Shown in pieces: positions 1-64,000 of a DNA stretch of 64,000 nt. The position numbers and the translations under genes are program-made. Source of the stretch: Squalus acanthias (lineage: Eukaryota); assembly GCA_030390025.1 (NCBI GenBank), contig CM059426.1:74152001-74216000 (forward strand), read 5' to 3'. The first letter of the stretch is position 1; each line of letters opens with the position of its first letter. A model generated the notes under the pieces. That model saw only the letters and a program-made list of their open reading frames with translations. It was not told the DNA's origin and ran no database searches.

Positions 1-312
1 GTAATTAATTTTAAATATATAATTTTTTTTATTTGATGTGTAGATGTATTTTTGGGGGTATTCCCATTCATGCTTATGGGGTTTCCGTACATACAGAATC
101 CACATAAGCATGAATGGGATTCCCTTCTTGCATTCGTTGGGCCAGTTCACGTAATCCCAGGGGCGCTTGCAAACCGCGTGCACCCCTGGGATATGTGGGC
201 CTCTACCCGCGGGTACCCGGAGAGGCCCAGGACTGCGAGTCTCCGTACCTCCCGGACCACCAGGTACGCGGGCATTTCCCCGCGGGAAGCCTCCGACTGC
301 AAATTCAGGGCC
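1..312. mobile_element. End of a GC-rich MITE (PIF/Harbinger-like), inserted in a CR1
   Basis: Ends GCAAATTCAGGGCC|AGT; homologous in inverted orientation to 40987-41250; internal hairpin 63-118. Confidence 0.7.
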
Positions 313-1660
313 AGTATGATTTTCTAAGTGCACTGCTACCATGTCCCTAATAATAGATTCTAGCATTTGCCCTACTACTGATGTCAGGCTAACTGGTCTA
401 TAATTCCCTGTTTTCTCTCTCCCTCCTTTCTTGATTAGCTGGGTTATATTTGCTACCTTCTAATCTGCAGGGACAGTTCTAAAATCTAGGGAATTCTGGA
501 AGATCAAAACCATAGGGAATTCTGGAAGATCAAAACCAATGCATCCACTCTGTAGCCACCTCTTTCAAAACCCTAGGATGCAGCCATTAGGTCCAGGTGA
601 TTTGTTGGCTTTTAGTCCCATTAATTTCTCCAGTACTATTTCTTTACTAATACTAATTTCTTTAAGTTCTCATTCTCACTGAACCCTTGGTTCCCCACTA
701 TTTCCAGAATGTTTTTTGTATCTTCTTCTGTGAAGACAGATATAAAGTATTTGTTTAATGTCTCTGCCATTTCTTATTCCCCATTATAATTTCTCCTGTC
801 TCTGCCTGTAAGGGACCCATGTTTACTTTCACTAATCTCTTCCTTTTTACATACCTATAGATGCTTTTACAAACTGATTTTATGTCTCTTGCTAATTTAC
901 TCTCATTATATTTTCTCTCCATCAATTTCTTGGTCCTCCTTTGTTGAATTCTAAAATCCTCAGGCTTACTACTCTTTTTGGCCACATTAGAAGTCTCTTT
1001 CTTTAATCTCATACTACTTTTAGCTTCTTGTTAGCCAAGGTTGGACCATTTTTCCCATGGGGTTTTTATTCCTTAAGGGAATGTATATTCATTGTGAATT
1101 ACTAATTATTTCTTTAAATGTTTGCCATTGCTTATCTACCATCATATCTTTTAATCTAGTTTCCCAACCTATCTTAGCCAACTCGCCTCTCATACCTACG
1201 TAGTTTTCTTTGTTCAGAGTTAAGACCCTAGTTTCAGACTTAACTAAATCACACTCAAACTCAATAAAAAATATATGATCACTGCACCCCAGAGGCTCCT
1301 TTACTACAAGGTTGCTAATTAACCCTGTCTCATTGCACAATACTAGACCTAAAATAGCCTGTTTCCTAGTTGGTTCCTCAATATACTAATCTAGAAAACT
1401 ATCTTGAATGCATTCCATGAACTCGTCCTCTGCACTATTACTGCAAATTTGGTTTTCCCAGTTTATATGAAAAAATCAAGCCCCCCATGATTGCTGTATT
1501 ACCCTTGTTACTTGCACCACTAATTTCCTGATTTATACTTTGCCCGACACTACAACTACTGTTTGGGGGCCTATAAACTACTCCCACCAGTGTTTTCTGC
1601 CCCTTGCTGTTTCTTAGCTCCACCCAAAGTGATCCTACATCTTGTTTTTCCGAGCTAAGA
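313..1660 (-). mobile_element. CR1 LINE ORF2 fragment (APE endonuclease to start of RT), degenerate
   Basis: VGVVYRPPNS, LGCSDH and GNYRPVSLTSVVGQMLESII motifs in broken frames. Confidence 0.9.
487..538. repeat. 26-bp perfect tandem duplication within CR1
   Basis: tagggaattctggaagatcaaaacca x2. Confidence 0.9.
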
Positions 1661-2045
1661 GATGGGGGTGGAAGAGGCGCTCTGGGCGGGGGGGGGGGGG
1701 GGGGAGGAGGACCCTACCCAGCCATCAGCAGCGGGCCGCAGTATTTGTGTGGACCAAGGAGGAGCATTTCTGCTCCTGGCCCCACATAAATTGCCCCCAG
1801 AAATGTTTCCAGGCCATTTATGGAGCAGCTTCTACCAGCCCATTAAGGACCGCTGGTGAGGCCACTCACTGCCTGGTACAAATGGGCAGAGCTTGCGTGG
1901 TGCTCACTCCATTCATTTGTACTTGCAATTTGCAAATAGGGTCTTACAACTGGCGTAGGACCTCGAATTGCATATGTAAGCAGCCTCCCATCTGTTTCAG
2001 GCGAGAGTGCTGGGCACCTATTTACAGGCCTCCCTGAAAAATGTA
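1661..2045. mobile_element. GC-rich MITE fragment with poly-G
   Basis: Shares aggagc..tcctgctcct and gcatat motifs with 21230-21830, 58432-59036 and 60310-60839. Confidence 0.45.
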
Positions 2046-2616
2046 TCAGATAGACCCTGGGCACTCAAGGTGCAGCTGCTACTTTCCTTCCATTTTCAAT
2101 CGCCTCAAACAGTTGAAAGTCATGATCATTTCTTCTATTTACCCTTATAAAAAAGTTCCCCTTTAATTTAAACATTTTGGTTTTTTTGAACTTCTATTCA
2201 ATCAGGCCCTGTAGATAAGATTGTTGAATTATTGGTACTGAACAATTATTCCTACTTTACTTATAAAGCATTTCAAAGCACTAAGACTGTGTAGTGTGGG
2301 TAAATTATGGCATTTGGAGAGTTGTCATTAGATTGAACTGTTCCATTATGCAGCACCATACAGTACCACCAATTATATTAATTGTCTAGGATGTGCTGAG
2401 GCTGCCTGAAGCCAAAAAATCAAATAATGTTCATTTCAAATTTTTCTGCTTCTGGCAAGGACAAGTTGATAGTGCTTTTCATAATGTGACGCTTTCCCCA
2501 AACCTCATCCTAACATGGACAATCCTTTTATTTTTTGGCAATGTATCTTCTCTCCTCTTCTGATGGTGGTGACTCCTGCTGCAGTATGGTTCCAAAGATC
2601 CAGGAGTAGTGGGCAC

Positions 2617-2683
2617 CAATGTTCCCCTTAATTTTTTCTTTGGGTGTGCGGCCCGGGCTGCGCGGGACCTAGAGGGAATGTTG
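2617..2683. mobile_element. 67-bp hAT MITE
   Basis: TIRs CAATGTTCCC / GGGAATGTTG; perfect 8-bp TSD GTGGGCAC at 2609-2616 and 2684-2691. Confidence 0.85.
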
Positions 2684-2704
2684 GTGGGCACCCTTGAATA
2701 CCTT

Positions 2705-2985
2705 GTTCAAGTGGCAATTCATCCTGTGTGAGGCTACATAGTGAGTGCTGGCAGACTATTTAATCATGGGGAGAGCGAGATGGACAGGAGGTATAGCCTA
2801 ATATACCTGCACTTTTCAGCTAGGGTCACTGGTTAGCAATCACGGGGTGGGGGGGAAACCCTGGTTGATTTTCCATTTCATAGCCAACAGCTAACTGTAC
2901 AGGCTGAGATTATCTAACATAGCATAGACTAGGAATCAGATCTGTATGGCTTAGTTGCACACTGACTTCATCAACTGAGACAACA
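2705..2985 (-). mobile_element. Old tRNA-derived SINE copy (family also at 24745, 47530, 59990)
   Basis: Shared blocks ggcagactatttaa, cactggttagcaatca and agcatagactaggaatc with the other copies. Confidence 0.55.
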
Positions 2986-3013
2986 AGAGCCGACATGATT
3001 CACTTGACATTAT

Positions 3014-3259
3014 GGGATAAATTTTAATCAATATCACTGCCGGCACAGAGCTTTTTGTGACAGGAGTGAATATTGGGAATTCAGGGCAGAGGTCAGTGTG
3101 CCCAGGTACTCCATTTCCATGATCTTCTGTCCATTAAAATAGAGGGAAAATCATATGGGCTACCAATCGGGCACCCTGACCACTGTGCCCAAATTCCTGA
3201 TGTGTAATACCATCACGTGAAGCTTTGTGGCAGGAGCACTAACTCGTAAAATTTATCCC
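3014..3259. mobile_element. Palindromic MITE, PIF/Harbinger-like
   Basis: TIR GGGATAAATTTT / AAAATTTATCCC, 3-bp TAT direct repeat on both flanks, internal fold-back. Confidence 0.75.
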
Positions 3260-3396
3260 TATATTCACATCAAATTGATTCTGTTTCATGCAACAACAAA
3301 AAAACTTATACAATGCACAATGTATCATAGATATCCAGTCACAAAACTGAACAATTTGGGCCCATAGTAAAGCACAAGATTAGATATTACTTTTAC

Positions 3397-3594
3397 CTGC
3401 ACTTGCAGTAGATACATATCTTTGACCTTGTGGTTGAGATGAGATGATGATATGAGCAGACCTTGTGGATTTATCTGAAATTCGTTCTCTTCATTTCCAC
3501 TAGTGATTGTAAAAGTGAATGGAGGGCCATTGTGTGAGGAATCCTTGTCTATCACTTGGAGCTGTAGCACGCTGGATCCAACAGGCTTATTTTC
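3397..3594 (-). CDS. FAT1: FAT1 exon (~exon 18), 198 nt, [11 protein letters not shown]...LLQVQ
   Basis: ORF 3325..3570; ttgtag|GAA acceptor, CAG|gtaaaa donor. Confidence 0.94.
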
Positions 3595-6500
3595 CTACAA
3601 AATGGATATCATTTATACTCAAGGCGGCAGTGATTTCTCTATATCACACACATTTCTTAGTTACTTAGCTTGATTATTTTACATGACTCTAGGTCATCAC
3701 AAGTCTCCTCATAGAGCAGGTAAATTAATTCCAGGACTTACAATAACTTGCATTTCTACAGTGCTTTAACATAAAGACACATCCCAAGGTGCTTCACAAA
3801 TAGGATTAAGGAAAATGGAAAGAGAGGAAAGTAGACCTAAAACTTGGTCAAAGCAATGGTCTGGAGGAGATTTTTGAAGGTGGGGACAGAAGTAAGTAGT
3901 TAGAAAGGTTTAGGGAGAGATTTTAAGAAGGATCATGATATCTGATGGGTCTGCCACCAATGATGGGTTGAAAGGAGGAGGGATGCACAGAAGGTCAGGG
4001 TAATGCGGAGTTTGGGAGGGGCTGAAAGAGATTGCAGAGATAGAGTGCGGCGCCATATCAAGAGATTTATAGACAAGGACATGGATTCTGAAATAAATGC
4101 ATTGGGAAACAGAGCCAGTTTAGGTTAACAAGGATGAGGATAATGGGGAGCAGGTGTGGGACAGGATACGTGTGACTTAGTTTTGGACAAGGTAGAGTTA
4201 TTGAGGATGGGAGACCAACAAGGAGTATGTTGGAATAGTTGCATGTAAAGGTAGCAAAGCCACGTATAAAGGTTTCAGCATCTAAGGAGCTGTGGAAGGG
4301 CATTTGCAGGCATGCTTGTGGAGGTAGAAGTAAACAGTCTTGATAATAGAAAAGATAGGAGCTAAAGCTTGAGGTCGAATAGAACACCAAGATTATGAAA
4401 GGTCTGGTTTAGCGTGAGAGTGTGGCTGGGGAGAAGGATGGAATTATTGGCAAGGGAATGGAGCTTATTTCTATTTCCCTGCTCAAACTAGAATTCAACA
4501 TGTGTTCAAAAATAAAAGTACACAGGCTCAAGCTCATGCAGTTGAGAATTCAGTCCTCAGGTAGCAGATTATGACTTTGAATCGAGAGATTGATTGCTAC
4601 ACTGTTCCCTTCTGAATGTTATCAATTCTTAGTGGGGCTGTTAGATGGAGTACTATACATACACTCAATCTCCCAGCGAGACAGACTTGACATAATCCAT
4701 CTCAGTCCCCTTAAATTGAGCTTCCCCCTGTTGATTAGAGGAACAATTTTTGGAGGTTATGGAAAACTGGTCTGGTAGACCCCTACAGTGAACAACAGGA
4801 CTCACCCACCAATGCCAGATGTGCCAAGTCTAAGCTTTTTACAGAGTAGATAGTATATTACAATTCCATATCAGCAGGAATGGCAACACTAGTACTAACA
4901 ATTTAAGTCACAAGCAAATTAGAGGTTCTGATTAAGCCAGTCAATTAAAATTTAGACTGTACCCGGCTTTAGCCCTCTGCAACAATCCCTTCCTCCTGAC
5001 TAGGAGATAAAAATGTAGTCATAGCAGTCCTCAGGATATAAAAATATACTGACGGAGAAATTCCAGAAGTTACAATGAATTGATGACTCTTTTCCTGACT
5101 TGCTGCATGGGGTCCCAAATGTTATGTTTGTGTAGTTCTATGATTCAATGTCCTGCTGCCTGATATTGAACTGATCTCTCACTGTTTTCATCATGAAAAA
5201 AGTCAGCAAAAAAGCAGCAACTTTAAGTGGTAAATACAAAAGTCTGGGTTCCAAAATTCACTCACTCAAAAATCCAAAAAAAGTTTGATTTAGAATCCAA
5301 CAATTATTGCTCCAGTTTAGTAAATGTAGTTTACAAAAAAATTTCAGAACTAAAAAGTTATTAGGTGCTACTGAACATTTTGACCACTCTTACCTGGATG
5401 ATAACACTATAGTTTGCTTGTGAGAACATGGGAGGATTATCGTTAACATCAGCCACATCAATATTGACTGTAGTAGTATTGAACCGAGGTGGAACACCAT
5501 TGTCTAAAGCTTGCACCGTCAGGGTATAGCCAGAAATCTACGTAAGGAGAACAAAATGATCAAAAACAAGCTGCATCTATGTATAAGGGATATATCTTCA
5601 ACAGTAAGGATTTGGATTGCTTTTTCATATATAAATCCTGTAACTTAAAAAAAAAAGTCCACTCACAATCACATTCAAAACTCCGAGGTACTTTCGTTTC
5701 TAATAGAACCTGATCGTCTATTATCTTTTAAGAAAAATTATTAAGTAATGTTTACAACTTAATGACTTTGGACACAAACAAGAGTTTTTGGTTCTTTAAC
5801 AATTAAACAGCAACTAATCGCACAAAGGAATAATATTGATAAATGTAAGGTTTAACTATATAATAGGTGTACTTCCAATCTACTTACTTTTTCTCTGTCC
5901 AAATGTTGTGCCACTTTTATTTCCCCTTTGGTAATGTCAATGGTAAATGGACTTCCTTGATTGCCATTAATAATAGAGTAGTGGATCTGGTTGTTTGATG
6001 GGCCATCTGAATCATCAGCTATGACCTACAGAAAATGATAGGATCACATTATTCTAAAACTTTTAACATATCCTTAACATCTGGCAGTGCAGAGAGACTT
6101 AATACTAATATATTTTCACATAGATTCTCTTGGGAAATAACCTCCATTGCAAACATGATCAGTGTTCACATGTTAATGAAGTTCAGTTCCAGGCACATAT
6201 GCTACATCAGCAGAAGTAATAACAATGTTTCATTATAAATTAAACAGGGCCAGCACCTTAAGGCCCTCATTTGAAGGTTCCATTTTTTTACATAACACTG
6301 ACATTCTTTCTTACATTTTACCCAAATTCTGGCAAATACATCAGCTAAATCAGAAAATTATTTTACACCTTGGTTCAAATAAAAACTAAATTAATATCCA
6401 CACTATAAGGCTCACAGAACAGTGGGTGCAATGAAGGAATAAAGGGGTGAAATGGCTCTCAGCAGTGTTAGTAATAAACTCATTGGCATTTTAATATTGA

Positions 6501-9500
6501 ACTCTTGTGCAAAAATTTTTTTTAACACACTGGGGGTGAAAATGGGTTTGGGGCAATAACTTTTAAAAGTTTGGAAAATTAGCGCCAGGCGCTATGTTTT
6601 TCTAAATTTTAAAAACTTTGGTTTTCTCGCTCCAAGAGGGAGGTGGAGCGCTAAATCCAGTGCTCCACTTCCCTCTACGAGCGTGATTGGCAGCAGGCGG
6701 GGCAGTGAGTTCTGCAGCGGTGCACACTGGGCCGTGCAGCGCTGCTGCGTTGGAAGGCGCCTTCCCTCCCTTAAAGGGAAGGGCCCTCGCTGCAGGCTCT
6801 GCAAAAGGGCACCTACCAGGACCACCAAGGGAGCGACGAACCCATGATCGATTAGCCCGGCACTCAAGCAGAGTGCTGGGCTGATCGATTGCGGGCAGGA
6901 ACCCGCAAAAAAAGGATCAAAAAAAGTACTTTTTTTTTTAAAAACTTACCTCGGCCACCTCGCCTTTAAGCATCGCCCCTGAAGCTGCCGGTCACCTGAT
7001 GCACATCCCCTGAAGCTGGCGTTGTTTTCACCCAGCGATGCTTCAAGGGGCGGAAATGAATTTCGGGTCCGGGGTGATGCGCGGCCGGATGATGTCATGA
7101 TCAGATAGAGGTTATTGCCGCCGCAAACCGGCAGGTGAATTTCGCGGGCGGCGGTAACATCGCCGCGCCCGGGCGGTAATACCGTAGCGCCCTGTTATCG
7201 CCCCCCGGAGGCGATAACGGGAGGCGCCAAGGCACCAAATTTCTAGCCCATTTATTATTCCGCTTGGAATGCAATAAAATAGTGCACAGCGGAATTTCAT
7301 ACAAACATGCTAACACATTTGTTAAAAATACCCAAGAGCAATTTCACTCACACTGATCTGTAATAATGTGCAGTGTTCTCAAATCTTTTACATATTTAAA
7401 AACTAGCCTATCGCTCTTGCAAAATAAATAAAGTGAGTAGATCTCCTGCGTTGTAGCTCATGTGTAGCCTGGGACCTAGACCATGGTTTCTGGTAGATGG
7501 AAATTCAGATAATGCAAAATTTCTCCTACACTCTTGTTACTGACCTCCACAATAACAAACAATGACACCCTCCACAAACTAAAACTCATCCAAAAACTCA
7601 TGGCCCACCTTGTTACCAGCACTTAAGCACAAATCCCCATTACTTCTGTCCTTTCCAAGTTCCACTGGCACTCTGGGCCCAGAGAATTGAAAGATTCTCG
7701 TTGTCACCTTCCATTCTTACCACGTCACACTTTTTTGCCCCCCTCCTGCTCAGCATTCGCCTTCAGCTGAGCAGGAGGGGAGGAAAGGCATTCTTTTTGT
7801 TTTTATTATTCATTCACTGGATGTGGGCATCACTGGCAAGGCCAGCGTTTATTGCCCATCCCTAATTTCCCTTGAGAAGGTGATCAATGTTGAACCCCAG
7901 GATGTTGATGGTGGGGGATTCGACGATGGTGATGCCATTGAATGTCAAGGGGAGGAGGTTAGACTCTCTCTTGTTAAGAGATTGTCATTGCCTGGCACTT
8001 GTGTGGTGCAAATGTTGCTTGCCACTTATCATCCCAAGCCTGAATGCTGTCCAGGTCTTGTTGCATGTTTCATTATCTGAGAAGTTGCAAATGAAACTGA
8101 ATACTGCAATCATCTTTTGTCTTCTACTCAATCTATGAAAGTCAGGAATCCAGCAACAGCTGAAACACATTGGGAGGATATATTAGAAGGACCATCAAAT
8201 GAGACCATATGGGTTGAACTGAAGAACAAAAAAGGGGCAATCACACTGCTGGAAGTGTACTATAGACCATCAAATAGTCAGAGGGAGAATGAAGAGAAAA
8301 TATGTAGGCAAATTTCTGAGAAGTGCAAAAAAAAAGGGCAGTAATAATAGGGGATTTCAACTACTTTAATATTAACTGGGATAAAATCAGTGTAAAAGGT
8401 ATAGAGGGGCAGAATTCTTAAAATGCATTCAGGAGAACTTTTTTTAGCCAGTACGTAGTAAGCCCAACAGGAGAGGGGGTGGTTCTGGGCTTAGTTTTAG
8501 GGAATGAAGCTGGGCAGGTGGAAGGGGTATCAGTGGGAGAGCATATTGGTGGTAGTGATCATAATTCAGTTAGATTTAGCGTAGTTATGGAAAAGGACAA
8601 AGATAGACCAGGAGTAGAAGTTCTCAATTGGGGAAAGGCCAATTTTACTAAGCTGAGATGTGATTTAGCAAAAGTGGACTGGAGACAGCTACTTGAAGGT
8701 AAATCAGTGTCAGAGCAGTGGGAGGCATTCAAGGAGGAGATAGTGAGGGTTCAGAGCAAATATGTTCCCACAAAGAAAAAGGGTGGGACTCTCAAATCTA
8801 GAGCCCCCCCTGGATGTCAAGGGGCATACAAGGCAAAAAAAAAAGGACGCTTATGTCAGATACCGAGAACGAAACACTGCAGAAAGCCAGGAGGAGTATA
8901 AAAAGTGCAGGGGTGAAATTAAAAAGGATTAATCAAGGACAGTCAGCATGGATTTGTTAAGGGATGGTTGTGTCTGACTAACTTGATTTAATTTTTTGAG
9001 GAGGTAACAAGGAGGGTCGATGAGGGTAGCTTGTCTGTTGTAGTCTACATGGATTTTAGCAAGGCTTTTGACAAGGTCCCACATGGAAGACCTGTCAGAA
9101 AAGTAAAAGCCCATGGGATCTAAGGGAAAGTGTCAAGTTGAATCCAAAATTGACTCAGTGGCAGGAAGCAAAGGGTAATGGTCAACGGGTATTTTTGTAA
9201 CTGGAAGGCTGTTTCCAGTGGGGTTCCCCAGGGATCAGTACTAGGTCCCTTGCTTTTTGTGGTATATATTAATGATTTAGACTTCAATGTAAGGGGCATC
9301 ATTAAGAAATTTGCAGATGATACAAAAATTGGCCATGTGGTTTATGGTGAGGAAGAAAGCTGTAGACTGCAGGAAGATATCAATGGACTGGTCAGGTGGG
9401 CAGAAAAGTGGCAAATGGAATTCAATCTGGAGAAGTGTGAGGTAATGCATTTGGGGAGGGCTAACAAGGCAAGGGAATACACAATAAATGGTAGGATACT

Positions 9501-12500
9501 GAGAAGTGTAGAGGAACAGAGGGACCTCGGAGTGCATGTCCACAGATCCCTGAAGGTAGCAGGACAGACAGATAAGGTGGTTAAGAAGGCATACGGGATA
9601 CTTTCCTTTATTAGCTGAGGCACAGAATATAAGAGCAGCGAGGTTATGCTTGAATTGTATAAAACATTAGTAAGGTCACAGCTAAAGTACTGCGTGCAGT
9701 TCTGGTCACATTACAAGAAAGATGTGATTGCACTAGAGAGGGTACAGAGGAGATTTACGAGGATGTTGCCAGGACTGGAGAATTTTAGCTATGATGAAAG
9801 TTTGGATAGGCTGGGCTGTTTTCTTTGGAGCAGAGGAGGCTGAGGATAGACGTAAATAAGGTGTATAAAATTATGAGGGGTCCAGATAGAGTGGGATAGG
9901 AAGGACCTATTTCTCCTAGCAGAGAGGTCAATAACTAGGGGGCATAGATTTAAAGTTTTTGGTAGGAGGATTAGAGGGGAGTTGAGGATAACATTTTTCA
10001 CCCAGAGGGTGGTGGGGGTCTGGAACTCACTGCCTGAAAGGTTGGTAGAGGCAGAAACCCTCATCACATTTAAAAAGTACTCGGATATGTACTTGAAGTG
10101 CCGTAACCTACAAGACTATGGACCAAGAGCTAGAAAGTGGGATTAGGCTGGATAGCTCTTTTTCGGCCGGCACAGACATAATGGGCCGAATGGCCTCCTT
10201 CTGTGCCGTAAATTTCTATGATTCTGTGAAAAAAAGCTATCAGCCTCCTGGGACTGTATCAGGGGCAGAACAAAACATCCACTCACCCCATGGATGTGTC
10301 CTGACCCCGTCCAAAAATCATAGCATATTTTCGATGGATGCCTGCATTATTTTTCAACTGTGGCATTCACCTCAGTGGGGCAGGGATATCGCTATGGCAA
10401 CTTGCCACAGTGTAAGTGGAGACACCATGCTGGACAAAGGTTTTTTTTTTAAAATGGCAGTGCAATGTTTAAATTCCTTCCAAAGTGTGGACAGTTTTTG
10501 CACTTTCCTATTGCCCACATTTACTTGCCAATGGCAAAATGTCTATGCAAGAATGAAATACCTCATCAACTGCATTAACTTGTGCGCTTAGGCAGGAAAT
10601 GACTGCATCATTTAATTGAAGCTTGTGCTCATAAGAACATCAGAAAATTCTGAATGAGAAACGGTCATTCAGTCTATTAAGCCTGCTCCACCCAGAGTCC
10701 ATGATTGATTAATCTATGATGAATTACCCTCCTACACCACCTGTTAGTCTACTATTTTAGGCAACACTAATATCCTTCCTGATCATCTGTAAAAAAAAAT
10801 TAAGCAAGAATTGTTAGCTAGTTCACCAAGCCTCAATCCCACTTCTCAATCACTATCGACCCAACTCCTTTTTAAAGGTGCCAACTGACCCCAAATTAAC
10901 AACCTTTCCCGGAAGTTTGTTCCACAAAGCCACTATCACATTGCAGCAAAAAAGTTTTATTTTCTAATCTCGTCTTGCTCGATGCTTGTGCACTATTGTG
11001 TGTTGAATTCCATCTCATCCATAGACTCATCTTGCATCATGTCTCCCCACAGTTTTTCCCCAGCAGACATAAAATTATTCATTTGAGCCTCTCTTTATAA
11101 CCAAGGAGGAAAAATTGGGGTGTTAACTTCGCCGGGGCGAAAAATTAGCGCCCCCGCAGCCGAAATTCACCGGTAGCGCCCCAAGAGGGAAGCGGGGTGC
11201 TACCGGAAGCTACTGAATATTGCGGCGCGACCTGCCGCAGCGCCACGCCGGGTACTGCAGGCCTTCCTCCCCTTCTTAAAGGGGAGGGGCCTTGCGCAGC
11301 CTGGGCCACCAGGGATCGGAGTGCCGGGCTCACGGAGCGCAGCCGGCACTCCGCGGGAGGGGGGGGGGGGTGGGTGTGGCTGCAGAGGAGGCCGGGGATG
11401 GCAGATGGTGCAGGTGCTGGCAGGCGGTCAGCAACAAAAATGGCCGCCCGGCACCTTCCCTTTCATTCGCGCTGCCCTGGCCGCAGGTAGGCACCCGTGA
11501 CCCTGTCGGACATAGCGTCCGGCGGCAAGTCAGGGGGCGCTACCAAAGATCGCGGCCAGGGCGAGAGCGGGGCGCTGTGCATGGCAATGATGTCATCGCC
11601 AGTGGCGCAGCGCCGCGGGGCGCTAACCGTTACTGCCGCCGCTAACCTCCCGCTGAATTTTGCGGGAGGCGTTGGCGGTGCCACGTCCCAGGCGCTAGTT
11701 GCTTTGCGCCCCGTTAGCGCCCTAAGAGGCGTAAAGCAATCGAATTTTTAGGCCTAAGTGTCCTAGGGCTTGGGATCCTAGGGCTTGTCACTCTTTGTAC
11801 CCTTTCTAACGTATGTATTTTTTTTTGTTCTTCACAAAACATGATGATTACTTTAAAGCATGCTGAGGTGGCAGGACCAGAGAACATAAAAAAGGAACAG
11901 TGAAAAGTAAATTCAATAAAGATCTCAAGAAAATCCGGTTAATCAGAGTGATAAATATTTGGAATAGAGGCAAAAACATTGGGGTTATTCAAAATACAAT
12001 AGAGGCTATGCTGAGAGAATTTAAGTAGTAGAGGGTTGAGTTTAGCTGCGCCAAATAGCCTTTTTTTAAATCACTGACTTTTGAGTTCTGTCTTGTCAGC
12101 TCCTTCTTCTTTCTTTATGTTATTAAAGTATTAACTCTTAAATGAAGAAAAAAATGTGAAACGTGTTTGAACATACTGTAACAACCAGCTGTCCCAGAGG
12201 CGCATCTTCACTTATCACTGCCATGTATACATCGTGGCTAAATTTAGGAGTGTTGTCATTGATGTCTGTCACATTAATATTCACTGTTGCTACATCATTA
12301 AGTGAAGGTGTTCCACCATCCGTGACTTCCACTGTCAAATAATATTCATGAGATGTCTCAAAGTCCAGGCTTTCAAGCACAAAAATGGCACCTGATGAAA
12401 ACAAAATGGCAAATTAATAGAAAAGAGAAGAAAAAAATATACATCACACCAATGATCAGAAATTATGTAAAATTTCCTTCAGATTTTAACCTACTGAATT

Positions 12501-15500
12501 CTCTACTGTATTACTACTGAGCAAATGATTTTCAAATTTAGCTACAAATTATAAAATACCTGTATTTGCATCTATGCTGAACTTTCCATGTTCATTGCCA
12601 CTGATGATGGAATATGTAATCTCTGCATTGGCCTCAATGTCCCTGCTGGCTGCAAATATCTGAAGAACCTCAGTTCCCAAAGAAATATCCTCAGAAAGTG
12701 TGACTAGGTACTCTCTGTGCTCAAACACAGGCGGGTTGTCATTGATATCTAGCACAGAAACCAATACTGTACAAACGGACGATAGCTTTTTGAGAGCGCC
12801 TTGATCAGTGACCTTCACAGTAAGACTGTATGAAGCTTGGAGTTCCCGATCTAAAGGTTTCTCCAGACTAATGATTCCAGATAACTCATCAATGGAGAAG
12901 TGATCATCTGCTGAATCCACAAGTGAATAAAGTACCTTACGATTCAAGCCTATTTAAAATTAGAAGAAAAAAAGTTTCATCAATGTCATCACTTTAACCA
13001 TGAACAATAAAAAAGGAAATAATGCAGAATGTTTCCAGTAAATTGTGTTTACTGAAGTATTAAAATTACCTCCATAAAGTTAGTAATAGAAAATGAACAT
13101 CTTGCATAAGTTTAGGAATGCTTGGTCCTTAATATAATAAAATTCATAATTGTACTATCTTTTGATAGTGATATAAGGTATATATACACACGTATATCAG
13201 ATGAAAGGTGCTATAGTACATTATAGTTCTTTTTCCGTTGTTTATTCCTGAATGGAGTAAACAAATAAAAAGAACTGTAATGTAGTATTAGCGAACTGTT
13301 AGAATTGCACTGGACATTTTGTTTTTACTCTGAACATCTTATTTTTCAACAGAAACACCAGAAACACTTTTATATATGAGAACACTCTTCCCTTCTGTAG
13401 TAATTCATATATATTATTTACCTCGAATCACAATGGACTGCAAATAGTTTGAACACAACTGGTTCTGCATAAACTGTCACTGTTCTATCCTTTTTGTAAA
13501 AGTTACCAACATTTTTATCCCCATAGGCAGGCTACTTACTTTTGAGTGGCTCATTCCTTCATCTTTACCCATCAACCTGTGCAAGCAGACTGTTTACAGA
13601 AGATTTCCAAGCCTCCTACCCTGCACCCGCCCCCCAACCAGGTTCCAACACCAGGCCCATAATGCATCGTCAGAGGCCCAACTGGACAATGTACCCTCGT
13701 AGGTCCATCCTGGTAAATCGAGCTTCAGTGGTGCTGAATGCATTGCAAAGTTTCATACACAACCTTTTTTCTTCTCTAGCTATTTTTTAAGTATAAAGTC
13801 TATAACACTTTACAACAAAATCGTAACTTGAAAAATGGTGTTGGTTGGTATCCAAACTTCAACCTCTATGAGCCAAAAGTGACAACACTGCTTTGAACCA
13901 CAGAACATCAAGTCCTGGTGAACGAGACAGAATTATAAATTGTTCACTAATATGTATACAGACTGTGAGGTATATTTTTCTGTGTGTGTATAAAGGTAAT
14001 GGAACATTCTTTTACTAAATTATCATAATAAACCAATGACAGTTTAGTTAAAAAAATCCTTTATCTGGCTTGAGGGAAAATATTCCAAAATCTTTATTTA
14101 TATGTCATGGTTGGCGACCCTAAAGCTATATTTCATTATTAATAAACTGTAAAGATACAAGATCAGCAGTTATGCCACCAAGATAAATAATTTATATGAT
14201 GCATGTAGAGGCTTGATTGATAAGATTATTCATAAACTAATATCTTAAAATTTATTTTAAAATGTTCAAATTCCTTTTAGAATAACTACCGCTGAAATCA
14301 CTTCAACTTTACTGAAGAAAAGACCTAGAAAATTAACAATGTGGATAAAATCATTGTTGAATTCATCGTGCTGAGAAACATATGCTTAACAATGTATGCT
14401 GCATTCATGTAACTGCTATTGGCTTCACTGTTCCCTCAGCACTCAGCATGGATGATTCGTGTATAGAACATTACCATGATGAATGATTTGCTTAATTGCA
14501 CTGACACGATTGATCCCCTTTCTGCATTTTCACTAAAATTACCAGTCACATAAGAATATCAGCCTTATGTGAGCTAAAAATAACACTGTTGGTAAGGGAG
14601 TGTAAAATTTCTGGGTAATTGTTGTTTAGTCATACTAGAGATTCCCTTGTGAAACTGTCATTAAAAAAAAATCAAATAATGCTGCTTTAAAAAATTGGCA
14701 AGTTATAAAATTGTAAATCTCAGTTATAAATAACGTCAACAGTATCAAGTGTTACAATCACCAAAGGGGACCCCTACAGCTGTCATTCAGAAGGCCGTTA
14801 TACCTCTTATCTTTGGGCATCGGGATGCCGAACCTGCCCCGGCCTACTCTTCAGCTCGGGAAACATAAACTCTCAAAGTAGGAAGCCCCATCCATTCTGA
14901 TGCCACTGGTTTTCTGGTGACAGAGGCTCCACCCCTCACAAAACCGACCTCTAATATTAGGCATATCTGGGTTCCAGCCTGATTTCCAGTCCACTCTTGC
15001 TAGAGCTACAGCTCGAGTGCATTGAAAGGGCCAAGGATTTTCAAGCCCTATTTGTTTGCCTGGAGTACGATTGACTTGAATGGACGGAGCCCCAAATGAT
15101 TTTCCCCATGGGACAATGACAATATCCTGTTTGTATATGGAGGTGGAACAAATGATCAAGAATTGATGTGTTGCCATCTGCTATTCACCTTAAAATAACT
15201 CACAAATAATAGGAGTAGGTTATTCAGCTCCTTGAGCCTGTTCCGCCATTCAATTAGATCAGGGGTGGGCAATTATTTGGGCTGGAGGGCCACTTAAGTT
15301 TTGGTGAGCTGTTGAGGGCCGCACACCAATGTTCCCCCAAGGTCCCGCGCAGGCCGCTCACCAGCTCCTGCCACTGGAAGAGATACTGCGCCTGCAGTAT
15401 TGTTAAGTGGCCCTCCAGCCCAAATAACTGGCCATCCCTGAGTAAGAGCTTTTGAAACTAACCAGCTACATTTACACTGTCTTTGAAAACATACAGGGGT

Positions 15501-18500
15501 TACATGTTTGACTGTGCAGCTGGCTGTTTGTCATGGTGTTTGCAGTACCCCATGCAGGTATCCATTGTTTCTTATTTCGCTATTTGATTTCAAGGCTACC
15601 TCTGTGCAATGCTATCCTTGAAATGATTCAGCGCGCAAAACCCTTCGGCACAGTCCAGACACAACAGTAGTTCTAATTAGCATGAACTCTGACCCAGCAG
15701 AAATAAACCTACCTCACAGTCCCCCAGCTACAGCAAGGTTGAAATGAAGGGCCCTCCATTATGACAGAAACAATAGTGACCACAAAAATGATGGCAGATT
15801 AAACACGCTGCTCTATAACCAAAGAGGGCATGTGCAGTATCTATAATCGTGGGCCATTACCTGGAGTCCCTGTGCTCCGGGATCCACTCCAGTGTCTAAA
15901 GCGGCGATGAGAACCCCCTACCGTCGTACTCCGGGTAAATGGAGTTGCGGTACAGATCAGCCATGATCTAATTCAGTGGTGGGCAAAATGCGACCCATGG
16001 ACCAGATCCAGTCCGCTGGCCGGGACAGAAATAGAACGCAAGCCGGGAGAGGAAAGACACAGTGCTGATCTCCCTCTTTGGTAAGAGAGTCGTGGAGATG
16101 AGCAGCCATGTCTCAACTCTAAAATGGATAGGGCGTACTCGAGTACGCAGTGCATTCTGGGTACAAATGTCCGCCATTTGGGCCCAGAATCACGGAACGG
16201 ATCCTTTTAAAATCGGGCCGGGGAGAATTGCTTTTGCGAATTGATAAACTGAATTAAGTATTACTGTGTTTCCAGGCTGCAGTTCGGGTCAGTCTCTGAC
16301 CCACGAGAAGTGAAAGTGACTAATGTGCAGCTCGAGCTCCGGCTTGCATTCTATTTCTGTCCCGTCCAGCGGACTGGATATGGTCCGCGGGTCGCATTTT
16401 GCCCACCACTGAATTAGATCATGGCTAATCTGTACCACAACTCCATTTACCAGTCTTTAATCCATGGCCCTTGATACCCTTACCCAATAAAAATTTGTTG
16501 ATCTCAGTCTTGAGAGTTTCAATTGACCCAACATCCACAGCCTTTTGGGGAAGAGAATCCTACCTTTCTACTACCCTTTGTATGAAAAAGTACTTTACAA
16601 TTTCACTGCTGAATGGCTTAGCTCTAATTTTAAGATTGTGCTTTCTTGTTTTGAATTCCTCCACCAGAAGAAATGACATTTTTGTATCTACCCGATCAAA
16701 TCCTTTTTATCATTTTAAACACCCCGATGAAATCACCTCAACCATCTAAACTCAAGGGAATAGAAGCCAAGGTTATGCAACCTTTCCAACTAATTTAACC
16801 TTTTAGCCCTGGTATCATTCTGGTAAATCTGTGCTGCACCTGCGCCAAGGCCAATATATCCTTCCTGAGGTTTGGTGCCCAAAACTGAACGCAGCACTCC
16901 AGATGGGGTCTGACCAAGGCGCTGTACAACTGAAGCATAACTTCCTCTCCTTTGTATTCCAAATCCTTTAGATAAAGGCTAATGTTTTTGATTACGTTTT
17001 GTACCTGTGCATTATCTTTTAGTAATTTGTGTACCTGGACACAAATCCCTTTGCTCCTCCACAATTCCTCGCCATTAAGAAAATAATCCCTTTTTTTTTT
17101 GGATCCAAAGTTGATTAACTCACATTCCCCCACATTGAATGCAATCTGCCTATTTAATCTGTCTATGTCCCTTTGTAACTTCCTCCCCCATCCACGCAAC
17201 TTACTGTGCCTCCTAACTTAGTGTCATCTGCAAACTTGCATATACAACTCTTGTGAAGGCGTGCTATTAGCACAAGGACTGCAGCAGTTCAAGAAGGCCC
17301 ACAACTACCTTCTCAGGATAACTATGGATTTGTAATAAATGCAGCCATGCCACATCCCAAGAAAAAAAATGCTATCACTTTCGATTTACAGGAAGTCACT
17401 CCTGCATTAAAACAGTACTTAAAAATACATTAATGGTTTGACAAATCATCGACTATCCTTTATTTTTGAATATTGCTGTATTTTCTGAAATGCATTTACG
17501 AGTCAGGAGTTCTAGTTACTGTATTTACAACAGTGGGAAGTTGCATTTTCTTGATTTCTAAATAGGACTTTCATTGTAAAGTACATCTGGTAACATCTTA
17601 TAAATTTGCTTAGTTTCGGAGGACTGTGTTGTAACAAGAGTGGTTACTTACTACCACTGGAGTAAATCTTACCTGTATCTGGATCAGTGGCTTGAACTCT
17701 TGTCAGCAGTGTTTTATTAGCTGTGTTTTCAAAGACTGATACAGTGTAGGGATCAGATGAAAACTCTGGTGCGTTGTCATTCACATCCTCCAGTATTATA
17801 ACAACATCCGCCTGGCAGAAGCGACCTCCACCATCAGTGGCTCTCATCAATAGGTTATAAACTGCTTGCTGTTCACGATCAAGTGGAGCTAAAGTTTTCA
17901 ATTCACCTAATATTCAAGTAAAATACAAGTTAATTACAGAAATGCTTATTAAATGACAAGTTTTAAATTTTATGAATATTTAAAATTAATTTGGCTTTCA
18001 ACAGATTTTAGAACTCAAAAGCTTTTTAGCATTATATTCGCCAGTTATCTGATAAAGCCATACCATTTAACAAATTTATAATATATACCTAATAGTACCT
18101 AAGCTTTTGGCTTAGACGTTGCCATATACTTTCATTCCATAAATGATTGTAATTAACTTCCTGGAGACTGAGATTTACAGTAATATAAATCAATTCAACT
18201 GCGGAAACAAGAGTGTATCCTTGCAAAGTTTGGATGCACCCTTAAATGAGCATAAACTATGCAAAATAAACAAACGTATTGGCCTGGAATTTGCGGTCAG
18301 CGACAAAGCGTAGGCGCTCGCCACTGACCTCGAAGAAAGCTGCCCACAAAGATCTAGCCATCTCTGTGGCGTTGATTTCAGCTAACCCAACTTTTGTTTG
18401 AATCTGGCGTCAAATCAAGCGAATCTCCAGCGTCCAGCAGCAGTGATGTCGTCAATCTGGCTAGCAGCCAATCACATTGAAGAATTCTCACAGCAAGTAA

Positions 18501-21500
18501 AATGTACAGATTCTAATATACTTTTTATAAATTTTACAGAGAGCGAAATAAAGATTGGGACATACACATAGGATTACGGTAGATGAAATATCATAAACAA
18601 ACTTTAAAAAATATTACTTTAAAAATATATGTAACTCGTAATCATATTAAATGAAAACATTTGACATTCTACAAATATAAAATTAGTTTTTCAGGGCCAG
18701 AACCGTTGTTCAGCAATCACTACGCTGTTAAAAACCCAATTATACCTCTTTCAACAAGGTTTTACCTTTTTTTTGGGGGGGGGTTAATAGCGATGTTCCA
18801 GCGAAGTTTTCGTTCTTCAGTGTGATTTCAATTGATTGCCGGCTATGGGGAGTTCCACAGCGTAACCTGTGGCAGAGCACTGACTGACCGCAACTTCAGG
18901 GTTTCCGCTTTTATCTGCACATGCGCTAAATCCTGAAGTTGTTGTCAGTTTCAGAGTGTATTAACAGCGAATGATGACAGTTTCGCCGTCATTACCACCG
19001 CAAAATCCGGGCCATTATATCTTACTACAATAGAACAGTGGGAATATTCTCACCAGTGCCTGGATCTAGTCTGAATTTCTCTGCACCAGTTCCATGGAGC
19101 GTGTAAGTGATTTCTGCATTTGAACGAATATCTGCATCGTCGGCAAACACCACAAGGATTAGTTTGGCAGAAGGAACATCCTCCGCAATGGTCTCGGTGT
19201 ATAGTGTCTAAAAAGAAAAATCATGTACAATATATTGCTTTGAGCAATTTTCCATTTTCCAGGCCTACTCCTGCTCCTAATTCTTATGTTCCTATGTTCT
19301 TGTGTGTCTCCCCCCCCCACCGCAAAAAAACCTTGAAATAATGGCAGATGATAGAGACATGGAAGAAAGATGCTGCTGTGATTTCTCATGATATTTTATA
19401 GATCCACTGTTAACATTGAAAATCTTTTAAAATGCTACTAAATCAATTATACCTCATCACTTTTCATTTACTTCTATTGTGCTGTCAATCTTTTTCAGCC
19501 ATTTGTTTCCTCTCTTGCCACCAAATATTCACCCTTAGCAGACAACTACGCTGGTGCAATGGCATGAAGCTATATAGTCTTATGTCACTAAAGATCTTAT
19601 TGTAACACAGTGGCTATTTTTAATGCAAGTTGATCTCCCATGGCATTGCACATGGAGAATTGAAATTAAGTGTAAGCTTCAGGTCAAGTGGGAATGAAGA
19701 ATGGGGGATAATTGGACCAGGGTGTGTTGATGTAATTCAGTCCTTATTTTAAAGTCATACATTCTGTCCTTATTTTCTATATTTTTATTATGAATTTCGA
19801 TATCCACATTTATAATGTAAGCTGCTCATATAAACCTGACCCATTACAATTAGACCCTCCTGGCAGTAATGACACTGTAATGCATCTACTAGAGGGAGGG
19901 TACAATTACAATATGGTAAATTTACATAGGCAGTATCTATTATAAATGTGAACACAGGAATTTATAATGGAATAAGTTGACAGCAAGTGGATGCAGGCAT
20001 AAGATATAATCTATATATCTATCTTTCAAGAAATATCATTTGACATAACTGTATAATCCCAATGCTAAAATAACCTTTCATACCAACCTCCATAAAATTC
20101 TGCTCACGTGCTTTAAGTGTATGTGCTGAGGAACAGCAGACATAGATCAATATAAAGTAATCCACATGGAACAGAAAATTGCAAACATGGGTGGATTTAT
20201 GTTGCTTGCTGACCTTTTGCTGAAATGTGAGGCTGATTTCAACAAGGCTAAGTAGGTACCACACTGTATCTCAAGAATGTTTGGTCATAAATTGAAGCAA
20301 AAGCAATTCTAACCTTGTATACGTCACATTTGGGATATGATGTACAATTTTGGGCACCTACCTTCTGAAGGACATGATGAATTGGAACAGGATTAGAGAA
20401 GAGTCCCAAGGATGATTATTAGACTTAGCACTACAAATTATAAGAGCTGATCTTATTTTCATTGAAGAAGATTGAGAGGACCTTTAAAATGCTGAGAAGT
20501 GCTGATAATGTAGAAGAAAGCTAATCTGTCAGCAAATGGCATTGTGTAGTTTTGTACATAGGAATAAAATTAAGAAGCCTCAAGTGAAACTACAAATGAG
20601 GAGAATTTTCTTTCACTGAGAGTAATGGATATGGGGAACAGATGAGCAGAAAAAAAGTGAATACTTAGTTAATTAACACCCTTAATGTAGAGCTGGAGAA
20701 ATACCAGGTAAGAAAGAGGATTCAAGTTGATGATAAAGCATAAACAGTGGAAGGAATGGACTTAATAGGCTGAATGGCCTTTTTCTTGCACCACACTTTC
20801 TTAATTACTTCTGAGACGTGTGAGTACATGCCCTTGAGGCATGGGATTCATCAATGATCAGAAAAACAGAGTAATAATAGAACATAGCATGCAAGCATTT
20901 CCTGACCTAAGGGGACCTTCTCTATGGCTTGGCACAGTAAAGCAGATTTAAATGAGGCAATAGTTTTGGTGTAACACTGTACTTTCTGTCTCCCATCTTT
21001 ATCACCTCAGTAACAGTGGACGTAACTGATATTTTATACAACAGGCATCCGATATTGCTAGACATAGGCACAGGCCAAAGAGAGTTTAAATGGCCACAAC
21101 AGCAGTTTAATGGAACAAGGGGTTTTGTATCTATGTCCCTTATTAGTGCAATTTTTGATTCTGAATGGAGGCCGCTGTATGGTAGCAGCTGAGGATGCGG
21201 CTTGGTCCTTAAACTTGCTGCAGTCATCTCCCCACCCTCAATATCTGAAAGATCCCCAGTTGAGGCTGAAAAACGGCTGTGAATCCCCCAAATTTGGCTT
21301 TGGGTCTCATTTAAATGTTGCCAGCGAGCTGTGGGTGCTCAATGGGCACCCCAGTTGGGGAGGGCAGGTTGGGTCTGGGTGAAGGGGTGGAGTAGGTGAT
21401 TCCAAGTGCCTCAAATAAGTTTTTTTTTGTGTGCCCAAGAGGAGCCACTCCTCCTTCTCCTCTGCCCACAAAAGTCATATCTGGAAATTTCTTTGGCTGT

Positions 21501-24500
21501 TTTTTGAGCAGCCTCCAGCAGTCCCTTGAAGGATTGCTGGTTAGGCTGCACAACACCTGGTACATTTAGGCAGAGTGTGTGTGGTGTACGTTCTGCTCAC
21601 TTGTACCTGAATTTTACATTTGAGATCCTACAACTGGACCTTGATTTGCACGTTTAAAGAAGCTTAACACCTGTTCACCTCTGGATAACTAAAAATTGGC
21701 CGAGCTAATACGGTGTCCAGTGCATTTCCAGCACAGTTCAGACGCGTCAGATTACGAGGTAAAATTTTGAGTCCTAACCCCGATATAACACCGGAAAAAC
21801 AAGCAGTTGAGAGTTCAATTTCGCCTCTTAGTACAGAAATAGATTAATATCAAGCACTGATTCGGCTAAATCAAATTGTTCAAGATAAAAACAAGAAAAT
21901 CCCTGGCTAATTATGTTGATAACATTTTTCTTGGCTAACTCAAACATATAAAGTTAATAAAAATGCTAAGAGCTGTATAAAAAATGAATAGAATTGACCA
22001 CTAATTCAAAAAGAGATGAATCAAGAACTTTTTCCTACTGGGAGAAGAACAGTAAAACAGAGCTATTGATGGGGGAGAAAAACCATGCCCGTTCGTCTGG
22101 AGCAGTGACTCATTCTGCACAGAATCACAGGAGGAGAGAAGGAACATGTAGCTGTTGATAAGCTACAGTGAGCAAGACTCTTGTAAATGAGCTCTCTGTG
22201 GTTTATTCCACTGGGTAATGCATCTATCTTAATGTATGTGGAGGATAAATGCGTGAGAACGTTTTTTTTGGTGTTTTCGTCACGTGTGTCATTAACTTTC
22301 TATGAATCCAATCCAGCATCTTGTTTACAGAATTACTCACAGCTGAGCAACACCATCTGCTTGATACATCTGATTTATGTCACTTAGCCAGATTTGATGT
22401 ACTCCGGTAACCTTTTAAAGGCTGAATTTACTTTGTCTAGTTTCCTTCATTACTATTCCTAAAAAGACAATAATCTGCAAAATAGCAAAGCTGAACCTTA
22501 TAAAGGCAGTAAGAATTCACTGAATACATCTTTTAAAATAAAAATTATCGAGTACTGTAAACTCTAAAATCAGTAGAAACTTCTTTCCCCAGAGAATGAT
22601 TAGAATGTGGAACTCGCTAGCACGGGGTGCAGTTGAGAATAGCATAGATGCATTCAATGGGGAAGCTAGATAAGCACATGAGGGAGAAAGGAATAGAAGG
22701 ATGGGGGCGATTTTGCCAGCCCTGGGGAGGCAGGACTGCCGGGAAAATGGCAGAATCTGGGGGCGGGTACCCATCCCGCCCCCAACCCGCCTCCGTGCCA
22801 TCTTCCCAGGAGGTGGGTACCCGACCCGCGCTGGGTCCCGTCTCCTCGAGGTGGGAAGGGGATTAGTGCCAATTAACTGCCTGTTAACAGGCAGTTTGTT
22901 GGATAATCCCTATTTTGCCACCTAAAGTGTGGGCTTCCCGACGCCAGGTTCAGCGAGGCGAGCCGTGGGTCTGCGGGGGTCGGAGGGGCCGAGATGTCCG
23001 GTGTGTAGGTGAGTGATGGGTGAATGTGTGCAGAGGTAAGTGTGTGAGGTGAGTGTTGAGTGTTTTAAAAGCTTTACTTACCTTTGCTTCTTCCTCCAGG
23101 CTTCATCCCTTCAGGTCTCGGGAGTCCCTCAGCTCACCGGCAGAGAAAGCAGAATGGCTACTGCATTCTCAAATGCATCAGCCTTCTTGCTTTCTGCTCA
23201 GGAAGGCTTTCTAATTGAGTCTTGAGTAAAGACTCAACTTAGAAGACAGATTGTCAGTGTTTGACAGCTTCACAGAGCTGTCAAACGATAACAATTCATC
23301 TGTCAAAAACAGATGAACCGTCACTCGCTGACGTCACCAGTAACCGACTTTCCCTTAATTGGCCTGCTAAGCCCGCTGGGCGGACTTAAAAAGGTCAATC
23401 AAGGAAAAATAGCATGGGTTGGCCACAAGTCGATGGAGGCGGGACTAAAGCTCGACAAGTGGGAGTCCCGCCTCCAAAAGCTCCCCATTGAGAAAATCCA
23501 GCCTAATATGTTGATGGGGTTAGATGAAGAGAGGTGGGAGAAGGCTCGAGGGGAGCATGGATCTGTTGGGTTGAATGGCCTGTTTCTGTGCTGTAAATAC
23601 TGTGTAACTCTGCAATGTAGCTTTCAATAAGAAATTATTGACTGTTTTATTGTGCAAACACTTAATGTGACTATATAAGATTTTTCTCCCTGCTATTCTA
23701 ACAGAGGTATTAAGCCTTAGTTAAAATAATGGAGAAAGGAATTTGATGCAAACATGTTAAGTATTTGTACAATAATTGCCAACAGTAATTCCTACCCGTA
23801 TAACACTTACCTTTTCACAAATAGGACTGTTATCATTTGCATCAAGAACTTTAACTTCGACTACTGCTTTGGCCACTAAAGACCCATCAGTAGCTGTAAT
23901 GTTTAAAAGGTAATGATCCTTCTTCTCTCTATCCAAAGACTTCCTGACATAAACCTTCCATTCATTCTGAATGTGCTCAATGGCAAATTGTCCCAGAGGA
24001 TCTCCTCCTGAAAATTAATTTAAAATTGATATTAAAGAGCACTGACATACTAACGTATTTATAAACAAAGAAAGACTTGCATTTATATAGCACCTTTCAC
24101 GACCACCGGATGTTCCAAAGCGCTTTACAGCCAATGAAGTACTTTTTGAAGTGTAGACACTGTTGCAATGTAGGAAATGCAGCAGCCAATTTGCGCACAG
24201 CGTGCTCCCACAAACAGCAATGTGATAATGACCAGATAATCTGTTTTCGTGATGTTGGTTGAGGGATAAATATTGGCCAGGACACCGGGGGATAACTCCC
24301 CTGCTCTTCCTCGAAATAGTGCCATGGGATCTTTTACGTCCACCTGAGAGAGCAGACGGGGCCTCAGTTTAACGTCTCATCCGAAAGATGGCACCTCTGA
24401 CAGGGCAGCACTCCCTCAGAACTGCACTGGAGCGTCAGCCTAGAATTTTGTGCTCAAGACCCTGGAATGGGACTTGAACCCACGACCTTGTGACTCAGAG

Positions 24501-27500
24501 GCAAGGGTGCTACCCACAGGAGAGCACAGCAATAGCTACTGCTTAATCATTCGCATCTATTGCTACTTTTAGCTCATTTGATAAAAATCGAAGCAAAAAT
24601 TTTGATCCATATTGAAAACTGTGTGTAGCATCTGCTGCTGCATAAATTTGTCAGCAGTCAATCTGGTTGGATACCACCAGAGTTTTAGAGGAGGCTTTTC
24701 CAGTAACTGAGCCTCCTAAAAAAAACTTTATTTTGAGATGATAATAAATGGCCATCCAGCAACTCAGTGTGTGAGCCTAGATATTGAATTTCAGCAGGCT
24801 ATTTGACTGTGAGGAGATATTGGCCAAGTCCAACCTTATCACCAAACATGTGAACACATGCACTTTCCAATCGGGGTGTGTGGCGAGAGGATACACAAGA
24901 TAGTGATCAGTAGTTAGACCCATGATTGAATTTCACCTTTCTAGCTCAGAAACGCAGCATGACAATTGCTACCCTATCTGAGCTCAGTTGCCTTAGCATA
25001 GACTGGCAATCAAGCATGGGCATCCGGTGTGCCTGGCCAAGTGCTGTATTTAATGGTACCTTTACCTACTTGCCATTGGAAAAGGTCCAATAAGCAAAAT
25101 CTGATAAAGTAATTAGAAAAGGCAATCATTTCTACTGCCCAAAATGTGCTTTGGTTTGCTAGAGGTGACAGTAAATCAATAAATTCTTACTAGATTTCAC
25201 CTTCCATTTCTATTTTAATATAAAGTAGTGTTTATAATTTTAAAGCTGGCTGGTAGCGGTTCCCCAATTTTAGATCCTAACTATAATCTCTGTAGAGACT
25301 AAAAACAAAGCACCTTGTGATTGTGGGCTGGGGCCTGTAACAATAAAATCGATTGTTGCATAGGATTATTTACACCTCGGGGTTACACCATGAAAAGGGA
25401 TGCTAAATTAAATAATTTTATCTGGACAAATTCTTTGCAGTATGAGACACAGATCTTTGTACATGGCGTAATTACTGACACATTACTGCCCATGCAAATG
25501 AACCTTGCTTCCCATCAAAGCTCTCCGTACAAATCAATTACAATTGATCAGTAACTCTACCTACACTTTATCTCTGTCTCAATAATGTACTTGCTATTGG
25601 GAGAGCTCCATGAGCAAAATCCAATAAGTAATCAGAAAAGGCTAACAGGCTAACCTTTACAATGCCAATCCAATATAGCTTAACATCACCAGCTAAATAT
25701 AAAAATACCTCTGCGCAATGTAAACATAGAATTTAATCAAATGGATATCAGCGGAACAAAAATGATTTTGCATTATTCAGAACAGAATCCATAGCAATGT
25801 ACACAAAAATTGTTTCCAAACTAGTGGTGAGGTTAATGGCCCCAATACTAAGCACTTCTATGGCCATCTGTCAGTCCATCATTTTGGCAGCAATTTATTG
25901 GAAAATCTAATATAATGAAGCAATAGCGTACTCCATATTTTTATCTCAAAGAAGGTTCATTGTTAACCAAATACAAGACTAGAAAATTAACCAACAATGA
26001 CAAAAATGGTCAGTGGAGAAATAAGTGTTGATGGAAGGAACAGTTCAAATAATAAAACTACACAGATATACAATCTTTCCTGGAAAGGTGGGATTTTGCC
26101 AATTTTCCAGTTTATTTTTTAACTAAACTGACATTTCAGAGAAATATTTAGGGTAAGAGAGATTTGTAGCATTCTTTTAATCTGTCACAAATAATAGAAT
26201 TAACAAGTTTTGCCACTATTCGACATAATGGCCTGGAATGTGCTGAATGCCATAAATTTGACAGCTGTGCTTCCTGATCTTCCAGTGACAAATTTACACC
26301 ACAAGTTGCTGAAAAATGAATAAGAATACCCCGCAACAAGCATAGTGCTGGATCGGGAGCGGTGTGGCCAACGGCCAAAATAAAAACCCATTGCAATGTG
26401 ATGCTACTCGGGCCAGGAAGTGTTTAAAACAGATGTTTGAAGGTTGAACTGACGGGCAGAAAAAAAGCACAAATTCAAATGAGAGCGAGCTGATTCGCCT
26501 GAGGGACTGTTTTTATGTCTGGTTAGTTCATTAGATGGAAGAGTCATCATTTCCTGGAATTTCTGCACCATAATAATGGCATTGTCACCAAATTCTATCC
26601 CAATGTTAAAGTTAAGTGAAGTTGTTTGCTGAGCTTTGTATTGCTGAAGCAGTCAGCTTCCAAGCAATAGTTCAGTAGTAGTTTTGGACACATGTACATT
26701 GAAATATTTGAATTTAGGTATGTCTATTTTCCAAATTTAAAAAGAAATCTGATTGCATAAAGCAACTCGTCAATTTCGCTGTAAAACTATGTGTTATAAA
26801 GTTCGGAGGTAGATTGCTATGGATTAGACTGTTACAAAGACACACACAGTTCATATCACACAGGGAGGTGGAAATTCCTTTAGGCTTAGTTTCAGGCCCG
26901 AAATGGGCGTCGTGCACAAAACGTACGTCCCAATCGGGAGGCCCGAGGCCAGCCCAAAATTGGGCCTTGGGCAATGTTCCCTTTAATTTTTTGGGGGCCA
27001 CGTGGCCCCTTTAAGGACTACGTGGCCCTTTCAAAATTCTGCGCACGTGCGGTTTTTTCAATTAAAAAGCCGACTCACCGGCTGGGCGGGACCTCCAGAG
27101 CACTGCGCGGCCGCACAGCTTAAAGGGAACATCGGCCTCGGGCCCCATTAGTACTATTTGGATAAACTGCCATAGGCAAAGTGGCCATTTAAAGAAGCTG
27201 AATGTCAAGGCGCTTGCCTCCCCGGGTTGGACGTTTTTCAGGCGTACTTTGAGCACGGGATGTTGGTCCCCGAAATTGGCCCTCTGCACCCATTTTACGG
27301 GCATGAAACGGCGGGTGCAACAAAGGTCCAATTTCTAACCAGAAACTCTAAAAGGAACTCTGGGACTCACAAAAGGGATGGATTTATCAAGTCTGGCAAA
27401 AATCAAATAGATTCGTTACTACACTGTAAAGTTTCACAGATAAACAAAATGCCATGATTTAAATTCATTTAAATCTAGTGGCGAGGCATGGGGAATATAA

Positions 27501-30500
27501 ACTTCACAATTTCTTAAATGTCAGTTACTCTTTAAAAAAAAAACTACATTCAGCTTTTACGAGTAAAATGTTAATATGTATAGTTGTCAATATCTGCACA
27601 AAGCACCTGTAACATATTACTCTATTTTGACAAAGTCCTTACCTGTAATGTAGCAGGTCACTTGTCTATTGACTTCTTCAGTATCAGCATCTGTAGTACT
27701 CAAGATGGCTATCACTCCACCAGGTGGGTCATCTTCACTCACAGTCCCTTTGTAGACCTCAGCAGTAAAGCGTGGAGGGTTGTCATTCACATCAGTAACA
27801 GTGACATCCACCACTGCAGAAGTGGACAATTGTACCTTTTCTCCATGATCAGATGATACTATTATGATGTTATATTTCTTCTGTTTCTCATGGTCTAATT
27901 CTTTGAGAGTTGTTATCCAACCTGTTTCACTGTTAATAGTGAAGAGTTCCAGCATTTGATCAAGCTCCTGAGATTGAGCTAAACTGTAAGTCACTTGACC
28001 ATTGGCTCCAGAATCCAGGTCGATTGCTTTTACCTGAATTACTGTGGTTCCTTCAGGTAGGTTTTCCACAACAAAGGCTTCATATGGGTTAGAATCAAAA
28101 ATGGGTTTGTTGTCATTTTCATCTTTCACTTGAATACTTACATCCACGGAAGAGACTACTTCATGTTCCTCAAAACGATATTGTGCCATAACTGTAATCT
28201 GGTACCATTTAGTTGTTTCATGATCAAGTTTCTTTTCAGTTTTTAACCTCCCAGTATTGCGTTCTATGGCAAATATTTCATCCATGTTACTTTCAGGGGT
28301 ATTTCCCTTCACAAGACTGTAGACCAGTGGTTGATCACTTTCTGCTCTAATTAAATCAATCTCAGTTCCAATGCTGATCTCCTCAGAGATTGTGAATGTA
28401 TAGAAGGGTTCTGGAAATTTTGGAAGTGGAACTTCAGGTGGGAGTATTCTAACATAGACAGGGACAACAGACTCCTGCTGTGGAACTCCACCATCTTTAG
28501 CTCTGACAAAGAAAGTATAAAAGTTGTTTTCTAGGCCAACTAGACTTTCTTTGGTGCTAATGATCCCAGAAAATGAATCAATTTGAAGGTTTTCTTCAAC
28601 ATTGTCAGAATCTGCCTCAATGGTGTAGACAATGTCTGCATTACTACCTTCATCGGCATCTGATGCTACAATCCTAATGACTGAAGATCCTTTTGGAGCA
28701 TACGACCCAATGTTTACCTTATACTCTGCAGCTCGGAACTGAGGCATATTATCGTTTTCGTCAGTGAGTATAACATTGATATTGCAGAAAGCCACTTTAC
28801 CACCACCATCTTTTGCCATCATACTGATAGTGACCACCTTCTCTACTGGGTTCTCACGATCCAATTTCTCCGATGTGAAAATTTTTCCTTTCTGATCAAC
28901 AGAAAATTTGTCTCTTGCAAAGTCATTAACAATGAAATAACTTATGTGCCCATATGTACCAGAGTCTTCATCTGTTGCTTTTACTTCAATCACCAGGGTA
29001 CCAATATCAGAATTTTCAGCCAATTCTACTTCATAGTCAGTTTGATCAAAAGCAGGATTATGGAAATTAGCAGTAATAATGCTTACCCGAACTTTTGCTG
29101 AGCTTCTAAAAACACCATCTGATACAGATACACTAAGATTGTAAACTGCCTCCAGATTCTGCTTGTGCAAGTTTGCAACAGTAATAATGCCAGACTTACT
29201 ATCTATTGCAAAATTCATACGGTCATTGCCAGACACAATTGAATATCGAAGTTTCTCCACGTCGGAAGTATCTGCATCGGAGGCCTGCACATGTGTAACA
29301 AAATGCCCACGGGTTACAGGCTCACTTACGGAGGCCTGGTACAACAATTCATTGAACAATGGTGGGTTGTCATTCAAATCAGTGATGTGCACAGTCAGAA
29401 TAATGTCACTACTAAGTTGAGGTTTCCCACTATCCAAGGCTCTAACAAGGAGGTTATACTGTTGAATCTGTTCATAATCAAGCACCCGTGCTGTCAAAAT
29501 GAGGCCACTGGTGCTGTCAATGTGAAAATATTCTGAGCTTTTGGTCTCATCTTCTACCAATTGGTAGCAAAGAACTTTATTCATTCCAGAATCTGAATCC
29601 GTAGCAGTGACCTGGACCACTGATGTACCCACCACGGAAGCCTCAGATAGAGTGGCAGTGTATTTCCTCTCTCTAAACACTGGAGCATTATCGTTAACAT
29701 CTTCTACCACAATATCAACAAATACCTCAGCGTGAGATCCAGTTAGTGAGTCTGTTGCTCTTACGGTTAACTTATAAGCTGGATGTGTCTCAAAGTCTAG
29801 CGAGCTAATTACATTTATAACTCCAGTGTTGAAGTTGATTGTAAACTGATTGAAAGGATCTCCATCTGTGATGCTGTAAATGACACGAGGACCTTCTGGA
29901 CTGTTAGCCTGTACATACACGACGGGAGTGTGCAGCTGAATATTCTCAGGTATCTCAATACTGTAGAATGGCTTTTCAAATACAGGCATGGCTTTGTTTA
30001 TAAGAGTGACGGGCACTTCAACTTCTGCAGAAAGTGATACCTCTCCTCCATCTTTCGCTACAACAATAATAATATACTCCACATTTGACAGGTTGAGTTC
30101 AAAAATCTTCTTTAGGGATATTTCCCCCGAAGGTTCTACCTGAAAATGTTCATGGTGTTCTTTGAGATAATAGGAAACGTCTCCATTTTTACCAACATCC
30201 TTGTCTATAGCAGTGACTTGGCGAATTACATGGCCTACTTCAGCATCAACCTGGACTACAGCATAATAAGGCAGGTTGACAAAAACTGGAGCATTGTCGT
30301 TAATGTCTTCAACAGTAACCTTCACAACAACATGAGCAACTCTTGATGGATTCTTTTCTTCGCTAACTTCAACCACTACATCGTACACTTCCTGCTCTTC
30401 ACGATCAAATGGAATTCCTGTAGTTGCAAGAACACCTGAAGTGTGACTTATTTTAAACTTTCTATCAGGGTTAAGGATATGGTAAAATAATGGTTCATTC

Positions 30501-33500
30501 ATTTCATTGCCCATTGTAGTAATAATGGCTATAGTTTTAACTTCTGTCGAGTTTTCCTTTACCACAGCAGAGTATGAGCTTTGTGTGAATTTCAGGTGGC
30601 TTTCTTTGCTTTCTTTTATATTTATTCGCACTGAAGTTGTGCTTGAAAATCTGCCGTCACTAGCTCTAACTGTAAGCTCATACCTGCTCCTCAAGTGAGT
30701 AGTGTTGTGCACTGAAATAAGTCCTGTCTTTGCATATATGGAGAACTTCTCACCAATGTTACCATCAATTATGGAATAAATTAGATCTGCGTTTGAACCA
30801 GAGTCTGCATCTGTGGCATTTACAACAGTCACTTTCACTCCTTTATATGTTGGCACAAGCAGAGACGTCTCATACAAATCCTGAACAAATACTGGAGGGC
30901 AATCATTTACATCAATCACATGAATGGTAACATTTGCTGCATGTTCTGCAAACAACTGTGAGTTTCCACTGTCATGCACTTGCACAGTGAAATGAAAAAT
31001 ATTGGTCTGCTCATAGTCTAGTTTCAACACTGCACGAATAGCACCTGTGCTGGAGTCAATAGCAAAATATTTCTGGGCAGATGATTCAGTAATCTGATAA
31101 ACCAGAAGAGCGTTGGATCCTTCATCAGCATCTGTAGCTTGAATTACCAATGGAGTATTTTTCTCATTCAGAACAACACTGTTGATATGGGCAGATTCAC
31201 TAATGATTCCTATATACTCTGACTGAGTGAAGACCGGCATGTTGTCATTTTCATCTCGCAGGTGTATCAAAACCGAGATATTGGTAGATAAGCCAGCCAT
31301 ATTCGTAGCTTGAACTGTCAGTCGGTATGAAGCCAATCCTTCATTGTCGAGCGGCTTTTGAGTGATTATGACTCCCGAGTTAGGGTTGATGTTAAATGCA
31401 CCATCTGTATTTCCATCTTTTATTTCATAAACAATAGACGATTGGCTGGATGCAGTTACCAGGGTGACAAAACTACCAATACCGCCCCCTTCACTTATCT
31501 CTGCATAGTACTCTTTTACTGTAAATTTGGGTGCTGCATTGTCTGAAATGGTCACAAAGATGCGAACAGTAGTAATAGCACTCATTGGAGGCTTTCCTCC
31601 ATCAGTTGCTTTGACTATAAGTTCATACTGCCTCCGTGTACTACGATCCAGACCTTTTGCAACTATAATAGTACCCAGAACTGGATCAATGGCAAAACTG
31701 TTGCCAGCATTTCCTGCGAAAACAAATATGCATTTATGTTAACACCAAATTAGAATATATACATATAGAATAATATAGACATGTATTGGTGAGATATATC
31801 AATACAGTGGGGTAGTAGTTGGTCATCATTGCGCTGGTTACCGGATGGAGAAAGGGACAGCATCCTCCAGCAGTTTATTTAAGAACCGCTGGTTTGGCTG
31901 CTAAGTGCCTGAAGAAACTGACAGCAGCATGTATTGCGCATACTGCAGTCATTTGTAATTGAAACCTGCAAGGGGGCCTGAAACATATGCAAAGGGCTTA
32001 ACCGCCAGTTCCAGGCATGCAACTTGGACATCTACGGAGAAGCCCTAACCAGCATGGCAGATGGTGCACTTCCGGCAAGGAATGAGCATGCATACTCCGC
32101 TCGCCGCATTGGACTGTTAGGCGCCCGTTTTACACTTGTAAAATGTACGCAGCACGATCCAATTTCTAGGCCCTTGCTTCTTCGGTCACAGTCTAAAGAG
32201 ACCACATCAAATATATTTTTCCTCGAATCTCTAATAATTAAAATAAAAAAGGTTATTTAAAACTCTTAACAATGCCTTCTGAATGCTATGAAGTGTGATC
32301 TGTTGCACACAAGCCAAACTCTTCATCTAAAGTGAGTAATGGAATTCACAGCTCACACCTCTCAAGCGTGGCTAGACTGTTATCGTGTTTTGTTATCTTA
32401 TTGAAACCATAACCTGTTTTTTCTCCCAGACATTAAAGTAACTAGAATTTGGTTAAATCACTCAGTCAGTTAAGTGATTCAAGATTTTTCATTTTATGCT
32501 GAAAAATATATTAGCTAATTTAACAAGGAAATCTCACTTAATACTTCACTACTTGGTATTTTTTGCATTTAAGAATTTCTCTCTTCCACACAAACCCAAA
32601 CTGTCTCATAAATAATAGCCCAAACCATTCCAGACATCCGAGGAATGTGCTTGCAATATATTTACCACCCCCAATATCATTGTTTCTTGTATAAAATACA
32701 ATGCTGGGAAAATAGAAAAATGTGTCTCCATAGGTTAATGTGCCAATTAGATTCATCACAACACAATCCAATTATTTATACCGATTAGAATATATGTATA
32801 AGCAAAAGAAAAAGAAAACTAGGTACATTTGAGGGGTAATTTAACAAATTTGCACTACAGACATGAAACTTTGCGCTGCGGGGGTGCATATCAGCAATGT
32901 GGATGTGAAAGCTCCCTACGACTTTCCGTTCATAATGGACAGGTGCCCGAATTCCCCGCACAAAACCGGCCAGTTACAGCAGAGCGCCCATTTAGGGCCA
33001 CAGCTCGGCAATAACATTTAAATATGACCCAAACCTGAAAGTAGTTTGAACCTCCCGAATGTGGCCTTGGGGAGGGGGTGGGGGCGGGGGGATACATAGC
33101 CAATATCGGGCCTATTTTGGACCCAACTTGAAAATCTCCCCCATTGTGTTCTGCCAGCACTTTTTGCTTTCATTTCAACCTCCTACATGATTATTTGCTC
33201 TCTTATTTTTAAATTTCTCCATCTTTTTGTTTGTGTGAGCCTCCCATGCATTTTTTCCACATTATTTTGTTTTTTTAATGCCTTTCCATTGCCTCATTAT
33301 TGACCTTTTTTCTAAAGGTTTTCTATCAAGCAGTTTACAGATTATTCAGCCTATTAAACTCCCTCAATGGGATTGGCGTATCTTTTATTTTCCCCATCCC
33401 TCTTCTATTTGTTCCAAACTTACTAAAATGCTTACTTATTATCTTTTGGTTTACAGCTCTGATGAAGGGAATGCAGCTGAAACATTAGCCTGTCTTTTCT

Positions 33501-36500
33501 CTTTACAGATGCTGACTGACTGGTTGGGTATTTTCCAACATTTCCTGTTTTATTCAATGGATCAGTAATTCAAGTCTCAAAGCAAGAAAACAGTGATAAA
33601 AATCATTACCCGATTCAATAGTGTAAGTAACTTCTGCATTTTGGCCCTTATCTTTATCCAGTGCTGTAACCTGAAGCACCGCTGAGTCAATTGCAGCAGA
33701 TTCATACACACGGCCAGTATAGGAAGAGCTGGTAAACCATGGCGCATGGTCATTGGTATCTTCAACATTAATAATGACTCTCACATAATTGCGTTTGACA
33801 GGAACATCTTGATCTCGAACCTTGAGAAGAAATTAACAAATGAGTACACCACCACAAAAAGGATCGGTTGATAATCTCTTAACTCCTGTCCTGCCTAAAA
33901 TCGGAATGGGGGCAATACGGGCGATAGCAAATCGGCCACCCGTTTTACACCATATTCCCATTTTCAAGTCAATGATAAAGAAAATCGGATGGGGTATAAA
34001 TGGGCTGCCTATTCACTATTGACAATTTTGCACTTTTGCCGATTTCACGCCCAGTGTTTGAACCGTAACAACAGCAAAGCCTTGCAAGTGCTGGTAGGCA
34101 CAGGACTCGAACAATGGACAGAAATTTTCCGTGGAAAGAACAGCCTAATTATGCAAAAAAGTGGGAAGGATGGGAATATGTGACACACAAGGTCAGCACC
34201 ATTTCTGCCACTTAGAGGTCCTGACAGGAGGACTGGATGAAAGTCCTCAATTTAAAAAGAACTCAAAGGGTAAAGCATGAATAATAGTATAAAATGGGAA
34301 CAGGTGAGCATTTATGGCCCTGAAGTAGAGTAGTAGTTAAATATATATGTACAAAAAAAAGTTAGCAAGGATGTAGCAAGTAAAAATAGGGAGGTTATGC
34401 AAATTATGAGATCTGTCATGATGGGAGAGAAAATATATTGAAACAAGGGATTTCCCATGGTCCAAATCACCATTCTCAATCCTTACTGCTCTTATGTTTA
34501 AAGGAAAAAAAGGCACATAATAGAAAAGTGCAAGAACAGACGGTGAAGTCCCAGACATTTGTTTGGGGTGGGGAGAAAAATGTAGAAGCCATTGGTGCTT
34601 TGGAGATGACAGCAAAGGGTAGGACTAGTTAGATGCATCATAAAATCATATATTGAAAGACTTATACAATACTTTACATCAGTATGTCCATATTTACTGA
34701 TTCTGCATAAGCACATACTACTACATTTACTGACAATACAGTAACCAAATGAATTATGCATCTGTAATCATGTACCACCACCTGCTCTCCTCACAAAGCA
34801 AAGAGACCCCAGTGAATCACCAGCTGCATGCAAAGAGCACCACACACTTGAGTATCACTCCAACGGAAGCAAGGAGCAGTACAGATACACACAATAATGG
34901 AGAGCGTTGGTGAGGACTGTTGATGGTTGATGATACAGCTCCTACTAACAGAGACCCAGCATGCTGATTGTTCCCACTGAGCTGTAGTGGCCCTGTGTTA
35001 ATAAGGAGGCTAGTTCAGCAGCAGCACATTACTGAATAAACATTTCTCTCCTTGCACATGATTTTTGAAGGTAATCTGGATAGAGTGGATAAATCCAACA
35101 CTCAGATATGCACTGCCATCTCCCAAGAGTGCTGGCTGTTATCTGCACTGCAGTCTGCCTTTGCATAAGTGGCAATACCAGTGCATCTGCAGTGGAAACC
35201 TCACTTACATACATAGGTCATGGACACAGTAGGAGCCCTTCTCCTGAATGCTGCTATGGAGTCTAAACTCTAAGATGCAGTCATGGCTGTTTCAATTCAT
35301 TTGGAGAACTGTTACAGGCAACTATGGTGGAAGGATTACAAAATCATAAATCTAGAGTGTACGATCGAAGCAATGAGTTCCAGACGTGGAAAAATATTCC
35401 AGTCGCTGATATTGCCATCCCTCACCCTGATGAGAACCAAACCAGTCCTTCAACCTGCTGCCTGTAGTCAAACATAATTGGTGAAAGATGGAAATAAGTC
35501 AGGCAATGTATATAATAGTAAAATTATTAAAAGCATTGGCTGTGATAAAGATGAAATGTGTCAAGAAAATATATTTGCACTGAAGAGTATTAAACTCACC
35601 ATTATAGTAAGCACATGCTGATGCTTGGTCTCATGGTCCAGCCTTTCAGCTGTAAAGAGAACTCCAGTACCAGGATCCAGCCTAAATTTTTTCAGACTGC
35701 TTGGATCTGTGCTGCTTTGAAGAGTGTAAATCAACTTGTTCTTCTCATCTTCATCAGTGGCACTAACTTGCAGAATTATTGCATCAGGAATTGTGTCTTC
35801 TGGGATATTTACTTCATATTTTGGTTTTGAAAACTCAGGTCGATGGTCATTTGTATCAATGACTTTAATGTATACCTGAAATTAAGTAAAATTTTACATT
35901 TGACAACTGTAATTCCACTACGTTTCTTTAGTATATCAAGAGGAACTCACAATACAACAGCAGCCCTCATCATTCAATGATATGGCTTTAATCACTTCAA
36001 GTCTGTGATGCAGCAAGATTGTTAGAATTTTATATGTTTTACAAAATGAACCATAGATACTTAGATTGCTTGCTATATTTTTCAAAATTCTAATCAGCTG
36101 AAGAGTACTTAGATAAACAGGTTAGGTGAATGAGTTAAAGCAACACATCTGTCTATGAAAGCCCACAAGTGAAAATCTAAATGGTTTATAATTACCAGAT
36201 TACAATTTCTATTTTAAATAGCTTAATTTCTTTTCCCTCTTTCTCCTGAGAATTGTCATTAACAAGATTTAGTGCATTCTTAAGTACTTAAACTGTTAAC
36301 AAACTGCGCTTAAATCATGAAGAATCCAAAATATTGTTATTCAGAAACTCCTTATATTTCAGCTGATGACTCCCAAACATTTCCAGAACTTTAGATAACA
36401 CAGCATGCCTGTCTTCACTAGCATTCCATTGCCTCCCACTGCTGAGGGCAGATGTGCTGCTGACTACAGCAATTCATTTCTAAAAAAATCTCTTGTTCGT

Positions 36501-39500
36501 CCAGCCATTCAGAAAGATGAACAAAAACTGCATATCACTGAAAATCACAATGACATCATATGTGACTTATCTTGAATTAGTTCACTTATTAAGTATGCAA
36601 GGAATGCTTATTTTGCACAGCTCTATACAGTGATCAGCTTTCTAAATTCCATACTGTTCTAATGCTGTTGTTATACTTACAAGTACTGTTGCCAAATGAT
36701 GCTTACTGAACTGATGCTTACAGCAGTACCAATCCAGTTCCCTTTGAAACTTGGAATGCTAGTGCACATGTGCCATATATCTACACATGTGCAATATCAT
36801 GCCAAGTTTCAGAAGAAACTGGAGCACCCAGCGTGCATGGTTTAGGTCATCTACCTGTACACACATCTATATATTGGTATGAATCTAATACAGTGAGGGG
36901 AGGGATTTTGTCTCATGATAATAAGTGAATACACTGGTGTCTATAACATGTCAAGTTATCATGTTGCACATCAGCTTCTGGGACACGATGCTAGATGCAG
37001 CTGCCAGAATGGAACCAGCATATCACTAGAAGATCAGACCATCTACTTGAGGGGGTATTGTTTGCGGCACTCTAGCGGTGCTGATTTCGGATTCAGCAAT
37101 TTGAATCTGGTAGCAGATTAACCCTCTTCCCACCCCTGTCCCCCCACCCTCCAGCACAATCTATGGGATTTGGGGCCTTCTGGCTGCTGCTCTCTAGCAC
37201 ACCTACACTTTAGATTCCAATGCTGCTCCTGTCCACCTGCAGAAAGCTGTGCCGGTTTAGTGCCCAGCTGCAACTCCCAAAAGAAAATGGGCCCGAATAG
37301 TTTATTCTAATGCTAAACTGTATGTATGCATCTCTTCAGGCTAAGAAAATTAGGTAATTTCATAGAGATCAATCAAGAAACTTTAGACATTCTGGCTCTG
37401 ATATTTTCTGATACTGGAGAGTTCATTTGTTACTATATATATTTTGAATATGCCACTTGAAGTGTGACAGTGAAGTATGGCAGACAGGAAATATATGCTA
37501 GACGTACCAAAGCAAAAATATTACTACCAGATCTCTTGTGGCATTGCTCATAGTGAATCAAAGGTTTTAGAACAATAACCTGTAACATTCAATGCGTTTT
37601 CAGGGTCACTGATTTATAGTGATCAAATAAGTCAAATTCCATATTTACTGCATGGTATTTTGGGCACTGAATTTTGAAATTCTGTTCAGTCTTTCAACAA
37701 AACCATAAATGAGTGGCCTTCTTCACTCTTAAGCTATGTATTTAATTTTTTATTTTACTTCTGATCTTTTTCTAAAGTGCAGGGTACACAGGAAAATGGC
37801 AGGTAACATGTAGCCAATTGGAGGTATCTATGTTGAGTTTAGCAACAGTTATAGGGGTTTCTGGACTTTGATGGATGGTTCTGAAAGTAGCAGTGTGTAG
37901 GCAAAGGTTGGGGTTTGGTCGTGCTGGTTAATGCAATTTGTGGCATGGTTTACACAGTGATTCCCAGGGTCTGTTGGTGGGGGGCGGGGGAGGGGGCGGT
38001 AACATGGCTTGGCAACATATGGGGGAGGGGGTCCCAGATGTGGCAGCTGAGGCCTTGAATACTGCAAAAGGATACTGGGCGATCATACTTGTATCTAGGA
38101 GCATTAGAGGGAGGTCAGTACTGGGGGCAGAGGGTCTCAGGAATTAGCATCGCTGGAGGGAGCTGATAAAGCTGGTAACATTGGGGGAAATGAAAGGGAC
38201 TAGGAGTGCTGGTAAGGGTGATCCTGGGGCCTCATAGCATTGGAAAGGGGCATCCTGGGGTTTGTGAGTACAGTAGAGGGGCTCCCCACAGTTTGAAAGA
38301 ATGGGAGGGAAGAAGAATTAATTCTCTTCACTCCCCAAAACTGAGTGCTTCCCCAGCAATGATCTGGGAAAACCTATATTATTTTAAATAGATATTTTGC
38401 TGAGTATACTTATTTTATATGAAAAGGTTTCCCTATCAGTGAGCTGTTGGAGAAACACTTTCAGCAATCTTGTCTTCCTGTCCCAGAGTGTGAAAAGCTG
38501 GCCATGATCAAGAACTGACTCAAAGTTCCTTGAACAATTTCAGCACGCTGGAGACTCTATTCCTCCAATGGTCTCCTGTCCAAGCTCCCATTCTCCACCT
38601 TTTATCAACTTCAGCTCATTCAAAACTCTGCTACCCATATCTTATGCTGCATTTTCCATCACCTTGTCCTCGCTGACCTACATTGGTTCCAGGTTTCCCA
38701 AAGTCTCTACTTTAAAACTCTGATCCTTGTGTTTAAATCTCTCCATAGCCTCAACGCTCCCTATCTCTGTAACTTCCTCCAGCCCAACCTCTGGAATTCC
38801 CATCCCAAACCATTCCACCTTCTCCTTTAAGACCTCCTTAAAACCCACCTTTTAGAACAAGCATTTCAATCCTCCTCCTAATGGACCTCCTCCTTTGGCT
38901 CGACCTCTGAATCCCCTTGGGATATTTTTCATCATTAAAGGTTCTACATATGATGTGCACGCTATACACGCGACTTTTAATATACTTGCAAGTTATTTTC
39001 ACGGGACTTTTCCCAATCCCTGCCATAGCTTCAACATGAAGACCAATGGAAATCCTGGAAAAATGGTATAAACATTCATTTACGCCATTTCTCCATAGTT
39101 TCCCCCGATCTTCCGCTGAAGTGATGGTAGGAGATTGGGAAACCTCCGCAAAAATTCTACACAGCTACATAAATTTTAAAATGGCTCCAATTTTTTTAAA
39201 CCCCACTTGATACACCATTTCCCATCCAACGAAGGAGTTCACTGACCTGCTCTCTTCTCTTCCCCGCCCCACCAAGGGCTCTGCCCACGCTACAAAAATG
39301 TTCCATCACATTTGAGAAACTATCTGGCCTCGGCTCAGAATCTTTCCAGACAGTACTGTCCAGATAGGTGTGAACCAAGCTCTGCCCTTCAACAGCACAA
39401 AATGCCAGTGTGTTAATGTACTAAGTTACTGCATTATCTTTAGAAGTCTGCAAATTGTTCACTGCCATCTTACTGCTTCTTTTCTGTAGTAATCTATTGG

Positions 39501-42500
39501 TAGCCCTGCAATGTTTTATTTCAGCAACATAACAAGTTTTATTGGCAGCTTTGAGACTGACTAATTCCCATTTCACATTTATAAAATATGAAACTCAAAT
39601 AGTCCACATTCCCACTATTAGAACTATTATCAGATAAAATCCAAAAGGCACGAACAGAAAAACTCCTCTTAGGATCTTTCTGGCTCTAAAAACATTAATA
39701 AAATCTCAAAAATTGTATTAAGTATGATTCATTGCACTCTTAGGGGAAAAATAAATAACCTTTCAATCTACAAGTCTGAGCATTGCTACTCACTATTACT
39801 TCAGAGATGGATCTTAAGAGTTTCAGTTCAGTGATGGTATTGAAATTGAACTCTGTTTGGTACTGTAGGAATTTCTCATCATAAATAAAGATTGCGAGTT
39901 CCACGCTTGAACCTGGATATTACACTTTCCAGGTCATTTTATGTGCATGTTTAGAATTCTCATTTATAACAGACTACTTGAATTTTCCCAAATCCTTAGA
40001 TATGGCAGACAATTAATTAATTGGAAATTTGGTGGTCTAATTTTTTTTGAATGTTGTACTTGCATTGTGTAACTTGCAAAGCATCCCCCCAAAAAAACAA
40101 TCTTGTGCAACTCAGCATTATCATAACTAGATCTGTGCACATAATTTTTTTACTGCAGAAAACAAAAAACATCTATTATAGCTTTAATATTATTTCAGAA
40201 GACATTAACTGAAGAATTTTCACACTGTGGGCCATATTCAAAACTATAAACTGCAGCAGCCTGGTGAGAAATGACATGCTATCGCTAATTTATAAGTTAC
40301 AAGCCATGTGAATAAACATCTGAAATAGAAAAAGAAGCATAAGATTAATCTTTCACCAGAAAGCAGTTCAATGTTGAAAATGTTATACGGCAATAAACTA
40401 ATAACTTCAAAATGAAAATCCTGTTTTGCAACACTGATGGCTAAAAGAACTAAAGCAAATGTTCTTTCTCGAATCCAAGTCCTACATCAGGAATTCAATT
40501 ACCTGAGTGCTGATGGACATTGTTCCATCTGTTGCCTCCACTGTCAAGTTGTAATTTGATTTCTGTTCTGCATCAAGTGGTCTAGCAACAATGGTGGTTC
40601 CACTACCTTTGTCCACATCAAATCGGCTGTCATAGTTGCCACCTGGGTTTAAGAATATGAAAAAGTAGATATAAAAAACAGATTTTGCTCAGCTATCAAA
40701 TTGTATGTAAATTAAAATAAAATTGATCTTGTTTCACTGAGCATGCAAAAAGATACAAGAGGTGAATCTTGTCCAATGTACCTTCAGTAGAAAAATAACT
40801 GACAAAAATTCATCCCACCATTCTTTCCTAACAATTTTAAGTCAATGCTGATTTTGCTTCTTTTTGTTTAATGAGGACCTTTAGAGAAATGGAAGGCTTT
40901 TTGTTTTAACCAGTGCTTCAACAGTGTCAGAACCACACTTTATTTTCACAATTAATGAGAGAACAGAGCATTATGAAATATACAATGGGCCTGAATTTGC
41001 AATTGGAGGCTTCCAATCACCAAAAAATCCACGCATTTACCTGGTGGTCCGGGAGATACGGAGGCTTGCTCTCCTGGGCCTCTCCTGGTAGAAATGCGTA
41101 GAGGCCCACGTATCCCGGGGCGCATGCAGTTCGCAAGCGCCCCTGGTATCACGTGGGCCGGCCCAACCAATGAAAGAAGGGAATCCCCATTCATACTTAT
41201 GCGAGTTCCGTACATACGGAACAGTCATAAGAATGAATGGGGATGACTTAAAAAATACACGAACACATGAAATAATGTTTTTTAAATTACATATAGAAAA
41301 TTAATTAAAATGGCATTTAATTAAATATTCTAAACAAAAATGTATATGTTTTAACGGGGCTAAATATAAACTTACATTATTGGACAGGGTTTTTAATGTA
41401 GAAGTGAATGATAAAATTTTATTTTTCTATTTTTTAAAACTCTTATGCTGGTAAAAGCAGGCCTTACACCTGCTTTTACCAGGTGTAAGAATTCCACGGC
41501 CTTTCAGCGGGCGTAAGTTGGACAAATAGCGCAACTCTCCATCCGCAGAGGCCCTTTTCCTGGGGATGTGGAGGATCTGTCAAGAAGATTCTTGACAGAT
41601 CGCAAGTGCCGGGTTTCAGCGCATGCGCTTCACATGCCTAAACCCATCACTTGTGCGGCCCCTATGGGCGCATGCGCACCTTGTACGCACCCGTAGGGGG
41701 TCGCAAAATACGGCCCATTAGTTTGGCTTGGTGTCACATTGCAGGGGGAACGTGGAGTTTCACAGAACTAGGGAGTGGAATGGGTAGTTTAGTGTTTGTC
41801 AGCAGTGAGAGGAGGGGAGGGGCTTAGGCCTGAGCTTTGGGGGGTGTGGGGGTTGGTGAGAGAGGTCCCAGAGGTCTGGCAGCACTGGTTTGTAACCTTC
41901 TAAGGGATCTGCAAACATTAAATTTGGTGTTTTGAGATTGTTTCCTGGAAGTGTACTTGTCTATTTCGGTCTTTCTCTATTTACATGTCTCTTTTCTCTC
42001 TCTCTCTCTGCCTGTCTCATAAGTATTACTAAATGAAATGTTTTTATTTCTTATCTATCAACAAATCGTAGGCAATAATCAGGTGATAATTAGAGGCTTT
42101 GTTTGCTTTCAAAACATTTTTGTTAAATAATAGGAGGAAAAACATTGGCCCTGAATTTGCGGTCGGTATGACGGTACGCTGCATCATATTTCCTTTGAAA
42201 CTGACTGCAAATTTGGGATTCCTGCATGTGCTAAATCCCGAACTTGTGATCTGTCAAGTTCTGAATAGAAAGATGATCCGCTGCGACTTTTAAGCCCTCA
42301 TTCAAATGATGTGCTGGCGAAAAATCGCGCTAATTGCCCACCTATTGCGCATTAATTACCAAGAACATTTCTACGTCTGGTGCGAACAGGCGCAGGAGCC
42401 TGTTGCACAGTGTAAGGGATGGTGGGTGGGGGGGGGGAAATGAGAAAATTGTCTTAGTTGGTGGCTAACTGACCCGTTGAGAGTTTCCAGCATTTTCTGA

Positions 42501-45500
42501 TGAAAATTTATTGGCCAGACATCTTTTCATGTGTCAAAATCATTCCCGATGAGTTTTTGAACCCAGAAACTAAGCACAGTAAACACCAGCAATAGGCACT
42601 CTATAGATTGGATACATTGGTTTAAGGGCAAAGTTTTTGTGTGCCAATTATTTCGCAACATTACAATTAAAAAAACTGATTTATAGAAACATTTTGTACT
42701 GGGGTTTGCTATTTTATGAGCACAATTCAAATAATGGAGCATCTACTATAATACTCTAACAAATGAATTATTATTATTTACACATAGTTATGAAAGATGC
42801 TTGATCAAATGTATATCTGGCATAACTAAAATATATCTACCTATCTTTTTAAATCCCTTCAACCAACATTTCCAATTAAGTGCGGCTATTAAACGCTATG
42901 TAGATTATAAATATATGCCCGTAGAAGACTTCGGTCTTCCATTGACATATATTTACAATCCTGTTTTATGAATCTCCTCTGTTTCCTGATTGACTAAGAG
43001 TCAGGAAGAATCCTGTTTTATGAATCTCCTCTGTTTCCTGATTGACTAAGAGTCAGGAAGTGAAAGGAGCACCGCCCCACATGATCCCAGGTTCGCCCCT
43101 GGGAACCGTGGGCCACTACACTGTGCATAACTCTGCAGCGTTTGAAAGCAAGTTTCGCTTGGGGCTTCACACAAGGTAAGTGCGGATTTTGTTCGGATGT
43201 CGGCAGTGTACTCCTGAACTACGCCGCCGACCGTCAATTCAGGACCAATGTGTACGTTTCTCTCAAGTTTATAGAAAATTTATAATCAATTAAAAGGTAT
43301 CACAGTAGTCTGTCCTGCTTCAACTCTCGCATATGTATATATAATACACATTTTACCTGAATAAAGCTTGAAATTTGTCCTCTAGGTTTTCTTCAAATAA
43401 TTTTGAAAAACAATCAAATTATGTTATCGAATGGAGTTGGTTAACAACAGGGATAGAGGCATTTAAGCATTTGTCTATCTTACAAGCTACCGATGCATCC
43501 TGGGAAATTGTGCATAGTAAACATGATCAGATTGCTGAATCTGCCTTCAGTTTACAGAATTACAGCTCTGAGCAAAATATCAAGCCCACGCCTAGGCTTT
43601 TGGGACAGACTATAGCCTTCAAGTAAAAACTTTAATGAAGATATTAAAAGACACAGAAAACAAGTCAATGGAGAAATATGTTATCATGAAAATATGTTGT
43701 TTTTTAAAAAAAATTTGTTTAAAACCTTATTTTACACATTAACAATTTCAGTTGCTGAGAAAAAAAAAGCCGGATATTTATTCCAGAAAGCATTTTCAGT
43801 GATTCAGTTGGTTCATCAACAAATTGTGACAACAAAAAGTTGGCATGTCAAAATAGGCTTTTGCCATTATAAATGCTGACATAGGTAGTTTCAATGTTAA
43901 ATGTTGAGATCAAAAGCATGACTGAATTAAGGTTTGTGGACAAGAAGTGTGCGTCATGAAAGGTTCTTAACATATTTATAGTTTTTCCTTTTCATTCACT
44001 GTGGATTATAAAGAACCTTGAAACAGGTTCAAAATAGGAAATTGACTAAACTATTTAGTTCATTGTTTCTCCTTTTACCATAATCATCAAAATACAAATG
44101 ATTAATAGTTTTAGCAATTCTTTTGAGATTTTACCCTGTGTCTTTGCAGATTATTTACTGACCAACCACTCAATGAACCTTCAACATAACTGACAGAAAA
44201 CCACTGCTTAGCACACAAAATCGATTCTGAAATAAGTCAGAAAATATGCATGCAATAATTATGTTCATTCTGAGCCAATTGTTTCATGCTCACAGGTGGC
44301 TGGTTAAAACTTTGGAAAACACATGCTGAATACTGGTGCAATACATGGGAATAGAATTCCTCAAGGTTTTTAGAAAAAGCAAATTTCAAGACCTGCTCTT
44401 CATAAGATGAAGTGACTTTTTAAACCAAGTTATGCATATTAGTACACTGCAGCATTCCTAGGGAATCAATGTGCAACATCAAATTACATTGGAACACGAG
44501 TTTCATTCAGCCCATTGAGCCTGTTCTGCCATTTAATCAGATCATGGCTGATCTATACCTCAACTCCATTTACCCGCCTTTGCTTCGTATCCCTTGATAC
44601 CCTTACCTAACAAAAATCTATCAATCTCGGTCTTGAAAATTTCAATTGAACCTGCATCCACAGCCTTTTGGGGCAGAAAGGTCCTATGCATGAAAAAAAT
44701 GCTTGCTGATTTCACTACTGAATGACCTAGTTCTAATTTTAAGATTATGCCTTCTTGTTCTGGATTCCCCCACCAGAGGAAATAAGTTTATCTGTATCTA
44801 CCCCACTGAATCCCTTTATCATTTTAAATACCTCAGTTAGATCACCCCTCAACCTCTAAACTCAAGGGAGTACAAGCCACGTTTAGCCAACCTGTCCTCA
44901 CAATTTAACCCTTTAAGCCATGGCATAATTCTTGCAAATATTTGTCGAAAAAACTACTTTATAATCGGAATTTAGAATTATTTTTAATACTACATTTCTT
45001 TAAGCTGTAACAATCCTAAATGACACTGCAGCAGAGCTTTGTAGGTCATCTAAATATTACACTGAGTGATCAGTTTAATATTGCTATTCTAATTTCTTTT
45101 AAAAGTCCACCAAAAATAGCTGTTTAAAATATAAACATCAACTTGGATTATTTTCACTTATAAAGGTCTTCTGGGGCAAAGTATATTGCATTTTAGAAAG
45201 CAATTTGTGAATGGGATTTACTGAGTACATTTAATAAATACAAATGAAAAATAACTACAATCTTTATTTCTTTATAAATACAAAAAGTTGATTTTAATTA
45301 CTGATTGCTAGTATGCTACGTAACTTCCCTCCACCCAAAACCAAGCATTATCAACAAAACTTCCAAACCCTCAGCAAAGGAATTAGTTAGTTCTGATCAG
45401 TGGAAAGCTCTGGTAGTATTACCCTATGCTGAATACTTTCATTCTAACCTCTCCAATGCTAATGTTTTATATATGACAGTTATACTAGTGGGACATGATT

Positions 45501-48500
45501 CAATTTAAAATAATCAGTTACTTCATGATGGAGCTCCGAAAACTACCATTGAAGTCATCAGCAAAATGGTAAGAATTTAATTTATGAATACATTAATAAC
45601 TTCAGGTAAAAAATGCATCACTGAATTTTAATTGTTTGATCAACCCATTCATCATTTGTAATGGTATGTTCCAACAGAAGTTTAAATCTGTAGTTACTAT
45701 GAGTCACTGAGAGGTGGCAATCTAATCATCCAATTTGGAGTTACACCACAGAGTAGGCAAATCTTGATTGCTCCCTTAATTATTAAAAGTTACCTTCCAA
45801 TCAGGAATCAAAGAGCTTAAATAGCTGATCAATCCAACATCATTTTATATTTTGAATTTACTTTTACTTGATAATTCTTTCAATTTCAGCACTAAAGCAA
45901 AATAATATACGGTTACGAAACTGAATGAAACACAAATTTGTTTGAGAGAGAAACTGGTTTTCAGCCAACATTTGCATTATTTTATATATAGATCCTAGTC
46001 AATCTCCCATGGTATCACATGTGGGAAGTTAGGACCAAGTGTAGTTTTCAGGTGAAGCTAGGTTAGAAAGCAGGGATAACTGGACCAGGGCATACAGACA
46101 TAATTCAGTCCCCATTTTGAAGTAATAAATTCTGTCCTTATATTTATATTTCCATTATAAATCCCTTCGTCCACATTTAGAATAAAAGCAGCCTATGTAA
46201 ACTTGTCCTGTTGTAATTACACCCTCCTGCCAGTTGTGGTGCTGCAGCACAGCATTGCAGAGAAGGGAGTAATTACAGCCTCACAAGTTTACATAGGCAC
46301 TTTCCATTATAAATGTGGATATAGGAATTATAATTGAAAAAGTTAATGGATAGTGCACGCAGATGTAAGACTTTTAATATATAGATGACAGATAGATATA
46401 TACATAGAATGAACAGAAGAGAACAACTGGATTAAACATAAAAGCAGCACTATATGCAACCACCGACAACATAAAACATGTTTAACTTGCTAACTCAATG
46501 ATACTTACATATAGGAATGCAAGTTATTTGGGAAACATTTTTTCTTAGTTTATGAATAGAACAAAAACAAGAATACAATTTATATTACTAAATCTAATTA
46601 GTAGATCTCATAATGTAGTACCAAAGTATAATTATGAGATGGCAGCAGATACCTTCTGCTGTACAGTTCAGGTCACAAGCCATCTGAAAGATATAAAACA
46701 TTTCTCTAGCTTGTTTGTCACCTTGCAGAGCCAGAAACATAGTCGAAGACAGAAAAGGCAGCAAGGATAGAAAAGAAAAGAAATGAGATTAGTTAATGAG
46801 AATCTAGCAAAAAGTGTGATACACAATAGAGGTAGACTAAATAAATCCATTATAGGGGTGATTCCACAATCAAATGCTCCTGATGGGATGCAGCATTCAC
46901 GGACAACACAGTCCGTGATTTTTTTGTCCATTAAGATTAATGGGTGAAAAATCACAGGCTGCACACCTGTGACTTCCTGAGATGCACTCCCTTTGAGCGC
47001 TGCTCCCTGCCGGGATTGTCGGATTGCAGAATCACCCTTGATTTTCCAGCTTTTAAGCAAACTGCAATTTACATGGATTAGGATGCACAGGTTTGCACTG
47101 AATAAACATACCGACAAGGTCAGTCCCTTTAATGAACATAATCAACAATTCTGAAGCATTTGATTTAAATAGATTTAGACATAACAGTTTAAATCCGAAA
47201 AATATTAAATTGATGCAATCTCAATTACATTTTTTTTGTATGTGGGTCTTGGGTATTTTGGTTGTTCTTTAATTTTGGTTGTTTTTTTAATTTTAGCATA
47301 CAAGTCTGTTACATTGTAAGATCACATTAGGACAAGATAAAATGATGGACATTAGAGCCAGCATTGTTTATTGTTCCTGAGGTATTTTATATAACTTTCC
47401 GTTTGTTTATTTGAGCATTTCTATGCATTAAATAATACATTAGTAATCAAACTGATGCAAGGAAAATAAATAACGTATGAAGAAATCAATCAAAAGATAC
47501 ACTTTAAGTTTAAAAGAAAAAGCAAACTCTGTAGTGACTCAATTAGTTTATTAATGCTGTAATTGAGCCACAGAGACCAGGAAGATCCTAGGTAGCATGG
47601 GCTGATCTTGCTCAGTAAGGCACTATAATAATTCACTGTGCCTCTAGATTAGGGTCGGTCAGGGTTTCTGCTCCTGATTGCTATCCAACAAATCCTGTGG
47701 GGAAATGGTGTGTGGGGATAGGACTGAGCTCAGCTGTGATTCCCCCAATAGTCAAATAGCCAACGTTCACCAACAAGGCTTGCATGTGAGTAATGGCCAC
47801 GACACTAAAGGAAAACATCAATTCTCCAAAATTCCATGGCACAGGGAATGGTTTGGGTCTCACAATCCACTCACTGTGCCGAGTGCGGATGATTTCTGAA
47901 GACGTCCATTATCCAACGAGTAGGCAAGGTACCGGCGGGCACCTTGCGCCTATTGAAGATTACCCCAGAAGGGAGTTGACATATTCAAAAGAGGAGATGG
48001 GAGAAAAATTGACAAGAAAAAAAAAAGAGAAACCAAAAGAAATTTGTACCCAAAGAAACTCAATTAAATATTGTGAAGTAGCCAATTTGGAAAGATGTTT
48101 GATATGGAAATCATTACAACCTAATTGGCAAGAGGGCCATCACATTCCTTACCAGTGATATCAAACCAGAGGGTAGTGCCAGCAGGCTCAACAGCAATGA
48201 CTCCAACCATGTGAGTAACTGGATCACTCTCCATGACACTAAAGGAAAACGATGATTCTTCAAAATTCCATGGCACAGGGGGTGGCTTGGGTTTGACAAT
48301 CCACTCAATGTGCAGCCGCGTTGCAGATGATTTCTGAGGGCGTCCATTATCCACAGCTTTTATCTGTCAAAAAATATGAATCTTTTAACTGAAAACCCTA
48401 ATGCATATTGCTCAAGGAAATGGCATCATTATGTAATTAATTATGTTTAAATAAATGGTACACAGTCACTGCTTGACGTTTCCACGCGTCCGTTTATCCC

Positions 48501-51500
48501 TCTATTTTGTCAGTAGCAGTAACAACTCGCACTTTGAGCCTTTAATGTAATAAAATGTTTCAGAGACAAAAAAAACTGGCCACTAAATACTGGTGGGTGA
48601 AGGATTAGAGGTGGTGACGGAAAGCAAGATCAAAGAGGTCAGTTTTAAAGAGGCTACTGAAGAAGGTGAGAGAGATAGCAGGGCAGAGGTTTCTAGGAAG
48701 AGCGTTCCAGGGTGTTGGGCTGAGGCAGAGAGAGGGCAATACAAAGTGGTCCAAAATTGGGAGCGATGGGCACAAGCTGGTACATGGGCTGAAGCAAGTT
48801 ACAGTGGTAGGGAGAGGCAAGGCCATGGAAGGACAAACATTTTGAAGTCTCTACATTGAAGGGTGGGAAACCAATGAGGTCACCAAGTGTCAGGAGGTAG
48901 ACAAGCGGAAAAGGAGGCCAAAGATGAAGCAGTGCCTGGGAAACCATGACCAGTCAAGTGGGATTGCATTTGCACAGCTGTTGTTTGCTTGCACCTGCTG
49001 CCATCCGCCCACCAATCCGCCTCACCCAAGAGAAACCCTCGAATTCCTCAAGCAATGTCAAGAGAGTGGTGGAATGTGTGTGTCTGTCTCTTTTTCCTTT
49101 CCTTTGCACCTAGGAAATGAGCAAGTGAAAAATTGGACTGCAGGTCTACAAAGGTACTGAAATCAGTCTCAAAGGGGAGCCATTTGCACGGGCTTCACGG
49201 TATATGGCTTACTTAATCTTTAGGAAATTAATAATGGCACATTATATTGGATGATGTGGTGTTTGAGAGTTAGTTTGAGGTACCGTACTTTGTAAACAAA
49301 GAATATGGCCTAGAATTTGGTCTGCACAGCACCTGCTTTTAGTCCCCAATATAGTAGCCAGGTAGCGTGCGCACATTTCCAGCTGGAAGTACACTGCCCA
49401 TCATATTGGGCAAGCACAAAAAATATGCGTTCTTTACTCACACCTGAAACAGGCATTACTCCCTTTGCATATGCAAATAAGGGGCTTAATGACTGTTTGA
49501 GGCCCCTTCTCCAAGACTGGTTTGCCCTGAGGCAGCCAGAGCCAGCTGTACTCAAGGAAATCAGGCCTAGCTATTGCCTGCTAGGCCCAACCAACAAGGT
49601 AAGTGACTTACCTGAATGTGGAGCCAGAAGGAGCAGAAGTGCTCCTCTCAACCTCACATTAAAAGGAACTGATAGCCACCGCTCCCTCTCAGCACCGCCA
49701 CACTCTGCTCCCACCTCCTGCCCCCCAAATCACCGCTACTCCCCCTGATCCCCGGACCTGATCCTAATCCCCAACCCAAACCCGATTCCAGTCAGAGGGC
49801 CGTTGTGACGCTAGCAGTAGCTCAAACTTGCACTTCTCTTCGCTGGCGGGGTCTCAGTCAGTTCCATTAAAATGAGGCCCGAGGCATAATATGTATCTGA
49901 ACTCAATGCACGCACGCACACGCCCACACAGATATACTCACTGTAAGAATATCATATTCCCCAGCTGCAGAAAACTTCTTGGATGAGACGACACCAGTTT
50001 TAGGCTCAATGAAGAACTTGCCCTGTTCATCTCCCTCTTCAATGCTGTAAGATATCTCTGCATTTGGACCCTCATCTTTATCAGAAGCGATGACTCTAAA
50101 GATGGGTTCTCGTTTAACGGATTTCTCTCGTTCTGGTTTAATTCGCTCTGGAAGTTTGATTTTATAGAACTTCTGCAAGAACTGAGGTTTGTTGTCATTT
50201 TCATCCAAAACCTTCACTATAACTCTAACAATGGTAGATTTTGGGGTGCTGCCATTGTCAGTAATTGTCACCTGTTAAAGCAGCAGGAAAAACAAAACAC
50301 GTTATAGTAAGTATTTGTTACAAAATGCATTTTTAAAGCATCCAGTTTTATAATAGAATCCATTTTTCCCCCACTCATTAAGTGGAAGAAAATATACTCA
50401 TAGGTCTAAAATAAAGGTATTTATTGCCGGACCAAATAAAACATTTTTCTTATTTTTGCTTTACTGTAAGCAATTTGCGGCCAGTAATTTCAATACCTTG
50501 CAACATTTGTATATTGGAAGAAAGGTGGAAAAGGGAAAGGCAAATCAGAGCACAAACCCTATAGCTTAGGCACATAAACCTGGGGGATTTCATGTTTTAA
50601 TGAATCTTAAAAGGGAGTTCTACACTATAAAGACCTTACCATACCTGACCTGGGAGTCCTTGATGCTGATGTTGGGAGATGCAAGCGCTAATAAGTGATT
50701 CATGCCCCAACACTGCCATCTCTTGCCTTGATGAGCACAAGAAGATTCAACAAAAAATGTAATTCAGTTTAAAAAGCTGTAAATGATATACCTAGTTCAT
50801 AGTTAGGAGTGATTTCCACCCTTGCCAAATATTGAACTTTAGTTCTTGAACAACAAACTAACATGAAGAAGCTATCTTCTAAAAAGCAAGCACTATTCTT
50901 GTGGCCAGTTTAGTTTCACTGCATTCAATCCACTGGAAAGCAAATATACACTAGTTCTATTCGTCCTCATTAATCCGATCACAATTTCTCAACACCTGAC
51001 ACCAATTTTCATTTCTGTTTTCGGGTAGGACTGGGGTGGTACTGTGCTCAAAATCAGAGTGCAGAACCTAGCGCCCCAATTCTGCTGCTGTTCTGCCTGC
51101 CTTCAGATAGGCGGGCAAGGCTCCAGTCGAAAACAGGAAGGACCTTCATTATACGATGCAAATCAAGGTCTTATGATGTCAACAGGATCCCAATTCAATT
51201 TGGATGTCTCAATGGGAGGAGTGCGTGCTCTACACGGTACTGCTGCCTAACCAACTGTCCTTAAAGGGGCCGCTTCAAAAATAAGGCAGGTCGGTTTTCT
51301 GGTGATTCTTAGGAGGCTTGGAGGAGCATTAATGCTTCCCTAGCCCCACAAAAAATCGACTCCTCCAATGCCTGACTCTCCACAGCCCTTTCCAGGTATT
51401 GCCTCCCCCGCTCTTTTAATCAGAAAATGCCGACTTGGCTTCGTGGAGGAGCCACTAGATCTACCCCACACCATCAGCGAGCTGCTCATCAGCACCTTAA

Positions 51501-54500
51501 ACACATGGGCATATTAAAATATTGGGCCGGCCACAAAAATGGTTTCGGCCTCTTGCTGGCGTTGATTGTTCTGCCTAGCGCCTGCGCAATGTGCACCACA
51601 CATGAAAATCTAACCCCCCCCCCTGTATTTTATCAACTGCAGATGAGGGGGGGAAAACTCCTGCCTTCATTATTTTTACTGGAAAAATTGGTATGACTAA
51701 AAGGTGGAGTTCCATGCTTCAAACTTCAGTAAAATTAGCAAAGACTGGAATTTCACCTACTGCAGCTTAGTTGCTCATATCAAAAGACAGCTGCTTTGGG
51801 TGTCTGCCAACAACTCAGACTATAAAACAAGCATGTTAGATCTTACTGCACACTGCTGATTGAAATGACTGAACTCTAATTGTGGCATAAATGAGTATTA
51901 ATTAAATGCCATTTTATATATTTCAATTTAAATTAATGCAACAGTTTTAAAACAAGAACTGAAACTTACACCAGCAGTTACATCTGCCAATGACACTGGA
52001 GGAATAACAGTGATGTTTTCCATCAGAAATCTTTGTTCAAAGCAACTATTTAATTGTGAACAGACTGACTGAAAATAATACAAAGAGAATTAAAAAAACT
52101 ATCGATGCTAGAAATTTGAAACAAAAACAGAAAGTGTATGTTACACACAGATCTATCAGCACCTGACTGAAGATGGATGATCATTTTGAGCAGTGACTCT
52201 TTGCCAAATGAAGGGTCTCCACCCAGAATGTCTTTTCCCTTTTCGGGTACTGATGAATCTGTATTTTCCATTTCAATTGCAGATAAAATAACTATAACTT
52301 CAAATTATGTTTTACACAGCAAATTTCTTGGATTTAATTTCAGTTTAGTTGAAGGGTTTCATGACCAGTCTGCACATATTGAATCCAACTGTCAACAGCT
52401 TCTGTGCATTCTACACTCTGCAATACCCAAGAGCTCTCAAGAATATAGAACCTAAGAACCTAAGAATTAGGAGCAGGAGTAGGCCATTTGGCCCTTCAAG
52501 CCTGCTCTGCCATTCAATAAGATCATGGCTGATCTTCTACCTCATCTCCACTTTCCTGAACGGTCCCCATATCCCTTAATATACAAAAATCTATCGCTCT
52601 CTGTCTTGAATATACTCAACGACTGAGCATCCACAGCCCTCTGGGGTAGAGAATTCCAAAGATTCACCACCCTCTGAGTGAAGAAATTTCTCCTCATCGC
52701 AGTCCTAAATGGCCGACCCCTTATTCTGAGACTGTGACCCCTGGTTCTAGACTCCCCAGCCAGGGGAAACATCCTCCCTGCATCTACCCTGTCTTTGACC
52801 TATTTCAATTTTTCCCTGATGTCACTTTACTCACTGATGCCTTATTACCTTTGTTACTCTCGCTGTCCCTTCCTGGCCCACTCTGCTTATTTTTACCCAA
52901 AACTCTACTCTGCCTTGACATTTCTCTCGCTGCTTTTAAATTTGTTTTCCTGAATCCTCCCACCCCCACTTCATTAGTTTAAAGCCCTGTCTACTGCCCT
53001 AGTTATTCAGTTCGCCAGGACACTGGTCCCAGCCCAGTTTAAGTGGAGCCTGTCCCAACGGGACAGCTCCCTCTTTCCCCAGTACTGGTGCCAGTGCCCC
53101 ATGAACTGAAACCCCTTCCTCCCACACCACTCTTTCAGCCATGCATTTAAATCTCTAATCTGTTTGTCCCTATACCAATTTGCACGTGGCTCAGGTAACA
53201 ATCCAGAGATTATTGCCTTTGAGGTTCTGCTTTTTAATTTGGATCCTAGCTCCTCAAACTCCCTCAGCAGAACTTCATTCCTAGTTCTACCTATGTCGTT
53301 GGTTCCTACGTGGACCACGACAACTGGATCCTTCCCCTCCCACTCCAAGTTCTTCTCCAGCTGCGAGGATATGTCTTTAACCCTGGTATCGGGCAGGCAA
53401 CACAACCTTTGGAAAACTCGGTCGCAGCTGCATAGAACAGTATCTATCCCCCTGACTATACTGTCTCCTATCACAACTACATTCCCTTTCACTCCCCCCA
53501 CTTGAATGGCCTCCTGTACCATGATGAGCTTGCTCATCCATCCTGCAGGTTTTTCCCCTCATCCACACAGGCAGCAAGAACCTCATACCTGTTGAACAAG
53601 GGCAAAGGCTGAGGCTCCTCCAGCACTGCACCTGGGGTCCCCTTACCTGCCCGAGTTGCAGTCACACCATCCTGCCCCTGACCACTAACCAGACCTGTAC
53701 CACAACCTAACCTAAGGGGTGTGACTACCTCCTGGATCAAAGTGTCCAGGTAACTCTCCCCCTCCCTGATGCCCCGCAATGTTTGCACCTCAGATTCCAG
53801 CTCAAAAACTGAGCTGAAGTTCCTCAAGTTGCAGGCACTTACTGCAAACGTGGTTGTCCGGGATCACAATGCTCTCCACAAACTCCCACATGCTGCAGTT
53901 GCGGCACACCGCCTGCACTGCCATCCCTATATCACCTTGTTTTATTTAATTAAATTTGTAATTAGGTAACTTAGTTTACAGTGTAGTTTCTTGACTATTT
54001 ACTTGATCTAGATTAAGTTAAAGGTACTGCAATTAAATATCTACCTGTAACAAAGAACACTACAAGTAGTGTAGGCAAAAAGCAACAACTCCTTCCCCCT
54101 CGTCTCCAAATTCCCACTCTTCCCAAATTCTCAAACAAAACACTCTGTTCAAGTCCACTCCGTTTAATCCCGCTCTGTGCTCTGCAGAAATATTTACTTT
54201 TAGACTTCAAAAATGTAATTTTTTTCATTTCCAGACACAAAGGCATTCAGGGCATTTTTTCAATTTACACTAAAAGGAGGTTGATTTTTCTTGTCCTTTA
54301 ATCCTTCTGCCTAACTCCCACCCCGGTCAACCCACATGTTCTATTCATTTTATTAAAACAGCCAAATATTTTACTGAACAGTAGGAAACAAGCTAGAACA
54401 GACACATGAGCAAATTATATGAAGTAATCACATTCTGGATAGATACTACCCACCATGATGTATCTCATATTGGTCAATAACCATTTATATAGTGAACAAA

Positions 54501-57500
54501 GGCATATGACCACATTTAGTCAATGAACATTTAATTATGCTCAATAGATGTGCACCATTTGGTCCCCCTTCTAATTACATCACTATCCTGCTAAAGGCTG
54601 CTCAGAAAGTACAAAATTACCTGAACCATTGTTTAAAATATCAGATTTTAAACTCATCCAGTACTATTTGACTTTGCAAACTGCAACATTGTGCCGAATG
54701 TCATTTGGTTAACATTACCAGTGAAAGAGTTTCATCAGGTAAAAAATAATAGCAGACAGGTATTGTGCGGGTGAAATAATGTCTTGCCTGTTAACACAAA
54801 GGATCTTTACACGAGGCTGTTTCTTCTTGAAATTATGTTATCAGGTAAAAGTGATTGTAGTGAGAAAGACAACTAAATGCAACAAAACCCAGCCCAAGTA
54901 ACAAATGGATTGTCAGTTTATGAATAAGCAAGCCTCAAAACACAAAGAAAACAATTCAACTTCATGCTGAATAGTAGCTGATAATTAAAATACTATCCAC
55001 AATCTGTAGCCAGGTAAGAAGAACAAACTAGACAAAGAACCAGTCAGTATATACTGAAAAGACAAATAGGTGCCTTTACAGTAATTGTAATTTGAACCTC
55101 GTCAGTTATCTATGAAATTCATTCAAAGCAATGGTGCATATGAACAGGAGTCAGCCATTCAGCCCCTCAAGCCTGTTCTGCCATTCAATTAGATCATGGC
55201 TGATCTGTACCTCACCTCCATTTACCCACCTTTGTTCCACGCTCCTTGATATCCTTACCCATCAAAAATCTATCAATCTCAGTCTTGAAAATTTCAATTG
55301 ACCTAGCATCCACAGCCTTTTGGGGGAGTGAGTTCCAGATTTCCACTATCCTTTGTGTGAACATTTGCTGCCCGATTTCACTCCTAAGTGGCCTAGCTCT
55401 AATTTTATGATTATTCACTCTTGTTCTGCATTCCCAGACCCGAGGAATTAGCTTCTCTGCATCTACTCGATCAGATCCATTTATTATTATAAATACCTCA
55501 ATTAGATCACCCCTCAACCTTCGAAACTCAAGGGAATACAAGCCAAGTTTATGCAACCTTTCCAACTAATTTAACCCTTTAAACCCTAGTATCATTCTGG
55601 TAAATCTATGCTGTACCTCCTCCAAGGCTAATATATCTTTCCGGAGGATCGGTGCCCAAAACGGAACGCATACTCCAGATGGGGTTTGATCATGGCTCTG
55701 CATAACTGAAGACTCACTTCTTCACTTTTGTATTCCAATCCCCTTGTGATAAAGACCAACATTCCCATTAGCCTTTTTGATTACTTTCTGTACCTGTGCA
55801 CTAGCTTTTAATGATGTGTGTACATGGGCACCTAAATCCCTTTGCTCCTCCACTGTTCGTCATTCACCATTAAGAAAATATTATGATTTGTCGTTCTCAG
55901 ATCCAAAGTGTATGACTTCACACTTCCACAAATTAAACTCCACCTGTCATACTTTTGCCCACTCACTTAGTTGGTCTATGTCTCTTTGTAACTTCTTCCT
56001 CCCATCTGTGCCTCCTAACTTAGTGTCATCTGCAAACTTGGATAAACAACTCTCTATTCCTTCATCCAAGTCATTAATATATATGGTGAAAAGCTAAGAA
56101 CCCAGTATCGGTCCCTGAGGAACACCACTTGTCACATTCCACCAATCAGAGAACAAACCCTTTATCCCTACTGTGTCTCCTATCTCTCAACCAATTACCG
56201 ACTCATGTCACAAGGTTACCTTCAATTCTGTGCGCTCTCATTTTTGCTAATAATCTCTTGTGCAAAACCTTATTGAATGCCTTCTGGAAGTCCATATAGA
56301 CATTCTCCTATCCACTATACTAGTGATCTCCACAAAAAATTCAACTAGATCAGTCATGACCTACCCTTCACAAATCCATGCTGACTCTCTTTGATCAGCT
56401 GATACCTGTCCAAGTGCTCAGTCACTCTGTCTTTGATGATAGATTCCAGTAACTGCCCCACAATTGATGTAAATAATAAAATAATGAAAAGCTACTGGTC
56501 ATTTTATCAGCACATACAAAAACACTTTGCACAGAGATGAAATGACACTGGATTTTCCTCATTCTTTTGATGGTGATCTTAAATTTATGGCTCTAAGCCA
56601 CCAACCAGTGGAAATACATTTTCCTGATTTACTTTATCAAAACTCCTCATAATTTTGAAAATCTCTAGGAGAGCTCCTCTTAATCTTCTCTGTACTAAGA
56701 GCCACAGCGGTAGATTTTAACTTGGGCCGCCCGGCGTAAACAAGGCGGCAGAGACGTTAAAATAGCTGTGCAGTACATACCAGCCAGTTTACATCAGCAT
56801 TCCTACCAGCGCCAAGCAGAAAGTGGCTGACTGCTGGGCGGCCCACCTGTGTCAGGCAGTAGGTCCTTTCATCATGCTACATAGGACCCCAATGCCAGTT
56901 TGGAAGACGACTGGGCAAATCGTGCACCATTCACACACACAGTTTTACAGATGGTACAGTTGAAGAGGCCCCAAAAGCGAAAGTTTAAAATTAATTTTCT
57001 GGGGTCAACCCCCCCCCCCCCCCCCAACGGACTTACCTCGCTACCGGCCAGGCCGAATCCAGCAAGCCCATCGTTCTGCCTGTTTTATGCCTGCAGCTCA
57101 CTGATTCTATGGCTCAGACCGTCGCTCCCATGCATGGTGCAATCTGTGGTCCCTGATTTGCATATGCAACGTGCCCAACGCCAATTTCTGGCATACACCC
57201 TGGATGCCGACTGAGCAGCCTGATCCAATACGGAGGGGGGGGGGGGGGCAGCACACGTCCAGCTCAGAATGAGCGCACGCATGGCCACCACCATATTAGA
57301 CCGTTAGGCGCCCAATTTACACCCATGCTGCGCGATCCAATTTCTAGGCCATAATTTCTCTCGATGCCAAAGGTACAGTCAATGGCTTTATCAACACTCT
57401 AGGATGAGTGTGATTTTTAAATTTCCCATGGATAACCCACAAGCCTAGGCTGTCCTTTGAGAAAAGAGGAGATGCAGTGTAGTTATGGATAAAATATGCA

Positions 57501-60500
57501 GTAAAATGGAATTAAATTCTATAGACAAATCGTGTACTGGAAAACACATGTATATTATGTGCATATATACTAGCAGCTGGCAGAAGGGACTTACTCAGCT
57601 TTATTTGGTTAACAATCCTAGACAGAAATGGGTCTAAAATGACAGTTTAATGAACTCGAGACATAGTAAAAAATTTTAAGAAAAACACCTCTCCTGTCCA
57701 AAAAATGTCTTGATTTGTCTGCCCAAAGAGCCTTCATTTGTCTAGCCCTAAAACATTGAAATGTCTTAGCATTTATTAAAATGTCATCCATCAAGAAACA
57801 GATTTTTTGAACACCTGTCTAAAGTATACATTCCAAAAGAATAAGACCTGAAAGCAATACTCTGATCTATCACTCCCAGTACGAGAATATTTGTACTGTT
57901 GTGGAGTAATGAATGACTTTAATTACTACTCATACAAGGAAGCTTGGTCATTCAAAGCCAAAGAAAATAAGCTCTATGTAGGTAAATTAATTTGCTGTCT
58001 CATCATGTACATTTCATATGGTAACCTGAATTCACTCCCTTAGCTATCAAACGGATAATTAGAAGAATACAATGGTGCACAGAGCCACGAGGTTTCCTCT
58101 CAATGTTCTAAATGTTCGCCTGAAGAATCAAAGCAGCCAAACCAAACTTAAGATGCTTAAGAATCACATCAATTGTAAAATTACCCAAATCACTGGAATG
58201 CACTCTGGTGCTCAACAATAATAGAATTGCTTGCTGCATGAAGTGACCCTTTTAAACAAAATATTGGCCCTCTCAACCAACAGCAGCAGGATAACAAGGC
58301 AAACATTTATAATTTACTAACAGAAATGGCTTCTCCCATTCCAGTACAGTAGCTACCTCTTAAAGAAACACATTTTAATAGTGGTTCTGCAAAAGTCTTA
58401 TCTCAGTATGTCCCTTATAAACAAAACACAAGGGGGTAGATTTTAATCTCCGTGCAGTTTTCAGGCGGCCGCCCGGAGGAGTGTAGCGGCCAGCTGCTCG
58501 ATAGTGCCAGCAGGAGGACCCTTCCATTTTGAGGGCCGGAACTCATTATCGTAGGGCCGGTGTGTTGTGGGCAGAAAACAATTGCGCCGAGGCAGCCCGC
58601 AGCCAATAAAAATCCAGTTTTGGTGGTTGGCGGGGGGGGGGGGGGGGGGGGCGGGGGAGGAGAGAGAAGACAGCTGGTGCGACAGTGGCCCAGGTTGTTT
58701 TTGTGGAACCCAGAGGAGCTTCTCTTTGGCTGGACCGCCAGCTGAAACAGAGTGGAGCGTGCATGGCCAGTTGAGTCCCAAAATGACAATAAGTTTCTCA
58801 TAGGACCCCAATTTGCATATTTAAAGGACCTAGTGCTTGACTCAGCTGGGTGCTCTGGCTGCCCTAGGTAGGCCCTTGGTAGGATAGCATCGGCCACACT
58901 GTTGCCAGAAACAGGGCCCAGTGTTACCCCAACACATCAGCCACATAGTCGGTGGGAATGGGACAGTAAGTCAAACCCCACCATTTGAGGCACTACCGCC
59001 CACATTTCTGCCTGGCTTGCAGCCTGAAAATCCCTCACAAGAACAATAAAAAAGCATGGAACAAAACAGGCCAGGCCATTGAACCATCAACCCAATTCTT
59101 GCATAGACTATGAACTGGACTCTACCCATTTTATTCACCTGAAAGCTCTGCAAATTTTTCTCCTGACCACCAAAAACAATCAAGTAAAATTCCAGACTAC
59201 CTATTAACCTTCACATTTTCACTTTCAAAGCCTGCCAGTTGCTTTCCACAGATAACAACTACATGATCCCAGGAGCAAAGGAACCATTGCGTCCTGTGGA
59301 GTATTTGATTATCTCTGTCTATACTTTTCCCTATAGCTGTCAATCCCAATGCTGGCCATCCCAATGCTGGCCAGATGTTTATCCACCTTTTACTAGAGTT
59401 AATTGACATAGCTACAACTGCTTTTGCTGGTAATCTGTTTAACACATCCACTACTCTGTGGGGGTGTTTTCTTTAAGCTCTAGCCTCGCTTGAGGCTTGT
59501 TCATTTGTATCCTCTAGTTTTACACTCACAGTCCAAGTTAAATAGCCTGCATATGTCAAGATTACATATCTCCCAGTATTTTAAAGATCTGGATCATATC
59601 TACTTTCATTTTTTTTCTACAATGCAAACAGGTTTCACTCTGTGATCATAGACAATTATTATTTTTCTCAGAATTTTTTTTTTTTTTTTTTTAAATGGAT
59701 TCACATATGCGTGGTTTCCCCATCAAAGGTCCAACTCCCACATCGAAGTAGGCTGAGAATGTTACGGAAAAATATCTCGGAGCTTAATGTAAGGCTCTAG
59801 AACCATTACCGCTCAGTATATTCAGTGACGCAGTTTGGTCACACATTCAGGTGACCAAAATCCTGCTTATACATTTAGGTTTTCAAAGTCACAATTTGCA
59901 ATGTAAATTTCTTCTCCCCTTTCCTCATTTCCCCCATTTTATCCGAAGGCTCTTGCTGTGGTACACTTTCATTCCTGCCTACAGCCCTCGCTTGCCTTGT
60001 TCATGTTATCTAGGCTCACATATCAAGATTAGGCACAGGTGCCAATAGGCTATTTTATCATGAAGACATCACAGCTGACTCCAATCTTGTCCTCACCCAA
60101 TGACTGCACAAAAGCAACTTCAAACAAGAGCCACTGGATAGTGATCAAGATTGAAAACTAGCTGTTCTTCCCTCACCCTAGCGCAGGATTGCTGAGCCCA
60201 AATTGTGTCTTGGTTGAGGTGAGATAACGCAACGCAGACCAGGAATATAACCTAGGTCTTTCTGGTTTATATGGTTTAGTATCACACCATGCAGTGCATT
60301 CATACAATGGCCTGCCACTATGAACTTGGCACAGGGAACGGTCCCTGCGCCGGAACAGGTAGGCCCAAAGCACACTAGATATTGGGCCTCAGGCCTACCG
60401 GGTGATCGGGAGGGAGCCGTCAGCGGTCTTCGGCACTGTAGTGGACCCGGGAGGAGCACTCCTGCTCCTCCCAGCTCCACGTTCAGGTAAGAATTTAAAA

Positions 60501-62466
60501 TGTACCTTTTTGGTGGCAGATTCCAGCGGTCCCGTTAAGAACCATGGTTAGGCCGCTTATAGACCACATTTTCCCCAAACGCAGCCGGCCTGGCGCCGGC
60601 TATGTTCAGTACAGCCCAATTTTGCAAAAGTAGACTGAAACAGGTATGAGATCTCCTATTTGCTTTTGCAGTGGGCCGAATGCTTGTTCCAAGCACGGGA
60701 CCGGGACACCTCTTTTTCTGCCTTTACCAATATGGCAAGCGGCGCACTTCCAGCACGTAATGAGCATACGCACTTCCCTGCCATACTGGATGCTTAGGTG
60801 CCTGTTTTCACCTGAAAAACACCATCAAATTTCTAGGCCACTAAGTCACTAGCAGTAGCATGATTTTATTAAATCCTCAAACTGAAGGCTCCCTTTGTAA
60901 TCATTGATATTTTTAAATGTCACTCTCTATATTCCAGCAACCACAAAATGTATTTTGGAATAGCCTGAAAATGAAAATGAAGCTATCTTCTTTAATAAAA
61001 ACTTGACAAGGTGAGCAAACCTTTGATTTTATCCAAATGTTTTCATTAAGAAAATATTTCACAATGCATAGTACATTAAGTGGTGCCTGTGCAAATGCTC
61101 CACTGAAAGAATAATCAGACTAACTGACATTTACCACACTGTAAAATATGTGGCAATTACAGAAACAAATGTAAAATGCAGTATGTGAAGGCCACCAGAT
61201 AAAATTCTCATCCATAGTCTATATTGTTTGGAAACAGAATGCAATGTCTCTCCAACACTCTACATTATGTTGAAATAAATAGAAAGAAAAATGACTTTAA
61301 ACCTAGTTTAGATTGCTAATGAAGTTTGGACAAGCTCTAAATGTAGCAAAATATAGATTATGGCATCAGAGCTATGTGCAAACATAACATAACATATCTC
61401 ACTTTTCACAACAGATTGCTGTTTACTGTTAAATGGCCAATAAGCTATCTTTCTTTCACCCTTGTTGCATCATACCAGAACACTGCAGTGAGTATTTCTG
61501 TTTGTCGCAGTTCTAAATAATCTGTGTTAAGATATGCACTAAGAAATTACATAACTGATCAAAGTGAGAGCACTTGCCCCATTTTAATTTTAAAGTGAAC
61601 ATCTGTATTTGTTGAACAGAATATGAAATGTAACTTCCAGATGACAGTTAAATTGTGATGTTTATGACAATTATCTATGTGGGTTATATAAAAATTCCAA
61701 TTACATCTTGATCACTGCTATAACCATTAATGAGGCCAGTCAACCAACTGTTCACATTATATGCAATTCACATTGCATAATAATTTCAAGTGTCAGACTA
61801 GCTGTTCACACCGGTCATGCACGAGAGGAAGTGAAAAAAACATCAATACACTGGGAAGGCGAGAATGAGTAAAGATTTGTGTTGGTAATATACTAATCTC
61901 GGATAAATATTTACCCACATAACACTTTTCATTTCTTTTTCTTTCTAAATTTTAGTTGCTGTGAAGATTTCCTACAGGAGTCCTTCACAAAGCCCTATTT
62001 GTCGTCATTTTCAGCAGCCCCAAGTGAAACAGATGTGCTGCAGTGAAGAAAGTCAAGAGGATTTCTTGGCAATACATCCACTGCCCAGCAATGGAGCCCA
62101 TGTTCGTGGTCCCTTCACAAACCTATTGTGGGCTAGCCGTCAATTTTTCTTAGCCTCGGCTGAAGTAATTGCTAAACACTCACTCCTAATGTGGTGTGGA
62201 TGCAAAGTACGGGGGTCCCGTGTACCAAATATAAAAAAGATGTTCAAAATTAAAGACCCCAAAATCTTGTCTACGTAAACCGCATCAGATTAAGCTGAGC
62301 AGATAGCTGAAATACGAATTATTTTACATTTAAATAAGACTTAATAATAAACATCAATAATTTATGTTTAGAGAAAATCTTTAAAGCAAACAAATGATAC
62401 TCACCTCAAGGATATGCTCCGCCTGCTGTTCTCGGTCTAGTTTTCGTGATGTTGTTGTAATCAACC
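3397..62466 (-). CDS. FAT1: FAT atypical cadherin 1, partial spliced CDS (15 exons, extracellular cadherin repeats); gene continues beyond both window edges
   Basis: The exons below all have AG/GT boundaries and join in frame (sum 6971 nt). Tandem cadherin motifs LDRE/LDYE, DxNDNxP and AxDxD recur throughout. The segment [71 protein letters not shown] matches FAT1 rather than FAT3 as I recall those proteins. Confidence 0.95.
3745..4480 (-). mobile_element. L2 LINE 3' portion, degenerate
   Basis: [25 protein letters not shown] resembles the L2 ORF2 C-terminus; L2-type 3' tail near 3745-3800. Confidence 0.7.
5394..5537 (-). CDS. FAT1: FAT1 exon (~exon 17), 144 nt, [14 protein letters not shown]...YSVIIQ
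   Basis: Manual translation; acgtag|ATT acceptor, CAG|gtaaga donor. Confidence 0.93.
5888..6025 (-). CDS. FAT1: FAT1 exon (~exon 16), 138 nt, [16 protein letters not shown]...LDREK
   Basis: Manual translation; ctgtag|GTC acceptor, AAA|gtaagt donor. Confidence 0.93.
6444..7350. mobile_element. Nested MITEs: outer element 6444-7350 interrupted by a GC-rich MITE at 6532-7249
   Basis: Outer TIR GGGGTGAAATGGCTCT / AGAGCAATTTCACTC; inner element homologous to 11105-11754. Confidence 0.7.
7795..8115 (-). mobile_element. Second CR1-superfamily LINE lineage: 3' UTR plus RT C-terminal piece, with internal deletion
   Basis: Minus-strand [22 protein letters not shown]-like peptide; related 3' tail on + strand at about 17255-17370. 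Confidence 0.65.
8130..10225 (+). mobile_element. CR1 LINE ORF2 (endonuclease + RT) with 3' tail, degenerate, internal deletion near 8928
   Basis: [28 protein letters not shown] and KFADD motifs; tail gggccgaatggcctccttctgtgccgtaaatttctatgattct. Confidence 0.93.
11105..11754. mobile_element. GC/CpG-rich MITE, same family and orientation as 6532-7249
   Basis: Shared blocks aaaattagcgcc, ccaagaggga, cttaaaggg, gatgtcat and tgaattt(t/c)gcggg; ends AATTTTTAGGCC. Confidence 0.7.
12177..12391 (-). CDS. FAT1: FAT1 exon (~exon 15), 215 nt, [11 protein letters not shown]...GQLVVT
   Basis: ORF 12138..12404; catcag|GT acceptor, ACA|gtatgt donor. Confidence 0.94.
12560..12949 (-). CDS. FAT1: FAT1 exon (~exon 14), 390 nt, LNRKVLYSL...FSIDANT
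   Basis: ORF 12549..12947; aaatag|GC acceptor, ACAG|gtattt donor. Confidence 0.95.
15208..17250 (-). mobile_element. CR1 3' segment (RT C-terminus and tail) split by the hAT composite insertion
   Basis: Tail 15208-15259 resumes at 16412; KFADD at about 17222-17238; same subfamily as 44500-44935 and 55140-56470. Confidence 0.88.
15260..16411. mobile_element. Composite non-autonomous hAT insertion
   Basis: Termini CAGGGGTGGGCAA / TTGCCCACCACTG; 8-bp TSD AATTAGAT at 15252-15259 and 16412-16419. Confidence 0.85.
17673..17906 (-). CDS. FAT1: FAT1 exon (~exon 13), 234 nt, [12 protein letters not shown]...ATDPDT
   Basis: ORF 17644..17901; tattag|GT acceptor, ACAG|gtaaga donor. Confidence 0.94.
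18281..19013. mobile_element. MITE, PIF/Harbinger-like
   Basis: TIR GGCCTGGAATTTGCGG / CCGCAAAATCCGGGCC flanked by ATT on both sides. Confidence 0.8.
19054..19207 (-). CDS. FAT1: FAT1 exon (~exon 12), 154 nt, [15 protein letters not shown]...FRLDPGT
   Basis: Manual translation; ttttag|ACA acceptor, ACTG|gtgaga donor. Confidence 0.93.
19260..19300 (+). mobile_element. CR1 extreme 3' tail remnant
   Basis: ggcctactcctgctcctaattcttatgttcctatgttctt, the reverse complement of the CR1 tail at about 52445-52485. Confidence 0.7.
19626..20020 (-). mobile_element. Non-autonomous Helitron-like element, copy 1
   Basis: Co-linear with 45995-46385; minus-strand 3' hairpin tctccatg...catgggaga followed by CTTG. 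Confidence 0.65.
20310..20800 (+). mobile_element. Old CR1 3' fragment
   Basis: Degenerate YCVQFWAP-like segment and tail taggctgaatggcctttttcttg. Confidence 0.65.
22545..23610 (+). mobile_element. CR1 3' end interrupted by a GC-rich MITE (22703-23503)
   Basis: CR1 text gaatagaaggat resumes at atatgttgatgggg; MITE ends GGGGGCGATTTT / AAAATCCAGCC. Confidence 0.7.
23811..24007 (-). CDS. FAT1: FAT1 exon (~exon 11), 197 nt, [18 protein letters not shown]...[11 protein letters not shown]
   Basis: Manual translation; tttcag|GA acceptor, AAG|gtaagt donor. Confidence 0.93.
24065..24518 (-). mobile_element. Near full-length Deu-domain SINE (SacSINE1/DeuSINE-like): tRNA-derived head, Deu core, L2-type tail
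   Basis: B-box gggttcaagtccca; core gatgagacgttaaactgaggccccgtctg...gtggacgtaaaagatcccatggcact; tail gtgaaaggtgctatataaatgcaagtctttc. Confidence 0.85.
24745..25080 (-). mobile_element. Old tRNA-derived SINE copy
   Basis: Homologous to 2705-2985, 47530-47800 and 59990-60308. Confidence 0.55.
26863..27340. mobile_element. GC-rich MITE hosting a nested hAT MITE
   Basis: Ends GGGAGGTGGAAATT / CCAATTTCTAACC. Confidence 0.55.
26972..27134. mobile_element. 163-bp hAT MITE of the CAATGTTCCC family
   Basis: TIR CAATGTTCCCTTTAA / TTAAAGGGAACATCG; TSD GCCTTGGG / GCCTCGGG. Confidence 0.85.
27643..31713 (-). CDS. FAT1: FAT1 giant exon (~exon 10), 4071 nt, about 13 cadherin repeats
   Basis: The 1322-aa ORF 27617..31585 extends upstream to tcgcag|GA AAT GCT; donor ACAG|gtaagg; length divisible by 3 (phase 1-1). 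Confidence 0.97.
31809..32172. mobile_element. MITE, family shared with 56707-57350
   Basis: Common end gttaggcgccc...cgatccaatttctaggcc. Confidence 0.65.
32832..33141. mobile_element. MITE
   Basis: Ends GGGGTAATTT / AAAATCTCCCC, GC-rich interior. Confidence 0.5.
33440..33555 (+). mobile_element. Penelope-like element terminal repeat remnant with a decayed hammerhead core
   Basis: ctgatga-agggaatgcagct-gaaac followed by cagatgctgactgactggttgggtatttttccaacatttc. Confidence 0.55.
33610..33820 (-). CDS. FAT1: FAT1 exon (~exon 9), 211 nt, [15 protein letters not shown]...TYTIES
   Basis: ORF 33554..33784; ctcaag|GTT acceptor, TCGG|gtaatg donor. Confidence 0.94.
35600..35875 (-). CDS. FAT1: FAT1 exon (~exon 8), 276 nt, [15 protein letters not shown]...[14 protein letters not shown]
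   Basis: Manual translation; tttcag|GTA acceptor, ATG|gtgagt donor. Confidence 0.93.
38535..38950 (+). mobile_element. L2 LINE 3' fragment
   Basis: LQLIQNSA and LADLHWF-like coding remnants; tail cttgggatatttttcatcattaaagg. Confidence 0.7.
38990..39162. mobile_element. Short palindromic MITE
   Basis: ttcccaatccctgccatagcttca ... tgaagtgatggtaggagattgggaa fold-back. Confidence 0.6.
40503..40642 (-). CDS. FAT1: FAT1 exon (~exon 7), 140 nt, [46 protein letters not shown]
   Basis: Manual translation; acccag|GT acceptor, CAG|gtaatt donor. Confidence 0.93.
40987..41716. mobile_element. MITE, PIF/Harbinger-like, same family as 1-312
   Basis: TIR GGGCCTGAATTTGC / GCAAAATACGGCCC, flanks AAT/ATT; hairpins at 41186-41241 and 41574-41601. 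Confidence 0.8.
42147..43246. mobile_element. 1.1-kb MITE, PIF/Harbinger-like
   Basis: TIR GGCCCTGAATTTGCGGTCGG / CCGACCGTCAATTCAGGACC, flanks ATT/AAT. Confidence 0.75.
42957..43060. repeat. 52-bp perfect tandem duplication
   Basis: aatcctgttttatgaatctcctctgtttcctgattgactaagagtcaggaag x2. Confidence 0.92.
44500..44935 (-). mobile_element. CR1 3' fragment
   Basis: Co-linear with 55140-55600 and 16412-16820. Confidence 0.85.
45995..46385 (-). mobile_element. Non-autonomous Helitron-like element, copy 2
   Basis: Minus strand begins A|TCTATATATTAAAAGTC and ends with hairpin tcccacatgtgataccatggga plus gattgaCTAG; no TIR or TSD. Confidence 0.72.
46856..47038. mobile_element. Short palindromic MITE
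   Basis: GGGTGATTC / GAATCACCC ends; inner gtgattttt..ccatta..taatgg..aaaaatcac. Confidence 0.6.
47530..47800 (+). mobile_element. Old tRNA-derived SINE copy, abutting the pseudo-exon
   Basis: agaccaggaagatcctaggt head; cagggtttctgctcctgattgctatcca and gtcaaatagcc blocks are the reverse complement of the other copies. Confidence 0.55.
47783..47915 (-). pseudogene. Decayed partial tandem duplicate (pseudo-exon) of FAT1 exon 6
   Basis: Aligns to about 48208-48353; [25 protein letters not shown] vs [25 protein letters not shown]; 4-nt frameshifting loss, no acceptor. Confidence 0.88.
48153..48363 (-). CDS. FAT1: FAT1 exon (~exon 6), 211 nt, [13 protein letters not shown]...LWFDIT
   Basis: ORF 48121..48354; tgacag|ATA acceptor, ACTG|gtaagg donor. 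Confidence 0.95.
48520..48890 (-). mobile_element. L2 LINE 3' fragment
   Basis: PTPWNALP...[14 protein letters not shown] on the minus strand resembles the L2 ORF2 end. Confidence 0.65.
49307..49880. mobile_element. GC-rich MITE fragment
   Basis: Starts GGCCTAGAATTTGG, resembling the reverse complement of the ends at 32172, 57350 and 60839. Confidence 0.55.
49942..50271 (-). CDS. FAT1: FAT1 exon (~exon 5), 330 nt, [12 protein letters not shown]...GEYDILT
   Basis: ORF 49903..50271; taacag|GTG acceptor, ACA|gtgagt donor. Confidence 0.95.
52060..52275. mobile_element. Penelope-like inverted terminal-repeat remnant
   Basis: gatgctagaaatttgaaacaaaaacagaaa ... tgaagggtctccacccagaatgt ... tattttccatttc; inverted arrangement related to 33440-33555. 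Confidence 0.45.
52440..54185 (-). mobile_element. CR1 with 5' UTR and ORF1 (Zn finger/coiled coil + SGNH esterase) joined directly to the 3' end; nearly all of ORF2 missing
   Basis: CRNC...CSKC near 53910-53830; [17 protein letters not shown] and DRLHLN at 53007-53537; ORF2 tail [16 protein letters not shown]...[14 protein letters not shown] at 52542-52772; (ttcttagg)n tail. Confidence 0.88.
55140..56470 (-). mobile_element. CR1 LINE RT-to-3' fragment
   Basis: DFQKAF, GVPQG and KFADD motifs; [17 protein letters not shown]; 3' tail. Confidence 0.9.
56707..57350. mobile_element. GC-rich MITE
   Basis: Ends GCGGTAGATTTT / AATTTCTAGGCC; shares its 3' end with 31809-32172. Confidence 0.65.
58432..59036. 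mobile_element. GC-rich MITE with poly-G
   Basis: Ends GGGGGTAGATTTT / GAAAATCCCTC. Confidence 0.55.
59040..59650 (-). mobile_element. Very old CR1-type 3' fragment
   Basis: caggccattgaaccatcaa tail; minus-strand [15 protein letters not shown] resembles the CR1 ORF2 end. Confidence 0.5.
59990..60308 (-). mobile_element. Old tRNA-derived SINE copy
   Basis: aggctatttt, cactggatagtgatca and cagaccaggaatataacctaggtctttctgg blocks. Confidence 0.55.
60310..60839. mobile_element. GC-rich MITE
   Basis: Ends ttaggtgcctgttttcac...AAATTTCTAGGCC|ACT. Confidence 0.55.
62405..62466 (-). CDS. FAT1: FAT1 exon (~exon 4), 62 nt, [21 protein letters not shown]
   Basis: ttgcag|GG acceptor, GAG|gtgagt donor; LDRE motif; not in the ORF track. 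Confidence 0.92.
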
Positions 62467-63189
62467 CTGCAAATCCAAACAGACACATTACAGAACCTCT
62501 GTAAAGATTCGAATCCAGATATTATTGTGCATGATAAATAAGTACCAATTAATATTTCAGATTAATTTGACCGGTTTAGTGTCAGAAATGTCTATATGGA
62601 GTGAAAACAAAATATAGCTGAAAAGAAATAATCCTGGACATTCAACATTTTCAAAACTAGTGAGTATTCTGATTTCACGTACAGATCAGATCCAAGTTGT
62701 CTCGATCACCTTTGATAAGACAAGACGTACTCCATTCAGACTACCATTCAGCTTAAACACTGAATTTTTACAAACTCTGATGGAATATTTCCTACATTTT
62801 CCAACTTCACACTAATTTAAAATCATACGCAGCGCGCACCCATGTTTCTGGTGCACGCTTTTGAAAGGCCAGGCTTTCTGCAGGAGCACAATGCTGGTAG
62901 TATTATTAAAATGAGAAAGTTTGGCATCAATGGCGGATCACTGTTTAAATCATTGAAAGGAGAGAGAGCAGCGCTGTATTTTACCAGAATATATTAAACT
63001 GTTTTCAAGAACAGTGCACAAGTAAAGCTCTTCAAATTAGCTTCTTTTGATGTACTACTGAGACATGTTAGCCAAGCCACAACTCCTTTACTTCCATATC
63101 GACATTTTGTGGAGTCTGCCATGTTCACGAAGGTTATCATTCTTTCAGTGATTTCCTATTGTCATAGCAAACGAATGTTAAACTCAGTA

Positions 63190-63569
63190 CAGGAAACTCT
63201 TTATTAACCGGCAACGATGGGACCGGCGTGGTGCCAGTTTATCGAAAGTACCGGATAACGGAGAGTTATATCTACCGAGGCTATTTTTAACAAAGAAAAA
63301 TAAATAAATCAAGAAATGTGCAGTATACAGTATTTGGGTACTTTTGAAAACTACCCCTACTGACTAAATCGGCGTTCGCGGACACGGACTCGGGATCGGC
63401 AACATTGCCGGTCATTTGAGAGGAGTTTTCGGAGCACTCGCCGTTCGCGGAGACTCGACTGCGACTCGGCAACATTGCCGGTTATTTGAGAGGAGTTTTC
63501 GGAGGATGATTTTTGCCGGTTAAGCGAGAATTCCGGATATTTGGGTGCCGGATAAACAAAAGTTTCCTG
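63190..63569. mobile_element. Tc1/mariner (Tigger/pogo-type) MITE
   Basis: TA|CAGGAAACTCTTTATTAACCGGCA ... TGCCGGATAAACAAAAGTTTCCTG|TA; internal ~70-bp tandem duplication at 63374-63504. Confidence 0.85.
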
Positions 63570-64000
63570 TACCAAGCAACTGCAAAGTCACACAAAATAA
63601 ATGCTTCCTTCAGGATAAATGGAAAATATGCTTTTCAAATAACAAAACTTTATACAAATATCCAAACAGCACAGCAAATTAACTCATTCTCTGCACACAT
63701 ACACACCAACAAAAATAACATTTAAATCTATTACACCAAATAACAGGAGGGCATACTCCAGGTAACTAAAAGATTCCTAGTTTGTTGCCATTTTAACAGT
63801 TTAGACAAGCACATTTTAACAGCAAAACATACCAAAAGCAATGAAAGAAGCTAATTCGGTAGTACATCAAAAGAAACAAATTTGAAGAGCTTTGCTTGTG
63901 TACTGCTCTGCAAAACAGTTTCATACATTCAGGTAAAATACAGCACTACCATCTCTTTTCAAATGAACTGCCATCAGAAACTAAGTAATTGAGTGTTCAC

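What the first reader, a model, noticed from the sequence alone, without database searches (positions are those of the whole stretch)
15252..16451. Composite hAT insertion with both ends duplicated in inverted orientation plus an inverted copy of its own target flank
Seen: one 8-bp TSD (AATTAGAT) brackets 15260-16411. The internal order is left end L (15260-15297), inverted L (15403-15440, 38 bp, 3 mismatches), about 490 bp of unidentified DNA, an inverted copy of about 40 bp of the host CR1 right flank including the TSD (15934-15973), inverted right end R (15974-16046), and R (16340-16411). The fold-back arms 15934-16046 and 16340-16451 differ at about 7 of about 113 positions and run past the transposon end into host DNA. 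Established: hAT elements make 8-bp TSDs, and maize Ac/Ds alternative (reversed-end or sister-chromatid) transposition yields composite insertions with inverted flank duplications. Inference: this is a fossil of such an event, or of fold-back repair after insertion, in a vertebrate intron. Simple nesting of two MITEs would not duplicate the host flank.
Basis: partly seen in the sequence, partly recalled or inferred. Interest (0 to 1): 0.7.

Follow-up and report, generated by a model that had tools for sequence, protein, structure and literature searches.

The report
Cargo transposon with a fold-back scar
This is one of about 45 copies of a small cut-and-paste transposon that carries the first exon of the housekeeping gene TPP2 plus 400 bases traced to another chromosome, and only this copy has an extra 105-base backward copy of its own end and neighbouring DNA, likely a later repair scar rather than a product of transposition.

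Summary
L-L'-X-Y-R is the normal build of a subfamily of at least 45 loci with their own 8-bp TSDs. Only 105 bp (15938-16042) are private: an inverted copy of 16343-16447, with 4-nt microhomology at both junctions, no deletion, no new TSD and neither junction at a transposon end. It also stands in a second individual and in related species and is probably younger than the insertion. That fits a local template switch, not alternative transposition. The family is a multicopy Pack-hAT carrying TPP2 exon 1, whose intact donor gene I located; this scan noted the TPP2 cargo before on other DNA (e1-9140430, e1-7806527). New here: the 400-bp X cargo traces to one locus on C19 and abuts the inverted left terminus exactly. 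So the subfamily founder likely folded its own left end and flank into itself before spreading, the same geometry as the private scar. New variant of a known kind; interest 0.42.

The parts
15252..15259 (.). left target site duplication AATTAGAT
15260..15394 (+). hAT left end and subterminal region, shared with the parent family
15395..15400 (.). short fold-back filler at the subfamily-founding junction
   Evidence: subfamily versus parent consensus
15400..15440 (-). L': inverted copy of the first 41 nt of the left end; one TIR base changed in most copies; subfamily-wide
15441..15743 (+). cargo piece 1, from G000:C19:26733883-26734198; begins exactly at the L' terminus
   Evidence: 96.2% to subfamily consensus over 316 nt
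15739..15829 (+). cargo piece 2, from G000:C19:26737438-26737528, 3.24 kb beyond piece 1; TGAA microhomology
   Evidence: 96.7% over 91 nt
15829..15842 (-). 14-nt inverted copy of the inner end of L; subfamily-wide
15843..15860 (-). start of TPP2 intron 1, with the 5' splice site intact in this copy
15861..15937 (-). TPP2 exon 1, 3' part
15938..16042 (-). private 105-nt inverted insertion, copied from 16343-16447 (host flank, TSD, right end, TPP2 upstream piece); microhomologies GGTA 15934-15937 and CCGG 16043-16046
   Evidence: absent in 17 of 17 aligned copies; no other locus spans its junctions among 40 scored of 762 candidates
16043..16119 (-). TPP2 exon 1, 5' part (start codon at 16109-16107; internal deletion breaks the frame) and the bases just upstream
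16120..16319 (.). 200-nt piece set into the TPP2 upstream sequence in part of the family; donor not found
16320..16372 (-). sequence upstream of the TPP2 start codon
   Evidence: 52 of 53 identical between consensus and TPP2 gene
16369..16411 (+). hAT right end (GCGG microhomology with the TPP2 piece; one 22-nt repeat unit lost)
16412..16419 (.). right target site duplication AATTAGAT
16339..16451 (+). template of the private insertion, microhomologies included

Best explanation
The element is a normal copy of a roughly 45-member non-autonomous hAT subfamily loaded with host DNA, and its one private feature, a 105-base inverted copy of its own right end and flank, was likely written by a microhomology-guided template switch well after insertion and likely without transposase. 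Layers: (1) shown: a hAT MITE carries about 475 bp of TPP2 (upstream sequence, exon 1, start of intron 1) and spread to at least about 150 sites. (2) Shown: some copies gained a 200-bp piece. (3) Shown: one branch replaced most of the intron part with a fold-back filler, inverted L, two pieces of one C19 locus and 14 nt of inverted L, then transposed to about 45 sites. Inferred: its founder sat at that C19 site and copied its own left end and flank backwards into itself. (4) Shown: this copy gained the 105 bp with no loss. Inferred route: a break at GGTA^CCGG; the resected right end snaps back on the CCGG about 300 nt away, copies 105 nt plus TACC, unwinds and anneals to GGTA on the left end. 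An inter-strand switch at a fork (four-point type 1-4-3-2) gives the same sequence; I put snap-back repair slightly ahead (about 55:45). No function is indicated.
For: Subfamily: 17 of the first 17 full L-L' hits continue into X; of 41 matches to the L-L' junction motif (control 2), 34 were elements and all 34 carry X, 7 had no element; 45 distinct loci; 18 of the 28 TSD-bearing elements listed are of this subfamily (list kept only pairs with at most 2 mismatches). Private insertion: clean, 4-nt microhomology on both sides, absent from 17 of 17 copies. Cis template: both arms share six substitutions and a 22-nt deletion against the consensus; two of them occur in 0 of 16 and 0 of 26 other copies. 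Age: copies lie 7.1% from consensus (this one 74 of 1043), closest pair 9.3%; arms differ at 7 of 113 against 16 expected if copied at insertion (P = 0.01; 3.1% per arm, 1.3-6.3). Organism D (22 differences in 360 nt of flank) has a contig across 15951-16167, and lacks 3 of the 4 changes private to R'. TPP2: PDB 3lxu E = 4e-10; intact exon at C7:79129345-79129470 without transposon ends, exon 2 8.4 kb on; 150 of 150 scored hits of 476 candidates, two being real genes. C19 donor: both ends of the match fall on the cargo boundaries, no family end within 65 kb, junction at the L' terminus without microhomology.
Against: One of the two strictly private shared sites (16001/16384) is contradicted: the D contig and a short C contig show the consensus base at 16001 (201 rows of that table were not shown). 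Arm-to-arm conversion occurs in this family: L036 has L' extended to a 93-nt arm, and 4 of 34 copies have the changed L' TIR base restored. So the late date could be a conversion date. No allele of this locus without the insertion was shown: organism G has a joint 15937-16044, which any family copy could give. Snap-back products in the passages read use primers within tens of bases of the break (PMC5728401), far less than here. The C19 site holds no element today, and its 8-mer scores at the 94th percentile of background, near the low end of real TSDs. No autonomous partner or transposase was found, so activity at the time of the private event is not excluded.
Confidence: 0.68

Rival explanations
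1. The inverted copy was made early, during transposase-linked gap repair at or soon after insertion, and the arms were homogenised later by conversion.
For: Conversion between inverted arms is seen in the family (L036; 4 of 34 restored TIR bases); site 16001 disagrees in relatives; the founding event of the subfamily had the same geometry while the family was active.
Against: Needs conversion of nearly the whole arm shortly before the A/D split; only 1 such whole-arm event was seen in the family loci scanned; no deletion at the junction, whereas repair after excision is expected to leave larger gaps near the ends (PMC8277862 section 8).
Confidence: 0.22
2. One reading: one alternative (reversed-end or sister-chromatid) transposition built the composite at this site.
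For: Internal inverted ends with attached flank exist in maize composite insertions, whose two segments can be joined at a 4-bp microhomology (PMC4270019, passages).
Against: The left half is family-wide; the private junctions lie 40 nt outside and 73 nt inside the end; the only TSD is the original one; no flanking deletion or duplication is needed, the host repeat is collinear across the site.
Confidence: 0.05
3. Independent L-L' and R'-R MITEs nested together, with a separate LINE fragment between them.
For: Both sub-units have MITE-like ends; other family members sit at the same host-repeat site (L132, L161).
Against: 0 of 34 L-L' junctions stand without X; no second R'-Y junction among 40 scored of 762 candidates; the inverted piece runs on from R' through the TSD and shares this copy's changes.
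Confidence: 0.02
4. Assembly artefact.
For: Long inverted repeats can be mis-joined (general knowledge).
Against: Arms differ at 7 sites; a second sample from another study has a contig over 16007-16134 with 2 differences; D has one over 15951-16167; B and C contigs cross 15937 by 24 nt, under the tool's 31-nt bar.
Confidence: 0.01

Closest known systems
Pack-TIRs of animals (Tan et al. 2021, PMC8277862; abstract and sections 7-9 read, supplements searched)
   Same: TIR element with host DNA inside; microhomology at junctions; the private event fits their single-copy class (cis donor under 5 kb, small or no gap, after transposition); the subfamily fits their multicopy class (FoSTeST, distinct TSDs, no element left at the donor).
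   Different: They report 4 multicopy cases among 281, the example having 3 copies, and 0 Pack-TIRs in elephant shark; here about 45 and at least about 150 copies, four stacked captures, and two captures that include the element's own end in inverted orientation.
Short template switch, four-point type 1-4-3-2 / 3-2-1-4 (Loytynoja and Goldman 2017, PMC5453318; passages)
   Same: Reverse-complement copy of nearby DNA creating a new inverted repeat; the type made up 31% of their human-chimp events; a few identical bases suffice at the switch points.
   Different: Their events are short and outside masked repeats; this one is 105 nt with a template 300-400 nt away, inside a transposon.
Snap-back synthesis-dependent MMEJ (PMC5728401; passages)
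   Same: Primer repeat (CCGG), limited synthesis, new microhomology (TACC/GGTA) joining the other end; insertion becomes part of a longer inverted repeat.
   Different: Distances and lengths in the passages read are much smaller; no polymerase can be assigned to a fossil.
Ac/Ds composite insertions (Zhang et al. 2014, PMC4270019; passages)
   Same: hAT ends with duplicated flank; internal microhomology junction.
   Different: Those need two nearby elements, a new target with its own 8-bp TSD and kilobase segments; none of this is seen for the private event.
Buster-family hAT MITEs (TSD consensus nnnTAnnn; PMC3517528, passages)
   Same: 8-bp TSD with central TA (0.82 / 0.82 in 28 elements), short TIRs.
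   Different: No transposase was found to place the family in a tree.

Membership tests
hAT superfamily, non-autonomous | 8-bp TSD and short TIRs | tested here: met
hAT, Buster family | target consensus nnnTAnnn | tested here: met
   against PMC3517528
hAT, Buster family | Buster-clade transposase in an autonomous partner | tested here: inconclusive
   no transposase recognised by eye among ORFs of 19 family loci; no genome-wide transposase search was run
multicopy Pack-TIR | internal non-TE sequence with an identified host donor | tested here: met
   TPP2 gene on C7; C19 locus; 200-bp piece has no donor yet
multicopy Pack-TIR | several copies with distinct TSDs | tested here: met
single-copy gap-fill Pack-TIR event (private 105 bp) | cis donor, junction microhomology, small gap | tested here: met
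single-copy gap-fill Pack-TIR event (private 105 bp) | orthologous element without the filler in an outgroup | tested here: inconclusive
   B, C, D carry the insertion; the joint in G cannot be assigned to this locus
alternative-transposition composite insertion | transposase-made junction of a terminus to a new target with a new 8-bp TSD | tested here: not met
   private junctions are off the termini; one TSD only
alternative-transposition composite insertion | structure unique to the locus, made from two nearby elements | tested here: not met
   left half in 45 loci; no second family copy near the site in the window (one search covers 15000-16700 against the window)
four-point template switch 1-4-3-2 | fragment copied in reverse complement, return at or after the exit point | tested here: met
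   definition
snap-back SD-MMEJ | dependence on a break and on polymerase theta | not testable with these tools
   fossil event

The most novel reading that the evidence does not exclude
These hAT elements load cargo in cis by folding a copy of their own end plus the adjoining host flank backwards into their interior. The internal inverted TIR then records a vanished insertion site (here on C19), the outer pair of ends carries the package away, and the same move happened twice in one lineage, once at each end. This would be a recognisable route to multicopy Pack-TIRs in vertebrates, searchable by internal inverted ends.
Probability: 0.3. Interest if true: 0.65.

Novelty: new variant of a known kind. 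Interest (0 to 1): 0.42.

Why it matters
The locus is a readable four-step history of how a vertebrate cut-and-paste element collects host DNA, with two donors found in the same genome and junctions resolved to the base. Multicopy Pack-TIRs are rare in the published survey (4 of 281, PMC8277862 section 7), so families of 45 and 150-plus copies are useful test material for the gap-fill and FoSTeST models. The copies scatter a start codon, exon and 5' splice site of TPP2 through the genome; here the splice site lies in the sense of the host cadherin gene, a possible substrate for exonisation (untested). The private scar alone is ordinary.

Tried and rejected
Alternative transposition, nested MITEs and misassembly: see rivals. 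L132 as a duplicate holding the simple allele: rejected, only the host repeat matches beyond the element. L168 as a copy that lost L-L' by excision (my first reading): rejected once piece 2 was found 3.24 kb on, with both cargo boundaries matching. The 3.24-kb gap as an intron, i.e. capture from spliced RNA: rejected, it ends in ATCAAA and has no acceptor on either strand. Protein identity for cargo X: none (Pfam; PDB). Donor of the 200-bp piece: not among 30 loci fetched of 40 scored of 222 candidates. TPP2 exon 1 within 400 kb upstream of the C7 domain exons: not there; it lies 1.8 Mb further on, beyond an assembly gap. The C6 paralogue is not the donor (61% protein, no DNA match). A direct search for a parent-type element still attached to the X flank was not obtained, so such a copy is not excluded. 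Recurrence of end-plus-flank inversions: 131 locus records (redundant, two tandem-array records left out, arms over 46 nt only) gave this locus and the L036 arm extension, no other case. Expression: no RNA holder listed, no evidence either way. Organisms E and F: no informative piece. Print: 'TPP2 / DNA transposon / captured exon / shark' 0 papers with 3 of 4 terms; searches gave no description of this family (listings seen); TPP2 absent from 12 supplementary files of PMC8277862. Repbase/Dfam were not available. PMC3814204: abstract only, not used.
Full report
Observation. All described features are present: the TSD, the 38-nt L/L' pair and the 113-nt arms at 94% that run 40 nt into the host repeat. 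The element lies between two cadherin exons on the minus strand.

What is family-wide. Searches of the own genome with three parts of the element hit the same loci in the same order: 17 of the first 17 full L-L' hits continue into X. A motif across the L-L' junction gave 41 matches (control 2); 34 were elements and all 34 carry X, 7 had no element. Merged coordinates give 45 loci, a lower bound. Eighteen of the 28 TSD-bearing elements are of this subfamily, each with its own TSD; that list kept only pairs with at most 2 mismatches. The TSD profile is nnnTAnnn, the Buster signature (PMC3517528, passages). So L...R moved as a unit with L' and X inside, and no free L-L' was seen.

What is private. 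Against 17 aligned copies the window has one extra block of 105 nt between GGTA and CCGG, with nothing lost. It is the reverse complement of 16343-16447, and both 4-mers also stand at the ends of the template. One junction is 40 nt outside the right terminus, the other 73 nt inside; there is no new TSD. No other locus spans the junctions among 40 scored of 762 candidates. Contigs from a second sample (16007-16134, 2 differences) and from organism D (15951-16167) bridge the right junction; contigs of B and C cross the left one by 24 nt, short of the tool's 31-nt bar. It is real and older than these species.

Timing. Thirty-five other copies average 7.1% from the consensus, the closest pair is 9.3% apart, and this copy is at 7.1%: one old burst. 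The arms differ at 7 of 113 sites against 16 expected if copied at insertion (P = 0.01), and share six substitutions and a 22-nt deletion; four of the six, and the deletion (2 other aligned copies), recur elsewhere, two are seen in 0 of 16 and 0 of 26 copies. D lacks three of the four changes private to R', so the arms were nearly identical near the A/D split. Against this: D and a short C contig show the consensus base at 16001, one of the two private shared sites; that table hid 201 rows; and arm conversion occurs in the family (L036; 4 of 34 restored L' bases). I put a late origin at about 70%. Organism G shows a joint without the insertion, but it cannot be tied to this locus.

Mechanism of the private event (inferred). 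One break at GGTA^CCGG explains every base: the right end snaps back on a CCGG about 300 nt away, copies through the right terminus, TSD and flank to TACC, then anneals to GGTA. This is the snap-back scheme of PMC5728401 (passages) at a larger scale. An inter-strand fork switch of type 1-4-3-2 (PMC5453318, passages) gives the same product. That the template spans the terminus need not be special: by my rough estimate a 113-nt template within a few hundred bases of the break would do so about one time in ten. Maize composite insertions (PMC4270019, passages) need a terminus joined to a new target, which is absent.

The cargo. Translations of family copies match the N-terminus of tripeptidyl-peptidase 2 (PDB 3lxu, E = 4e-10). 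A protein search matched 150 of 150 scored places of 476 candidates, two being real genes. C7:79129345-79129470 is the donor: intact reading frame, splice donor, no transposon ends, exon 2 8.4 kb away; the consensus matches it at 110 of 114 (exon), 52 of 53 (upstream) and 221 of 234 (intron). The private insertion splits this exon, and both CCGG words are TPP2-derived. I found this before looking up earlier notes; two of them describe the same cargo on other DNA of this genome (unchecked AI notes). A 200-nt piece in part of the family has no donor yet.

The founding of the subfamily. Compared with the parent type, the subfamily has L, a short fold-back filler, L 41 to 1 inverted, 400 nt of X, 14 nt of inverted L, and a return to TPP2 intron 1. 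X matches one locus in two pieces, C19:26733883-26734198 (96.2%) and 26737438-26737528 (96.7%), joined at TGAA; no family end lies within 65 kb, and the gap is not an intron. The first piece starts at the exact L' terminus with no microhomology, as a transposase-made junction would. I infer that the founder sat at C19 and copied its own left end and flank backwards by several switches, as in the FoSTeST model (PMC8277862 section 9), and then spread. The site is empty now and its 8-mer is only a fair target (94th percentile), so this step stays inferred; an alternative-transposition step is not excluded for this earlier event.

Novelty. Each ingredient is known: Pack-TIRs, template switches, snap-back repair. 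I found no description of this family (listings) or in 12 supplementary files of PMC8277862; repeat databases were not available, and supplements of preprints could not be seen. The copy numbers exceed the published multicopy cases, and the end-plus-flank geometry appears twice in one lineage, but a scan of 131 redundant locus records found no third case, and unchecked notes of this scan report inverted flank copies at other element types in this genome. Verdict: new variant of a known kind; interest 0.42.

Noticed in passing
L132 (C1:240548320), L161 (C10:92120109), window 15252: Independent family insertions at the same position of the abundant host repeat: a target hotspot.
   Followed up: partly
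L036:1306-1497 (C11:95914434): The L-L' unit was turned into a near-perfect palindrome with 93-nt arms, restoring the L' TIR: a second template switch in the subfamily.
   Followed up: partly
L172:779-3049 (C9:3584278-3586548): A copy holding nested inverted right ends and a 2.2-kb minisatellite of the 22-nt right-end repeat.
   Followed up: partly
G000:C7:77247000-77330200 and C7:79120827-79129470: TPP2 exons 1-2 lie 1.8 Mb from the later exons, with a 200-N gap at 77341619 and a long CpG-rich array between: possible misassembly.
   Followed up: partly
G000:C6:130982920-131079164: A second, diverged TPP2-like gene; its exon 1 is preceded by a short tandem repeat.
   Followed up: no
window 16120-16319: The 200-nt piece has motifs that look like ZNF143 and YY1 sites (recalled, untested), so it may be another gene's promoter.
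   Followed up: partly
L168:1323-1515 and C19 about 26737000-26737200: Two hairpin-shaped repeat insertions of about 190 nt near the donor locus.
   Followed up: no
L065, L067, L068, L070, L078, L086: Another branch of the TPP2-bearing family with different extra internal sequence; not identified.
   Followed up: no
L125, L138, window 16380: Repeated loss of one 22-nt unit between direct repeats in the right end.
   Followed up: partly
window 53010-53558 (-) and 9154-9615 (+): ORFs with GDSL esterase and reverse transcriptase Pfam hits, as expected of LINE fragments.
   Followed up: no
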